The translations under genes and the position numbers were made by a program. A model generated the notes under the pieces. It made no database searches, was not told where the DNA came from, and saw only the letters and a program-made list of their open reading frames with translations. From Mobula hypostoma (lineage: Eukaryota), in the NCBI RefSeq assembly GCF_963921235.1, contig NC_086097.1, positions 137,518,001 to 137,582,000 on the forward strand: a stretch of DNA of 64,000 nt, given 5' to 3'. Positions within the stretch are counted from its first letter, which is position 1; each line of letters begins with the position of its first letter. Below, piece by piece: positions 1 through 64,000 of the stretch.

Positions 1-238
1 TTCTCCTGCTTTGTATCCCTTTTGCCAATCAACTTCCCAGCTCTTGACTCCATCCCTCCCCCTCCTATCTTCTCCTATCATTTCAGGTCTCCCCCTCCCC
101 CTCCCACTTTCAAATCTCGTACTATCTCTTCTTTCCGTTAATCCTGACAAAGGGTCTCGACCCGAAACGTCGACTGTACCGCTTCCTATAGATGCTGCCT
201 GGCCTGCTGCGTTCCACCAGCATTTTGTGTGTGTTACG
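1..238 (+). mobile_element. Penelope-like element 3'/pLTR fragment with degenerate hammerhead
   Basis: Same family as copies at 17440, 20372, 44159 and 60992; CTGACAA-AGGGTCTCGACCC-GAAACGTC at 144-171 has a mutated core. Confidence 0.65.
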
Positions 239-955
239 TAATTGATTTACTTGTTTATTTATTATTATGTTTTATTTGATTTATTACTTTTTTTCCTCTC
301 TCTCTCTCTCTACTAGATTATGTATTGCATTGAACTGCCGCTGCAAAGTTAACGAATTTCACGTCACATGCCGGTGATTTTAAACTTGATTCTGATTCTG
401 ATTCACAGTGGAGGACACATCCAAAGAGAACGGATATATAAAAAATTAAATAAATAGTACAAAAAGAGAGCACAAAAAATGCTGAGGTAGTGTTCATCGG
501 TTCATTGTCCATTCAGAAATCTGATGGCGGTTAGGAAGCAGGTGTTCCTAGAACGTTAAGTGTGTGCCTTCGGACACCGGTGCCTCCTGCTCACTGGTAG
601 CAATGAGAAGAGCGCATATTGTGGATGATGGTGTCCTTAATGACGGATGCTGCCTTTTGGAGGCAGCACTTTTTGAAGGTGTCCTTGACGCTGGGGAGGC
701 TAGTGCCCGTGATGGAGCTGGCTGAGTTTTTAGCTTTCTGCAGCTTTTTCAAGTCCTTTGCAGATGGTGATGCAACCAGCTAGAAAGCTCTCCACAATCC
801 ATCTCTAAAAATTTCTGAGTCTTTGGTGACGTACCAATTCTCCTCAAACTCCTAATGAAATATAGCTGCTGTCGTGCCTTCTTCGTAATTGCATCAATAT
901 GTCTGGGCCCAGGACACATCCTCAGAGATGTTGACACCCAGGAATGCAAAACTGC
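239..955. mobile_element. Rex/Babar-type LINE 3' fragments (both orientations)
   Basis: (GATTCT)n tail at ~389-403; minus-strand remnant HIDAITKKARQQLYFIRSLRR homologous to the 29829-30950 element. Confidence 0.65.
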
Positions 956-1694
956 AAGTGGACACATTTGTGAAGATTTACTAAAATTCTCTGGACTCTG
1001 GACAGGTCCTGGCAGATTGGAACGCAGCACATATCATGCCACTGTTTAAAAAAGGACATAAGCAAAGGATGGGTAACTATAGCCAGTCAGCTGAACATCT
1101 GTGATCAGGAAAATGTGGATGGAAATGGTTCCACCAGGCAGACATGGCATGGTCTCATGAAGAGCAAGTACTGTTCGACAAACTTACTGGAGTTCTTCGG
1201 GGATATAAGGAGAACAGGTGAATGTTGTATACTTAGATTTCTGAAAGGTGTTCAATAAGATGCTGCATAAAAAGACTTATTCATAAGATAAGGATGCATG
1301 GAGTTGAGGGCAATGTATTAGTACGGATAGGCGATTGGTTAATCAATAGGAGGCAGAGAGTTGGAATAAATGGGTGTTTCTCCAGTGGGCAGTCAGTGGA
1401 GTGCCGCAGGCATTGGTGTTGGGCCTGCAATTTTTCATTATATACTTTAGTGATTTGAAAGAGGGGCCCAGTTGTAGTGCATCTCAGCTTGCTGACGATG
1501 CTAAGTTGAGTGGAAAAGGAAATTAAGGGGAGGACACAGAGAGTCTGCAGAGCAATAAGAATCTCCCCTTGGCAGCTCATGGAGTAAGGCGTGTTTGTCG
1601 CAGCTCCATCTTTTACAACTTACGTTCCACTGTTAGATTTGTTTAAAGTTTGAAGATTTATTACTTTTGCTGAAGGATTTACGATTCAATTACG

Positions 1695-2582
1695 ATGGCT
1701 GATACTCGATCTGGAATTGAATTAAGAGGTGGTAAAACTCTTCCCGAAGATGAACAAAGAAGGAAATCAGAGGAAGTCTCTACTTCAGAAAGAATGCTCT
1801 CTTTAATAGAAGCCATAGATGCTAAGATTGCTACGGTAGACACCAAAATCGCTAAGCTGACGAATGCTAATGGAAAGCTTGAAAAAACCATTTTTGCTGT
1901 TCAGGAATCTTTTAAGAATCTGAAAGATCAATATCAGATGCTTAAACAGAGCACTCATAGAATTGAAAGAGAACAGGAGTCAACAAGTTAAACTATTAAA
2001 GAACAAGAATTGAAGTTATCTTCTATGGAAAAGAAAATTAATGAGGTTACTTCAGAGTTATCAAGAATTAAGAAGAAAACGATCAATCTGGAAAGCAGAA
2101 GTCGCAGGATGAATTTACGCATACTGGGTTTGCCTGAAAATACGGAAACCGGTGAGCCATTAAAGTTCTTTTCGAACATGTTATATTCACTTTTTAGTGA
2201 GATTCTTGAAGCCTGTCCGCTGCTGGACAGAGCTCACCAAATTCGACATCCCAAGCCTTCAGCCGAAATGAAACCTCATTCTATTATAGTATGTCTGCAT
2301 TATTTTACAACCAAAGAAGTTATTCTTCGGGATGCAAGGAAAAGGGATAAGCTAATTTATGACAGAGCAAAGATACGTATAGTTGAAGATTTTACCCCTG
2401 AGATTTATGCTGAAAGAATTAAATATCGGGAAATCATGGCTGAAATCAATAAGTTTAATTGTTGTCCTTCTCTGCGTTATCCAGCTCGTCTGATAATTAC
2501 TCCACCTAATTCTCATTCAAAACGGATTGACACCCCAGAAGATGGTTGGAAATTTATAAAGGAGTTTAAGTCCATTTTGTAA
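1695..2582 (+). pseudogene. L1 ORF1p (coiled coil + RRM + CTD) with one in-frame stop
   Basis: ORFs 1695-1991 and 2010-2582 share a frame and are separated by TAA at 1989-1991; motifs LESRSRRMNLRILGLPE, LDRAH, RIVEDF, LRYPARL. Confidence 0.88.
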
Positions 2583-4350
2583 GCAATTTGAATAGTTAAT
2601 CCTTAGCTGGGAGCTGTTTGTAGCGGCTTTGATGAAAGTACGCTCCACGTTTTATGAGTGCCCAGACATGGACTTGGTGGATGTACTCAGATCCATTGTT
2701 GTTTGCTTTAATAGTTAATATAGTTTTGGGCTTAATATATATATATAAATACTTATTCTTTCTTTGATTTGTAAGTCATTAACATTAGTTGTAGTTTATT
2801 AATTGGTTGGATTTATCTTTTTTGAATACATGGTTACGTATTTTAAATGAATCTAAGATAGCTGTCGTTAGTTCGGTGTTAACTATTGTTAGACATAATA
2901 TGAAAATATTTGGAATTGGTTATTTATGTACCTTTTGTTATGTCTTTCTGGTGGTGGCAACTTTGTAAGCAAGAGCTGCTAACTGGAGACAGGGGTCAAA
3001 GGTCATTAGAGCAGCATGCCGTCTGTCTTTTGGATGGTTTCCGGGTTTTGGGGGGAGGAGGAGGATCTATTAGATTAGTTTTTTTTTCGACTGGGCAGTC
3101 CTGTGAGGTTTTTTTTGGGTCAATTATCTTGTTTCTCTTTCTGATCGAGTCATGCTTTGTCCTTTCTTTGGATTTAGTTTGCACCTGCGCATTAGCTTAT
3201 TTTATAGAAATTTTAAATATGGCTTTTAATAAAATCAATATGATATCTTGGAATCGGAATGGTATGAACCAACCTATTAAGCGCAGAAAGATTTTTAAGA
3301 AATTAAAAACACATCAATGCAGATATTATTTTTGCGCAGGAGACTCATATCCGTAGGCAGGAGGAAAATCGTTCTTTTAAATTTTGGAAGGGATCCTTAT
3401 TTCATTCTTTATCAGTAAATAAAATAAGAGGGGTATCTATTTTTATTAATTCTAAAATCCCTTTTGTACACTTCAACATGGTTACTGATTTAATTGGAAG
3501 ATATTTAATTGTTACCGGTTTGTTATGTGGACAAAAGGTGGCTTTGGTGTGTGGTTATGCCCCTAATATAGATAGCCCTGAATTTTTTAAGAAGATATTT
3601 TCTGTGTTGCCGAATTTAAATGAATATAAGTTGATTATGGGTGATGACTTTAACTGCTGTCTCAATCCGTTGATTGACAGATTGTCCACCAATCCGTCAC
3701 TTCCTAATAAAGCCGCGACTTGTATTAATTCTTTTTTATTAGAATACGGTCCGGTCAATATTTGGAGATTTATGTACCCTACAGATAAGGATTTTTCTTT
3801 TTTTCCACTTGCATACCATAAATACTCAAGAATTGATTATTTTTTGATGGACACACGTTTGGTGCCCTCTGTTGCTGATTGTGCATACGATGTCATTGCT
3901 TTGTTGGATCATGCACCTATGAAGTTAACTTTGAAGTTTTCTGATAATATACTGAAGGTTCCTCAGTGGAGATTTAATGCTACATTGCTACAAGATTCAA
4001 CCTTTGTAGGTTTTATGAAAGAGCAAATTTCACTATTTTTTGAATTAACTACAACTGAGGGAATGTCAGATTTAGTTATTTGGGACACGATGAAATCTTT
4101 TCTTAGGGGATAGATAATTTCATACTTAATAGGTTTAAGAAGGAAAACCAAGGAGGAACTTTTAGTGATTACTGATAGGATTAAAGAAATAGACAAAGTT
4201 TATTCAGTAATGCCAAGTGAAGATCTCTATAAGGAAAGGGTGGAACCCCAAACACAGCATGATTTGCTTTTGACTTTTCCCATTGAGCAGCAACTTCTTA
4301 AATCTAAAAGCCAATTTTATATACATGGAGACAGGTCAGGCAAATTATTA

Positions 4351-7086
4351 ATAGAACATAGAATAGTACAGCACAGTACAGGCCCTTCGGCCCACAATGT
4401 TGTGCCGACCCTCAAACCCTGCCTCCAATATAACCCCCCACCTTAAATTCCTCCATATACCTGTCTAGTAGTCTCTTAAACTTCACTAGTGTATCTGCCT
4501 CCACCACTGACTCAGGCAGTGCATTCCAAGCACCAACCACTGTCTGAGTAAAAAACCTTCCTCTGATATCCCCCTTGAACTTCTCACCCCTTACCTTAAA
4601 GCCATGTCCTCTTGTATTGAGCAGTGGTGCCCTGGGGAAGAGGCGCTGGCTATCCACTATCTATTCCTCTTATTATCTTGTACACCTCTATCATGTCTCC
4701 TCTCATCCTCCTTCTCTCCAAAGAGTAAAGCCCTAGCTCCCTTAATCTCTGATCATAATGCATACTTTCTAAACCAGGCAGCATCCTGGTAAATCTCCTC
4801 TGTACCCTTTCCAATGCTTCCACATCCTTCCTATAGTGAGGTGACCAGAACTGGACACAGTACTCCAAGTGTGGCCTAACCAGAGTTTTATAGAGCTGCA
4901 TCATTACATCGCGACTCATAAACTCTATCCCTCGACTTATGAAAGCTAACACCCCATAAGCTTTCTTAACTACACTATCCACCTGTGAGGCAACTTTCAG
5001 GGATCTGTGGACATGTACCCCGAGATCCCTCTGCTCCTCCACACTACCAAGTATCCTGCCATTTACTTTGTACTCTACCTTGGAGTTTGTCCTTCCAAAG
5101 TGTACAACCTCACACTTCTCCGGGTTGAACTCCATCTGCCACTTCTCAGCCCACTTCTGCATCCTATCAATGTCTCTCTGCAATCTTTGACAATCCTCTA
5201 CACTATCTACAACACCACCAACGTTTGTGTCATCTGCAAACTTGCCAACCCACCCTTCTACCCCCACATCCAGGTCGTTAATAAAAATCACAAAAAGTAG
5301 AGGTCCCAGAACAGATCCTTGTGGGACACCACTAGTCACAATCCTCCAATCTGAATGTACTCCCTCCACCACCACCCTCTGCCTTCTGCAGGCAAGCCAA
5401 TTCTGAATCCACCTGACCAAACTTCCCTGGATCCCATGCCTTCTAACCTTCTGAATAAGCCTACTGTGTGGAACCTTGTCAAATGCCTTACTAAAATCCA
5501 TATAGATCACATCTACTGCACTACCCTCATCTATATGCCTGGTCACTTCCTCAAAGAACTCTATCAGGCTTGTTAGACATGATCTGCCCTTCACAAAGCC
5601 ATGCTGACTGTCCCTGATCAGACCATGATTCTCTAAATGCCTATAGATCCTACTTCTAAGAATCTTTTTCAACAGCTTTCCCACCACAGACGTAAGGCTC
5701 ACTGGTCTATAATTACCCGGACTATCCCTACTACCTTTCTTGAACAAGGGAACAACATTCGCCTCCCTCCAATCCTCTGGTACCATTCCCGTGGACAACG
5801 AGGACATAAAGATCCTAGCCAGAGGCTCAGCAATCTCTTCTCTCGCCTCGTGGAGCAGCCGGGGGAATATTCCGTCAGGCCCCGGGGACTTATCTGTCCT
5901 AATGTATTTTAACAACTCCAACACCTCCTCTCCCTTAATATCAGCATGCTCCAGAACATCAACCTCACTCATATTGTCCTCACCATCATCGTTCCCTCTC
6001 ATTGGTGAATACCGAAGAGAAGTATTCATTGAGGACCTCGCTCACTTCCACAGCCTCCAGGCACATCTTCCCACCCTTATCTCTAATCGGTCCTACCTTC
6101 ACTCCTGTCATCCTTTTTTTCTTCACATAATTGAAGAATGCCTTGGGGTTTTCCTTTACCCTACTCGCCAAGGCCTTCTCATGCCCCCTTCTTGCTCTTC
6201 TCAGCCCCTTCTTAAGCTCCTTTCTTGCTTCCCTATATTCCTCAATGGACCCATCTGATCCTTGCTTCCTAAACCTCATGTATGCTGCCTTCTTCCTCCT
6301 GACTAGATTTTCCACCTCACTTGTCACCCATGGTTCCTTCACCCTACCATTCTTTATCTTCCTCACCGGGACAAATTTATCCCTTACATCCCGCAAGAGA
6401 TCTCTAAACATCGACCACATGTCCATAGTACATTTCCCTGCAAAACCACTATCCCAATTCACACCCGCAAGTTCTAGCCTTATAGCCTCATAATTTGCCT
6501 TTCCCCAATGAAAAATTTTCCTGTCCTCTTTGATTCTATCCTTTTCCATGATAATTATAAAGGCCAGGGAGCGGTGGTCACTGTCCCCCAGATGCTCACG
6601 CACTGAGAGATCTGTGACCTGACCCGGTTCATTACCTAGTACTAGATCTAGTATGGCATTCCCCCTGGTCGGCCTGTCCACATACTGTGACAGGAATCCG
6701 TCCTGGACACACTTAACAAATTCTGCCCCATCTAAACCCTTGGAACTAATCAGGTGCCAATCAATATTAGGGAAGTTAAAGTCACCCATGATAACAACCC
6801 TGTTATTTTTGCACCTTTCCAAAATCTGCCTCCCAATCTGCTCCTCTGTATCTCTGCTGCTACCAGGGGGCCTATAGAATACCCCCAGTAGAGTAACTGC
6901 TCCCTTCCTGTTCCTGACTTCCACCCATATTGACTCAAAAGAGGATCCTGCTACATTACCCACCCTTTCTGTAGCTGTAATAGTATCCCTGACCAGTAAT
7001 GCCACCCCTCCTCCCCTTTTTCCTCCCTCTCTATCCCTTTTAAAGCACTGAAATCCAGGAATATTGAGAATCCATTCCTGCCCTGG
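4351..7086 (-). mobile_element. Young 5'-truncated CR1 LINE inserted in L1 ORF2
   Basis: ORFs 5986-7005 (APE part: YRPP, GDFNFP, SDH) and 4650-6029 ([29 protein letters not shown]); two small frameshifts; (TTCTATG)-type tail at 4351-4365; the L1 frame GKLL|AGQL rejoins across it. Confidence 0.95.
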
Positions 7087-8290
7087 TTAGCTGGTCAGTT
7101 AAAAGCAGCTATGGCTAGAAGACAGATCCTGAAAATTTGAACACCTGATAGAACCGAAACAGTAGATCCTTATGAAAATAATAAGGTGTTTATGGATTTC
7201 TACTCTAACCTTTATAAATCTGAATTTTTCAGACAATATTACTTTTATGAAAATTTTTGCAAAAATTGAATATACCTAAAATTTCTATCCAAGATATGAA
7301 CACATTAGATGCACCTATTAAACAAGAGGAAATAGCAAGGGCTATATCCTCTTCCCAACCAGCCAAGGCTCCGGGACCAGATGGATATACAGTGGAATTT
7401 TATAAGACTTTCACTGAATACTGACACCTTATTTATGTCAAATTTTCACTGATTCTATATCCTCTGGGAATCTCCCAAAAACTTTTTATGAAGCATCAAT
7501 CCCACTAATTCCTAAGAAAGAAAAAGATTTATTTGCATGTGCTTTCTATAGACCAATCTCTTTACTGAATGTGGATTTAAAAATACTTTCTCAGATTTTG
7601 GCTAATAGACTTGAGAGTATTATTGTTATTTCCAATGAGCAAACTGGATTTATTAAAAATAGGTATTCACGTTTTAACATTCGAAGATTATTAACATTAT
7701 TCACTCGTCTCCATCTAAAGAATCCGAATGTGTTGTTTCTCTTGATGTGGAGAAAGCTTTTGATAGGGTGCAGTGGTTTTACTTATTTGAGGTTTTGGAA
7801 AGATTTAATTTTGGTCCGGGATTTACTTCCTGGATCAAGTTGATCTATCAAGCTCTTATGGCTGTGGTTATAACTAATAATCAAAAATCTCCTTACTTTA
7901 GATTATACAGAGGTACTCGGTAGGGATGTCCTCTTAGCCCTTTATTATTTAACTTGGCTTTAGAACCCCTTGCTATTGCTCTTAGAGATTACAATACTGT
8001 TCAGGGTTTTAAGAGAGGGGACAAAGTACACAAAGTTTCGTTGTATGCAGATGAGCTGTTAGTTTATATTTCAGATCCTAGGAAATCTATTCCTTCTATG
8101 CTATCTATATTTTCTGAATTTAGTAGTTTTTCTGGATATAAATTAAATTTACATCAAAGTGAGTTATTTCCCATTAATAATTACTCAGATCAATATCATC
8201 AAGTACCTTTTAGTATTGCTAAAAATTGCTTTACTTATCTTGGTATTAAAATTACTAAAAATTTTAAGGACCTATATAAATATTAATTTA

Positions 8291-9734
8291 TTATACCCAA
8301 CAAAGGAGGGAGAGAGAAACCAGGGAATTATAGACTGGTTAGCCTAACGTCGGTGGTGGGGAAACTGCTGGAGTCAGTTATCAAAGATGTGATAACAGCA
8401 CATTTGGAAAGCAGTGAAATCATTGGACAAAGTCAGCATGGATTTGTGAAAGGAAAATTATGTCTGGAGAATTTCAGAATTTTTTGAGGATGTAACTAGT
8501 AGAGTGGATAGGGGAGAACCAGTGGATGTGGTATATTTGGATTTTCAAAAGGCTTTTGACAAGGTCCCACACAGGAGATTAGTGTGCAAACTTAAAGCAC
8601 ACGGTATTGGAGGTAAGGTATTGATGTGGATGGAGAATTGGTTAGCAGACAGGAAGCAAAGAGTGGGAATAAACGGGACCTTTTCAGAATGGCAGGCGGT
8701 GACTAGTGGGGTACGGCAAGGCTCAGTGCTGGGACCCCAGTTGTTTACAATATATATTAATGACTTGGATGAGGGAATTAAATGCAGCATCTCCAAGTTT
8801 GCGGATGACACGAAGCTGGGTGGCAGTGTTAGCTGTGAGGAGGATGCTAAGAGGATGCAGAGTGACTTGGATAGGTTGGGTGAGTGGGCAAATTCATGGC
8901 AGATGCAATTTAATGTGGATAAATGTGAAGTTATCCACTTTGGTGGCAAAAGTAGGAAAACAGATTATTATCTGAATGGTGGCCAATTAGGAAAAGGGGA
9001 GGTGCAACGAGACCTGGGTGTCATTATACACCAGTCATTGAAAGTGGGCATGCAGGTGCAGCAGGCAGTGAAAAAGGCGAATGGCATGCTGGCATTTATA
9101 GCGAGAGGATTCAAGTACAGGAGCAGGGAGGTACTACTGCAGTTGTACAAGGCCTTGGTGAGACCACACCTGGAGTATTGTGTGCAGTTTTGGTCCCCTT
9201 ATCTGAGGAAAGACATCCTTGCCATAGAGGGAGTACAAAGAAGGTTCACCAGATTGATTCCTGGGATGGCAGGACTTTCATATGAAGAAAGACTGGATGA
9301 ACTGGGCTTGTACTCGTTGGAATTTAGAAGATTGAGGGGGGATCTGATTGAAACGTATAAAATCCTAAAGGGATTGGACAGGCTAGATGCAGGAAGATTG
9401 TTCCCGATGTTGGGGAAGTCCAGAACGAGGGGTCACAGTTTGAGGATAAAGGGGAAGCCTTTTAGGACCGAGATTAGGAAAAACTTCTTCACAAAGAGAG
9501 TGGTGAATCTGTGGAATTCTCTGCCACAGGAAACAGTTGAGGCCAGTTCATTGGCTATATTTAAGAGGGAGTTAGATATGGCCCTTGTGGCTACGGGGAT
9601 CAGGGGGTATGGAGGGAAGGCTGGGGCGGGGTTCTGAGTTGGATGATCAGCCATGATCATAATAAATGGCGGTGCAGGCTCGAAGGGCCGAATGCCCTAC
9701 TCCTGCACCTATTTTCTGTGTTTCTATGTTTCTA
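8291..9734 (+). mobile_element. 5'-truncated CR1 LINE (different subfamily) inserted in L1 ORF2
   Basis: 377-aa ORF 8504-9637 with YLDFQKAFDKVPH, QGSVLGP, FADD, RPHLEYCVQFWSP; 3' hairpin and (TTTCTATG)n tail. Confidence 0.95.
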
Positions 9735-12170
9735 AATGCTTTCTAAATGGTCACCTATGACGTTATCATTAATAGGTCAAATTAATGCTATTAAAATTAT
9801 AGTTTTATCAAAATTCTTATATACATTTCAGGCAGTTCCTACCTTTGTTCCTAAAACATTTTTTGATAGAATAGATTCTATAATCTTATTTTATTTTTGG
9901 AATAATAAAAATCCTAGATTAAGTATACCTTTATTACAGAAATTTAAAAAGGATGGTGGTATGGCTTGGCCAAATTTTAGAGTGTATTATTGGGCAATTA
10001 ATATTCGATATATTACTTTTTGGATTCATTACTCAGACATACATAAATGTCCTTCATGGTTGGATTTGGAGGAAAACTCGGTGAAGGGGTTCTCTTTGGC
10101 CTCTTTACTGGGAGCTCCTCTTCCCTTTTTGTTTTCTAAGATTAGTAGACAAGAATTTAATCCTGTTATTAAACATACTTTAAGAATTTGGTTTCAGTTT
10201 CCTAGATTTTTTGAGTTAAATATTTTTGTTCTTTCTAGTATTTTCCATTTTAATTATTTTTTTTAAACCATCAATTTTGGATAAGACCTTTTTAATTGGA
10301 AAACCAATGGAATAACAACTTGTTCAGATTTGTCTTTATGGGACTGTTTAATATCTTTTTCTCAGTTGTGGATAAATATGGTTTACCTAATGTACATTTC
10401 TTTAGATATTTACAAATTAGGAATTTTTTACGTGGTTTGCTGCCAAATTACCCTTCTTCTTATTCACCTAATATGACAGATGCTCTTTTACAGCTTTAAC
10501 CACTTCAAAAAGGGTTGATAGCTATAACTTATAAATCAATATTGAATTTATGAATGATATCTGATGATAACATTAAACGTGCTTGGGAATTCTAAGTTCA
10601 GGAGTCATTTTCAGATAATCAATGGAGTAAAATTCTTCATTTGGTTAATAACTCATCTATTTGTGCCCGTCATTCCTTGATACAGATCAAGGTCGTGCAT
10701 CGGGCCATGTGTCAAAGGATGAACCAGCACGTATTTTTTCCAACGTCAATCCTATTTGGGACAGATGTAATAGTGAAGTGGCCAGGTTAACTCATATGTT
10801 TTGGTCTTGTATAAAGCTAGACAAATCTTGGAGACGTTTTTAAAACATTATCAAAAGTCTTGGATCTGGACCTATAACGTAATTTACTTACCGCAATATT
10901 TGGGATTACCCCATCAAAACCAGGAAATATTCCTGTTTCTGCTCAGCATATGATAACCTTTTCAACTTTATTGGCCAGGAGAGCCATTTTACCTAAGTGG
11001 AAGGATTCTAATCCACCTACTGTATTTTATTGACTTTCCTCCATTATGTTCTGTTTAAATTTAGAGGAAATAAGAAGTCGGACATTTGATACATCCTTTA
11101 AATTTGAGCAAATCTGGTGACCTTTTATTCAATATTTTTATTTAATTTGATTTATTACTCTTCCAATTTCTTTTTTTTTGAAGTTTTAGATTTGATCAGA
11201 AAGTCTTTCTCTTTTTTTTTGGTTGTATCCTCAGAATGGACTGCCCAGTCCCTTTTCTTTTGTATAGTGTGGTGGGTTTTTTTTCCTTCATTTAAAATCC
11301 AAAGTTTTTTCTTTCCTCTTCATGAACTGATAAGAGAAGAATTGCTGTTTTCTTTTTTATTTATATTGTTTACTAGCTTAACACTATGTATGATTTTGAT
11401 AATGTCTATTTCAATCTCTGTTTGTATTGTTATTGATATATATATTTGAGATAATTCTCCTCTTGTTTGTATTTATGTTCCTTTTAAATCAATAAAAAGA
11501 TTAATAAAGAAAGAAAGAAAGAATCAGTTAAGTGAGTGGGCAAGGGTCTGGCAGATGGAGTACAATGTTGGTAACTGCCGTGTCATCCACGTTGGAAGGG
11601 AAAATAGGAGAAAAGATTATTATTTAAATTGTGAAAGGTTTCAACATGCTGTTGTGCAGAGGGACTTCAGAATGTTTGTGCATGAACATCAGAAGGTTGG
11701 TTTGTAGATGCTTCAGGTTATCCAGTGGGAAAAGGAATGTTGGCCTTCATTGCCAGAGGGATGGAATTTTAAAGCAGAGATTTAACACTGTAATTGTACA
11801 GAGTACTGGTGAGGGTGCAGCTGGAGTACTGCATGCTGTTCCAGGCTCTTTACTTAAATAAAGATATGTTGGCTTTGGAAGCTGGGTGAGGAAGTTCCAA
11901 GTTGATTCCAGAGATGAGGGGGTTCACCAATGAGGACAGATTGAGTCACTCGCTGGAATTCAGAAGAATGAGAGAGGATCTTACAGAAACATATAAAATT
12001 ATGAAACAAATAGACAGACGCAGGTAGTTGAGAGTAGGACTAGGGGCATAGCCTCAAGATTCAGGGGAATAGGTTTAGGATGGAGATGAGGAGAAACTGC
12101 TTTTCCCAGTGAGCAATGAATCTGTGGAATTCTATGCTCAGGCAACTAGTAGTGGCCAGATTATTAAATA

Positions 12171-12927
12171 CAGTGGATTCTGGTTAATTGGGCAGCCACT
12201 TATTTGGGACAACTCTTAAAGAATAAAAACAAATCCAGCAAATAGCCAGAATTTATTTGGGACACTTTGCTGCTTAACTGGGGCAGGAGTCTGTTGGTAA
12301 ACAGTTTCTAACTATCATCAGACGCATGTACTTGTGTAGTCACTGCGTGTGCCTGTGTTCAAAAAATCAGTGATTTTTGTCACTGATAGTTAACGAGAAA
12401 TAAGCATTAAGATAATTCAGAACTGTTTTGCTCACTGCAATTTAAAGCATTCAGGCTTGGAGATGCCAAAAACAGCCAGGAGTGAAAATGAAACAATTTC
12501 ACTACTTCAAGTTAGGACTTATGCAGAATTTAAAGATATCAACGATTATTTTGAATGCAACAATGAAAATCAAGATTTGGGGAATGCAATTGTCGAAAAT
12601 TGTATGAAGGCAGTCCATTGTCTGTGTGAGATGTTTTGCCTTTCTTTTGTTTTTTTCAGTCAAACAAAAGAACATGGCAGCAAAATTCCTCCTTCAATAA
12701 CTATTAGTAACTAATACAGTTTTATAGTACTGTAGTAGTATTGATACTGTTCTAATTTGTTCTGTATTTCATTTAAATACATAATTTGTTAGTCTGTAGT
12801 TAAACTGTAGTTTCTCTTTTTCATACTTTTTTAAACTATTTCCATTAAACTTCAACTAATTGAGGCAACCTCATAATTAGGCCTGAATATATTAGTCTGA
12901 TGTGTCCCAATGAACTGGAATCCACTG
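12171..12927. mobile_element. Non-autonomous Tc1/mariner-superfamily (Tigger/pogo-like) MITE
   Basis: Imperfect TIRs CAGTGGATTCTGGTTAATTGGG / CCCAATGAACTGGAATCCACTG flanked by TA on both sides; second copy at 36320-37556. Confidence 0.8.
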
Positions 12928-13849
12928 TACGTTTAAGACAGCTAGACAGATTTTAGCATAGCAGTGGAATTAAGGGTTAGGGGAAAAGGTAGGTAGTTGG
13001 AGCCAAGTCCATGCCAGATCAGCTATGATCTTATTGAATGGCAGACCAGGCTTGACGGGTCAGATGGCTGAATCCTGATCCTATTATGTTTTTATGTAAA
13101 TTGCCTCAAACATAAGTGGATAGCAGGAGAATTGGTTTGAGGCTAGTTTATAGGTATGTGAGGCAGGCAACAGGGAAATAAGTGGAGGAAGTTTTGAGAC
13201 CGCCTTAAAAAAGGGGCTGAATGGCCATAAAGGAATGTGAAAATAATATGACTTGAAGGAATTTCATCTTGCGTCAGCCCCAACTGGCCTACCCCTTACC
13301 TTGAAATCATGGCACCCTGGTGCTAGACTCCTCAGAAAGGAAAAAGATCCTTCACTTGCTGAGCCCTGTGTTAGATATTTTGTATGCTCCAAAGAGGTCA
13401 CCTAGTATTCTACTGAACTCCAGAGAATGGAGTGCAAAGAGCCCGCTGGTGCTAAAACAGAGACACCAATGGCACTTTGTACAGGCTTTACTGCTGTAAA
13501 AGCAGATGCTCCATTGGTGCTAAGGGATGAGATCGCAGTCAGGAATCCCAACTACATTAGAATTATTGCATAGCCCTGCGAATTAGCTTGGGCACACACA
13601 AGCAGTTCATAACAGACTTGTCCCAATCTGTGGGTCTGCAATACAACCTCTGTAAATACCACAATGTAGCATCTAAATATCTTTTAATATCTGGAGCACA
13701 GACACATTTGCAAAATGAACTCTTATTCTACAGGACATTATTCTAAATAACCTTGTTAAAGACTTTTCTGCCACTATTTCCATTTCCCTTACATACAGTA
13801 CAAGTAGTGCTTGATAGCTGTGCGCCTGTAATCTCTGGATTTTAGATGA

Positions 13850-14240
13850 ATGAGGGGAGGGGGCCTCACTGAAACCCACCAAATGTTGAAAGGCTTAGAC
13901 AGAGTTAATTTGGAGAGGATGTTTCCTATAGTGAGTGAACCTGGGACTAACGGGCACAGCCTCAGAATAGAAGGACATTCCTTTAGAACAGAGGTGAGAA
14001 GGAATTTCTTTAGCTATAAGGTAGTGAGTCTGTGCAATTCATTGCCACAGACAGATGCAGAGTCATTGAGTATACTATATTTAAAGCAAAGGTTGATAGG
14101 TTCTTGATTAGAAAGGACATCAAAGATGTCAAGATGAAGGCAGGAGAATGGGGTTAAAAGGGAAAAATAATCAGACACGAACAAATGGCAGAGCAGACGC
14201 AATGGGCTGAATAATCTAATTCTGCTCCTATTTCTTAGAG
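13850..14240 (+). mobile_element. CR1 3'-end fragment
   Basis: LKGLDRV...GHSLRIEGHSFRTEVRRNFFS remnant plus CR1-type 3' UTR. Confidence 0.75.
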
Positions 14241-15374
14241 TCTTACTCAAGACTAAATATTGTGGGTAAAAACAAAGGCTTGAATTTGTGCAGTGTTTAA
14301 CAATCAATGAAATCATCATTTTTAATATTGGAAATAAATTAAACAATTGTTTCCAGATTAAGCTCCCAAATCATTTATTTCAGCAATAGGAATTTAAGAT
14401 CAGGAAGGGAAATATAAAATAACAGCAAAATACTTGCTGTCAGTTCTGTTATGTTTTGCAACTTCAAAACATTAAACTAATTCAAAGGAAGACAGAGGAG
14501 TCAAAAATACAGGTCTAACTTCAAGTTTACTTTAAGCGAGTTGCACATGATAACATGCAATTCTTGTACTTATACATATGACCTGTAATGAATTATTTAA
14601 AGGAACAGGAATGCTTAATCAACCAATATACTGTATATACAAGATTATTGAAATATTAAATACACAACATATTAGTTAGAGGATTTCTGCAGCGATCAAG
14701 CATAGAATGAGCTAAAAAGACCATCTTCTCTTTCTCCTTGGGTAGATTCTCAAGGCCAAGGATAAATTAGTCCAACAAAATGGAGGATGCTTCTAGGTGA
14801 GTACTTCTGTCGTGGGTGATCACTGCACTCCATCCACCACATGGTCCTGATAGAGTATGGTCCAAGTCTAATGGAAAAAGTGGTCAAAGATAATTACAAG
14901 CCAGCTCTGCTCCCTGGAGCTCAAACACACACAAAATACATAGACATATGCACGGTTTACTCAATGAGTTTCGTCTAATTTAATTGTAGTCTGGTGAATG
15001 TGACAGTAATCTAATCTAATAACTACTCACACTCCAGCCATACATAGATGGAGTTTAATCACACTGACAGACAGCTATGTATACATATACTCTTGTCCAC
15101 AGCAGGAGGAGCTGTACTTATAAAATAATAATTGATTCAAGAGTCAACTAAAGTTAGGGGTCTGGGAAAGATATAAAGAAACAACAAATAAATCAAACTG
15201 TAAGATCCATAAAATACTAACATGAAAGCAAATGCAACATACATCAAGGTTGCTAGAACATATTTTTTTATTTGAAAGAACACGAGAAGCTAAAGAAAAG
15301 TTGGGGGATTGTGTGTCCTATAAAATTAAATGGATTACATTTTGTTAGCCTTCATTATAGAGGAAGGTAACATA

Positions 15375-15865
15375 CACTTAGTGACCACTTTATTAGTTAC
15401 ACCTGGCAGCACTTCAATGCATAAAGGAATGCAGACTTAGTCAAGAGGTTCAGTTGTTGTTCAGCCTAAACATCAGAATGGAGAAGAAATGTGATCTAAC
15501 TGTCTTTGACCATGGAATAATTGTTGGCACCAGATGGGGTAGTTTGAGTATCACAGAAACTGCTGATCTTTTGGATTTTCATGCACAACAATCTCTAGAA
15601 TTTACAGAGATTGTTGCGAGAAACAAAAAAAATAACCAGTGAGTAGCAGCTCCATGGGCAAAAATACCTTGTTAATGAGAGAAGTGAGAGGAGAATGGCC
15701 AAACTCGTTCAAGCTGACAGGAAGGCGACAGTAACTCAAGCAACTACACATTACGACAGTGGTGGGCAAAAGAGCATCTCTGAACGCACAACACCCCAAA
15801 CCTTGAAGTGGATGGGCAAAGCAGTAGGGTTCCGGTCCTGCGCCAAATAAAGTGGCCAAAGAATG
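15375..15865 (+). mobile_element. Internally deleted Tc1-like DNA transposon
   Basis: TA-flanked termini CACTTAGTGACCACTTTATT / AATAAAGTGGCCAAAGAATG; transposase HTH remnant MEKKCDLTVFDHGIIVGTRWGSLSITETADLLDF. Confidence 0.8.
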
Positions 15866-17439
15866 TATATGAAATTCCACATAGTAATGAATCAAGAACT
15901 AGCACTTACTAAAGATAAAATAAACATACTAAAATAAATCACACTGAAGACAGAATGACATTCAAATCCCAATAATTTCCGCCTTAAGTTTTAAGGGAAG
16001 TAGTTGATGGTATAGCCATGATCTTCAAAAGTTCAGTTCAGGAATTCAAGTTCACATTCATTGTCATAGGCATATATACACTGGGTAAATACATTATGAA
16101 AATTAGCTTTTTGCAGCAGCAGCACAGCACATACATTGGTTAACAAAAACTTAAAGTAATAAATTATTCAGAACCAATGTGACAAAATAAACAGGGGTTT
16201 TCAAGTCTGTTCAACAACGTGATGACAGTGGAGAAGAAGCTGCTGTGGAATCTTGAGGTGTGGGTCTTCAGGCTCCCTCATGACAGCATTGAGAAGATGG
16301 CATCCAAATGGTGCAGATCCTTGATGACAGATACCACCGTCCTGAGACATTGACTCTTGTGGATGTCTTCAGTGGAATACTGCCTATACAACTCCATTAT
16401 TTAAGAAGGACTTAAGTCTAACCTTCCATGAGAACGTTATAGAATCAATAGTCTAATATCTATTGTGAAGAAGTTATTGGAATCTAAGACCGATTGAATG
16501 ATTATTTAGAGAAGCCTGAAATAAACAGAGAGAACAAGTATTTGTAAAGATTAGGGTATATCTAATGAAAACAACTCTATTTTTGGGTTAATAAGTAAAT
16601 TAACAGTCATGTATTTATATTGGCATCTGAAATGTGCTTGTTAAACTTTCACAGTTAAACTGAAGGAAAATGGTTAATCAAATGAGGGTTAAAGATTGTG
16701 GAATGTACAGCATTTGATTTCGAAAGAATACCTCTTGATGTTTTATAGGTATCCATGTGGGTTGTAGCTACAGCTAGCCGATAGATCGTTTAATGAATTA
16801 GGTAACACTATAAATAGCATGTTTCTATTGACACAAAGGATAGTTGTACAATAAATGATGCAGATGGGAACATCAAGTTACAAAGAGATATTAACAGATT
16901 AAGTGAGTTTGCAAAATTGTGGCAGATGGATTTCAACAAAGATAACTGGGAAGTTTTCCAATCTCAGTAACTCTTGTTCTTAATTAAATTGTAAAATGCT
17001 AGAATGAGGGAAGGTTCAAAGTGATTCAAGTGTCTCCATAAACTTTTCTTGAATATGGAGCAGTCAATTACTTAAAAATACTACTTAAAAAAAGGAGTTT
17101 TTTTCGTCCTAATACAGTACACAATTTCCTGGTATGCAGAGTATAAAAATTGCTGGATACATTCAACAGGTCACACAACATCTGTTACTTAAACAGTTAT
17201 AGAGTTAACATTTCAAGGTGATGTCCCTTTGTCTGGATTCAGAAAACAACCCCAAAAATAAAACTCCATATGCTGGAAATCTGAAACATAAAATGGAAAA
17301 TGTAGGCCACTTTTCTGGGAAGAGAAACAGAAATATTTCAGGTTGTTTATCAAGAAATCTTCCTTTTGTTCAATATATTGATCCCCACAAAGGCAACAGA
17401 GAACTATGACAGGACAAAAGAAACTATCTATAGTAGAGT

Positions 17440-17720
17440 CAAGCAACACACATCAAAGTTGCTGGTGAATGCAGTAGGCCAGGCAGCATCTCTAGGAAGA
17501 GGTACAGTCGACGTTTTGGGCTGAGACCCTTCATCAGGACTAACTGAAGGAAGAGCTAGTAAGAGATTTGAAAGTGGGAGGGGGAGGGGGAGATCCAAAA
17601 TGATAGGAGAAGACAGGAGGGGAAGGGATGGAGCCAAGAGCTGGACAGGTGATTGGCAAAAGGGATATGAGAGGATCATGGGACAGGAGGCCTAGGGAAA
17701 AGGAAAAGGGGGAGGGGGGT
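17440..17720 (-). mobile_element. Penelope-like pLTR fragment with degenerate hammerhead (17506-17541)
   Basis: Reverse-complement homolog of 1-238; core CTGATGA intact but GAAA changed to AAAA. Confidence 0.7.
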
Positions 17721-20371
17721 TAGATTCAAGACAGATTTCAGAAGGGATAGGCTGGGTTAAGACATCTGGCTTACAGGTTAATGAACACAATTGAAGACAG
17801 AACATGACGGAGAAACTTTAAAGCTATCTAGTGAGAGAAAAAAAATAATGTTATAACTGCTAAATACAAAGTTGTAGCAAATGACCAGCAGGTCAAGTAG
17901 TGCTAACACTTTGAGAAAACTTAAAATATTACAGATGGATGACCAAAGCAGTTCTAATGATACAAACAGAAAATGTGGGTTAACTCAAGTTATACTGAGT
18001 TTGGGAAGCCACAATTTGCCTATAAGCAAGATAAGGTGCCATACCCCCCTCCCAACAGTGCAGAGCTTCCTTTTCAACCTAAATTACAGGCTTGAGTCTA
18101 TGGAATGGGACTGGAACACGGAACCTACTGACCCAGAGTCAAATAAACTATTCACTGATTACACTGCCACCTGAGACGATGAAATGGATACAATGTATTT
18201 TGATACTCCTATTGGCACATTTCAATACTTGTGTAAAGAAGTGTTCCAAAGGATCATGTTCATGTAGGCTGCCACAGTGAACTGGAGTGAGGTTTTAGGA
18301 ATAGCCTTATCCAATCAGACCAGCGCTTGAAGAATCAGTGACAGAATCTGTGGAACTTGTACCGTAATGCAGATATAGGCAGCAGGGCTACGTTGCAGTA
18401 TTAAATGGCAATGTCATCAACATAGTGTACCTTTGAAGCAAGCCACATGCTATTTTTAAAATAATATTTTGATAAAAAGCAGCATCACACTCCATCAGCA
18501 AACGTCACCATTCCTTTTATAAGATTCTGACTCATCAGGAAGGTGAACATGGTTAGCAGTCATTAAGAAGCCAATTCATATAAAGTAATTCCATTTTATT
18601 CATTGAAGTGCAACACCCTCTCATGCTGAGCATGTGGTGTCATCCATAATTTAATGTAGACCACTTTCAATTCTAAGTTAAAAGGTTCTGCATTCAAAGA
18701 CTCTGCACAATCAACAATGAATATACTACCAAAACTATTTAATTGGCAGGAAAGTACTTTGGCATATCCTAAGTCTATGAACCATGCAGTAGAGATTCAA
18801 GTCTTTATTTTATTCCAGGCTGTTATTCTATCCGAGCCATGAAGGAGCTGACTCATGCTGGAGTTTAGTTCCTCCAATATCCATCATCTTCCCAGTCTTC
18901 CTCCTGGTGGCTTTTCTTGAGAATTGGTAGTTTGCTGTTTACATACCCACCCACCTCAATCGCCCTTGAATCTCATCCTAATTGCCTCATTGTAAACCAG
19001 GATTCTTCTTGTTACACGTTTGGCTTAGTTCAACGATAAATGGCGCGCAAAGAGTCAGTCAGAAACTTAAGTAGATGATGATGCAATTCCAAGTTCCAAA
19101 TTCACTTACTGCATCATCAAATGAAATTATTTTTCTGCTCCAGGAATTACTCAGCACTTACAAAGCAGTCATCCATTACTGAATCGCCTAGGGATGTCTG
19201 AAAGACGAACTGGAAACCACGCAGTAGTGCCAACTCCTAATCACTGACTCAATACTAATGAGATAGCTCAATTGATTTTTTAAATATCTGTTGCTAGAAG
19301 TGTCCTTTCTGGATTGGCAATGAGAAATAATCTCATGATCACAATTCCTTAATGCAACCTGTCATTACTGCAGATCAAAAAGGCAATCGGAAGAATGTGA
19401 GACCTTGTAGAACAAATAGTTCATCAGTCACTCCTTTCACTGAATATGTGAGAAAATAATTGTTCCTCATTTATTTAATTTCATAGAAAGTTTTAACTTA
19501 CAAGATGTTGGCATCAGGGGCAAGGCTGACATTTATTGCCCAACCAAAACTGCTCTGTAAAAGGATACACATTCAGTGAGGTTTTAATATCCAATGGTGC
19601 CTACTGCAGAGTATGATGACTATACACATTAAGACATAAAGAGCAAAATTAAGTGCATGCAGTTTGTTCAAAGGCTCCTCACAAGGGGTCTTTGGAACTT
19701 TCTGTGTAGTATGAATAGCAGATAGTTATATGGCACAATCCCTAAAAATTAACAGAGTAACAATTATTGTTCACAATCAGTACAGGTGTCCAAGGAAATC
19801 TGAAAGGAGGGCAAGGGTGGGGTTGTGTTCCCAGGAAAGAGTACTTAAGAGTCATAAAACACAACAGCATAGACATGCCATTTGGCCCATATAGTCTGTG
19901 CCACAACATCAATCTGCCTAACCTACACCCGGAACATAGCCCCCCATACCTCTCCCATCCAAGTACCTATCCAAATTTCTCCTTAATGTTGAAATCGACC
20001 CCACATTCACAACTACACTGGCAGCTCACTCCACACTCTCACCACCCTCTGAGTGAATAAGTTCATCCTCATGTTCCCCTTAAACATTTCACCTTTTACC
20101 CTTAATCCATGACATCTATTGTAGTCCCATCCAACCTCAGAGGAAAAAGCCTGCCTACATATGTCCTCAAGTACCTCATTTATTCCACCTGCCTATACCT
20201 GCTCTGCACCTCCTTCCTTATCTTAACCTGGGCCTCAATATCTCTCAAAAACCAAGGTTCTCTAAACTTGCTATCCTTGTCTTTTATTCTGACAAGAACA
20301 TACTGTAAAGTATGGGTCTATTTCTTTTAAAGCAGTGACCCTGACCCTTAGCATTATGTGTTGGTCAGTTG

Positions 20372-20772
20372 TTCAACACTTTATATTCTGTCTGGGTAGC
20401 TTCCAGCCTGATGGCATTGAACTTCTGGTAATGCCCCCCCCCCTCATTCCCCCTCACCATTCCCCATCACCTCTCGCTGGTGCTCCTCTGCCCTCTACTT
20501 TCTTCCATGGCCTTCTGTCCTCTCCTATCAGACTCCCTGTTCTCTGGCTCTGTATCTCTTTCACCAATCAACTTCCCAGCTCTTGCCTTCCCCTCCTGAT
20601 TTCACCTAACACCTTGTTTTTCTCTCTGCTCTCCTCCACCTTTTAAATCTACTCATGTTTTTTTTTTCTCCAGTCCCACCAAAGGGTCTCAGCCCAAAAC
20701 GTCGGCTGTACTCTTTTCCCCCCATAGATGCTGCCTGGCCTGCTGAGTTCCTCCAGCATTTTGTGTTGTGTT
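20372..20772 (+). mobile_element. Penelope-like element 3' end (GIY-YIG C-terminal remnant + pLTR)
   Basis: QHFIFCLGSFQPDGI at ~20374-20418 resembles the EQHLIFRLGxLQPxG(L/M)N end of PLE endonucleases; followed by the same pyrimidine-rich UTR and a decayed hammerhead (~20672-20707). Confidence 0.65.
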
Positions 20773-20774
20773 GC

Positions 20775-23077
20775 ATCGGTGTGGCAAATCCTCCCATGAC
20801 GCAAGTGACTGTTGGTTCAAAGAAAAAGTCTGCAGAAAGTGTCGCAAACAAGGTCACATAGAGAGTATGTGCCAGGCAGACAAGTGCAACCCAGTGAAGC
20901 CTCAAACACAAAACTAAGCAAATGCTTTAAAGTTACGGAATGTAAAACAGATTCGGACAACATAGAGTCTGATAAATGTGAACTGTCATGCCCAGAAATG
21001 CATAGTATTACTGAAGCAGATTGCAGTATAATATGGATCACAATAGATGTGCCTGGCATAAAACTGAAGATGGAGCTGGAGACAGGGTCAGCTTTGTCTA
21101 TAATTCCAGGGGCTGACTACAACAGACTGTCAGTGATGCTAAGGGCCTACACAAGTGGAAAAAGTGTCTCCCAAAGGCAAACTGAAGGTGAATGTGATGT
21201 ATGGAGGCCAAGCACAGCAGTTAGAACCTTGTGTATTGAAAAGTGGAGAGCCAGCACTTTTCCGATGTTGAGGTTGAGAAAAATCCAACTAGACTGGCAC
21301 TCAATCAGAGCTCTCAGTGTGGCATCAACAGGCAAGAACTGCCCAAATGGTTGCACTAACCAGAGACTGGCACAGCTGCTTAATGCTAATGAGAAGGTAC
21401 ATTCTAAGGCATGAAGGTCAATTGAATTGAATGAAGTAGCAACACCAAGATTCCACAAGCGTATCCAGGACCTTACACAGTGTCCTAAAATGGATGCTGA
21501 ACTGCAGACCTTGGAGGCGTCTGGAATTCCCTCCAAGATTGAGTGGAGTGATTAGGCCATGTCCATTGCCTCAGTGATCAAGAAAGGGATGGCTGGAGCC
21601 ATTTGCATATGTGGGAATTTCAAGGTGAGCATCAACCTGGTGCTGTGTACTGTGCAGTATCCCCTGACATGAATAGAAGACATTCGTGCATCTTTGGCAG
21701 GTGGGAAGAGGGTTTCAAAGATTGACTTATTACAAGTGGAGATTGAGGGGTCAAGCAGGAAGTTCCTCACAATCAACACTCACAAGGGACTGATCCAGTA
21801 TCATCTTTGGCATCACATCAGCTCCAGCAATTTGGCAAAGGGCAATGGACCAAGAGCTCCAAGATATCCCAGGAACATAACGTTAACTTGATGACATCAT
21901 CATGACTGGCAAAATGACGAAGATCACCTCCAGAACCTTGGTAAGGTGCTTACCAGGCTGAGTAAGTATGGTCTATGTGCAACGTGAGAGAAATGTGAGT
22001 TTTTCGAGAATGAAATCTAATATTGTGGACATGTCTTTGACAAGCGTGGCTTACATAAGTCACAAGAGAAGATTGAAGCAGTGCTCCAGGTACCCAAACT
22101 GAAAAATACGTCACAACTCAGATCATACTTGGACCTTGTAAACTACTACCACCTGTTCTTCCAAGCATTGCTACAGCGCTGCATCCATTGAATGCACTGT
22201 TACAGACAGGAGCAAAGTGGGAATGGTCAGAAAGATGTGAAAAAACATTCAAGGAAACAAAGAGACTAATAACATCCAAACTGCTCAGCTATCATGACTG
22301 ATCCCTGCCCATGAGATTGGTGTGCGATGTGTCCCCTAATGGCATTGGAGCCATTTTGTCACACATTATGAAAGGCGGAACTGAACGCCCGATAGCTACA
22401 AGAACTGGACCGCTGATGTGCACCGTGGATGTTGGAGATCAGCCATGGAGGTGTCATGTGGACCAGATTCTGGATGCCCACCCGAGTTGATTGCATCCAA
22501 CAAGATGGACACATTATAGTCACCGGACTTGCCTCGCAGTGATGATCGTGTCACTGACAGCAACATGACACCGGAAACTGAGAATGTTGTCTTAGACAAG
22601 ACATCTACCAACCCTGATGCCACTCCGTAGGCCCAGAGGCACAACGAGAATGTTATTGTTAACGTTAACGAGACTCCTCCCAAATCTGATGCCACTCCAC
22701 AGCCCCTATCCTCAAGGAAACAGAGTGCTACCCAAAAGACAACCTTTAGAACTGTGAACCTAGTTATGGACTGTTATTGTGAAAGCATGTTTATTTGGAA
22801 TGGGGGTTTATGAAAGGGAAATTCAATGTTTTCTACATATACAGTTTTATGTTGCATTAATCTAAATGGGAGGAAGTGTAATGTATGGATCTATTTCATT
22901 TAGAACAATGCCCCCCCCCCTTAGCACTACATATTGATCTGTCGTCTGCATGTGGTTTGTTGTCTACGCATGCACATTGTTCTCTCTCTCACACACTGCA
23001 ATGTGAATACATCAGTTAAAGCCATCTCCCACGTGTGTGCTTATTTAATCGAAAAGTAGTTGTGCACAGACACAACA
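20775..23077 (+). mobile_element. Decayed Gypsy LTR retrotransposon (pol remnant + 3' LTR)
   Basis: Protease MELETGSALSII (for D-T-G), RT ICGNFKVSIN and LDDII, RNase H CDVSPNGIGAILSH; polypurine tract ~22865-22876 followed by TG...CA LTR ~22877-23077. Confidence 0.8.
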
Positions 23078-23079
23078 CG

Positions 23080-25615
23080 TACAGACTGTGTACTCCCGAA
23101 ATCTCACTTTTGAAGGTCTCCCACTTACCAAGTACTTCTTTGTCAAAAAACAACCTGCCCCATTATACACTTCCCAGATTCTTTCTGATACCATCAAAAT
23201 TGGCCTTCCTCCAATTAGTAAATCTCAACCAGAGGGCCAGACCTATCCTTATCCATAATTATCTTGAAACTAATAGCATTATGATCACTAGATGCAAAGT
23301 GTTCTCCTACACAGACTTCTGTCACCTGCCCTGTCTCATTCCCTAATAGGAGATCTATAATCACACTCACTCTATTTGTGACTTATTTGTACTGATTAAG
23401 GAAACTTAAGACCATAAGATGATAAGACATAGGAACAGAATTAGGCCATTCAGCCTATTGAATCTGCTCCACTATTTCATCATGGCTGATCCTGGAACCC
23501 ACTCAACCCCATACACCTGCCTTCTTGCCATATACTTTGATGCCCTGACCGATCAGGAAACTATCAACTTCCACCTTAAATATACCCACGGAATTGGGCT
23601 CCACTGCAGTCTGTGGTAGAGCACTCCACAGCTTCACCACTCTAGCTAGAAAAAACACCTCCTTACCTCCATTCTAAAAGGTCATCCCTCAATTTTGAGG
23701 CTATGCCCTGTAGTTCTGGATACTCCCACCATCCTCTCCACATCCACCCTATCTAGTCCTTTCAACATTCAGTAGGTTTCAATGAGATCCCCGCACATTC
23801 TTCTAAATTCCAGTGATCTGCCAAACACTCCTCATACAGTATGTTAACCCTGGAATCATCCTCATGAACCTCCTCTGGACTCTCTACAATGACAACACAT
23901 CCTCTCTGTGATTTGGGGCCCTAAATTGTTGACAATACTACAAGTGCAACCTGACTAGTACCTTATAAAGCCTCAGCATTATCTCCTTGTTTTTATATTC
24001 TATTCCCCTTGAAATAAATACCAACATTGCATTTGCCTTCCTTACCACAGACTCAACCTGTAAGTTAATCTTCTGGGAGTCTTACATGAGGACTCCTAAG
24101 TCCCTCTGCACCTCTGATGTTTGAACCTTCTCCCCATTTAGATAATAATCTACACTATTGTTCCTTTTACCAAAATGCATTATCATACATTTCTCAACAC
24201 TGTATTCCATGTGTCACTTTTTTTGCCCATTATTCCAATTTGTCCAAGTTCTGCTACAATTGCATTGCTTCCTCAGCACAACCTACCCCTCCACCTATCT
24301 TCGTATCATCTGCAAACTTTGCCACAAAGCCTTCAATTTCATGAGCACATTTGACAGACTCTTTTCCATCCAGTCCCTTTACAGTATGGGAGTCCCTAGT
24401 CAATATGCGGAAAGCTAAAATCACCTACAATCACAGCCTTATGTTTCTTGCAACAGTCTGTGATCTCTCTGCAAATTTGCTTCTTCAAGTCTTGCAGACT
24501 GTTGGGAGGTCTATAATATAATCCCATTAACCTGGTTATACCTTTCTTATTCCCCTGTTCTACCCATAAAGCCTTACTAAATGAGCTCTCCAGTCTGAGC
24601 ACTGTTGTGACATCTTCCCTGACTAGTAATGGCAGCCCATGCCCTGTAATCCCTCTCGCTATAATCACATTTAAAACAATGGAACCCTGGCACATTGATG
24701 TACTAGTCCTGCCCCTCCTGCAATCATGTCTTACAAATGGCTACAATGTCATAATTCCACGTGCTGATCCATGCCCTAAGTTCATCCGCCTTTCCTACAA
24801 TACCCCTTGTATTGAAATTTACGCAGCTTAGAACATTAGTCCCACCATGCTCGACTTTTTGATTCCCAACTTTGTATGTAGGCTTAACAACATCTTTCTC
24901 CACAACGTCTTTCTGGTACTCCTGTTCCCATACCCCTGCAACTCCTGTTTATCCCAACCCCCGTGCAGCACTAGCAAACCTTCCTGCTAGGAAAGTAGTC
25001 CCCTTCCAGCTCAGAAGCAAACTGCCCCTTCTGTACAGGTCCCACCTTCCCTGGAAGAGAACCTAATGATCCAAAATTCTGAAGCCCTTCCTCCTGTACT
25101 ATCTCCTTAGCCACGTGTTAAACTGTTTGATCTTCTTATTTCTGGCCTCACTAGCAAGTGGTACGGGTAGCAACCCTGGAGGTCCTGTCCTTTAACTTAG
25201 CATCTAACTCCCTGAACACACTTTGCAGAACCTCATCCCTCCTTCTTCCCATGTCATTAGTACCAGAATGGACTTTGACCTCTGTCTGATGACCCTCCCA
25301 CTCAAGAATGCTGTGGACTCGATCTGAGATGTCCTGGACCCTGGCATCCGCGGGGCAACGTACCGTCCAGGAATCTTGTTCTTGTCCACAGAACCTCCCT
25401 TCTGTTCCTCTAACCAATGAATCCCCTATCACTACAGCTAGCCTCTTCTACCCCCTTCCCTTCTGAGCCATAGAGCCAGAGACCTGACTGCTGTGGCTTT
25501 CCTCTGCTAGGTCATCCTGCCCGCAACAGTATCCAAAACGGGACACCTATCATTAAGGGGAATAGCCACAAGGTACTCTGCACTGACTGCCTATCCCCCT
25601 TCTCTTGATGGTCAC
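23080..25615 (-). mobile_element. Nested decayed CR1 LINEs, including an ORF1 SGNH-esterase remnant
   Basis: IGDSLVRG...SGTND (25151-25432), YYRPPNS/GDFSFPHID endonuclease remnant; a second CR1 3' end is nested at ~23410-24340. Confidence 0.8.
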
Positions 25616-26541
25616 TCCGTTACCAACCTCGATCGCAGGGCACTGCAGAGAGTGGTACAAACAGCCCAGTGCATCTGTGGATGTGAACTCCGCTCTATTG
25701 AGGAGAGGACATTTATAGCAGCAGGTGCAGAAAGAAGATCACCAGTCACCCCATTCATAAACTGTTTCAGCTGCTTCCGTCTGCAAACAGTACTGCAGTA
25801 TTGAAGCCAGGACCAACAGGCTATGGGACAGATCCTTTCAACAAGCCATTAGATTTTTAAATTCACGTGTCTGTATATTGCAATGGAGACATAATGCAAA
25901 GATTTTTACTCCCTCGCATTGTGGGATGGATGCAAGATTTAAATAAATTCTAAATTCTGTGTCCTGCACCTTGGATGTTACAACCTACCTATCAACCCCT
26001 CAGCCTCCCAAATGATCCGGAGTTCATCTCTTAAACACGGTCTTTTAGAAGGTGCAGCTGGATGCACTTCTCATCAGTGTCGTAAGAGACACTAGCAGTC
26101 TCTCTGCCTTCCCAGATCCCACAAGAGGAGCATTCACCTATCCTGCCTGGCATCTCTACTGCTCTAAGTATGCACTAAGAAAGAAAGAAAGAAAAAGAAC
26201 AAATACGACAAGATCTACCTGTGGCCTGTCCTTGTTGAAGCCTTGATGAACCAAAGCCACAACTCCCCACTCTAACACTGGTGCAGCTACACAATGGTCA
26301 CTCCCACAATGGCTGATCCACCTAAACACAACTTCTTTTTATTGCATTTGCAAAGTGCCTAATTATGCCCAATCCAATGTCTCCTTGGGAACTGTGGCAC
26401 ACAGAAAAATGTGCCAGCTGCCCTGATTGCTGCCTCTAAAATCTCTCTCCCTCTATATATTCCAATGTCTCCTCAGGAACTGTGTTTTTTTAAATATTGT
26501 ACAATCCCTTTCAGAATTTTAACTGCATTCTGTTATGCTCA

Positions 26542-27165
26542 TGTAATGCCCTGGTTCACATCTTCACTGTTATGCTGTAGGTATTTCATTTAACAGTTCT
26601 GTATGAGCAGTCTGTTCTGCTTTCAGCCTCTTTGGGTTATTGCTGAAGTTAAGGGATGGTGTGGCATGTGTGTCATCCAGTTAGGGGGAGATTTTCTTGG
26701 TGAGGGACACTAAGGTTGGTCTTGGAGTTTTTTTTGTTTTGGCGGGGATGAAGAGAGAAGACACTGGGGAGAACCGGTCGTAGGATATGATCTGGTGGGA
26801 GACCCATTTGTTTGAGATGGACTGTGAGCAATATTTGGAAGGTGGTGTGTGCTTCCACGCAGAGTGACAGAGAAGTTCAAGATGAGCTCCAACTTCAGCA
26901 CATTTGACTGTTTAATTAAAATGGGCCCTTTTCTTTTTGTTTTCTTTACTAAACCTTAGTTAAGACCCATAAATATAATTCCTTTAATCGTATGCAGCGC
27001 ACTGTCTGTCATTTCGTGGCACTAATTTGTAACAGGGTAGCAAATGACCCAGCGTCCACACAAGCTGGTGTTTGGAGTGGGAGAGCCATTTCAGTTTCAC
27101 GAGTTTGGCGAGACCAAATAGTGTTTTCCCTAGACTTACGCAGCCAAGGAAACCAGGGGGTTTCA
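26542..27165 (+). mobile_element. Solo LTR (same family as 57866-58694)
   Basis: TGTAATGCCCTGGTT...AACCAGGGGGTTTCA inverted termini; flanks CTCA/CTTA (near 4-bp TSD); first ~120 nt align to the reverse complement of ~58575-58694. Strand is relative. Confidence 0.7.
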
Positions 27166-29828
27166 CTTAAAAACAGCAAAGGCATAAATAATAAGTAGAA
27201 AAATAAATTAGGCTCACCTAATACCTGCATAAACATAAATTAGACTAAATTAAAATTAAATATTAAGGAATCTCGAGCCCTCAGAATAAAATCACATTGG
27301 GATTTTTCATAACACAATGTAGATTGTACCAAGAAACTTGTTTTTCACATGAATTCTGTGGGAGTAAATCTAATTCTGTTTTTCAAATTTTCTGTGCAGT
27401 GATGTGTGCATTTCAAGAGAGTGTATTTCTGTAACTCAGATGGCTGTAAAATTGGTGTGTGTGGCCAGGGCTGGCGGGGGGGGGGGGCAGAGTCACCTCT
27501 ATTACATTTTCAACATCCTCGAGAAAATGGAGGTAAGCAACATATCCATGTGATGTACCACCTACAGTGCAGCAACAGTGCAAGCTTGTCTAGAACATCG
27601 AGCTCCGAATCTTTTGGTTTACACTATTCAGGCAGTGAGCAAAGGCCAGCTTTCCCTTAGTTAAAATGGCAACAAGATATAATGATAACACATGCCATCC
27701 ATCTCTGCATGATTATTCTTCTAAATAGAGGGAAAAAAGCTCAAAAGGTCACAAAATATAGATCAATGTTGATTTCAGGCACACCAATCAGATCACCTCA
27801 AGGATGCTTATCAGAGAAGCATGCCATTTCCCGATGGGAGGAAGAAAGGGGAGGGAGGGGTTGGGTTTACTGGAGCGGCCATTTGTTCTAATAGATCCCG
27901 GATAGTCCACGATAATTCATACTATATTAAAATGAGCAAATGTAATTTGTGCACACGAAGCAAACACACAACTAGTAACGCAACAGCACCACCATCTGGA
28001 ACCCTGAACATCACCATAGTTAGTACATTCTCTGTCTAATACAAATTTCAGGGTATCAGAGGAATTCTGATGTTTTGACATACCTGCTCTGCTTTCACAA
28101 CTGCAGTATCTCAAAATTTGCTGGAGCTATGGACCTAATGTCCTCTTGTAGGAGGATGGCAACGTGCCTTCGGCCTCAGAAATACACATCCATCCATATC
28201 ATGCCTTTCTCTGCTAGACCAAAGAAGGATGACAAAGTACACACAAACTTAACTCTAGTGCTGAAGAGAGATAAAGGATGGCAGAATGTTCCATCCAGCC
28301 TGTCCTATGTATTTACAGTATCTAGAATTTAACAATATATACTCTGCAATCCACCCAAAACCATTAAGTTTTTGGGAAACAGACAAAAAAAGTTTTAAAA
28401 TCTTATGCCAGTTTGTAGTGTTCCTCTTTGACACCACCAAGCGACTGAAACAAGTTCAGAAGATTGCTCCAATACTAATTATTCTGTTTTTGTAATGGTG
28501 ATCTCATTAAAAGATGAAGGTGCTCGCTCTTGAAGGAGTATAGTGAATCAGCTTCCACTGGCACGAGATAGCAGCTACTTCTGCAATCTCTGCGAAAGGA
28601 ATCACCCTGAAAGTTTTCAAACAACTTAAGAGTTACCCCTGATTCTCCCTCATCCAGCTAGCTGGAATAGAAGTCTCAACCCACAGACAACCCATTCCTT
28701 TAATTACAAGGTGATCCTTGATCAAGACCCTCGATACCTTCTTCTCTCAATCCAGATGATCTAGTTTGATAACCAAATCACTTTGCCCAGAAAAGACATG
28801 AAATATTCATAGAAACAATGAATGGCAGAACTTTGTAAAACATTGGTTAGGCCTCAGCTGGAGGAGTATTGTGCCAAATTCTGAGCATAATAAGGAAGAT
28901 GGTTTACAGAACAATTACAGGATATAGAGAGAAAAATATGTGGTTGGATTTTAGAGAGATGTTCAAGATGATGAGGGGCAACGATAAAGAAATATAAACC
29001 ACTTCTAATAGCAGGATAATTGGTAACCAGAGGACACAGCTTTGTAATTGACAATTATCCTTTTGACAGGAGGTCAGACCTATCCATTCTCCATAACTTG
29101 TAATGCTCTGTTGCATCTCACTGTTACTGGGACATATACAAGGTTGGACATATAGAAGCACAGCCCCATCTAATAGTCAACATTTAACAAAATATCTACA
29201 ATGACATATGTACATATGAAGGACTATGACAAAAATATTATGCAAGCCTGCCCCAACAAAAGCAGGCAAAAAGAGTCCTACGCAAGGCCCAACAAAGATG
29301 ATAGGAGCCTGTTTGGAGGGTTAAACATTTCCAGATGGAAAAACAAATATTCATTTCATTCTGGCAATAATATGACGAGACAAAAATATTTTAATAAAAT
29401 CATTGCTGATTCTTTAAACCTGTAGCTAAAATAGAAAATGCTGTAATACTCATCAAGTCAGTCAATCTCTATAGATGAGTTTAGATATCAGTTGTGTGAC
29501 TGCCATCAAATTTTCAATGGAAAGATCTATATCACCAGCTTATCTTCCTTCTTTTCTTTCATAATGACTGTTCTGCTGAGTGATTCCATCATTTTGATTC
29601 CTCTTCCATTGTTGGGATCAAAAGTATGAAGTTAAAGAATCAATTTTTTTCCCCACAGAATGATATGGAAGTGATATGCACGTGACAGGGTAGGAAGCAG
29701 GGTCAGTAAGGGAGGAAGTAGTACTGCATCAGAAAGATTTGTGAACAATCCAACAGTATCCAAATCAATTGTTAATAAATTAAATCAATATGTTTCCATT
29801 TAATAACCTTGCATCAAAGTTAGTCACA

Positions 29829-30950
29829 ATCAGAATCAGGTTTATTATCACCAACATGTGACATGAAATTTGTTAACTTAGTGGCGGCAGTTCAATGCAA
29901 TACATAAGATAGAAGAGAAAAAATAATAATAAATGGATAAGTAAATCTTATTCAGTATACTTTATATAGTATACGTATATTGAATAGATTAAAAATCATG
30001 CAAAAAAAACAGAAATACTATATATTTAAAAAAAGTGAGGTAGTGTCCAAGGGTTCAATGTCCATTTAGGAATCAAATGGCAGAGGGGTAGCAGCTGTTC
30101 CTGAATCACTGAATGTGTTCCTTCAGGCTTCTTTACCTCCTGCCTGATGGTAACAGTGAGAAAAGGGCATGCCCTGGGTGCTGAATGTCCTTAATAATGG
30201 ATACTGCCTTTCTGAGACACCAGTCCTTGAAGATGTCCTGGGTACTTTGCAGGCTAGTACCCATGATGGAGCTGACTAAATTTACAACCCTCTGCAGTTT
30301 CTTTCGGTCCTGTGCAGTAGATTCCCCACCCCATACCAGGCAGTGATGCAGCCTGTCAGAATGCTCTCCACGGTACATCTATAGAAGTTTTTGAGTATAT
30401 TTGTTGACATCCCAAATCTCTTCAAACTCCTAATGAAGTATAGCCGCTGTCTTGTCTTCCTTATAACTGCATCAATATGTTGGGACCAGGTTAGATCTTC
30501 AGAGATCTTGACACCTAGGAACTTGAAACTGCTCACTCTCTCAACTTCTGATCCCACTATGAGGATTGGTATCTGTTCCTTCGTCTTACCCTTCCTGAAG
30601 TCCATAATCAGCTCTTTCATCTTACTGACGTTGAGTGTCAGGTTGTTGCTGCAGCACCACTCCACTAGTTGGCATATCTCACTCCTGTACGCCCTCTCGT
30701 CACCACCTGAGATTCTACCAACAAGGGTCGTATCATCAGCAAATTTATAGATGGTATTTGAACTATGCTTAGTCACACAGCCATGTGTATACAGAGAGTA
30801 GAGCAGTGGGCTAAGCACACACCCCTGAGGTGCACCAGTGTTGATCGTCAGCGAGGAGGAGACGTTATCACTAATCAACACAGATTGTGGTCTTCCAGTT
30901 GGGAAGTCGAGGATCCAACTGCAGAGGGAGGTACAGAGGCCCAGAGGCAT
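29829..30950 (-). mobile_element. 5'-truncated Rex1/Babar LINE (RT C-terminal half + 3' UTR)
   Basis: 222-aa ORF with [47 protein letters not shown]; (GATTCT)n tail at 29829-29840. Confidence 0.9.
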
Positions 30951-30954
30951 GCTT

Positions 30955-32285
30955 AAGTTTGTGGAATATTTTGAGGAAGGAACAAAGGGGTTGATGAGGA
31001 CAATCTGTTTGATGTAGTTTATATGGATTTTAGCTAAGGCTCATAATTGCCAATTGCAGCAATAACCGCAATCACCAAGACTGGGGGGTGTAGTGAACAA
31101 CAAGGAGCACTATTAAAACTTGCAGAAGAATCTGGACCAGCTAGAAAAATGGCAGATAAAATTTAATGCTGGCAAGTGTTGCACTTTGGGAGGATAAACC
31201 AGAGTAGGACTTACACAGTGAGTGGTAGGGCACTGTGGAACATGGTAGAACAAAGGGATCTGGGAATACAGATCCATAATTCCCTGAAGATGCCATCACA
31301 GGTAGATAGGGTTGTAAAGAGAGCTTTTGGCACATTGGCCTTCATTAATCAAAGTACTGAGTACAGGAGTAGGAATGTGATGTTGAGGTTGTATAAGACA
31401 TTGATAAGGCCCAATTTGGGGCATTGTGTGCAGTCCTGATCATATCCCTACAGGCAAGATGTAAATAAGGTTGAAAAAATACAGAGAAAATGTACAAGGA
31501 TAAGGAAAGATCGAATGGATTCAGACTTTATTCTTTGGAACATAAACGATTGAGGGGAGAATTGATGGAGGTATACAAAATTATGAGGCTATCGATTGGG
31601 TAAATGCAAGCAGGCTTTTTCCACTGAGATTGGGGTAATACTGAAACTAGAGGTCATGTGTTAAGAATGAAAGGTGAGATATTTAAGGGGAACATGAGGG
31701 GCAACTTCTTTGCTCAGAGGGTGGTGAGAGTGTGGAATGAGCTGCCAATGAAAGTGGTGAATGCAGGTTTGATTTCAACATTTAAAAGAAGAATTCGATG
31801 GGAGGGCTATGGTCCAGGTTCAGGTTGAAGGGACTAGGCAGAATAATAGTTGGGCACAAATGGACTGAAAGGCCTGTAGTTCTCTATGACTATGACTCTA
31901 TAAACCATGACATGGCAGCCTGACAAAAATTTAGAAGTCTGTGGGATCTAACAGAGAGTGGCAACCTGGATCCAGAATTGGCTCAGTGGCAGGATGCAAA
32001 GGGGAATCGCTGACAAGTGCTTTTGGAAGGTTGCTACCAGTGACATCCTACAAGGCTCAGCATTTGGTCCTTTACTTCTGTTGCACATATTAGCAATTTA
32101 GACCAAAACATAGGAGGTAATGATAAAGATTGCAGATGATATCAAACTTAGCAGTTTGGGAAGAAAACTTTAACCTGCAGGAAATATTGATGAAAGCATC
32201 ATTTAGTGGGGGACTGGCAAATATAATTTAATCCAGAGAAGGTTGGATCTATTTGGGAAGGTCCAACAAGACTACCAAATATACA
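30955..32285 (+). mobile_element. Degenerate CR1 RT/3' fragments
   Basis: HFGRINQSRTY...EQRDLG...LYKTLIRPNLGHCVQ and a CR1-type tail near 31880-31900. Confidence 0.75.
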
Positions 32286-32747
32286 ATGCAATCAGAATCA
32301 GGTTTATCATCACTGATAATGTGAAATTTGTTGTTTTGCAACAGCAGTACAGAGCAAGACAAAACATTACTATAAGTTACAAAAATAGTGCAAAAGAGGG
32401 ATAGTGAGGTAGTGTTCATGGACCATTCAGAAATCTAGTGGAGGAGGGGAAAAAGTTGTTCCTAAAACGTTGAGTGTTGATCTTTAGGCTCGTGCATCTC
32501 CTCCCTGATGGCAGTAACATGAAGAGGGCATGGGTAAGGGGCTTCAATGATGGATCGCACCTTCATTGGACATCGCCTCTTTAAGACGTCTTCCATAGTG
32601 GAGAAGGATGTGTCCTTGATGGGACTGGCTGAGATGGTGTGCAATAAGCAGTACTCAGAAACAAAGGGACCCTCAAGTGCACATCCAAAGATCCTTAAAA
32701 GTAGCAGGACCAGTCAATAAGGTAATTAAAAAGATACAGAGGATAGT

Positions 32748-34900
32748 CAGGGGCGGCACTAAGGTGGTGCTAGCTGGTGCTATAGCCCCAGCAGAAATTG
32801 CAATAGCACCAGCGTAGCACCACCAAGAAATTAACTGAAATTTCATATACAAATTGCAGCTGCTTTGCTTTTTCTGTATAGTTTTGAATACAGCTTGTTT
32901 CTCCAGTTGATCCAGTGAAACAGCGCCCCCAATTACCATAGCACACACACAGCAATAAAGTTATAAACTCTGTCAGATCCACTCTACACTTCTTATTATT
33001 CGTTCGTTGTCAATGTCTTGTCCTCAGATCAGTTAAGCTGATCTAAGATCACTTAAGGTGGTGATGTCACTCACCCTCACTCGCTAAAGATTGCTAGTAT
33101 ATATCCAGGCGCAGATCCATGGTCTCGCGAGACTATCGGATGCCCCACACACACACGCATTGTGCTTTTTCCAAGCTAGCATGGGCCTGGAACATACATT
33201 ATTTTGGCCGGCGTGAAAAATGGATCGATTTTTAGTGAAAAAATGGCCTTATCCAGAGGAATCAGTGGTGTCTCAGCCTGAGTATGTCTTAATTGAAAGT
33301 GACATGCAGAAAGAAGTAAGTGGGGATGAGGACGACAGCAGTTCATCGAAGGAATGTGAGGGCGAAGTACAGGAACAAGAAATGGAGCGGGATTCGGAAC
33401 ATAACATAGATGAAGCTGCTTAGTGCTAGTGGGAATACTGTTAGCGATGTTAGCCAGCAGCCTGAGGAAGGACCCCATTGACCAGCATTGAAAAAGTACC
33501 CTTCGCTGCTCACAACAGTTTGGCAATCAGCAAAGGAGTTTTATTCGTGGCTGGTTTGACTGACTGGAATATTCGATCACGAAAGATACTACGTTCTGCT
33601 TCACATGCAGGCATTTCCTGTGTGGAGGACATGGGTTCCATTCTGAGACTACCTTCACTATCACCGGTTACCGCAACTGGCAGAAAGCTACAACAGCTTT
33701 CAAAACCCACCATGTAAATGCAGTTCATAAGTTTGCTATGGAGGCATGGGCTGAATTCAGATTGAGAAAACAAGACAGTTCAAGATTGGGAAATATGCTT
33801 GAGAAAGGACATGCAAGGATTGTCCAAGAAAATCGTGAGTATACGAGAGCTGTGGTTGAGTCTCTAGCAATGACAGACAGTGAATGACACAGTGGAATTT
33901 CTAGCTCCAATGAGACCCTACCGCGATGCATTTATAGATTTATACAAACTAATCTGCATATTACTGACTACCTGTGACATCTGCCTCATGCAAACGGAGT
34001 TTCTCTTGCCTCAGACGCCTCAAAAACTACCTAAGGAATAGCAGCAGCGATGCTCGGAACAGCAACTTGGCCCTGTTGGCCATAAACAGCCGGAGGACCA
34101 AAGCACTTGACATCCAGAAAATCATTGATGCTTTCACCACCAATCACAACAACAGAAGGATTGTGCTTCTCTAAAAACATCAATGGTGAGTGCAGTTGAT
34201 TTTTTTTTAAAAATTTGGGCCAAGACTAATGCTGATTATTATTATTTTGTGGCGGATACCCCATAGTCCTTATGTTTCCTGCAAATCCTAAACTATTACA
34301 TTTACTGCTATTAAGCCTGCTGGTTTTGCTTAGACTTCCAAGCAGTGATTCTGTTGATTTTTGTTTTAAATTCAGTAGCCGAATTAATTGAGGTATTGCA
34401 TGGTCAGAGTACGATTTGTCCAACTCCTGGTAAAGCCTTGCACCTGTTGTTTGCCTTATTTAACTTCAATAACAGTGTATCTTTTGGCATTGTCTGTCTA
34501 TGTAATGCAAATAGCAGTGGACATTGTGGGTTAGTGTTGTGTTTTTCAGTTGAAAAGCACGCATTTGACGCTGATTGTGGGATTGGTGTGTGATTCACGT
34601 TGCGCGCTGTGGGTCAGATGCTCTGTTGGTTTGTTTGTTTATGCTCTGTGTAGCCCGGGTTGTCTCCGATGCTGTTGACACTGTCACAGTTCACTTCTAT
34701 ATTAGATCTATCAATTGCTGTTGTTTGTGAATCAACAGAGGCATTTATAGTAGGCACATAATGCTTGAAACTGACTTTTGAACGCCACGTGTCTGGCCTT
34801 GCGAATACATATTACCATAGGGTACATCCCTCAGCACCATCACTGAATGATTCAGCCCCACTGTAGCACCAGCAAGAAAAAATCTCTGGCGCTGCCACTG
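32748..34900 (+). mobile_element. Internally deleted hAT DNA transposon (Tip100/Zaphod-like)
   Basis: CAG-initial imperfect TIRs; 8-bp TSD AGGATAGT (32740-32747) / AGAATAGT (34901-34908); TTF-type zinc finger remnant (LEYS...FCFTCRHF...GYRNWQKA) and hAT dimerisation domain TSASCKRSFSCLRRLKNYLR (33974-34174). Confidence 0.88.
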
Positions 34901-35369
34901 AGAATAGTTCCTTTATTAGGTGAGGCATACTACATAAAAGTGGGGAGGTTATGTTCTGGTTAGGCCACAGATGATGATCTGTACAGTTCCAGTAACCGTA
35001 AGTGACAAATTACAAACCTGCATTGTGCAAGGATATGGATGTGATTAGCAAGGATGCTGTCAGGACAGATCAATAGTAAGAAATAGAGACTGGATTAGTG
35101 AAGGTTGTTTTCTTTGGAACTGAGGAAGCTGAGAGGAGACTTAAATATGTAATATTTGGAAAGGCTTATTTTGAGTTAATTGAAAGGAAATATTTTTCCG
35201 GAGGAGCTACAAATAATTGTTATGCAGAGTGCAGGAGGAATCGGGAACTGAACGGTTTAAACGATGATAAAGATAGCAACCTTAAGCAAATTAAAAATAT
35301 ACTTGGAAGTTCTGAGAGCTGAGACTCTTATTGACTATGTCAGTAAAAGAACCAACCAGTAGCAAGATC

Positions 35370-35970
35370 CAAGTTGCGCAGTCTCTGACGTCACGTTATA
35401 GTCAATGTTACCATTGCATCATCGATGACGCCACGATTTACCGCTCCGTCTCCGCATCGGCCGGATTTCGGGAAGTGCCACTGTAATAGGAATTACCACT
35501 GGGGGAGGGTGACTGCAAATAAACGGAAAGGGGGATTAAGTACGAGAGCAGGGAAAGTCACCCCGTTTGGTCAGGTTTCTAAATAGAGCAAAAACTCGAG
35601 TAAGACACGAAGGTCGACCCACCTTTTTATATTTTGTACCGTTAAGGGTGGGCCTCTCGCACCGACATAGCGCTGCCAAGGCCCGGCCCCCTGCCCCCTG
35701 CCCCCCTCTTGCCACCGTGACTCGGGACGGGACGGGCCGGGCCGGGTGGTGACGCCACCGGGAGGCGGTGACGGCAGACTCCGGACAACATGGCGGCTGA
35801 GTCATCAGGAGCGGGGCTGTGAGTAAACAAGCCGACTCCGCGTTGCGGCGGGCTCCTAGGGGCTTGGTCGCTGGGCAGAATGGATGGCAATAGCCCAACA
35901 GGCGGGGCTGCGGTTACAGGGGCGGGCGGCAGATATCCGCGATCGGTGGCGCAGGCTGAGCCGACGCCCT
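35370..35970. promoter_or_regulatory. CpG-island promoter of ABHD5
   Basis: Densest GC/CpG-rich non-repeat stretch in the window, spanning exon 1. Motifs: CRE TGACGTCA 35386-35393, ATTGCATCA 35413-35421, TGACGCCA 35426-35433 and 35750-35757, ETS-type GGAAGTG 35471-35477, YY1-type AACATGGCGGC over the ATG. Confidence 0.85.
35790..35818 (+). CDS. ABHD5: ABHD5 coding exon 1 (MAAESSGAG-L)
   Basis: ATG in good Kozak context (ACAACATGG) inside the CpG island; donor CT|GTGAGT at 35819; phase 2 matches exon 2; MAAE start as in human ABHD5. Confidence 0.85.
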
Positions 35971-36319
35971 TTACACCGTGTACAGTGATGGAGTGGGACT
36001 AGCAATGTATAACACATAGTTACCACACCGAGTTATATCGTACACAGCAATGTTGCATTTATAACATACAGTAACACAGAGAGTTGGGCTGTTTACATCA
36101 TTTACAGCAGTACTGTACTGTGGAAACAACTGTGTTGAGAACTATAGAGTGGGACTGAGCCTATGGCATTTGTATAATTCACGTATTGGTTCTTAGTATA
36201 TGATCTTTAGGTAACAGGAACACCCACAGAGTGATAGCTTTTATAAAGGTACACAGCACAAGAAAGTCAAGATTGTTTAATATCAGTTCCAGTACACAAG
36301 TGTAAAGGAAAATGAAATA

Positions 36320-37556
36320 CAGTAGATTGAGGTTATTGGGCCATCGGTTAATCAGGGCAGCCGTTTAGTTGAGGCAACTCTTAAGGAACAAAAACAAATT
36401 GAGAAAATGGCTGGAACTTTCTTTGTTTACAGGCTGCTTAATTGCGACAGCAGACTCTTGCCGAACATACTCTAACCAGCATGAGTCACATACGTGGTGT
36501 GTGACCATTAGACTTGGAGTGTACAGTTTTTAAATAGCATCAGTTGTATGTGTTTGTGTTCAGAAAGCAGTGATTTCTGTCACTGATAGTTGACGAGAAA
36601 TAAGCAATAAGGCAACTCAGAACTGTTTTGCTCGCTGCGGTTTTAGGCATTCAGACTTGGAAATGTCAAACAGCCAGAAGTGAAAATGAAACAATTTCAC
36701 TACTTCATCAAGTTATGAACTTGAAGGTACTGAGAATGATTTTGGCTGTTACCTCTGGTCCCTGCCCGACACTCAGCTCTCACCTGTACTCCATGTAGTT
36801 GTTTTGCATGCAACCGCATCCACACCCTGGCATACTGCTTCGACAGGCGGGCTAAACTGGGTGAGGGTAGCTGGCAGGTCATACACCCCGGTAAGTAGGG
36901 ACATGCCTGTCCTGGCATGTGAAGTCAGCTCCTGCGGACTGGCAGATGAGATCTACGGTGAGATCCAACAGCCAGGAAGGCAGTTCTACAATGATACGTG
37001 GAGAGCGAAGGGCATGAGGAGGCACAGAAGCCGTGGTCACCCACTGCACCCAGGGGAGTCTCCAGTTGTGATGTCTACTTATTCCATTGGACTTGGACTT
37101 CCGAGGTCGAGAAAGTGGAACTGCCCCAATGGCTTTTCCACTTAAAACTCTCCCACACAGGTTTTCATCGTCAGATACAACAGACAACTACCCGTAGTAT
37201 TGGTAAAAACTCTCCCACACAGGTTTTCATCGTCAGATACAACAGACAACTACCCGTAGTATTGGTAAAAACTCTCCCACACAGATTTTCATCGTCAGAT
37301 ACAACAGACAACTACCCGTAGTATTGGTTAAAAACTCTCCCACACAGGTTTTCATCGTCAGATACAACAGTATTGGTAGTGTTCTAATTTGTTCTGTAGT
37401 TCATTTAAGTACATAATTTGTTACTCAGTTAAACTGTAGCTTGTCTTTTTTTATTCCTTTTTAGCTACATCCATGAAACTAGCTGAATAGGGCAGCCACT
37501 TAATTAGGCCAAAATGTACCGATCCCGATGTGCTTCGATGTAACCGGGATCTACTG
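36320..37556. mobile_element. Second Tigger/pogo-like MITE copy, carrying an internal insertion (~36750-37370)
   Basis: TA-flanked CAGTAGATT...GATCTACTG; interior aligns with 12171-12927; it splits a Rex/Babar-type 3' end (~36265-36319 and ~37557-38175, minus). Confidence 0.75.
37144..37378. repeat. Tandem repeat, 62-bp unit, ~3.7 nearly identical copies
   Basis: CTCTCCCACACAG recurs at 37148, 37210, 37272 and 37335. Confidence 0.95.
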
Positions 37557-39905
37557 TAATTGTTACTCCAGTTCTGATGCAGTACAAAAAGAAACAATAA
37601 GATGAAGAATACAATAAATATAAATGAATACGATAGCTTATAAAGAAAGATTGATTGTATGTCCTTAAGGTGATGCTTGGCACAGGAGTGTCTCCAGAAG
37701 GTGGCTGACAGGAAATGATAATGTAGTGGTGTTGGGGAATGTGGAGGGGTGGGTTAGTAGGTGGAGGTGTTGATCAGCCTTACTGCTTGGGGAAACTAAC
37801 TTTCCAAATCTGGTGGTCTTAGTGTGGATGCTACGTAGCCTCCTTCCTGATGGGAGTGGCACAGACAGTTCATGAGCAGGGTGGGTGGGATTCTTCATGA
37901 TGTTACCAGTCCTTTTCTGGCACTTTTCACTATCTATGCCATTGATGGTATATAGGCCGGTGCCGGCGATGTGTTGGAGAGTCTTCCTGTCCGCCGCAGT
38001 GTAGTTTCTGTATCATTCGGTCATGCAGCATGTTAGGGTGCTGTCTATTGCTCATCTGTAGAATGGTAGGAGTATAGACGTGCATTGCCCAGCTCGCTTC
38101 TGCCTCCTCAGAAAGCAGAGGCATTGGTGAGCTTTCCTGATTATATGGAATGTGTTCTGACACCTTGAGAAGTTGCCCTCTATACAACATATAGTATTAC
38201 CTAAAGTGAGAATGATCCTGTGTCCTTGACATACTGTAGAGTAATAGCCACAGCATAGAACTGAGCATTAACTCTTTGTAATATATATAATTTATTTTAC
38301 CCACTGAGTGGAAATAAATATACATCTTTTATATAATGCCTAATGTGTGGGACTGAATGTGCATCTTGTGAATATGATGTACAGTAAAGCCCAAAGAGTG
38401 GGGCTGAGCCTACACCCTGCATAGAGTATTATACAGAGTTCAGCAGACAGAATATCCTGTATATAACATACCACGGATTCGGTGAGTTGGACTCAATGCA
38501 TTTCCTGTGTACAACAGGCAGTGTGTGAGTTCCAGCATATTACTTTTATGTAATTCACAGTAATAGAGAGTAGGGCCCTAAATTATTCTTGTTTAGTATG
38601 CACAGTTAGATTAAATTATTGGGTGTGATTGCATTCTTATAAATGTACACAAATTACCTAGGGAGAGGAAGAGAGTGTATAATCTCCAGTGTTATCAGGT
38701 GGGATTGTGCTCCCTTGATACAAAGAGTGGACACCCTGAATATAATCTTTAATTCAATTGACTGTATCAACTGGAATACAATTGTTTTCATTAATTTTAG
38801 ATGCTTAGATTAGTGCCTTTGCAAATGGCTGTTAATTAGTTTCGTCTTGTTTCCTTGCATGAACCTTTTTATTGGGATCAGGTTGTATTGTATAGGTCAG
38901 TGGGAGGAAGTTAAACGCTGATTGTCACTTTTTGTGAGGTTGGAAGAGTGAATATTCTACATCCCAGGTATGTCCAGTAAGAACGAGTGAAATACTTGTT
39001 TTTAGGTTGTGGGGCATAGAGATGGATTCAATATTCAATATGTACATTGGGCACAGGACTGGGATTGGACTGTCACTGAAACTAAACTGTTGATTAAAGT
39101 AACCAGGACTTAGCCGGTTTATGATTGGTAATCCTCAATAGATTCACCTATGATGCAAATCTGCTGGTATAGCTGCAAACCTCATTTGGGGTTTCTAAGT
39201 TTTTAATTTGTCTGTGAGTAAATAACTTGTAAGGAGTGGAAGCAGAGCGATGTGTTTGGAAGTCAGAGTACATTTAGTGTACCAACACCAGCAGGAGATT
39301 ATGGAATAGTAACATAATCCTGGATGGGTCCAAGAACAAGAGGCTTGGATGATTTAAGCACCAGGCCAGATTGAAAAGGTCAGGGTGTCAGGCGCTGCTG
39401 CACAAGGTTTACTCACCTCTGTGCTGAACTGAGGAGTGGGCTCCTGAATCGGCTGCAGTGTTGACTGACTTCATGGCTGTGTACTCACTCCCCTGAACTT
39501 CAGTTCTTGCTTGCTTTTGTTGTTTGCATGATTTGTTTTTTTTTCCTGCACGTTGGGTGTTTGATGGTCTTTTAAATGGGTTCTATTGGGTTTCTTTGTT
39601 TTGTGGCCACCTGTAAGGAGACAAATCTCAAGGTTGTATGATGTATACATACTTTGGTAATAAACGTACTTTGACTTTGAAAAAGGGTTTCATTTGGAAG
39701 CGGCAGTACCTTCCACATTGAAAGAGCTTGAATCTACCATCTTGCTTATTGCAAGAGATTACTTGGCTGTGGGACGAATTGTTCTGTCTGTATTGCGAAT
39801 GCATATCTGACTTCCTCGCTTATCCACGAACCATTAAGTACAAACCAGTTCTGAGGATTTTTTCCTCTGGTAACATGCCTCATCTATTCCAGGGAATAGA
39901 TGAGA

Positions 39906-42175
39906 TCAGGTCACAGATCTCTCAGTGGGTGAGCATCTGGGGGACAGCGACCACTGCTCCTTGGCCTTTAGCATTGTCATGGAAAAGGATAGAATCAGGG
40001 GGGACAGGAAAATTTTTAGTTGGGGAAGGGCAAATTATGAGGCTATAAGGCTAGAACTTGCGGGTGTGAATTGGGATGATGTTTTTGCAGGGAAATGTAC
40101 TACGGACATGTGGTCGATGTTTAGGGATCTCTTGCAGGACGTTAGGGATAAATTTGTCACGGTGAGGAAGATAAAGAATGGTAGGGTGAAGGAACCATGG
40201 GTGACAAGTGAGGTGGAAAATCTAGTCAGGTGGAAGAAGGCAGCATACATGAGGTTTAGGAAGCAAGGATCAGATGGGTCTATTGAGGAATATAGGTTAG
40301 CAAGAAAGGAGCTTAAGGGGCTGAGAAGAGCAAGAAGGGGGCATGAGGAGGCCTTGGCGAGTAGGGTAAAGAAAACCCCAAGGCATTCTTCAATTATGTG
40401 AAGAACAAAAGGATGACAGGAGTGAAGGTAGGACCGATTAAAGATAAAGTTGGGAAGATGTGCCTGGAGGCTGTGGAAGTGAGCGCGGTCCTCAATGAAT
40501 ACTTCTCTTCGGTATTCACCAATGAGAGGGAACTTGATGACAGTGAGGACAATATGAGTGAGGTTGATGTTCTGGAGCATGTTGATATTAAGGGAGAGGA
40601 GGTGTTGGAGTTGTTAAAATACATTAGGATGGGTAAGTCCCCAGGGCCTGATGGAATATTCCCCAGGCTGCTCCACGAGGCGAGGGAAGAGATTTCTGAG
40701 CCTCTGGCTAGGATCTTTATGTCCTCGTTGTCCACGGGAATGGTACCGGAGGATTGAAGGGAGGCGAATGTTGTCCCCTTGTTCAAAAAAGGTAGTAGGG
40801 ATAGTCCGTGTAATTATAGACCAGTGAGCCTTACATTTGTGGTGGGAAAGCTGTTGGAAAAGATTCTTAGAGGTAGGATCTATGGGCCTTTAGAGAATCA
40901 TGGTCTGATCAGGGACAGTCAGCATGGCTTTGTGAAGGGCAGATCATGTCTAACAAGCCTGATAGAGTTCTTTGAGGAAGTGACCAGGCATATAGATGAG
41001 GTTAGTGCAGTGGATGTGATCTATATGGATTTTAGTAAGGCATTTGACAAGGTTCCATATGGTAGGCTTATTCAGAAAGTCAGAAGGCATGGAATCCAGG
41101 GAAGTTTGGCCAGGTGGATTCAGAATTGGCTTGCCTGCAGAAGGCAGAGGGTTGAGGTGGAGGGAGTACATTCAGACTGGAGGGTTGTGTCTAGTGGTGT
41201 CCCACAAGGATCTGTTCTGGGACCTCTACTTTTCGTGATTTTTATTAACGACCTGGATGTGGGGGTAGAAGGGTGGGTTGGCAAGTTTGCTGTCGACACA
41301 AAGGTTGGTGGTGTTGTGGGTAGTGTAGAGGATTGTCGAAGATAGCAGAGGGACATTGATAGGATGCAGAAGTGGGCTGAGAAGTGGCAGATGGAGTTCA
41401 ACCCAGAGAAGTGTGAGGTGGTACACTTTGGAAGGACAAACTCCAAGGCAGAGTACAAAGTAAATGGCAGGATACTTGGTCGTGTGGAGGAACAGAGGGA
41501 TCTGGGGTACATGTCCACAGATCCCTGAAAGTTGCCTCACAGGTGGATAGGGTAGTTAAGAAAGCTTATGGGGTGTTAGCTTTCATAAGTCGAGTGATTG
41601 AGTTTAAGAGTCGCGATGTAATGATGCAGCTCTATAAAACTCTGGTTAGGCCACACTTGGAGTACTGTGTCCGGTTCTGGTCGCCTCACTATAGGAAGGA
41701 TGTGGAAGCATTGGAAAGGGTACAGAGGAAATTTACCAGGATGCTGCCTGGTTTAGAGAGTACGGATTATGATCAGAGATTAAGGGAACTTGGACTTTAC
41801 TCTTTGGAGAGAAGGAGGATGAGAGGAGACATGATAGAGGTAAACAAGAGATATTAAGAGTAATAGAGTGGACAGCCAGCACCTCTTCCCCAGGGCACCA
41901 CTGCTCAATACAGGAGGACATGGCTTTAAGGTAAGGGGTGGGAAGTTCTAAGGGGATATTAGAGGAAGGTTTTTTACTCAGAGAATGGTTGGTATGTGGA
42001 ATGCACTGCCTGAGTCAGTGGTGGAGGCAGATACACTAGTGAAATTTAAGAGATTACTAGACAGGTATATGGAGGAATTTAAGGTGGCGGGGTTATATGG
42101 GAGGCAGGGTTTAAGGGTCCCAGAACATTGTGGGTCGAAGGGCCTGTACTGTGCTGTACTATTTTATGTTCTATA
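39906..42175 (+). mobile_element. 5'-truncated CR1 LINE in ABHD5 intron 1, same subfamily as 4351-7086
   Basis: Near-identical peptides ([45 protein letters not shown]); several stops and frameshifts; FAVD for FADD; TATGTTCTAT tail. Confidence 0.95.
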
Positions 42176-42539
42176 TTTGAGCTGTTTGTGGACTCCTGAC
42201 TACCTTTGTATGGGGATCTAATAAATTGCTATGAATGGGAATGAGCAGGCTGATGCAGACTCGGCTCTAGGCCACAGTTACTGAGAGGTTGCTGCCCAAC
42301 TGCAGAGAAAGAAATCAAGAAGCCTGAGGCTTTGTGCTTGCAGTATTCCTTGTGGCTTTCAGTGGAAGTTGGAAATTCAGTGAGCTGGGTTGCTTGATTT
42401 GCTGCAAATACCGGCAGACCTGATTCCCAGTCCTGGCCAATGACCTTCTATATTCCATTCAACAGAGGCATAATAAAGGCGTAACAGTGAAGTACTCAGA
42501 ATGCTTGATAAATTCATTTTTCTCAATGTTTTTTTTTAG

Positions 42540-42625
42540 GTTAGGATGGCTTCTTAGTTGGCTGCCAACTTGGTGTCCCACGTCTATATCTCTTCTCAAG
42601 GATGCAGAGAATAAGATGTTACAGG
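42540..42625 (+). CDS. ABHD5: ABHD5 coding exon 2 ([28 protein letters not shown])
   Basis: Poly-T tract + AG acceptor, G|GTAAGG donor, 86 nt. Trp-rich lipid-droplet anchor matches human [28 protein letters not shown]. Confidence 0.97.
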
Positions 42626-44158
42626 GTAAGGAACAATAGTTAAACATCCCTGTCTATTTGGTAGTCTTAATTTTTTTATGCAGTCTGCACTTATAGCAGA
42701 AAAGATGAAGAACGTGAAAGTAATAAGTGCTGCTGCATTTATCTGGTGTGCTAGTTATGCCTTGAGAGAGAAACAGAGTCAGCATTACAGATTGATGATA
42801 CTTAGAACAAAAAAACTATTTAGAAAGCAAACATGCTTTAAGTTGCAGAGAAGTGGGAGAGATGGAGAAAATAATATCTCTGATAGGGTAGAGATGAAGG
42901 AAAATTGGGAAGAATGAATCAAAATTTACATTTGCAAACAAAAGAGACCTTAGCCTCCTTAACATCTGTCACAGCAACTGTTTGGTCAGCTCCAAGGAAT
43001 TGTGGCTGGGAATCTGGTCTCCACAACCCAACCCTCTCTTGGTTTCCACTGCCTATGACAGGCTTTCTCATTGTTCACTATTGCGTACATTTGCATGGAG
43101 TGCTCCTGAGAAAATAGCATCGGTCGTCAAAGACTTGCACTATCCAGGCCATGCCCTCTTCTCACAACTATCATCCAGCAGGAGGAATTTCAGAAGCCTT
43201 AGATACCACACCACCAGGTTCAGGAACTGTTATTAGCCATATAACAATTACAGCGTGGAAATAGGCCATCTCGGCCCTTCTAGTCCGTGCCGAACTCTTA
43301 CTCTCACCATAATAACCATATAACAAATGATTATTACCCAACAACCATCAGGCTTTTAAACCAGCATGGATAACCACTATTCTGAACTGATTCAATGACC
43401 TACAGACTCACTTTCTACTCTTTACAACTCATGTTCTCATTATTATTTTTATCCTCAGTTTGCCTTTTTTGAACATTGTTGTTTGTCAGTCTTTGTTTAT
43501 GTAAAGTTTTTCATAAAATTCTATTGTATTTCTTTTCTTCCTGCAAATGCCTGCAAGAAAGTGAATCTCAAGGTAACATATATGTACTTTTTACTTTTAA
43601 TGCTGACTTTTCAAACCCTCTGTGTTGCTACTTCAGGCACATTTGATTTCTAGGTTGAAATGTTGACTCTTTTTCTCTCTCCACAGAAACTGCCTGACCT
43701 AGGAGTATTTTTTAGTTTGTATTTCAAATTTCTAACGTCTGCAGATTTATTGTATTTTTGATGTATGGATGGTGGAGATATAGGAATGCATGATTATCAT
43801 GAGGTTTGCTTAAGTTATTTTAAGAATTTCATACTGAACAAGGAGATATGATATTACTTGAAAAAGTAATCCATTGAAAATACACATTTCAAAGTGAACT
43901 CCTACAATGTCTCTGTTGTATACCAACTAAACTCCTTACATCAAAAGCTTTGACCTTTTATTTAGAAAGATGAGGGGGAAGGACAAGAACAAAGACAAAA
44001 ATTAAATTTGAACTGATTTAAAAGAAAGTACCCTCATTGTACCCCAGATCTAGACTATTGTGATGTTTGGAATATCATGGATATTTTGAATTAATAAACT
44101 CAAAAAGTTCGAGGATTTTCCTTCAGTAACGTGTTTAGTTACGTAAACACGAGGAACA

Positions 44159-44194
44159 AGTCCTGACGAAGGGTCTCGGCCTGAAACGTCGACT
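44159..44194 (+). ncRNA. Putative minimal type-I hammerhead ribozyme (Penelope-derived), ABHD5 intron 2, sense
   Basis: AGTC-CTGACGA-AGGGTCTCGGCCT-GAAAC-GTC^GACT: core boxes CUGANGA and GAAA, stem I AGUC/GACU, short stem II, loopless palindromic stem III, GUC triplet ending at 44190. Confidence 0.65.
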
Positions 44195-44689
44195 GTAGCT
44201 CTTCCTAGAGATGCTGCCTGGCCTGCTGCGTTCACCAGCAACTTTGATGTGTGTAACTTGTTTAGTTCATCTTTTTGTCCTCTCACTGAATTTAAATTAG
44301 CCTTGAGAGTTTCAGAAGAATCAAGAAAGTTGTAGGTTCCTTTTTATATCTCCCAAAGGCATATGGGGAAATTTTCTTACATTAAGGAATTCAATATTTC
44401 CCACACAAATTGAGATCAGAGGCATTGACACAGCCCCTAAGGAATTATACTTCCAGGGAACTAAACCAAGATGACCACACATTGGATGCAATGACTAAAA
44501 CCTATCCATCACCACTAATTGAGTTTAGTACCCAGAAGGACTTTGGGCCTAATAGGTTTTTAATAGACTAAATTCGATCAAATTGAATATCTGAATCCAA
44601 GTTGTGCTGCTCACAGTGGCAAATGTGTTAAATTCAAAAAATGCTGAGATAAACAAATCAGGTTGATTTTAATTTTTTTTATTTCGCAG

Positions 44690-45062
44690 GTGTCAGAAAT
44701 AATTTTACGAAAGATTTTGTTTCGTTACCAAGTGGCAACAAGATTTGGACATTAGTTTTCGGTCAAGATATTAATAACAAAATTCCACTTATTCTGATTC
44801 ATGGATTTGGAGGGGGTGTTGGACTATGGACCTTAAACTTTGATGCCCTCAGCCTTCAACGCACTGTATATGCTTTTGACCTTGTGGGATTTGGTCAAAG
44901 TAGTAGGCCGCATTTCAGCAGTGACTCTGAACTGGCAGAAGCTCAGTTTGTGGAGTCTATAGAGGAATGGAGGGCAACGTTGGGAATGGAGAAGATGATT
45001 TTATTGGGACACAACTTTGGAGGATATTTGGCTGCAGCATATGCAATTAAGTATCCACAAAG
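44690..45062 (+). CDS. ABHD5: ABHD5 coding exon 3 (alpha/beta-hydrolase core)
   Basis: TTTCGCAG acceptor, AG|GTAGGT donor, 373 nt open. Encodes [40 protein letters not shown] and GHNFGG (Asn in place of the catalytic Ser). Confidence 0.98.
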
Positions 45063-45370
45063 GTAGGTAGCAAATGTTTTGGAAAATAACAGCTTGGAAG
45101 CATTAGTAGAAAGAGTCAGAGTTGAAGGGTTCAGTAAATAGTTTGCATAAGCAGTGAGCTAATAGTTTATCACCATTAGTCCAAAAGTTGAAATAATAAT
45201 CCTTTTTTCATTTATACATTCTGTTAATGATTGTAACAATCAACTGACAAGATACTTCTGCCAGAAGTGCGCTTTAAGGTTCTACTTTATTCTCAGCTAA
45301 GTAGCCATGGGTTTCCTCTCATTCCTGCTTAGTAGGCTGCTGGTTCCCCTATATTTCTAATCATTGCACC

Positions 45371-45660
45371 CTGGCTTCACCTCATTCCCAGTCACTGTTT
45401 CACTGGCCTCACCTCATTCCCAGTCACTGTTTCACTGGCCTCACCTCATTCCCAGTTACTGTTTCACTGGCCTCACCGCATTCCCGGTCACTAAGCTGTG
45501 GGCTTCTCGTTCTCAATCACTCACTGACGTCTCCTCATTCCCAGTTACTGCACCACTGGCCTCTACATTTCCGGTTATTGGGCTACAACTCTCTCTTCAG
45601 TCCCAGTGAGTACATACAGGTCTCCCTTCTTTCCTAGTCAGTTGTCCTCAGATTACTTCC
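45371..45660. repeat. 32-bp minisatellite (CTGGCCTCACCTCATTCCCAGTCACTGTTTCA), decaying rightward
   Basis: Units start at 45371, 45403, 45435 and 45467; progressively more diverged copies follow. Confidence 0.85.
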
Positions 45661-48600
45661 ATTTTCAGCTCTTGGTTACAGGTTATCTACATTGTCAGTG
45701 AGAGGACTCCAGATTTATGCAGAATCTTGCCCAGTGTTCACCACAGTAGACTTTCATTTGCCATTCAAATGGCAGTTTTTCTATTCTGTAGTGAATTACA
45801 CAATTCAGAAAATTATCACCAAATTTCCCTGTTAAAATTGCACATCTAAAATGCTTATCAGATATTTGGACTGCATCGTTCTGGGAGTTGGTTTAGAATT
45901 TTCATCTGAGCATTAATTGCTGGGGATAGTTATGTCATTTTTAAATTCACAATGTTATTTACAATTCCTTTCACAGCCTCACCTCTCATTATATCGGCAA
46001 TTTCCTCCAGTGCTATAACTTCCTTATTTCTGTATACTTCCAGTTCTAGCCTCTTCAGTAAACCCTATTTTAATTGCTTGAACATTGCCAGCCGTTGAAT
46101 ATGCCCTAAACTTTAGAATTCCTTCCTTAAACCTTTATTTTTTTTCTCTCTTCCTTCAAGGTATCCCTTAAAACTTAGCTTTTGTCATTTCTTAATATCA
46201 CCATTCATGATTCTTAACAGAATAGTATAGCTGTTCGGTCCATGATGTTGTGTTGGATTTATTAAACTAGTAATTAAAAGCCTACTGAGCTATTCCCTTT
46301 TGCTTCACAATGGACTGCATATTCATGTGCCTCTAAGAGCATCATAAATGCCTCAATTGTATTTGTTTCCACTGTCACCCCTGGCAGTGCATTCTGGGCA
46401 CCGGTCACTCTTTTCTTAAAAAGCCTGCCCTAATCATCTCCTTTGAACTTATCCCCACACATCTTAAATGCCTTCTCGTATTAGGGATTTTGATTCTGGG
46501 GTAAAGGTACTGACCTTCTACTCTATCTATGCCCCTTCTAACCTTCTATCAGGTCTCCCCTCAGCTTCTGCAGCTCCAGAGAAATCACCTAATTTTGTCA
46601 AACCTCTTCTTCTACGTAGAGGTTGGATAAACTTGGGTTGTTTTCTCTGGAATAATGGAGTGTGAGGTGAAACCTAATGGAAGTTTATAAGGGAGCATAG
46701 ATGAGTAGAATCAGGAATAGCCTTTGTATCCCTACAATTGCTTCATCAGTAACTATGACCATACTTGATCCTGTGCTGTAAAACCTCTTGTGTGTCCAAC
46801 TGTGGTTCCTTGTGTCCAAATGTCTATCAGTTTCATCCTTTAATATACCCTACATCTGTCTGTGAAGTATTGTTTCAGTTCTGAATGTCTGATGCTTGAT
46901 TCTTTGCCCCCCCTCTCTTCCCCTCCCCTATTTATAGAGTTTGCTATTGGGAGGAAATTGCTTCTTGGCACCTAACTTGCCAATACCTTTCAAAATACTT
47001 TATAACTTACTGAGATCATCAGCCATTTTACTCAACCTGTCCTCATTCCCCTTGTCCTAGGAATCAGTTCAGTTTATTGTTGCTATGTATACCCACAAGT
47101 TGCTTTACATTGTATGTTGGGTGGTATTGCGATTTTATTTTTCTGGAACTCTACCTAAAGTTATCACTTGTGCTGTTAGCAAAGGACCTGCGTTCCAGTA
47201 CCCACTGACAAATTCTTTCTGCCTGAGAAAGACATCTGTGAGCTGTGGAGTTAGAAAAATACATTCAAAATAAAAATGAATAGCTTTCAGATTTTGGTAA
47301 GATTTTTGGCATTCAACTATTTTGAATGCAGGTTTATTTTCGTATCACTTAAAGTAATGCAAGACAGGAGGAAATTCCTGATGCTTAGGCTTGGTGTTAA
47401 AGTTGGAGTCAGTTATACCAGGGCACACTAAATGACCTGCCTACATGTTAAAAGATCTGATTATTTCTTGTAGAAGTGGTCTAGGAAGGCATTTTTTAGG
47501 TGCAGCATGAGAAAGAAGAGGGGAAAATATCTGTTACAATTGTAATCGATAACTATTAGGTAAATAATGAATTATTTACTGGCACATTAACAAAATCCTG
47601 CAGTTTAGCTAGGGAGGGAGAAAAAACAAAGTTGTAAATAACTTGAGGATGAGAGTTTTGGGGGAAGGGTAAAATAAAATAATTGCATATTCAAGTTTCA
47701 TAACATGAGGGGCAGTTAAAGTTACAAATATTATTTTCTGCCTATCAAAATTGCATCTTGAGAAATACTACTTTTCCCTTTCCTTAATTGTAACAACAAC
47801 ATTTTTATTCCTGGCTTTCTTCTCCACTCATCGGTATGCTGTCCCATTGTAACACTAACATTCTAACACACACAGGCAATTGCATTATCCAGCTCCTCCT
47901 CCCTACATGTATCTTGAACCTGTTAACTATTTAGGTGATGTCATTCCATTTGTTTGCTATCCAGTTCTGGATGAGTCACCATCATGCAGCTGAATATTGG
48001 GAATCAGTGTTGCCACCTTTGATCCCAATCATTAACTCTGCTCCCTTATCTTTGACTCCTTTATTGATATAGCTGAATCAAGCTTTCAATCCCACATTTT
48101 AGCCATTCAGGGGCAAAATCAAGAAACATATTTTCCATACAATGAGTGGTAGAACTTTAGAAACTATGATAAAATGTTACTGTTTGTGGGACCGGACAAA
48201 GTCCTGTCCTGAAAAAAAATCCTACTTGAAATGCAACAAATTGGTAATATCGAAAGGTTGCTGAGTGCTATCATAGTTATACTGCAGGCAGTTGTAAAAG
48301 TACTAATAAGTGAACAGTAATAATACCTCAATAACTGGTACACCAAGCTATGGCACAGATGATACTTATGTTTGTGCACCCTTGCTAAGTTATGTACTGA
48401 AACATGCAAGGATGGGCTTTACATTAACCAAAGTTCAAAAGTTCAAAGTAAATTTATTATGGAAGTACATGTATGTCACCAAATACAACCCTGAGATTCA
48501 TTTTCTTGCGGGCAATCACAGTAAATAGAAGAAACACAATATAATCAATGAAACACCACATCCAACAGGGCGGACAACAACCAATGTGCAAAGCAAACAA

Positions 48601-50007
48601 CAAACTGCAAGTAAAGAAGGAAAGGAGAGGAAAAAAAAGAAATAATAATAATAAATAAATATTGAGAACATGAGACGAAGAGTCCTTGAAGGTGAGTGTA
48701 TAGGTTGTAGGAACATTTCGATGATGTTATGAAACATTTATAAAATAAATGACCCATACTAATCTGCAAGGGTGTGCCCTGAGCACAGCCAAGGGTGTGT
48801 TAGTTGTTAACACAAACAACATATTTCACTGTATGTTTTGATGTACATGTGATAAATAATCTTGAATCTTCCACGTTACCACCTCTGATGATGAGGTTAA
48901 AAGTGATGAGACCTGAAAAATGTGGATCATTTTTCACACCTTGGGAGCCACTTCTCAGCCAAGCCAGCTGCTCTTGTGTTTGTGAAATTCGTTAACTGCC
49001 TCAAATGTTTAAGCACACTCTTTGCTTATCTGAAGAAAAGTATTTTCAAAGAAAAAGATCTCTAAACCTGCAGTCTGGTGAGAAGCAGTGATCACTGCAC
49101 TCTAGTACATTTTGAAGGTGGACTACCTATTCAAAGCACTGGAGAAATACCACTTGTCCTGTCTCTGCAGAATCCATCAGATCCACAATTGGGAATATAA
49201 AGTCTTTCTTAGCATCCTTTCCCAGGTCAATATCTCCAGTACTGATGTCCTTTATTTCATTTAGCAGCCACTGTCCCATCTTAGCTCTGATGGTGAGTCA
49301 TATCCTTTGCCTGCCTGTCACCAAAACAGACATAGTACCCTGAAAGACACACAGACAGGAAATATTTCTTTGATGTTCTTAAAATAGTGTAATGTCCTCA
49401 CAGACATATGGCCCTGGAAAACTAAAAAGGAGAAGGAAAGGTAATGAGTATTTTGAATTATTTTGGCAGGAGCATGCAAATTCCCAGTGAAAACAGTAGA
49501 AGGGGTCATAACCTCCCATGCAAGCCTCCAAGCATCAGTACCAGGTTCTGTGTACCCCACGTCAGCTTCATTAGCTACCTCAGTACTCAAAAATTGGAGG
49601 GGAAGTAAGTTATCCTTAACTCCAGGGAACTGCCTGAGAAATAACTGATTAAGCATAGAAAACATTGCTTCAGCAGTTTACATCATTTGACTTCCTTTCT
49701 CAGTGACCATTGCAAGTTTTTTTTTAAAACCACTGTTACCTTCAGTGACATCAACATGCAAGTTAAACCAGTAGTAGACCGTAAGACACAGGAACAGAAT
49801 TAGGCCATCAAGTCTGATCTGCCATTCTATCATGGCTTACTTATTATCCCTCTCAACCCCATTCTCCTGCCTTCTTCCCCGACCGTAACCTTTAACACCC
49901 TTACTAATCAAGAATCTATCAACCTCTGCTTTAAATGTACCCAATGACTTGGGTATTTGGTAGTGACATATAACAATTAATACATTTAACTTGTATGCTG
50001 CTTTCAG

Positions 50008-50162
50008 GGTGAAGCACCTCATTCTTGTTGAGCCATGGGGATTTCCAGAGCGACTAAACCACAGTGAGCGGGAACGACCAATGCCATTGTGGATAAAAGC
50101 CCTGGGTGCAATTCTGAGTCCTTTCAATCCACTAGCTGGCCTTAGATTGGCTGGGCCTTTGG
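50008..50162 (+). CDS. ABHD5: ABHD5 coding exon 4 ([15 protein letters not shown]...[14 protein letters not shown])
   Basis: CTTTCAG acceptor, G|GTAAGA donor, 155 nt, phase-compatible; close match to human [15 protein letters not shown]...[15 protein letters not shown]. Confidence 0.98.
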
Positions 50163-50339
50163 GTAAGAAGACTAACTGTTAAATCAAAAGTATAGTACAA
50201 CAACAAATCTGCTGTTAGTCAAAATAGTGCCATTGGTTACTGTTTTAAAAACATAATATATATAATTAAGTATAATTTATCTTAATTTTGACAAGTTGGG
50301 TTTATTGTCATATGCACAAGTATACAATTGACTAAAAAC

Positions 50340-53300
50340 TGTCAAGAAATGTAGAGGAGGCTTGACCCAAAAGCAGAGCAACAGAGACAATTCAGCAGGG
50401 AACAATAATTTTAATAATAGACTACCAAAATAGCAAGCCTCGAAGGGCCTCAAAATGAGAGAACAGAAACTAAACACAACAGGTAACAAGTTAAACTTTA
50501 GGCAGAGAGAGTGAAAGCTAGGAGCAACTGTTTGAGGCCTACTGATTCGATGAGAGAACTAGTACTGTGGATAAGAACTGGGGTTAAATAGGCTACAGGT
50601 GATGAGTCTGGAACAAGTGGCAAATGAATCCGATAGGCTGGATAGAGAATGGGAGGTGTCAGCAAGAGCAGGCCTGCAAGGACACCCCTCCCCCATGGCT
50701 CACCCTAATAGCCCAGGACGATTTGCATGGGTCTGGTAGAACTCATCGATGAGTGACAGATCCAAGATATAACTGGACAGCCCCCAAGACCTCGCTTCTG
50801 GGCCCTACTCTCCCGAATCGACCAGGTACTGCACACCCCATCCATGGTGATGTGAATTCATCAACCAGTGAACTTGTACACTGCACCACTTCCACTGTCC
50901 TAGGTTCCAGAGGTGCAGATTTCAGATGGGTAGAGTGGTCTATGGACGACGGACTTGAGGCAGGACACATGCAAGTTAGGTGTGATCCTGAGGACAGTGG
51001 CAGCTGGAGATGGTAAGGTCTCGGCCTGAAACGTTGACTATACTCTTTTCCATAGATGCTGCTTGGCCTACTGAGTTTCTCCAGCATTTTGTGTGTGTTG
51101 CTTGCATTTCCAGCATCTGCAGATTTTCTCTTGTTTGGAGATGATAAGTGAGTGGACTGATGCAATGTTTGGTCTTGAAGGGATCAATGAACCAGGGAGA
51201 GATCTTGTGGGAGTTGGTGCACAGGGGTAGATCTTGGATGGACAGCCAGACACTGTCCTCAGGCCGGAGTAGTCTAGCTGGGCACTGACTATGGTTAGCC
51301 TGGTGGCAATAGGCACTGTTGGCGGCTAGGATGACCCTCCATGCAGACTTCCATGTATTCCGGCAGCTGCGAACCAGGGCTCTGGTGGATTGGACCTCCA
51401 CCGTGGGGTCCTCTGCAGAGAATAACAGGGGTTGGAAGGTGTGAAAGGGTGACTTACCTTTGGCAAAGGAGGTGTGTAGATTGTGGGACATTTCGGCCCA
51501 GAGCAGGCGCTTCTTGCACTTGGAAGGGTTAGAGGCAGCAAAGCATCACAGAAACTTCTCCACTTGCTGATTGGTTTCTTCTGACTGACTGTTGAACTGC
51601 AGATGATAGCCACAGGACAAATTCACTTTAGTGAGGAAGAGGGAGCAGAATGCTCACCAGAAGTAGGAGACAGATTTGGGGCCCTGGTCCAACACAAAGT
51701 CCTGAGGGAAGTTGCAGAGGCGAACTACATTGTTGGAGACCAGATCTGCTGTCTCCGTGGTGGATGGAAACTTGGGGAGGGCAATGAGGGCCTGGGAGAA
51801 CCGGACCACCACTGTCACGATCAGCGTGGCCCCATCAGAAGGTGGCAAACCTGTGATGGAATCCACGAAGATTGGGAACCATGGTCATCGGGGGTGTGCT
51901 GACTGGACTGGGCACACTGAGGGCAGGTAGTGATGAATTGACGCACATATGTAGACACAATATGTAGACGCACAATTGACACACATTTGCAGAAAATCCA
52001 GGATGTTTCGTATGGCTGGAGAGGGATGAGCAGTGGGCCCACTGGAGTGCATCAGAACGCACAGCCGACGGATGGTATGTATGGTTGTCAGGTGTGTCGG
52101 GTAGGACAAACTCATGCTGCAGGGCCTGGTGGATCTGGTTCTCAAGGTCCGAGACAACTTGGATGAGGATTTGAGAGGATGGAATAATGGGCTAAGTGTA
52201 GGTCTCTGTTTCAGTTGGGTCAAAATGTCAAAACAGGGTGTCTGCCTTTATGTCCTTGGAACTGGGACGTTGGGAGATGGTGAAGCTGAATTGTTTGAAG
52301 AAGAGGACCCAGTAAGGCTGACAGGGGTTGAGTTGATGGGTTTGAGGTTCTGGTGGTCAGCCCAGATCGGGAAAGTCTCGGTGTTTCCCATCAGCCAATG
52401 TCTCCACTCCTCCAAGGCTATTTATTAGAGAGTAACTCCCTGTCTCCCACTCTATAATGGCACTGTGTAGAATGGAGAATGGGAGCAGTGGGAAAGCGTC
52501 TCTTGAGCTACTCAAAAGTGTGGTCCATGGCAGCAAACCAGGTTGTCCGTGAGCTAGGTGGTTTGGTGAGGGAGGTGAGAGAGGTGGTGATTTGGCTGTA
52601 GTTTCTGATGAAACGGCAGTAGGAGTTGGAGAAGCTCAAGAAGTGCTGTAGCTGAGGGTGTGTGGTTGGGCAATCCAACGGCGATGTGCACTTTCTCTGT
52701 GTCCATGGTTATCCCTTGGGGGTGAAAGGGTGTTATCCAGGAAGGAGATGACTGGGGTGTGGAACTGGCATTTTTCTAACTTGCAGTACAGTCAGATTTT
52801 GAGGAGACGCTGAAGGACTGAACAGATGTGGTTTGGGGTTCTTGGAGAAAGATGAAGTTGCTGTCGAGGTAGCCAAACACCTAACTGTGTAGTGTCTCTT
52901 GGAGAAGCTCATGAATGATGGCTTGGAAAACACCTGGACTGTTGGAAAGTCCGAAAGGCATCACTGAGTATTCGTAGTTGCCAGTGGGTATTATGAATGC
53001 TATTTTCCATTCATTCCCCAGCGGATCTGGATCAGGTTGTAGGCAATCCATAGATCCATTTTGGAGTAGACCCCATGGAGTGTTTCGAATGTGCTCTCCA
53101 TCAAGGGGAGAGAGTCGTGGTTCTTAATGGTGATTTTAATGAGTCCACGGTAGTCATTGCAGAGACGAAGACACCCATCTTTCTTTTTGACAAAGAAGAA
53201 TCCTGCACTGGCTGGGGACTGGGATGGCTGAATGAAGCTGAGCTGTAGCTTTTCAGCGATATAGTCATTCATGGCTTGGGTCTCAGGAGGTTAGAGGGAT

Positions 53301-55036
53301 AAGAGACAACCTCAAGGAGTGGGTAGTACCTGGGAGGAGGTCGTTTGCATAGTTGTGTGGCCAGTGAGCCAGCAGGGTGCTGGCTTCCCATTTACTGATA
53401 GCAATGGTTAAGTCATAATAGTCCTCTGGAAGTTTTGGTGAGGTCGAGGGTTTCCTCCGTCTCCACAGATTTACGGGATAAAGTCAACTGAAGTTGCAGG
53501 CAGGTGGTCCAGCAAGTGGGTCACCAACTCAGCAGTGAACCAGATGTCCAGGTGATGTGAGGGTCATGAGTGGAGAGCCAGGAGTAACCCTGAATGAGAG
53601 GAGTGTTGGGTGAGTCGATCAGGAGGAGTTGGACTCCAGTGCTCATGTGCACCGGCCGTGTGTGCGCTCTGACCATCTCAGACCCCAAGGGACAGTTGTC
53701 AGTGGCCGTGATATAGAAGAGGTGAGAGACAGGTTTGGTTGGGAGTCCAGCCTGCACACACACAGTCTGATCCAGAAAGTAGTCTACTGCGCTGGAATCC
53801 ACCAGAGTCTCTTGTGCGTGTAGAGTTGACAGAGTATGGAGGAGGACCGAGAGAATGAGATAGGCTGTTGTGCTGGAATGAGGGGCCAAAGAGAGCTTTC
53901 TAGATAGGAGGCCCCTCGTCTCTACCTGGAGGTGCTGTTTTCCCAAATGCGGTGGCTATTTGATACATTGACTGCTCCACGGTAGGCAGACATGTTGTTT
54001 CTCCACCGATGGTCACATTCTTGGCGGTTTAAGGAATCTCTTCCTAACTGCCTGTGTTTCGGAGATGTTGGCAATGATCTGGAGGGTAAGACGCTTGTCA
54101 TCCGGAGAGCCAGGGTGATGAGGCTTTCAAGGTCAGTGGGCATTTCCCTGGTAGGTGGCTTGTCTTTCATGAGGGATTGGGATGGTAATGGGCCAGCAGT
54201 GCTTCTGCATTCCAGCTGCACTCTGCTGCAAATGTCCTGCATTCCACAGCGTAATCCAGCGCAGAGCGTGAGCCTTGGCCTAGGCAAAGTATCCAATCTG
54301 CTGACTCTCTTCCACTTCCCAGATGGTCAAAAACCCGATGCATCTCAGTGGTGAAATCTTCATTTTTGTTGCATATAGTGGCTTTATTGCTCTAGTTAGT
54401 AGTGGCCCAGTCAAGAGAGAGATGAGGAAAGCAGTCTTGGCCCAGCTGAAGCTTGAAGTGCAAGATGCACTGGGACAGGAAGTTGCGGCAACAGGTTAGG
54501 AATCTGTCGAAGTGTTTAGACGTGGGAATCTGGGGTTCAGGGGGAGGAGGTTGCTCTGCCACAGAGTTGCTGCATTGATGTAGAGTGTTGGAGAAAAGTA
54601 GCAGACTGGATTGTGTGCTCATGTTGGCAGACAGCTTCTTTCAGGTGAGCATACTATACTGGGTCAATCATTGGTTCACTCGTTCCATCAGGAATTGTAG
54701 AGGAAGGTTGTCCCAAAAGCAGAGCGGCAGAGATGATTCAGCAGTGAGCCATAACTTTGATAATAGACTACCAAAAGAACGTGTCACAAGGGGCCTCAAA
54801 ACAAGAGAGAACAGAAACTAAAGACAACTAGCAACAAATTAAACTTCAGGCAGGGAGAGTGAAAGCTAGGAGCAACTGGCTGGTTTGATGAATGAACAAG
54901 GACTGTGGGTGAGAACGGGTTAAATAGGCTGCAGGTGAGTCTGGAATAAATGACAGGTGAATCCTATATGCTGGACAGTGAATGGGAGGTACCTGCATGT
55001 GCAAGCCAGGAGGTGTCAATGGGAGCAGGGCTGACA
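50340..55036 (-). mobile_element. Full-length decayed Gypsy chromovirus-type (Sushi-like) LTR retrotransposon in ABHD5 intron 4
   Basis: Two related LTRs (~50340-50678 and ~54686-55036), 5-bp TSD AAAAC on both sides, PPT at ~50680-50694. Remnants: gag (CRNFLSQC), protease (LVDSSA), RT ([26 protein letters not shown]), integrase (MDSITGLPPS, DQGP), chromodomain (GVQYLVDSGE*GPEARSW). Confidence 0.92.
51016..51137 (+). mobile_element. Short Penelope-like pLTR fragment inserted in the Gypsy integrase region
   Basis: GGTCTCGGCCTGAAACGTTGAC...CAGCATCTGCAGATTTTCTCTTGTTT; flanking direct repeat TGGAGATGGTAAG (51005-51017) / TGGAGATGATAAG (51136-51148). Confidence 0.75.
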
Positions 55037-55233
55037 AAAACCACTTTGAACCATCCTGGACATGAAAGGTGCTATACAAATGTACACCACCTATAATTTT
55101 AGATACTGTAAAATCTTAGTAAATGCAAAATCAGACATTAACAATTAAGTTAATTTCATGTGGCAATATATAGAAACTTGATTGTTGGAATACAACATTT
55201 TTCAGTGATAAAATTACTTTATATTTACCATAG

Positions 55234-55348
55234 GTCCATTTCTAGTTCAGCGATTAAGGCCTGACTTCAAACAGAAGTTCTCTTCTGTATGTGAAGATGA
55301 AAATACCGTCACAGAGTACATTTATCACTGTAATGCACAGACTCCTAG
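55234..55348 (+). CDS. ABHD5: ABHD5 coding exon 5 ([37 protein letters not shown])
   Basis: CATAG acceptor, AG|GTAAGC donor, 115 nt; conserved [10 protein letters not shown] and TEYIYHCN. Not in the ORF track; read manually. Confidence 0.97.
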
Positions 55349-57865
55349 GTAAGCACTGAAATCAACTTTTCATTGTGACTGAGTATATTATTAATCTTCT
55401 GCTTCGATGGGGTTGCTCACTTCAGATAAGTCTTAACTGTAAATGATAGCAACTGCATTTCTGATAAAAGTTGATTAGTCATTTCAGTAAATAAGGCGTT
55501 TAGTTTTGATTCTTCCCATATTAGTATCTAAAGTCCAAAGTGATAAAATGTCACGAATTTCTGATCTGTAATCAGGAAATACCTATATCAACCTGAGAAT
55601 AGTTTAGGATTAAGAACATATCTTTGACCATTGTCGCTCCTCTTATGGACTAAATGGACATTCCATTGATCACTGTTTTTATAATGATAAGGAAGATCAG
55701 ATTGCTGAAAATTCATAAAATATGTGATTTAACGATCCATTTAAATAATCTAACGTCAACTATAACATTCTATTTGTTTTCTCCATTCTGCAAACAAATT
55801 TATTTATGGCTGAGATGTCATCTACCTCAGTGATCTTGTCATTTGTTAACTTATTTCAAAATTTGCTATTGTTCTAATTAGAATACCCAAGTGACCAATA
55901 TATGTCACATCTCTCCGGATTTCAACCCATGGAAATAGTATTGGGTAACTGCACCTAAAACAGCACTTTATTTCAGCTGAACAATTCCCAGTTTGAAAAC
56001 TTCAAATGGGGCAATTATGTTGAATTTAGACACAAGAATAAGCTACTTTTGCTAACCAATTTATAAAACACTTAGCCCAAAATAAAGATGTGTGTTAAAC
56101 TACTATTCTTATTTTAAATGTCCTAATTTATTTTTCTGTTTTAAAATGGTTAATAGATCTTCACACTTTTACCTGTGAACCACAATGTCATGAAATATTT
56201 GAAATGAGTCTACAACTTGTATGATCATTGTTATGCTCATACAAGATCCTCTTTTTAATGGAAAATAGATATTTGTTTTTCTCCAAGTAACAAAATATAA
56301 TTGTGTTGGGAAAACTTTGAATCTTGACAGAAGCTCAAATAAGCCTAAAAATCATAAATATTTTTAATATATGGTTTAGTAACTAGCTTACTGTGTTTTT
56401 CTTCATTTAAATAATATTAAAGAGGAAAAGGCAGGACATTTTCAGGAGTTATATTGACTCATATATCCTTAATCAAATATAGAAAATATGCAAGAAATGA
56501 GTCAGATCATGCGTTATGCTTTCAACAACATCTGGATGTCTTAGACACTTTCTGGTCAGTGATACACTTTATGAAGTGCAGTGATGAGATGTTACAAAAT
56601 TAGCAACCAATATTAATAGTCGTGAACAGCACATTTGCATCATAATGTCTTAAAGAAATCCCAAAAATATGCTTATTGTTTGGTGAAGTTCCATTCATGA
56701 TTTTTGGATGGAATTCAAAAATTCTTAAAATAGTTGGTATTATAACTGAATAGAATTATAGGTGGTTCTTGATTGTACCAGGTAATAGAAGAGAGAATTC
56801 CCATAGTGCAAAACCAGGGATAATGCAAAGAAGTTGCATGATACTTTATTATCAAGGAATTCTTTAAATAACAGGATAGACGAAGGAGAGTTAGTAGATG
56901 TTGTTTGCTTGGATTTCCCATGATATTACAGGAAAGATACTAGCATGAATAGAATATTGGCTGACTGGCAGGAGGCAAAGAGTGGGAAAAAGGGGCCTTC
57001 TCTGGTTGGCTGCTGGTGACTAGTGGTGTTCCGCAGGGGTTCAAATCAAATTAATTATCATTCAAACCATACATAGATATAACTGAACCAGACCGCATTC
57101 CACTTGGGCCAAGGTGCAAAAAATTCAAAATAGCAATCAACTGTTCAAAAATAGTGAGTAACATAATTCACAATACTGAGCAAAGAAGCATATTCACTCA
57201 AAAAAACATATATAGTCGAAGACCCTGAGCGATAATATCCAGCAATTGATGGTACAGTCTCCCAGCAATGTACAGACACATGCAATCCAGCCTGTCATTT
57301 CACTGCTGAAAAGCTGGGGGGGTGGGGGGTGGTGCTGGGCAGCACTGACTTGAGAGTCCAGGCCCCAGCCGAACTCAACCATGCTGTAGCACTTCCGTGT
57401 CTCTCACCTAGTCTGCAGCAGCAGCAGGCAAGCCTGACGTTTAAGGTTTAGTTCTCCCTACATTTGAGGCTACACAGCTCCCATGTCGACTATCCCTCCA
57501 CAAGACCAGGGTAACGGGCCTGCGGCAACTTACATTATCAATGTCCAACAAGGACTTTCGATCGCGAGTGAAATATCCAAGACAATCTCCCACAGTTATA
57601 CTGCACCAGCTTCGATGCTTCTGAGTAGTTGGCAGCAGCAACACCATCTGCAGCCAGGTCAGCTTCTCCGAACCCAAACTGGCTCCTCCAATATCCCAAC
57701 GGGTTCCTCCGACACCATGGTCGACTGCTTTACCTCAGCTGGTTCCACTGCTGACACCAGTCCAGCTATTCCGATCAACGAGCAGGTCACTAATGGAGTA
57801 GCCTTGCAGTACCCGATATTCTTAGAGTAGAATTGTCTTTGGATTGTAAAAGAAAACAAATTTTA

Positions 57866-58694
57866 TGAAACCCCCTTTTACTGGGCATCACTGGAAACAT
57901 GGCTGGTTAGCCCCTCGCTAACAAGCCAATGGACTCTGCAATGAGAAAGCTACCTTTCTCAACCTCCGTATGTCTAGAGTTGATATGACTTGGGTCCCAC
58001 CAGACCGGGAGAGCCAGGATGTTTCGAACACCTGCACCCCAATCTTGAGTGAATACTGTGTAAATGCTGCCCACTTGCAATTAATTACCTGTCAGCAAGA
58101 AATAACTTGCAAGATTATACACTGCAAACAATTATAAAGTTTATTCACAAATTTCAGCTTTATCGAACTGTTAGTAGGAAAAAGATTTTTTAAAAGTCCC
58201 ATTACAGTTAACCCAGTCCAAATGTGCACACAAGTTGAAGCTCATCTTGAAGTTGCCTTTAACTCACGTGCTGGACCCAGTATCTGTGTGAAAGCACACA
58301 CCTCCTTCCAAATGTCGCTCGAAATCCATCACAAACGGGTCCCCAATGGGAGTATTGGTCCTTTCTTCTTGAAGCCATTCATCTGCACAAAGCACCTTGT
58401 GCAACAGGGACGGTATCCTCAGCCATCTTCCCTTCAGTCTTCTCCCAGCTCTTGCCAAAAAGCCCTTGACCCACACCAGTGTCCGTCACAAAAACCTCTT
58501 CGCCCAACGTTCTCTAGAACCTTCTTCCAATTCCACCATCTTGATTGGCTGACAACATTCCTAAGTTGAACAACATATCCCCTTATCTTTAGCTCAGACC
58601 CAAACATGCTAAAATTAGAACAGACTGCTCTTACAGAACAGCTAAAATTAAATACCTACAGCATAGCAGTAAAGATCTTAACCAGGGAGTTACA
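57866..58694 (-). mobile_element. Solo LTR in ABHD5 intron 5
   Basis: TG...CA termini, perfect 4-bp TSD TTTA (57862-57865 / 58695-58698), homologous to 26542-27165. Confidence 0.8.
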
Positions 58695-58894
58695 TTTACA
58701 AAGGAAAAAGCACATTCAGTTGGCCCCCGAGAGGCTGTTGGGTTTGCAAATGCTGCCACCTTACCAGAAGGATGTTGGGACTGCCTCTCTTCACATTTTT
58801 TGTCAGTAATTTGGATGACTTTGTGGCCAACTGCTGCTTCCTCAACAGAATGGGCAAACAGGTAGCTGATGGTATATTGTGAAGGACGTGTATG

Positions 58895-60275
58895 GTCATG
58901 AACTTTGGTAGAAGGAATAAAGGCGTAGACTATTTTCTAAATGGGGATCAATTCAGAAATGAGAGGTGCAAAGGGATTTGGAAGTCCTTGTGCAGGATTC
59001 CTTAAAGGTTAACTTGCAGGTTGAGTCAGTGGTAAAGAAGGCAAATAGAATATTGGTATTCACCTTCGAGAGGACTAGAATATAAAAGCAAAAATGTAAT
59101 GCCAGCTTTATAGGGCAAAAAATGATCCTAGGAATGAAAGGGTTTGCATATGAAGAGCATTTGATGTCTCTGGGCCTGTACTCACTGGAATTTAGCAGAA
59201 TGAGAAGAGAATCTCATTGAAACCTATTGAATATTGAAAGGCCTCTACAGAGTGAATGTAGAGAGGGTGTTTCCTGTAGTGGGGAAGTCTAGGACCAGAC
59301 AGCACAGTCTCACAATAGAAAGACATCTTTAAAAAAGAGATGAGGCGGATTTTCTTTAGCCAGAAGGTGGTGAATGTGTAGAATTCATGCCAGAGATGGT
59401 TTGTGGAGGGCAAATCATTGGTATATTTAAAGCGGTGGTAGATTGGTTCTTGATTAGTAAGAGTGTAAAAGATTGCAGGGAGAAGGCAGGAGAATGGGTT
59501 TGAGAGGGATAGTAAATCACCCATGATGGAATGGTGGAACAGACTCAATGGGCCAAATGGCCAGATTGTGCCCCTGTGTCTTAAGGTCTTACTTTTCTTG
59601 GTATTGTGACTCTTTTTTAAACAAAGTAATTCCGTAGCTAAGTACTGTAATTTATCATGGTCCAGCCGTGAAAGTAACGGACTTTCCCTAAGCTCCATGT
59701 GAAATATGGGAGCCCACTTCAGGCTCCAGTGGGGATAGGGGCAACCCATTTCAGGATATTAGCTGCTACAGCATCCTGCTGGAATGATTGGATTCAGAGC
59801 TGATGATGGTATGTATGAATGTGGGGGAGGTTGGTGTTTTGGACAACACAGTTACAGAGTCATAAAGCAGGCCACATGACCCAACCTGTCCGTAGCAACC
59901 ATGGTGCCCACCCAGCTTTTCCCAGTTTCCTGTGTTTTAGCCCATAGCCCTCTAAACCCTGTCCTTCCATGTGCCCATCCAAGTGCATTTTAAATGGTGC
60001 TATTGTACTTGCTTTAACCACTCCTGCTTGCCCTCTATTCCATGTACTCACCACCCTATTAAATTATTTCCCCACTCGCCCTAAACCCCTGCCCTTGGTT
60101 TTGGACTCTCCTACCCTGGGGGAAAAGACCGTTACCTTCCATGTTATCTATGCTTATAGTTTTAAACGCTTCTGACAGGTTGCCCCTCATTCTCTGATAT
60201 TCCAAGGAATAAAGATCTGACCTGACCATTCTCTCCCTGTAAGGCACACCCTCTAGTTCTGGTAAAATCCTGATT
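58895..60275. mobile_element. Degenerate CR1 3' fragments (plus ~58895-59585, minus ~59855-60275)
   Basis: Recognisable CR1 C-terminal coding remnants (GLYSLEF, LKGL.RV, TR.HSL) and 3' UTRs. Confidence 0.7.
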
Positions 60276-60648
60276 GATACACAAATTGGATTAACTGCTA
60301 CTGAATAGCCTGGGGTTACTTGCTTCAATCTCAGGTAAAAAGAAGATTTAAAGTAAAGAATTGTAGAATTGAATTCCAGTGACAAGAAACTCATTAACTT
60401 CGATTTGCTTTCTTCAACCATTTGATGATTGAAATTTCATGGCTCTTACTGCATTAATTTGTTTTATCTCAGAAGATGGGTAAATCTTTTCAGTTTAACA
60501 TCCGATTCACATTGCTGAGCAGTTGCATGATGACAACAATAAAGTGTTGTCAACTTTGCAGCTTTCTCCAGCTGAATCGTAATAAAAGAAGGAATGGAAA
60601 TAAAATTGTAGAAATACCTTAAAACCTTTACCTCCTCTATGTTTTTAG

Positions 60649-60835
60649 TGGTGAAACGGCTTTCAAGAATATGACCATTCCTTTTGGTTGGGCTAAACAG
60701 CCTATGCTTTTGAGGATTAATCAGATTCAAGAGGACATCTCCATTACAGTGATTCATGGAGCGCGTTCCTGCATAGATGGTATCTCCAGGAAACAGATAA
60801 AGGCACTAAGACCAAAATCCTCAGTGAATGTAGTA
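60649..60835 (+). CDS. ABHD5: ABHD5 coding exon 6 ([20 protein letters not shown]...HGARSCIDG...[10 protein letters not shown])
   Basis: TTTTTAG acceptor, GTA|GTAAGT donor, 187 nt, ends phase 0; conserved [15 protein letters not shown] and GARSCIDG. Confidence 0.97.
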
Positions 60836-60991
60836 GTAAGTAAATGAGACCATCTATTTTTAATCAGGTTCTTGATATAAAGCCTACCAGAAATTGGACA
60901 ATAAATGGGAACTATGGAAACTTGGGTTGTTGGGCACTGTATCAAGGATGAGTCTTGTAAAATTGTCATGAAGGAACAACCTCATACATAA

Positions 60992-61273
60992 AAGTAAAAC
61001 ACATAAAAGTTGCTGGTGAACGCAACAGGCCAGGCAGCATCTCTAGGAAGAGGTGCAGTCGATGTTTCAGGCCGAGACCCTTCGTCAGGACTAACTGAAG
61101 GAAGAGTGAGTAAGGGATTTTCCTTCAGTTAGTCCTGACGAAGGGTCTCGGCCTGAAACGTCGACTGCACCTCTTCCTACAGATGCTGCCTGGCCTGCTG
61201 CATTCGCCAGCAACTTTTATATGTTTTACTTGAATTTCCAGCATCTGCAGAATTCCTGTTGTTTGCGTTTAAA
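60992..61273. mobile_element. Penelope-like insertion made of two pLTR fragments in inverted orientation
   Basis: Arms 60992-61103 and 61120-61231 (112 bp each, ~6 mismatches, 16-nt spacer); perfect 14-bp TSD AACCTCATACATAA at 60978-60991 and 61274-61287. Confidence 0.85.
61131..61166 (+). ncRNA. Putative minimal type-I hammerhead ribozyme (Penelope-derived), ABHD5 intron 6, sense
   Basis: Same 36-nt sequence as 44159-44194; predicted cleavage after 61162. Confidence 0.65.
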
Positions 61274-63149
61274 AACCTCATACATAATGTGTGTACAATC
61301 AGTATACAACTTGCCTGTTTCAGTGCAGAGATAGACCTGTTCATCTATTTCCACCCTTAACATTACATTCGCATAGATGCTTACTTCATTGCTTGTTCAT
61401 TTTTGCATACAAGCAGTAAGTATTTGAGCTTTTAAAGATTTTTTGAAGTTTCACTCTTGCTGATTCCTGACTTTGATGGCCAGCTCTATTGGCTGATGTG
61501 CAATTTGCTAGATGCTTCATGATTTTTTTGCGACCTCACTTCATCACTTTCTAAAACTCTCTGCACCATTTACTCTTATTGAGTGTGAAGAAGCCAAGAA
61601 TTTACAATATAATTACTTCAATGAAATAAGGTGCTTTGTCCAGTCTATTTATTGAGTGTACAGTCTTCTGAAGTGATGATTTTCCCTGGTGTTCTTAACT
61701 TACATTCATTTGGGCAGGCACAAGTTGGAAGGGTTAAATCAGCCTTCAGAGTTCAGTTAATTGTCTCTTGCTTCCTTTTTCTGTCTTAAAGTTATTAGAA
61801 AAGGAGCAGCTCATTACAGTCTTTATCACCATGGATGCTAGTTTTCGTTACATGCAATCTTCCTTGGGAATATTCTCATGATTATCTCATTGCTTCTTCA
61901 AGACATGCTGTCAAGGGAGCTGACCTTGGTTATCTGAATGTTTTAGTTCAACTATTGGAATCACATGCAAATTCTAAAGTACATTGTTCAGAGACTTTTG
62001 TAGTAACGTCTCAGTAATTGTGCTTTAACTCTCCGAGTTTTCCAAAGTGTAACTAAATACCCAAATTTCAGGGACACATCATCAAGATGATATCAATATT
62101 TAATATATAACTAATAAAATAAACTATCAGTATCTTCAATATGCTATTAATGTATGATTGATAACTGATAATGTATATATTATCAATGTTCTGAGAAAAT
62201 CTGTATCTAAGCTAAAGCATTTGTATTTGAGGTACTGTTGTATGTCGATTCTTTCTTATTGTAGTTCATTTCAGCTTTTGTATTTCAGACGACTCCTGGG
62301 TATCCTAAGTTGGCATATTTTTGACAACGTTTCGTCCTTTGCTCTTAATAGATCCGATTCTAGCCTCTAAAGTGACCTTGTTTTAGAGGAACACAAAGCT
62401 AATCTTTCAAGTTATGGTGGCATTTAATGGAATGGCTGGAGGGAAATTTTTATTTGAGGGGGAAAAATGCTTTTAAAGTTTATCATTGTAAGATGTTGAC
62501 AAAGATTTACACCTGCTGAAAATGTGAAACTAGCTACCTAAGGAAGTAAATGAGGTGATTACGATAAGCAGTGACTGGACAAGTGTATGAGAAAGAGAAG
62601 AATGGAGGGTTTGTCTCTTAACTCTAGATAAGAAAAAATGGGACAAGGGTTGAACCACGGATGGACTGGTTTGAACCACAAACTGGTTTTTATCTCATTA
62701 TACTCTCACGGTAACTTCTAAATTACTTCTTAAGTACATAAAATTATATAGATTACAACTTTAAGAACTAAACTAATATACTTTAAATCACTTTAAGGTC
62801 ATCCAACCCTACAGATTTACCTAACATGGTGAATTACATTCCAGTGTAATGCAGAATTCAGACAATGCTATACTGGAGTCTTAGGGATGACACAGTTAGT
62901 CAAAGTCCCATCTATCCTCTGAAGTTATCACATGTCACTTTTTGAATAATAGGAGTACTCCCTGAAGTCCCAATTTTAAATGAAGCCTTTTGGATGCTTT
63001 ATCTATATTGACTGATACATGATATTATCAATATCTCAATCTCTTGAAAAGAAAAATAATAGACATTTACAAAACTTTGGAGCCTTGAAATTTACTTGTG
63101 AATGTTCTAAGATATAACCATCAAATAATCTAAAGCAAGAATCAATCTT

Positions 63150-63209
63150 TCTCTCTCTATCTCTCTCTCTATCTCTCTATCTCTATCTCTATCTCTATCT
63201 CTCTCTCTA

Positions 63210-63241
<32 letters not shown>
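63150..63241. repeat. Compound (CT)n/(CTAT)/(AT)n microsatellite
   Basis: Directly visible. Confidence 0.95.
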
Positions 63242-63334
63242 ATTATATCAAAATTTAAAAAATGCTTTATACATGTATCTCTAATGTAAAATTATATTAA
63301 ATAAAATCTTAAATTGTTCTACATCAAAAAAAGG

Positions 63335-63870
63335 ATTATGGAAGCATTCAGCAGGTCAGGGAATATTGATCGAGAAACAGATTTAACATTTCAGTACTGA
63401 GACCTTTCATCAAAACTGGGAAAGAGTGAAAGCAAGTCAGTTTTCAGAAACAGAGAACATTGGGGAAAGATGGGTAGAACACAGGGAATACCTCTAATAG
63501 GTTGAGACAATGTGACAGTTAGAATCAGAAAGTTTCTGTTTCAGTGTTATGTACTGCTAATTGCAGATCCATCGGACATGTCAGCAGGCTAGACTAATTG
63601 AAAGAGAGAAACAGATGGACGACAGGCAGAAGTGCCAGTTCAGATGCGGACAGAAAGAAAGAGCGTGTTACCCAAAGTGGGAGTATTCAGTACTTAGTCC
63701 AGACGGCTGCAAAGTGACCAAGTGGAGGATGAACTGTTGTTCCCACTCAGGCTTGTGCTGATTTAGTCTGTAGTACTGTAGGAGTTTGCAGACAGATGGG
63801 TCAGTGGAACTGAGTGGGGAATTAAAGGAGAGAGATCAAGCCTGTAGGCCAAGAAGGCTGCACAACATAA
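63335..63870 (-). mobile_element. Old Penelope-like element remnant
   Basis: Minus strand 63668-63745 reads WEQQFILHLVTLQPSGLSTEYSHFG* (PLE endonuclease end); downstream decayed TTGATGAAAGGTCTC...TGAAATGTT hammerhead-like motif at ~63385-63420. Confidence 0.6.
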
Positions 63871-64000
63871 GATTGACAAAGAAGCATAAACTGATTCAGA
63901 CTGAGAAAGTCATTTGGTCACATTTTATTAGAGCTATTCCTTTATTCTACCTATCACTCACCTGCCTTTTGTTTTTGAAAAGATGGCCCTGAAATGTTAA

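Follow-up and report, generated by a model that had tools for sequence, protein, structure and literature searches.

The hairpin found in the last intron of ABHD5 is an ordinary, well-formed head-to-head insertion of a Penelope-like element (PLE). We consider it very probable that a single insertion of an EN+ PLE left two 5'-truncated terminal-repeat copies head to head, one of them tailed, within a 14-bp duplication, and that the resulting unit likely has no selected role in ABHD5. The anatomy of the unit is clear, its family is identified, the site is empty in a relative and thousands of like units are present in the genome. The window referred to below is the whole stretch of DNA analysed, 64,000 nucleotides in length, and the features concerned are the following.

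60647 to 60835, plus strand: exon 6 of 7 of ABHD5, with 97% identity to stingray ABHD5, placed by the exon map and by RNA-like contigs whose ends show its junctions with exons 5 and 7
60836 to about 64163, past the end of the window, plus strand: intron 6 (last intron) of ABHD5, with the donor GT at 60836
60978 to 60991, plus strand: left copy of the 14-bp target-site duplication, a direct repeat found as a single copy at the empty site of organism D
60992 to 61119, minus strand: left arm, an inverted, 5'-truncated, tail-less PLE terminal-repeat copy of 128 nt, including 61104-61119, which ends at +97 from the core C
61061 to 61088, minus strand: minus-strand hammerhead core, in which a CpG-type change at 61063 breaks the ACGU palindrome
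61120 to 61231, plus strand: right arm, a sense 5'-truncated PLE terminal-repeat copy, whose first 9 nt (61120-61128) are the end of a pyrimidine tract plus CAG and resemble an acceptor
61131 to 61166, plus strand: minimal type I hammerhead, with CUGACGA at 61135-61141, helix II at 61142-61154, GAAA at 61155-61158, a palindromic ACGU and the predicted cut after C61162
61232 to 61273, plus strand: PLE tail of about 40 nt, carried by the right arm only, which thereby ends at +136; in tandem copies this tail runs into the next copy
61274 to 61287, plus strand: right copy of the 14-bp target-site duplication, a direct repeat, also compared with the empty site of organism D

The unit thus reads, in order, as duplication, inverted tail-less pLTR piece, pLTR piece with the tail, and duplication. 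Its arms (60992-61103 and 61120-61231, 112 nt each) are 95% complementary with exactly six mismatches, where the preliminary description had given about six; in the RNA stem, which contains 57 adenosines, these become four mismatches, three of them A.C (at 61025, 61202 and 61221), and two G.U pairs, with no compensatory pairs. The RNA is predicted to fold at -217.1 kcal/mol, compared with -81.3 +/- 5.5 for shuffled sequences (z -24.7, none of 100 shuffles being as stable). The direct repeat that had been described around the arms is perfect over its 14 bp, and it is a true target-site duplication, since a contig of organism D shows the empty site. The 16 nt separating the arms had been regarded as a loop; the spacing stands, but the segment belongs to the element, because the left, minus-strand copy extends through 61104-61119 (its match covers 60992-61120), so that both copies meet with an overlap of 0-1 nt. 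The insert measures 282 nt, both copies are cut just upstream of the hammerhead, and the two cores lie 46 nt apart.

The proposed origin, a PLE insertion with an inverted truncated pLTR, is borne out, as the arms are the 3' end of an element encoding reverse transcriptase (RT) and a GIY-YIG nuclease. The features of an EN+ PLE insertion are all found here: an adjacent inverted, 5'-truncated copy in head-to-head orientation, a tail of 30-40 bp at one end only, and a target-site duplication that encloses the unit as a whole. Two other loci (L029 and L146) carry PLE-type RT motifs and a GIY-YIG/CCHH region upstream of this 3' end, as in EN+ PLEs; the Pfam match for GIY-YIG (E 0.00097, 19.8 bits) falls below the curated cut-off of 22.6. 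L146 has the partial tandem arrangement that forms pseudo-LTRs: a truncated copy occupies 3024-3789, and after it comes a full copy whose end is at 6799. The linker between RT and nuclease contains a CxxxxCxxC motif, which suggests that the family may belong to the Neptune clade. The region 2990-6799 of L146 is a near full-length PLE that carries at its 5' end an inverted piece consisting of the tail alone, and its open reading frame has stops and frame changes.

These observations bear on the possibility that the hairpin is a foldback DNA transposon (MITE) or an artefact of assembly, to which we give practically no credit. Short, palindromic and bounded by a duplication, the insert does have the general appearance of such an element. 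Its continuity with an RT/GIY-YIG element, the one-sided tail and the DNA contigs of two species that enter the insert from unique flank all speak against it. Moreover, the junction differs between units, so that no fixed palindromic unit is being copied whole, and the variable junctions together with the retroelement continuity refute both versions of this explanation.

The PLE insertion documented here is one of very many. The genome contains 48,865 exact 25-nt ribozyme cores, and exact searches give 1,906 head-to-head pairs with cores 0-29 nt apart and 1,003 with cores 30-60 nt apart, that is, at least 2,909 pairs; as both 13-nt anchors had to be exact, these counts are lower bounds for the number of units. 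The larger number in the closer class would fit a pile-up of turn points near the front edge of the hammerhead. When neighbours are compared over distances of up to 4 kb for the 100 cores that come first on C1, 12 of 99 pairs have a head-to-head arrangement, one is tail to tail and none is on the same strand, and in 55 random 10-kb stretches (550 kb), which contain 61 copies, there are 13 head-to-head pairs compared with 3, 2 and 2 of the other kinds. When the right arm is compared with the genome, 10 of its 29 best matches have an inverted partner of at least 100 nt within 1.5 kb. The window itself contains other members of the family, 70-90% identical, at 51017-51135, 17439-17719, 20374-20774 and 1-235; one of them is in sense orientation, with a truncated core, in intron 4 of ABHD5, and the other three are outside the gene. 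A short translated piece at 8600-8665, present also in flanking stretches, resembles a fragment of a LINE reverse transcriptase and gives a weak tblastn match.

The hairpin is a lineage-restricted insertion of limited age. The empty site was compared in contigs of 4 runs out of 24 listed. In organism D, which is about 5% diverged, one contig of 4,689 nt joins 60980 straight to 61277 (letters 881 to 882 of the record), and the 296 nt that are skipped equal the spacing of the direct repeats, i.e., the insert plus one copy of the duplication. In contigs of organisms A and B, the unique flank runs into both ends of the insert. The flanks differ at 8 positions in 702 nt in organism B and at 24 in 614 nt in organism C, whose site is probably empty too, as judged from depth arithmetic and contig offsets only. 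The arms themselves differ at four non-CpG positions in 102 sites, a number that has P 0.03 at 1.1% divergence and 0.57 at 3.9%, and that would be expected only of an insertion older than the split between A and B, which is a point against the reading given here.

A set of 55 short units was compared: the present locus, 48 of 50 listed pairs with cores 30-60 nt apart (the own locus, counted once, and one near-duplicate being left out) and 2 and 4 from other searches. Without exception, these 55 units have the tail on one arm and lack it on the other, and the longest string shared by the flanks, i.e., the duplication, is 13-15 nt in 35 of them. Measured against a reference extending past the tail, the short arm ends between +85 and +103 in 46 of the 55 and the long arm between +123 and +142 in 53, the present locus having +97 and +136. 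The two arms of a unit are more alike than random copies: divergence is 3.3% within units, a value that none of 5000 permutations reached, compared with 7.2% between units (51 units, four having been dropped for too little overlap), and the arms agree at subfamily sites in 49 of 52, 50 of 54 and 44 of 45 cases. Rare variants common to both arms are seen in 12 of the 55 units (for instance L123, with three, L135 and L001), which may point to one template for both arms or to conversion of one arm by the other. In the present locus, both arms carry two substitutions (61225 and 61228), which have exact matches at only 3 places in the whole genome; these were considered as a subfamily mark and rejected as such, and, as the other two matches (L092 and L093) are terminal copies standing by themselves, the search did not lead to a source element. 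At 61180, 61206 and 61221, on the other hand, the right arm carries minor variants of the family that the left arm does not have, and for this reason a single template is harder to argue for at this locus than for the majority of units. Gene conversion after the insertion, or the activity of one subfamily at a time, could likewise make the arms similar.

The one-tail rule, the duplication of 13-15 bp and the shared arm variants fit two primings at the two RT starts known in vitro, on RNA of one source. In this regard, PLE protein cleaves and extends both target strands in vitro and starts at two RNA sites that bound the tail, as reported in PMC11167929. Among the models of formation we lean towards this route, in which both target ends prime RT. 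The GIY-YIG nuclease of the element would nick the two strands 14 nt apart, and each 3' end would prime reverse transcription on RNA of one source element. One RT start would be distal (about +130 to +136, tail included) and the other proximal (about +94 to +97), and both copies would stop just upstream of the hammerhead before being joined end to end.

The alternative, somewhat doubtful in our opinion, concerns formation only and leaves the element and its lack of function the same: the fold-back or self-priming of one nucleic acid strand would take the place of the two target ends. Self-priming has been proposed for head-to-head PLE units in PMC3846280, and it would agree with the near-identity of the arms in many units (13 of 51 have identical arms, compared with 2% of random pairs) and with the junctions, which overlap by 1-6 nt in 14 of the 55 units and are in some cases perfect palindromes, their position varying from unit to unit. 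Fold-back alone, however, leaves unexplained that the second arm stops at the tail boundary (46 of 55), the place of the second RT start in vitro according to PMC11167929, and in a few cases (3 of 52 and 4 of 54) the two arms disagree at a subfamily site. Priming from two target ends thus remains the route that we favour.

As regards the ribozyme, the intact-core hammerhead claimed for the right arm at 61131-61166 is indeed there, with its core at 61135-61162 and stem I formed by 61131-61134 and 61163-61166, and so is its antisense copy in the left arm, whose minus-strand version reads GAAACATC. The elements of a minimal type I hammerhead (core CUGANGA, GAAA and UH, together with helices I and II) are all present at 61131-61166, and a palindromic stub of the dimer type (ACGU, 61158-61161) replaces helix III, which is unable to close in the monomer because only 2 nt lie between A61158 and U61161. 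The G10.1-C11.1 pair, highly conserved and not strictly required, is absent, as the T at 61154 gives a G.U or an A-U closure depending on the register; T occupies this position in 13 of 16 young copies. A scan of the 64-kb window with Rfam returned no hammerhead family at E<=1, which is no evidence against the hammerhead since the motif is too minimal. In full copies of the element (L146, 3550-3660), stem I is immediately preceded by a long run of pyrimidines that closes with CAG, and the insert keeps only the last 9 nt of this run; a similar intron end next to the D. virilis Penelope hammerhead is reported in PMC4209133.

Folding predictions place the right arm alone 5.6-10.7 kcal/mol from the hammerhead fold, with a stem I probability of at most 0.02, and in the co-fold of two copies of the core the dimer hammerhead is not the form of lowest energy, a result that carries no weight in either direction. 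Within the full hairpin, the hammerhead fold is predicted to lie 68-75 kcal/mol above the hairpin, even with transcription only to 61170, and its stem pair probabilities are 0.0000. In the experiments reported in PMC4209133, single minimal PLE hammerheads did not cleave in vitro and dimers cleaved weakly, and PMC11167929 describes an anole PLE hammerhead that cut only with the PLE protein present. The ribozyme of the right arm would likely be inactive as a single copy, regardless of the hairpin.

It had been suggested that the antisense arm is made first and traps the ribozyme, so that the insertion silences itself. The burying of the hammerhead in a duplex is upheld by the folding predictions, but the priority of the antisense arm is nothing special, being true of any head-to-head unit read from either strand. 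Trapping is thus predicted, yet there is little to trap, because single minimal PLE hammerheads do not cleave in vitro and the anole one needs the PLE protein (PMC4209133 and PMC11167929). In its strong form, the idea is that the antisense arm silences a ribozyme that would otherwise be harmful and thereby lets the insertion survive in a sense intron, and we regard it as extremely improbable. The predicted loss of the hammerhead fold, also during transcription, agrees with it, as does the under-representation of tandem hammerhead retrozymes in Xenopus introns (bioRxiv 10.64898/2026.07.22.740005). The same geometry is nevertheless found in all head-to-head units, on both strands, and the monomer, which lacks helix III, is predicted to be misfolded even by itself. 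The same intact core is present in 9 of 17 unselected young copies, and ABHD5 itself contains, in intron 2, an intact sense core that no antisense arm covers:

44159 to 44260, plus strand: control copy of the same PLE family in intron 2 of ABHD5, with an intact core at 44163 and no antisense arm over the ribozyme

Self-silencing as a special or necessary property of this insertion is therefore not supported, given the thousands of like units, the monomer without helix III, the uncovered core in intron 2 and the contigs of RNA-like runs spliced from exon 6 to exon 7. The intron 2 copy (44125-44275) ends at the tail boundary and is flanked by a 9-nt repeat, and the approximately 12 nt that precede it resemble an inverted tail stub; this copy, too, may thus be of the head-to-head kind, its second arm being reduced to a vestige. 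The preferred reading, a PLE insertion with no selected role, would have the arms form a duplex of about 112 bp in the pre-mRNA, predicted to bury a ribozyme that as a monomer would not cut anyway, and this duplex would leave with the intron.

The match to stingray ABHD5 makes a ray the likely source of the genome. The setting of the insertion in the gene was taken from the mapping of the stingray protein, which gives seven ABHD5 exons at 35781, 42541, 44689, 50006, 55230, 60647-60835 and about 64164. The location that had been given, in intron 6 with the first arm starting 157 nt past the end of exon 6, agrees with this map. An exon-like reading frame at 61793 was considered as exon 7 and rejected, as exon 7 lies at about 64164. 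Intron 6 also holds a compound (CT/AT) microsatellite at 63133-63250, where contigs break, and another repeat at 63400-63523, marked by raised depth; an A>G difference at 63467 is seen in a single run (X10), one without matched DNA.

Four RNA-like runs (X9-X12) of the 24 listed, from two studies, were compared as contigs only; their RNA nature is guessed, and one of them is flagged as probably DNA. In all four, one deep contig covers exon 6 and continues past it, and its loose ends in X10 and X11 lead to exon 5 before and exon 7 after exon 6, as expected of spliced RNA. Intron 6 is present from 61247 onward, downstream of the insert, at a depth of about 4-9 compared with 26-385 for the exon (four of four runs); the part from exon 6 to the hairpin and intron 5 are absent from these contigs, and 60837-60919 has no covering contig in any of the four, the depth being equal to the share of the exon. 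The contigs are those of Logan, made by Minia3 with graph simplification like that of SPAdes. Simplification of this kind prunes short shallow edges between deep ones, and such pruning can explain the missing part between exon 6 and the insert, which was for this reason given no weight as evidence. At the positions of the arms, the contigs of these runs are dominated by other copies of the family.

The low-depth contigs of intron 6 downstream of the insert, in four of four RNA-like runs, raise the possibility that the insertion alters ABHD5 RNA, through use of the acceptor-like site at 61128, through a hairpin that slows the removal of the last intron, or through a cut or start in the element that yields RNA beginning there. 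The pyrimidine-CAG at 61120-61128, for which an in-frame read-through was computed, would in the first case replace exon 7 by 34 codons and a stop. We consider these effects very improbable: no joint from 60835 to 61129 is found among the 11 joints listed, the acceptor would be enclosed in the stem and loop and preceded by several AG dinucleotides, and the intron contigs begin at 61246-61247, which is the repeat boundary also seen in the DNA runs (61247 and 61251). Signal from the last intron is, besides, common in poly(A) libraries. A bolder version, to which we assign a still slightly smaller chance, is that the hairpin, common to two ray species, rewires the last intron of ABHD5, with its own acceptor or a protein-assisted cut starting RNA at the insert and the antisense arm setting the amount; if this were true, the thousands of one-tailed hairpins would be a ready-made class of intronic switches.

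On the reading that we prefer, an insertion with no selected role, the duplex would rather be a passive target. A long intramolecular duplex within a transcript is what ADAR acts on, and here a 112-bp stem is predicted in the intron of a gene with spliced contigs. Self-folding repeats (Xenopus Harbinger) and lizard Penelope are heavily edited by ADAR, and strong hyper-editing occurs in elephant shark, according to PMC5625713; passive editing is for these reasons a fair prediction, and, by analogy, we would on balance expect the hairpin duplex to be a passive ADAR target. The suggested roles of the hairpin as a Dicer substrate or a splicing modulator find no support. With the edited repeats of PMC5625713, the hairpin shares a stem of about 110 bp, a short loop and its place within a transcript, the present likeness coming from folding prediction only.

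A number of reports describe systems to which the present unit can be compared. The typical arrangement of PLE insertions in PMC8557442 and PMC3846280 is that of the present structure: as in EN+ PLE units (PMC8557442; Pen2a_Av in PMC3846280), an inverted 5'-truncated copy is adjacent at the 5' end, a tail of 30-40 bp is found at one end only, the whole unit sits in one target duplication, and there is a small overlap or palindrome at the junction. In contrast to the rotifer PLE examples, the insert is minimal (282 nt), the duplication is mostly 13-15 bp instead of 8-10 bp, and there are thousands of units. The hammerhead resembles the PLE minimal type I hammerheads of PMC4209133: the core is conserved, helix I is short, one more nucleotide precedes helix II and a palindromic stub replaces helix III. 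That paper already noted dual minimal motifs on opposite strands, 100-700 bp apart; here, by comparison, the cores are 46 nt apart, and helix II has 3-4 bp and is closed by G.U or A-U and not by G-C. In the case of Poseidon of Anolis carolinensis (PMC11167929), the tail is likewise bounded by two RT starts, the hammerhead lies in the pLTR, and both target strands are cut and extended in vitro, as would be predicted for the present family. The present family differs in that its RT and nuclease are separated by a Cys-rich linker, which PMC8557442 describes for the Neptune/Nematis clades.

The hammerhead is also similar to the intronic hammerheads of amniotes (RECK, CTCL and DTNB; PMC6155905) in being of type I, in sense orientation and in an intron. 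Those of the RECK type are conserved across vertebrate classes, unlike the present one, which is absent in a relative about 5% diverged, lacks helix III and has tens of thousands of copies. A domesticated hammerhead of this kind was rejected, the site being empty in organism D and probably also in organism C. A non-LTR retrozyme was rejected as well, as its definition requires at least two head-to-tail hammerheads (bioRxiv 10.64898/2026.07.22.740005) and the cores here are on opposite strands. A literature search on Penelope, hammerhead and cartilaginous returned no paper; the supplements of PLE papers, which lay outside that search, may hold shark or ray families.

All together, our results allow us to place the hairpin among the regular products of PLE insertion. 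The single locus matters little in itself, since the genome contains at least 2,909 such short units in head-to-head orientation. If the hairpin did alter how the last ABHD5 intron is processed, a PLE ribozyme inserted recently would be affecting a gene of lipid metabolism, for which examples are rare. From the point of view of the family, the statistics of its units are of modest value for understanding how PLEs make inverted units.
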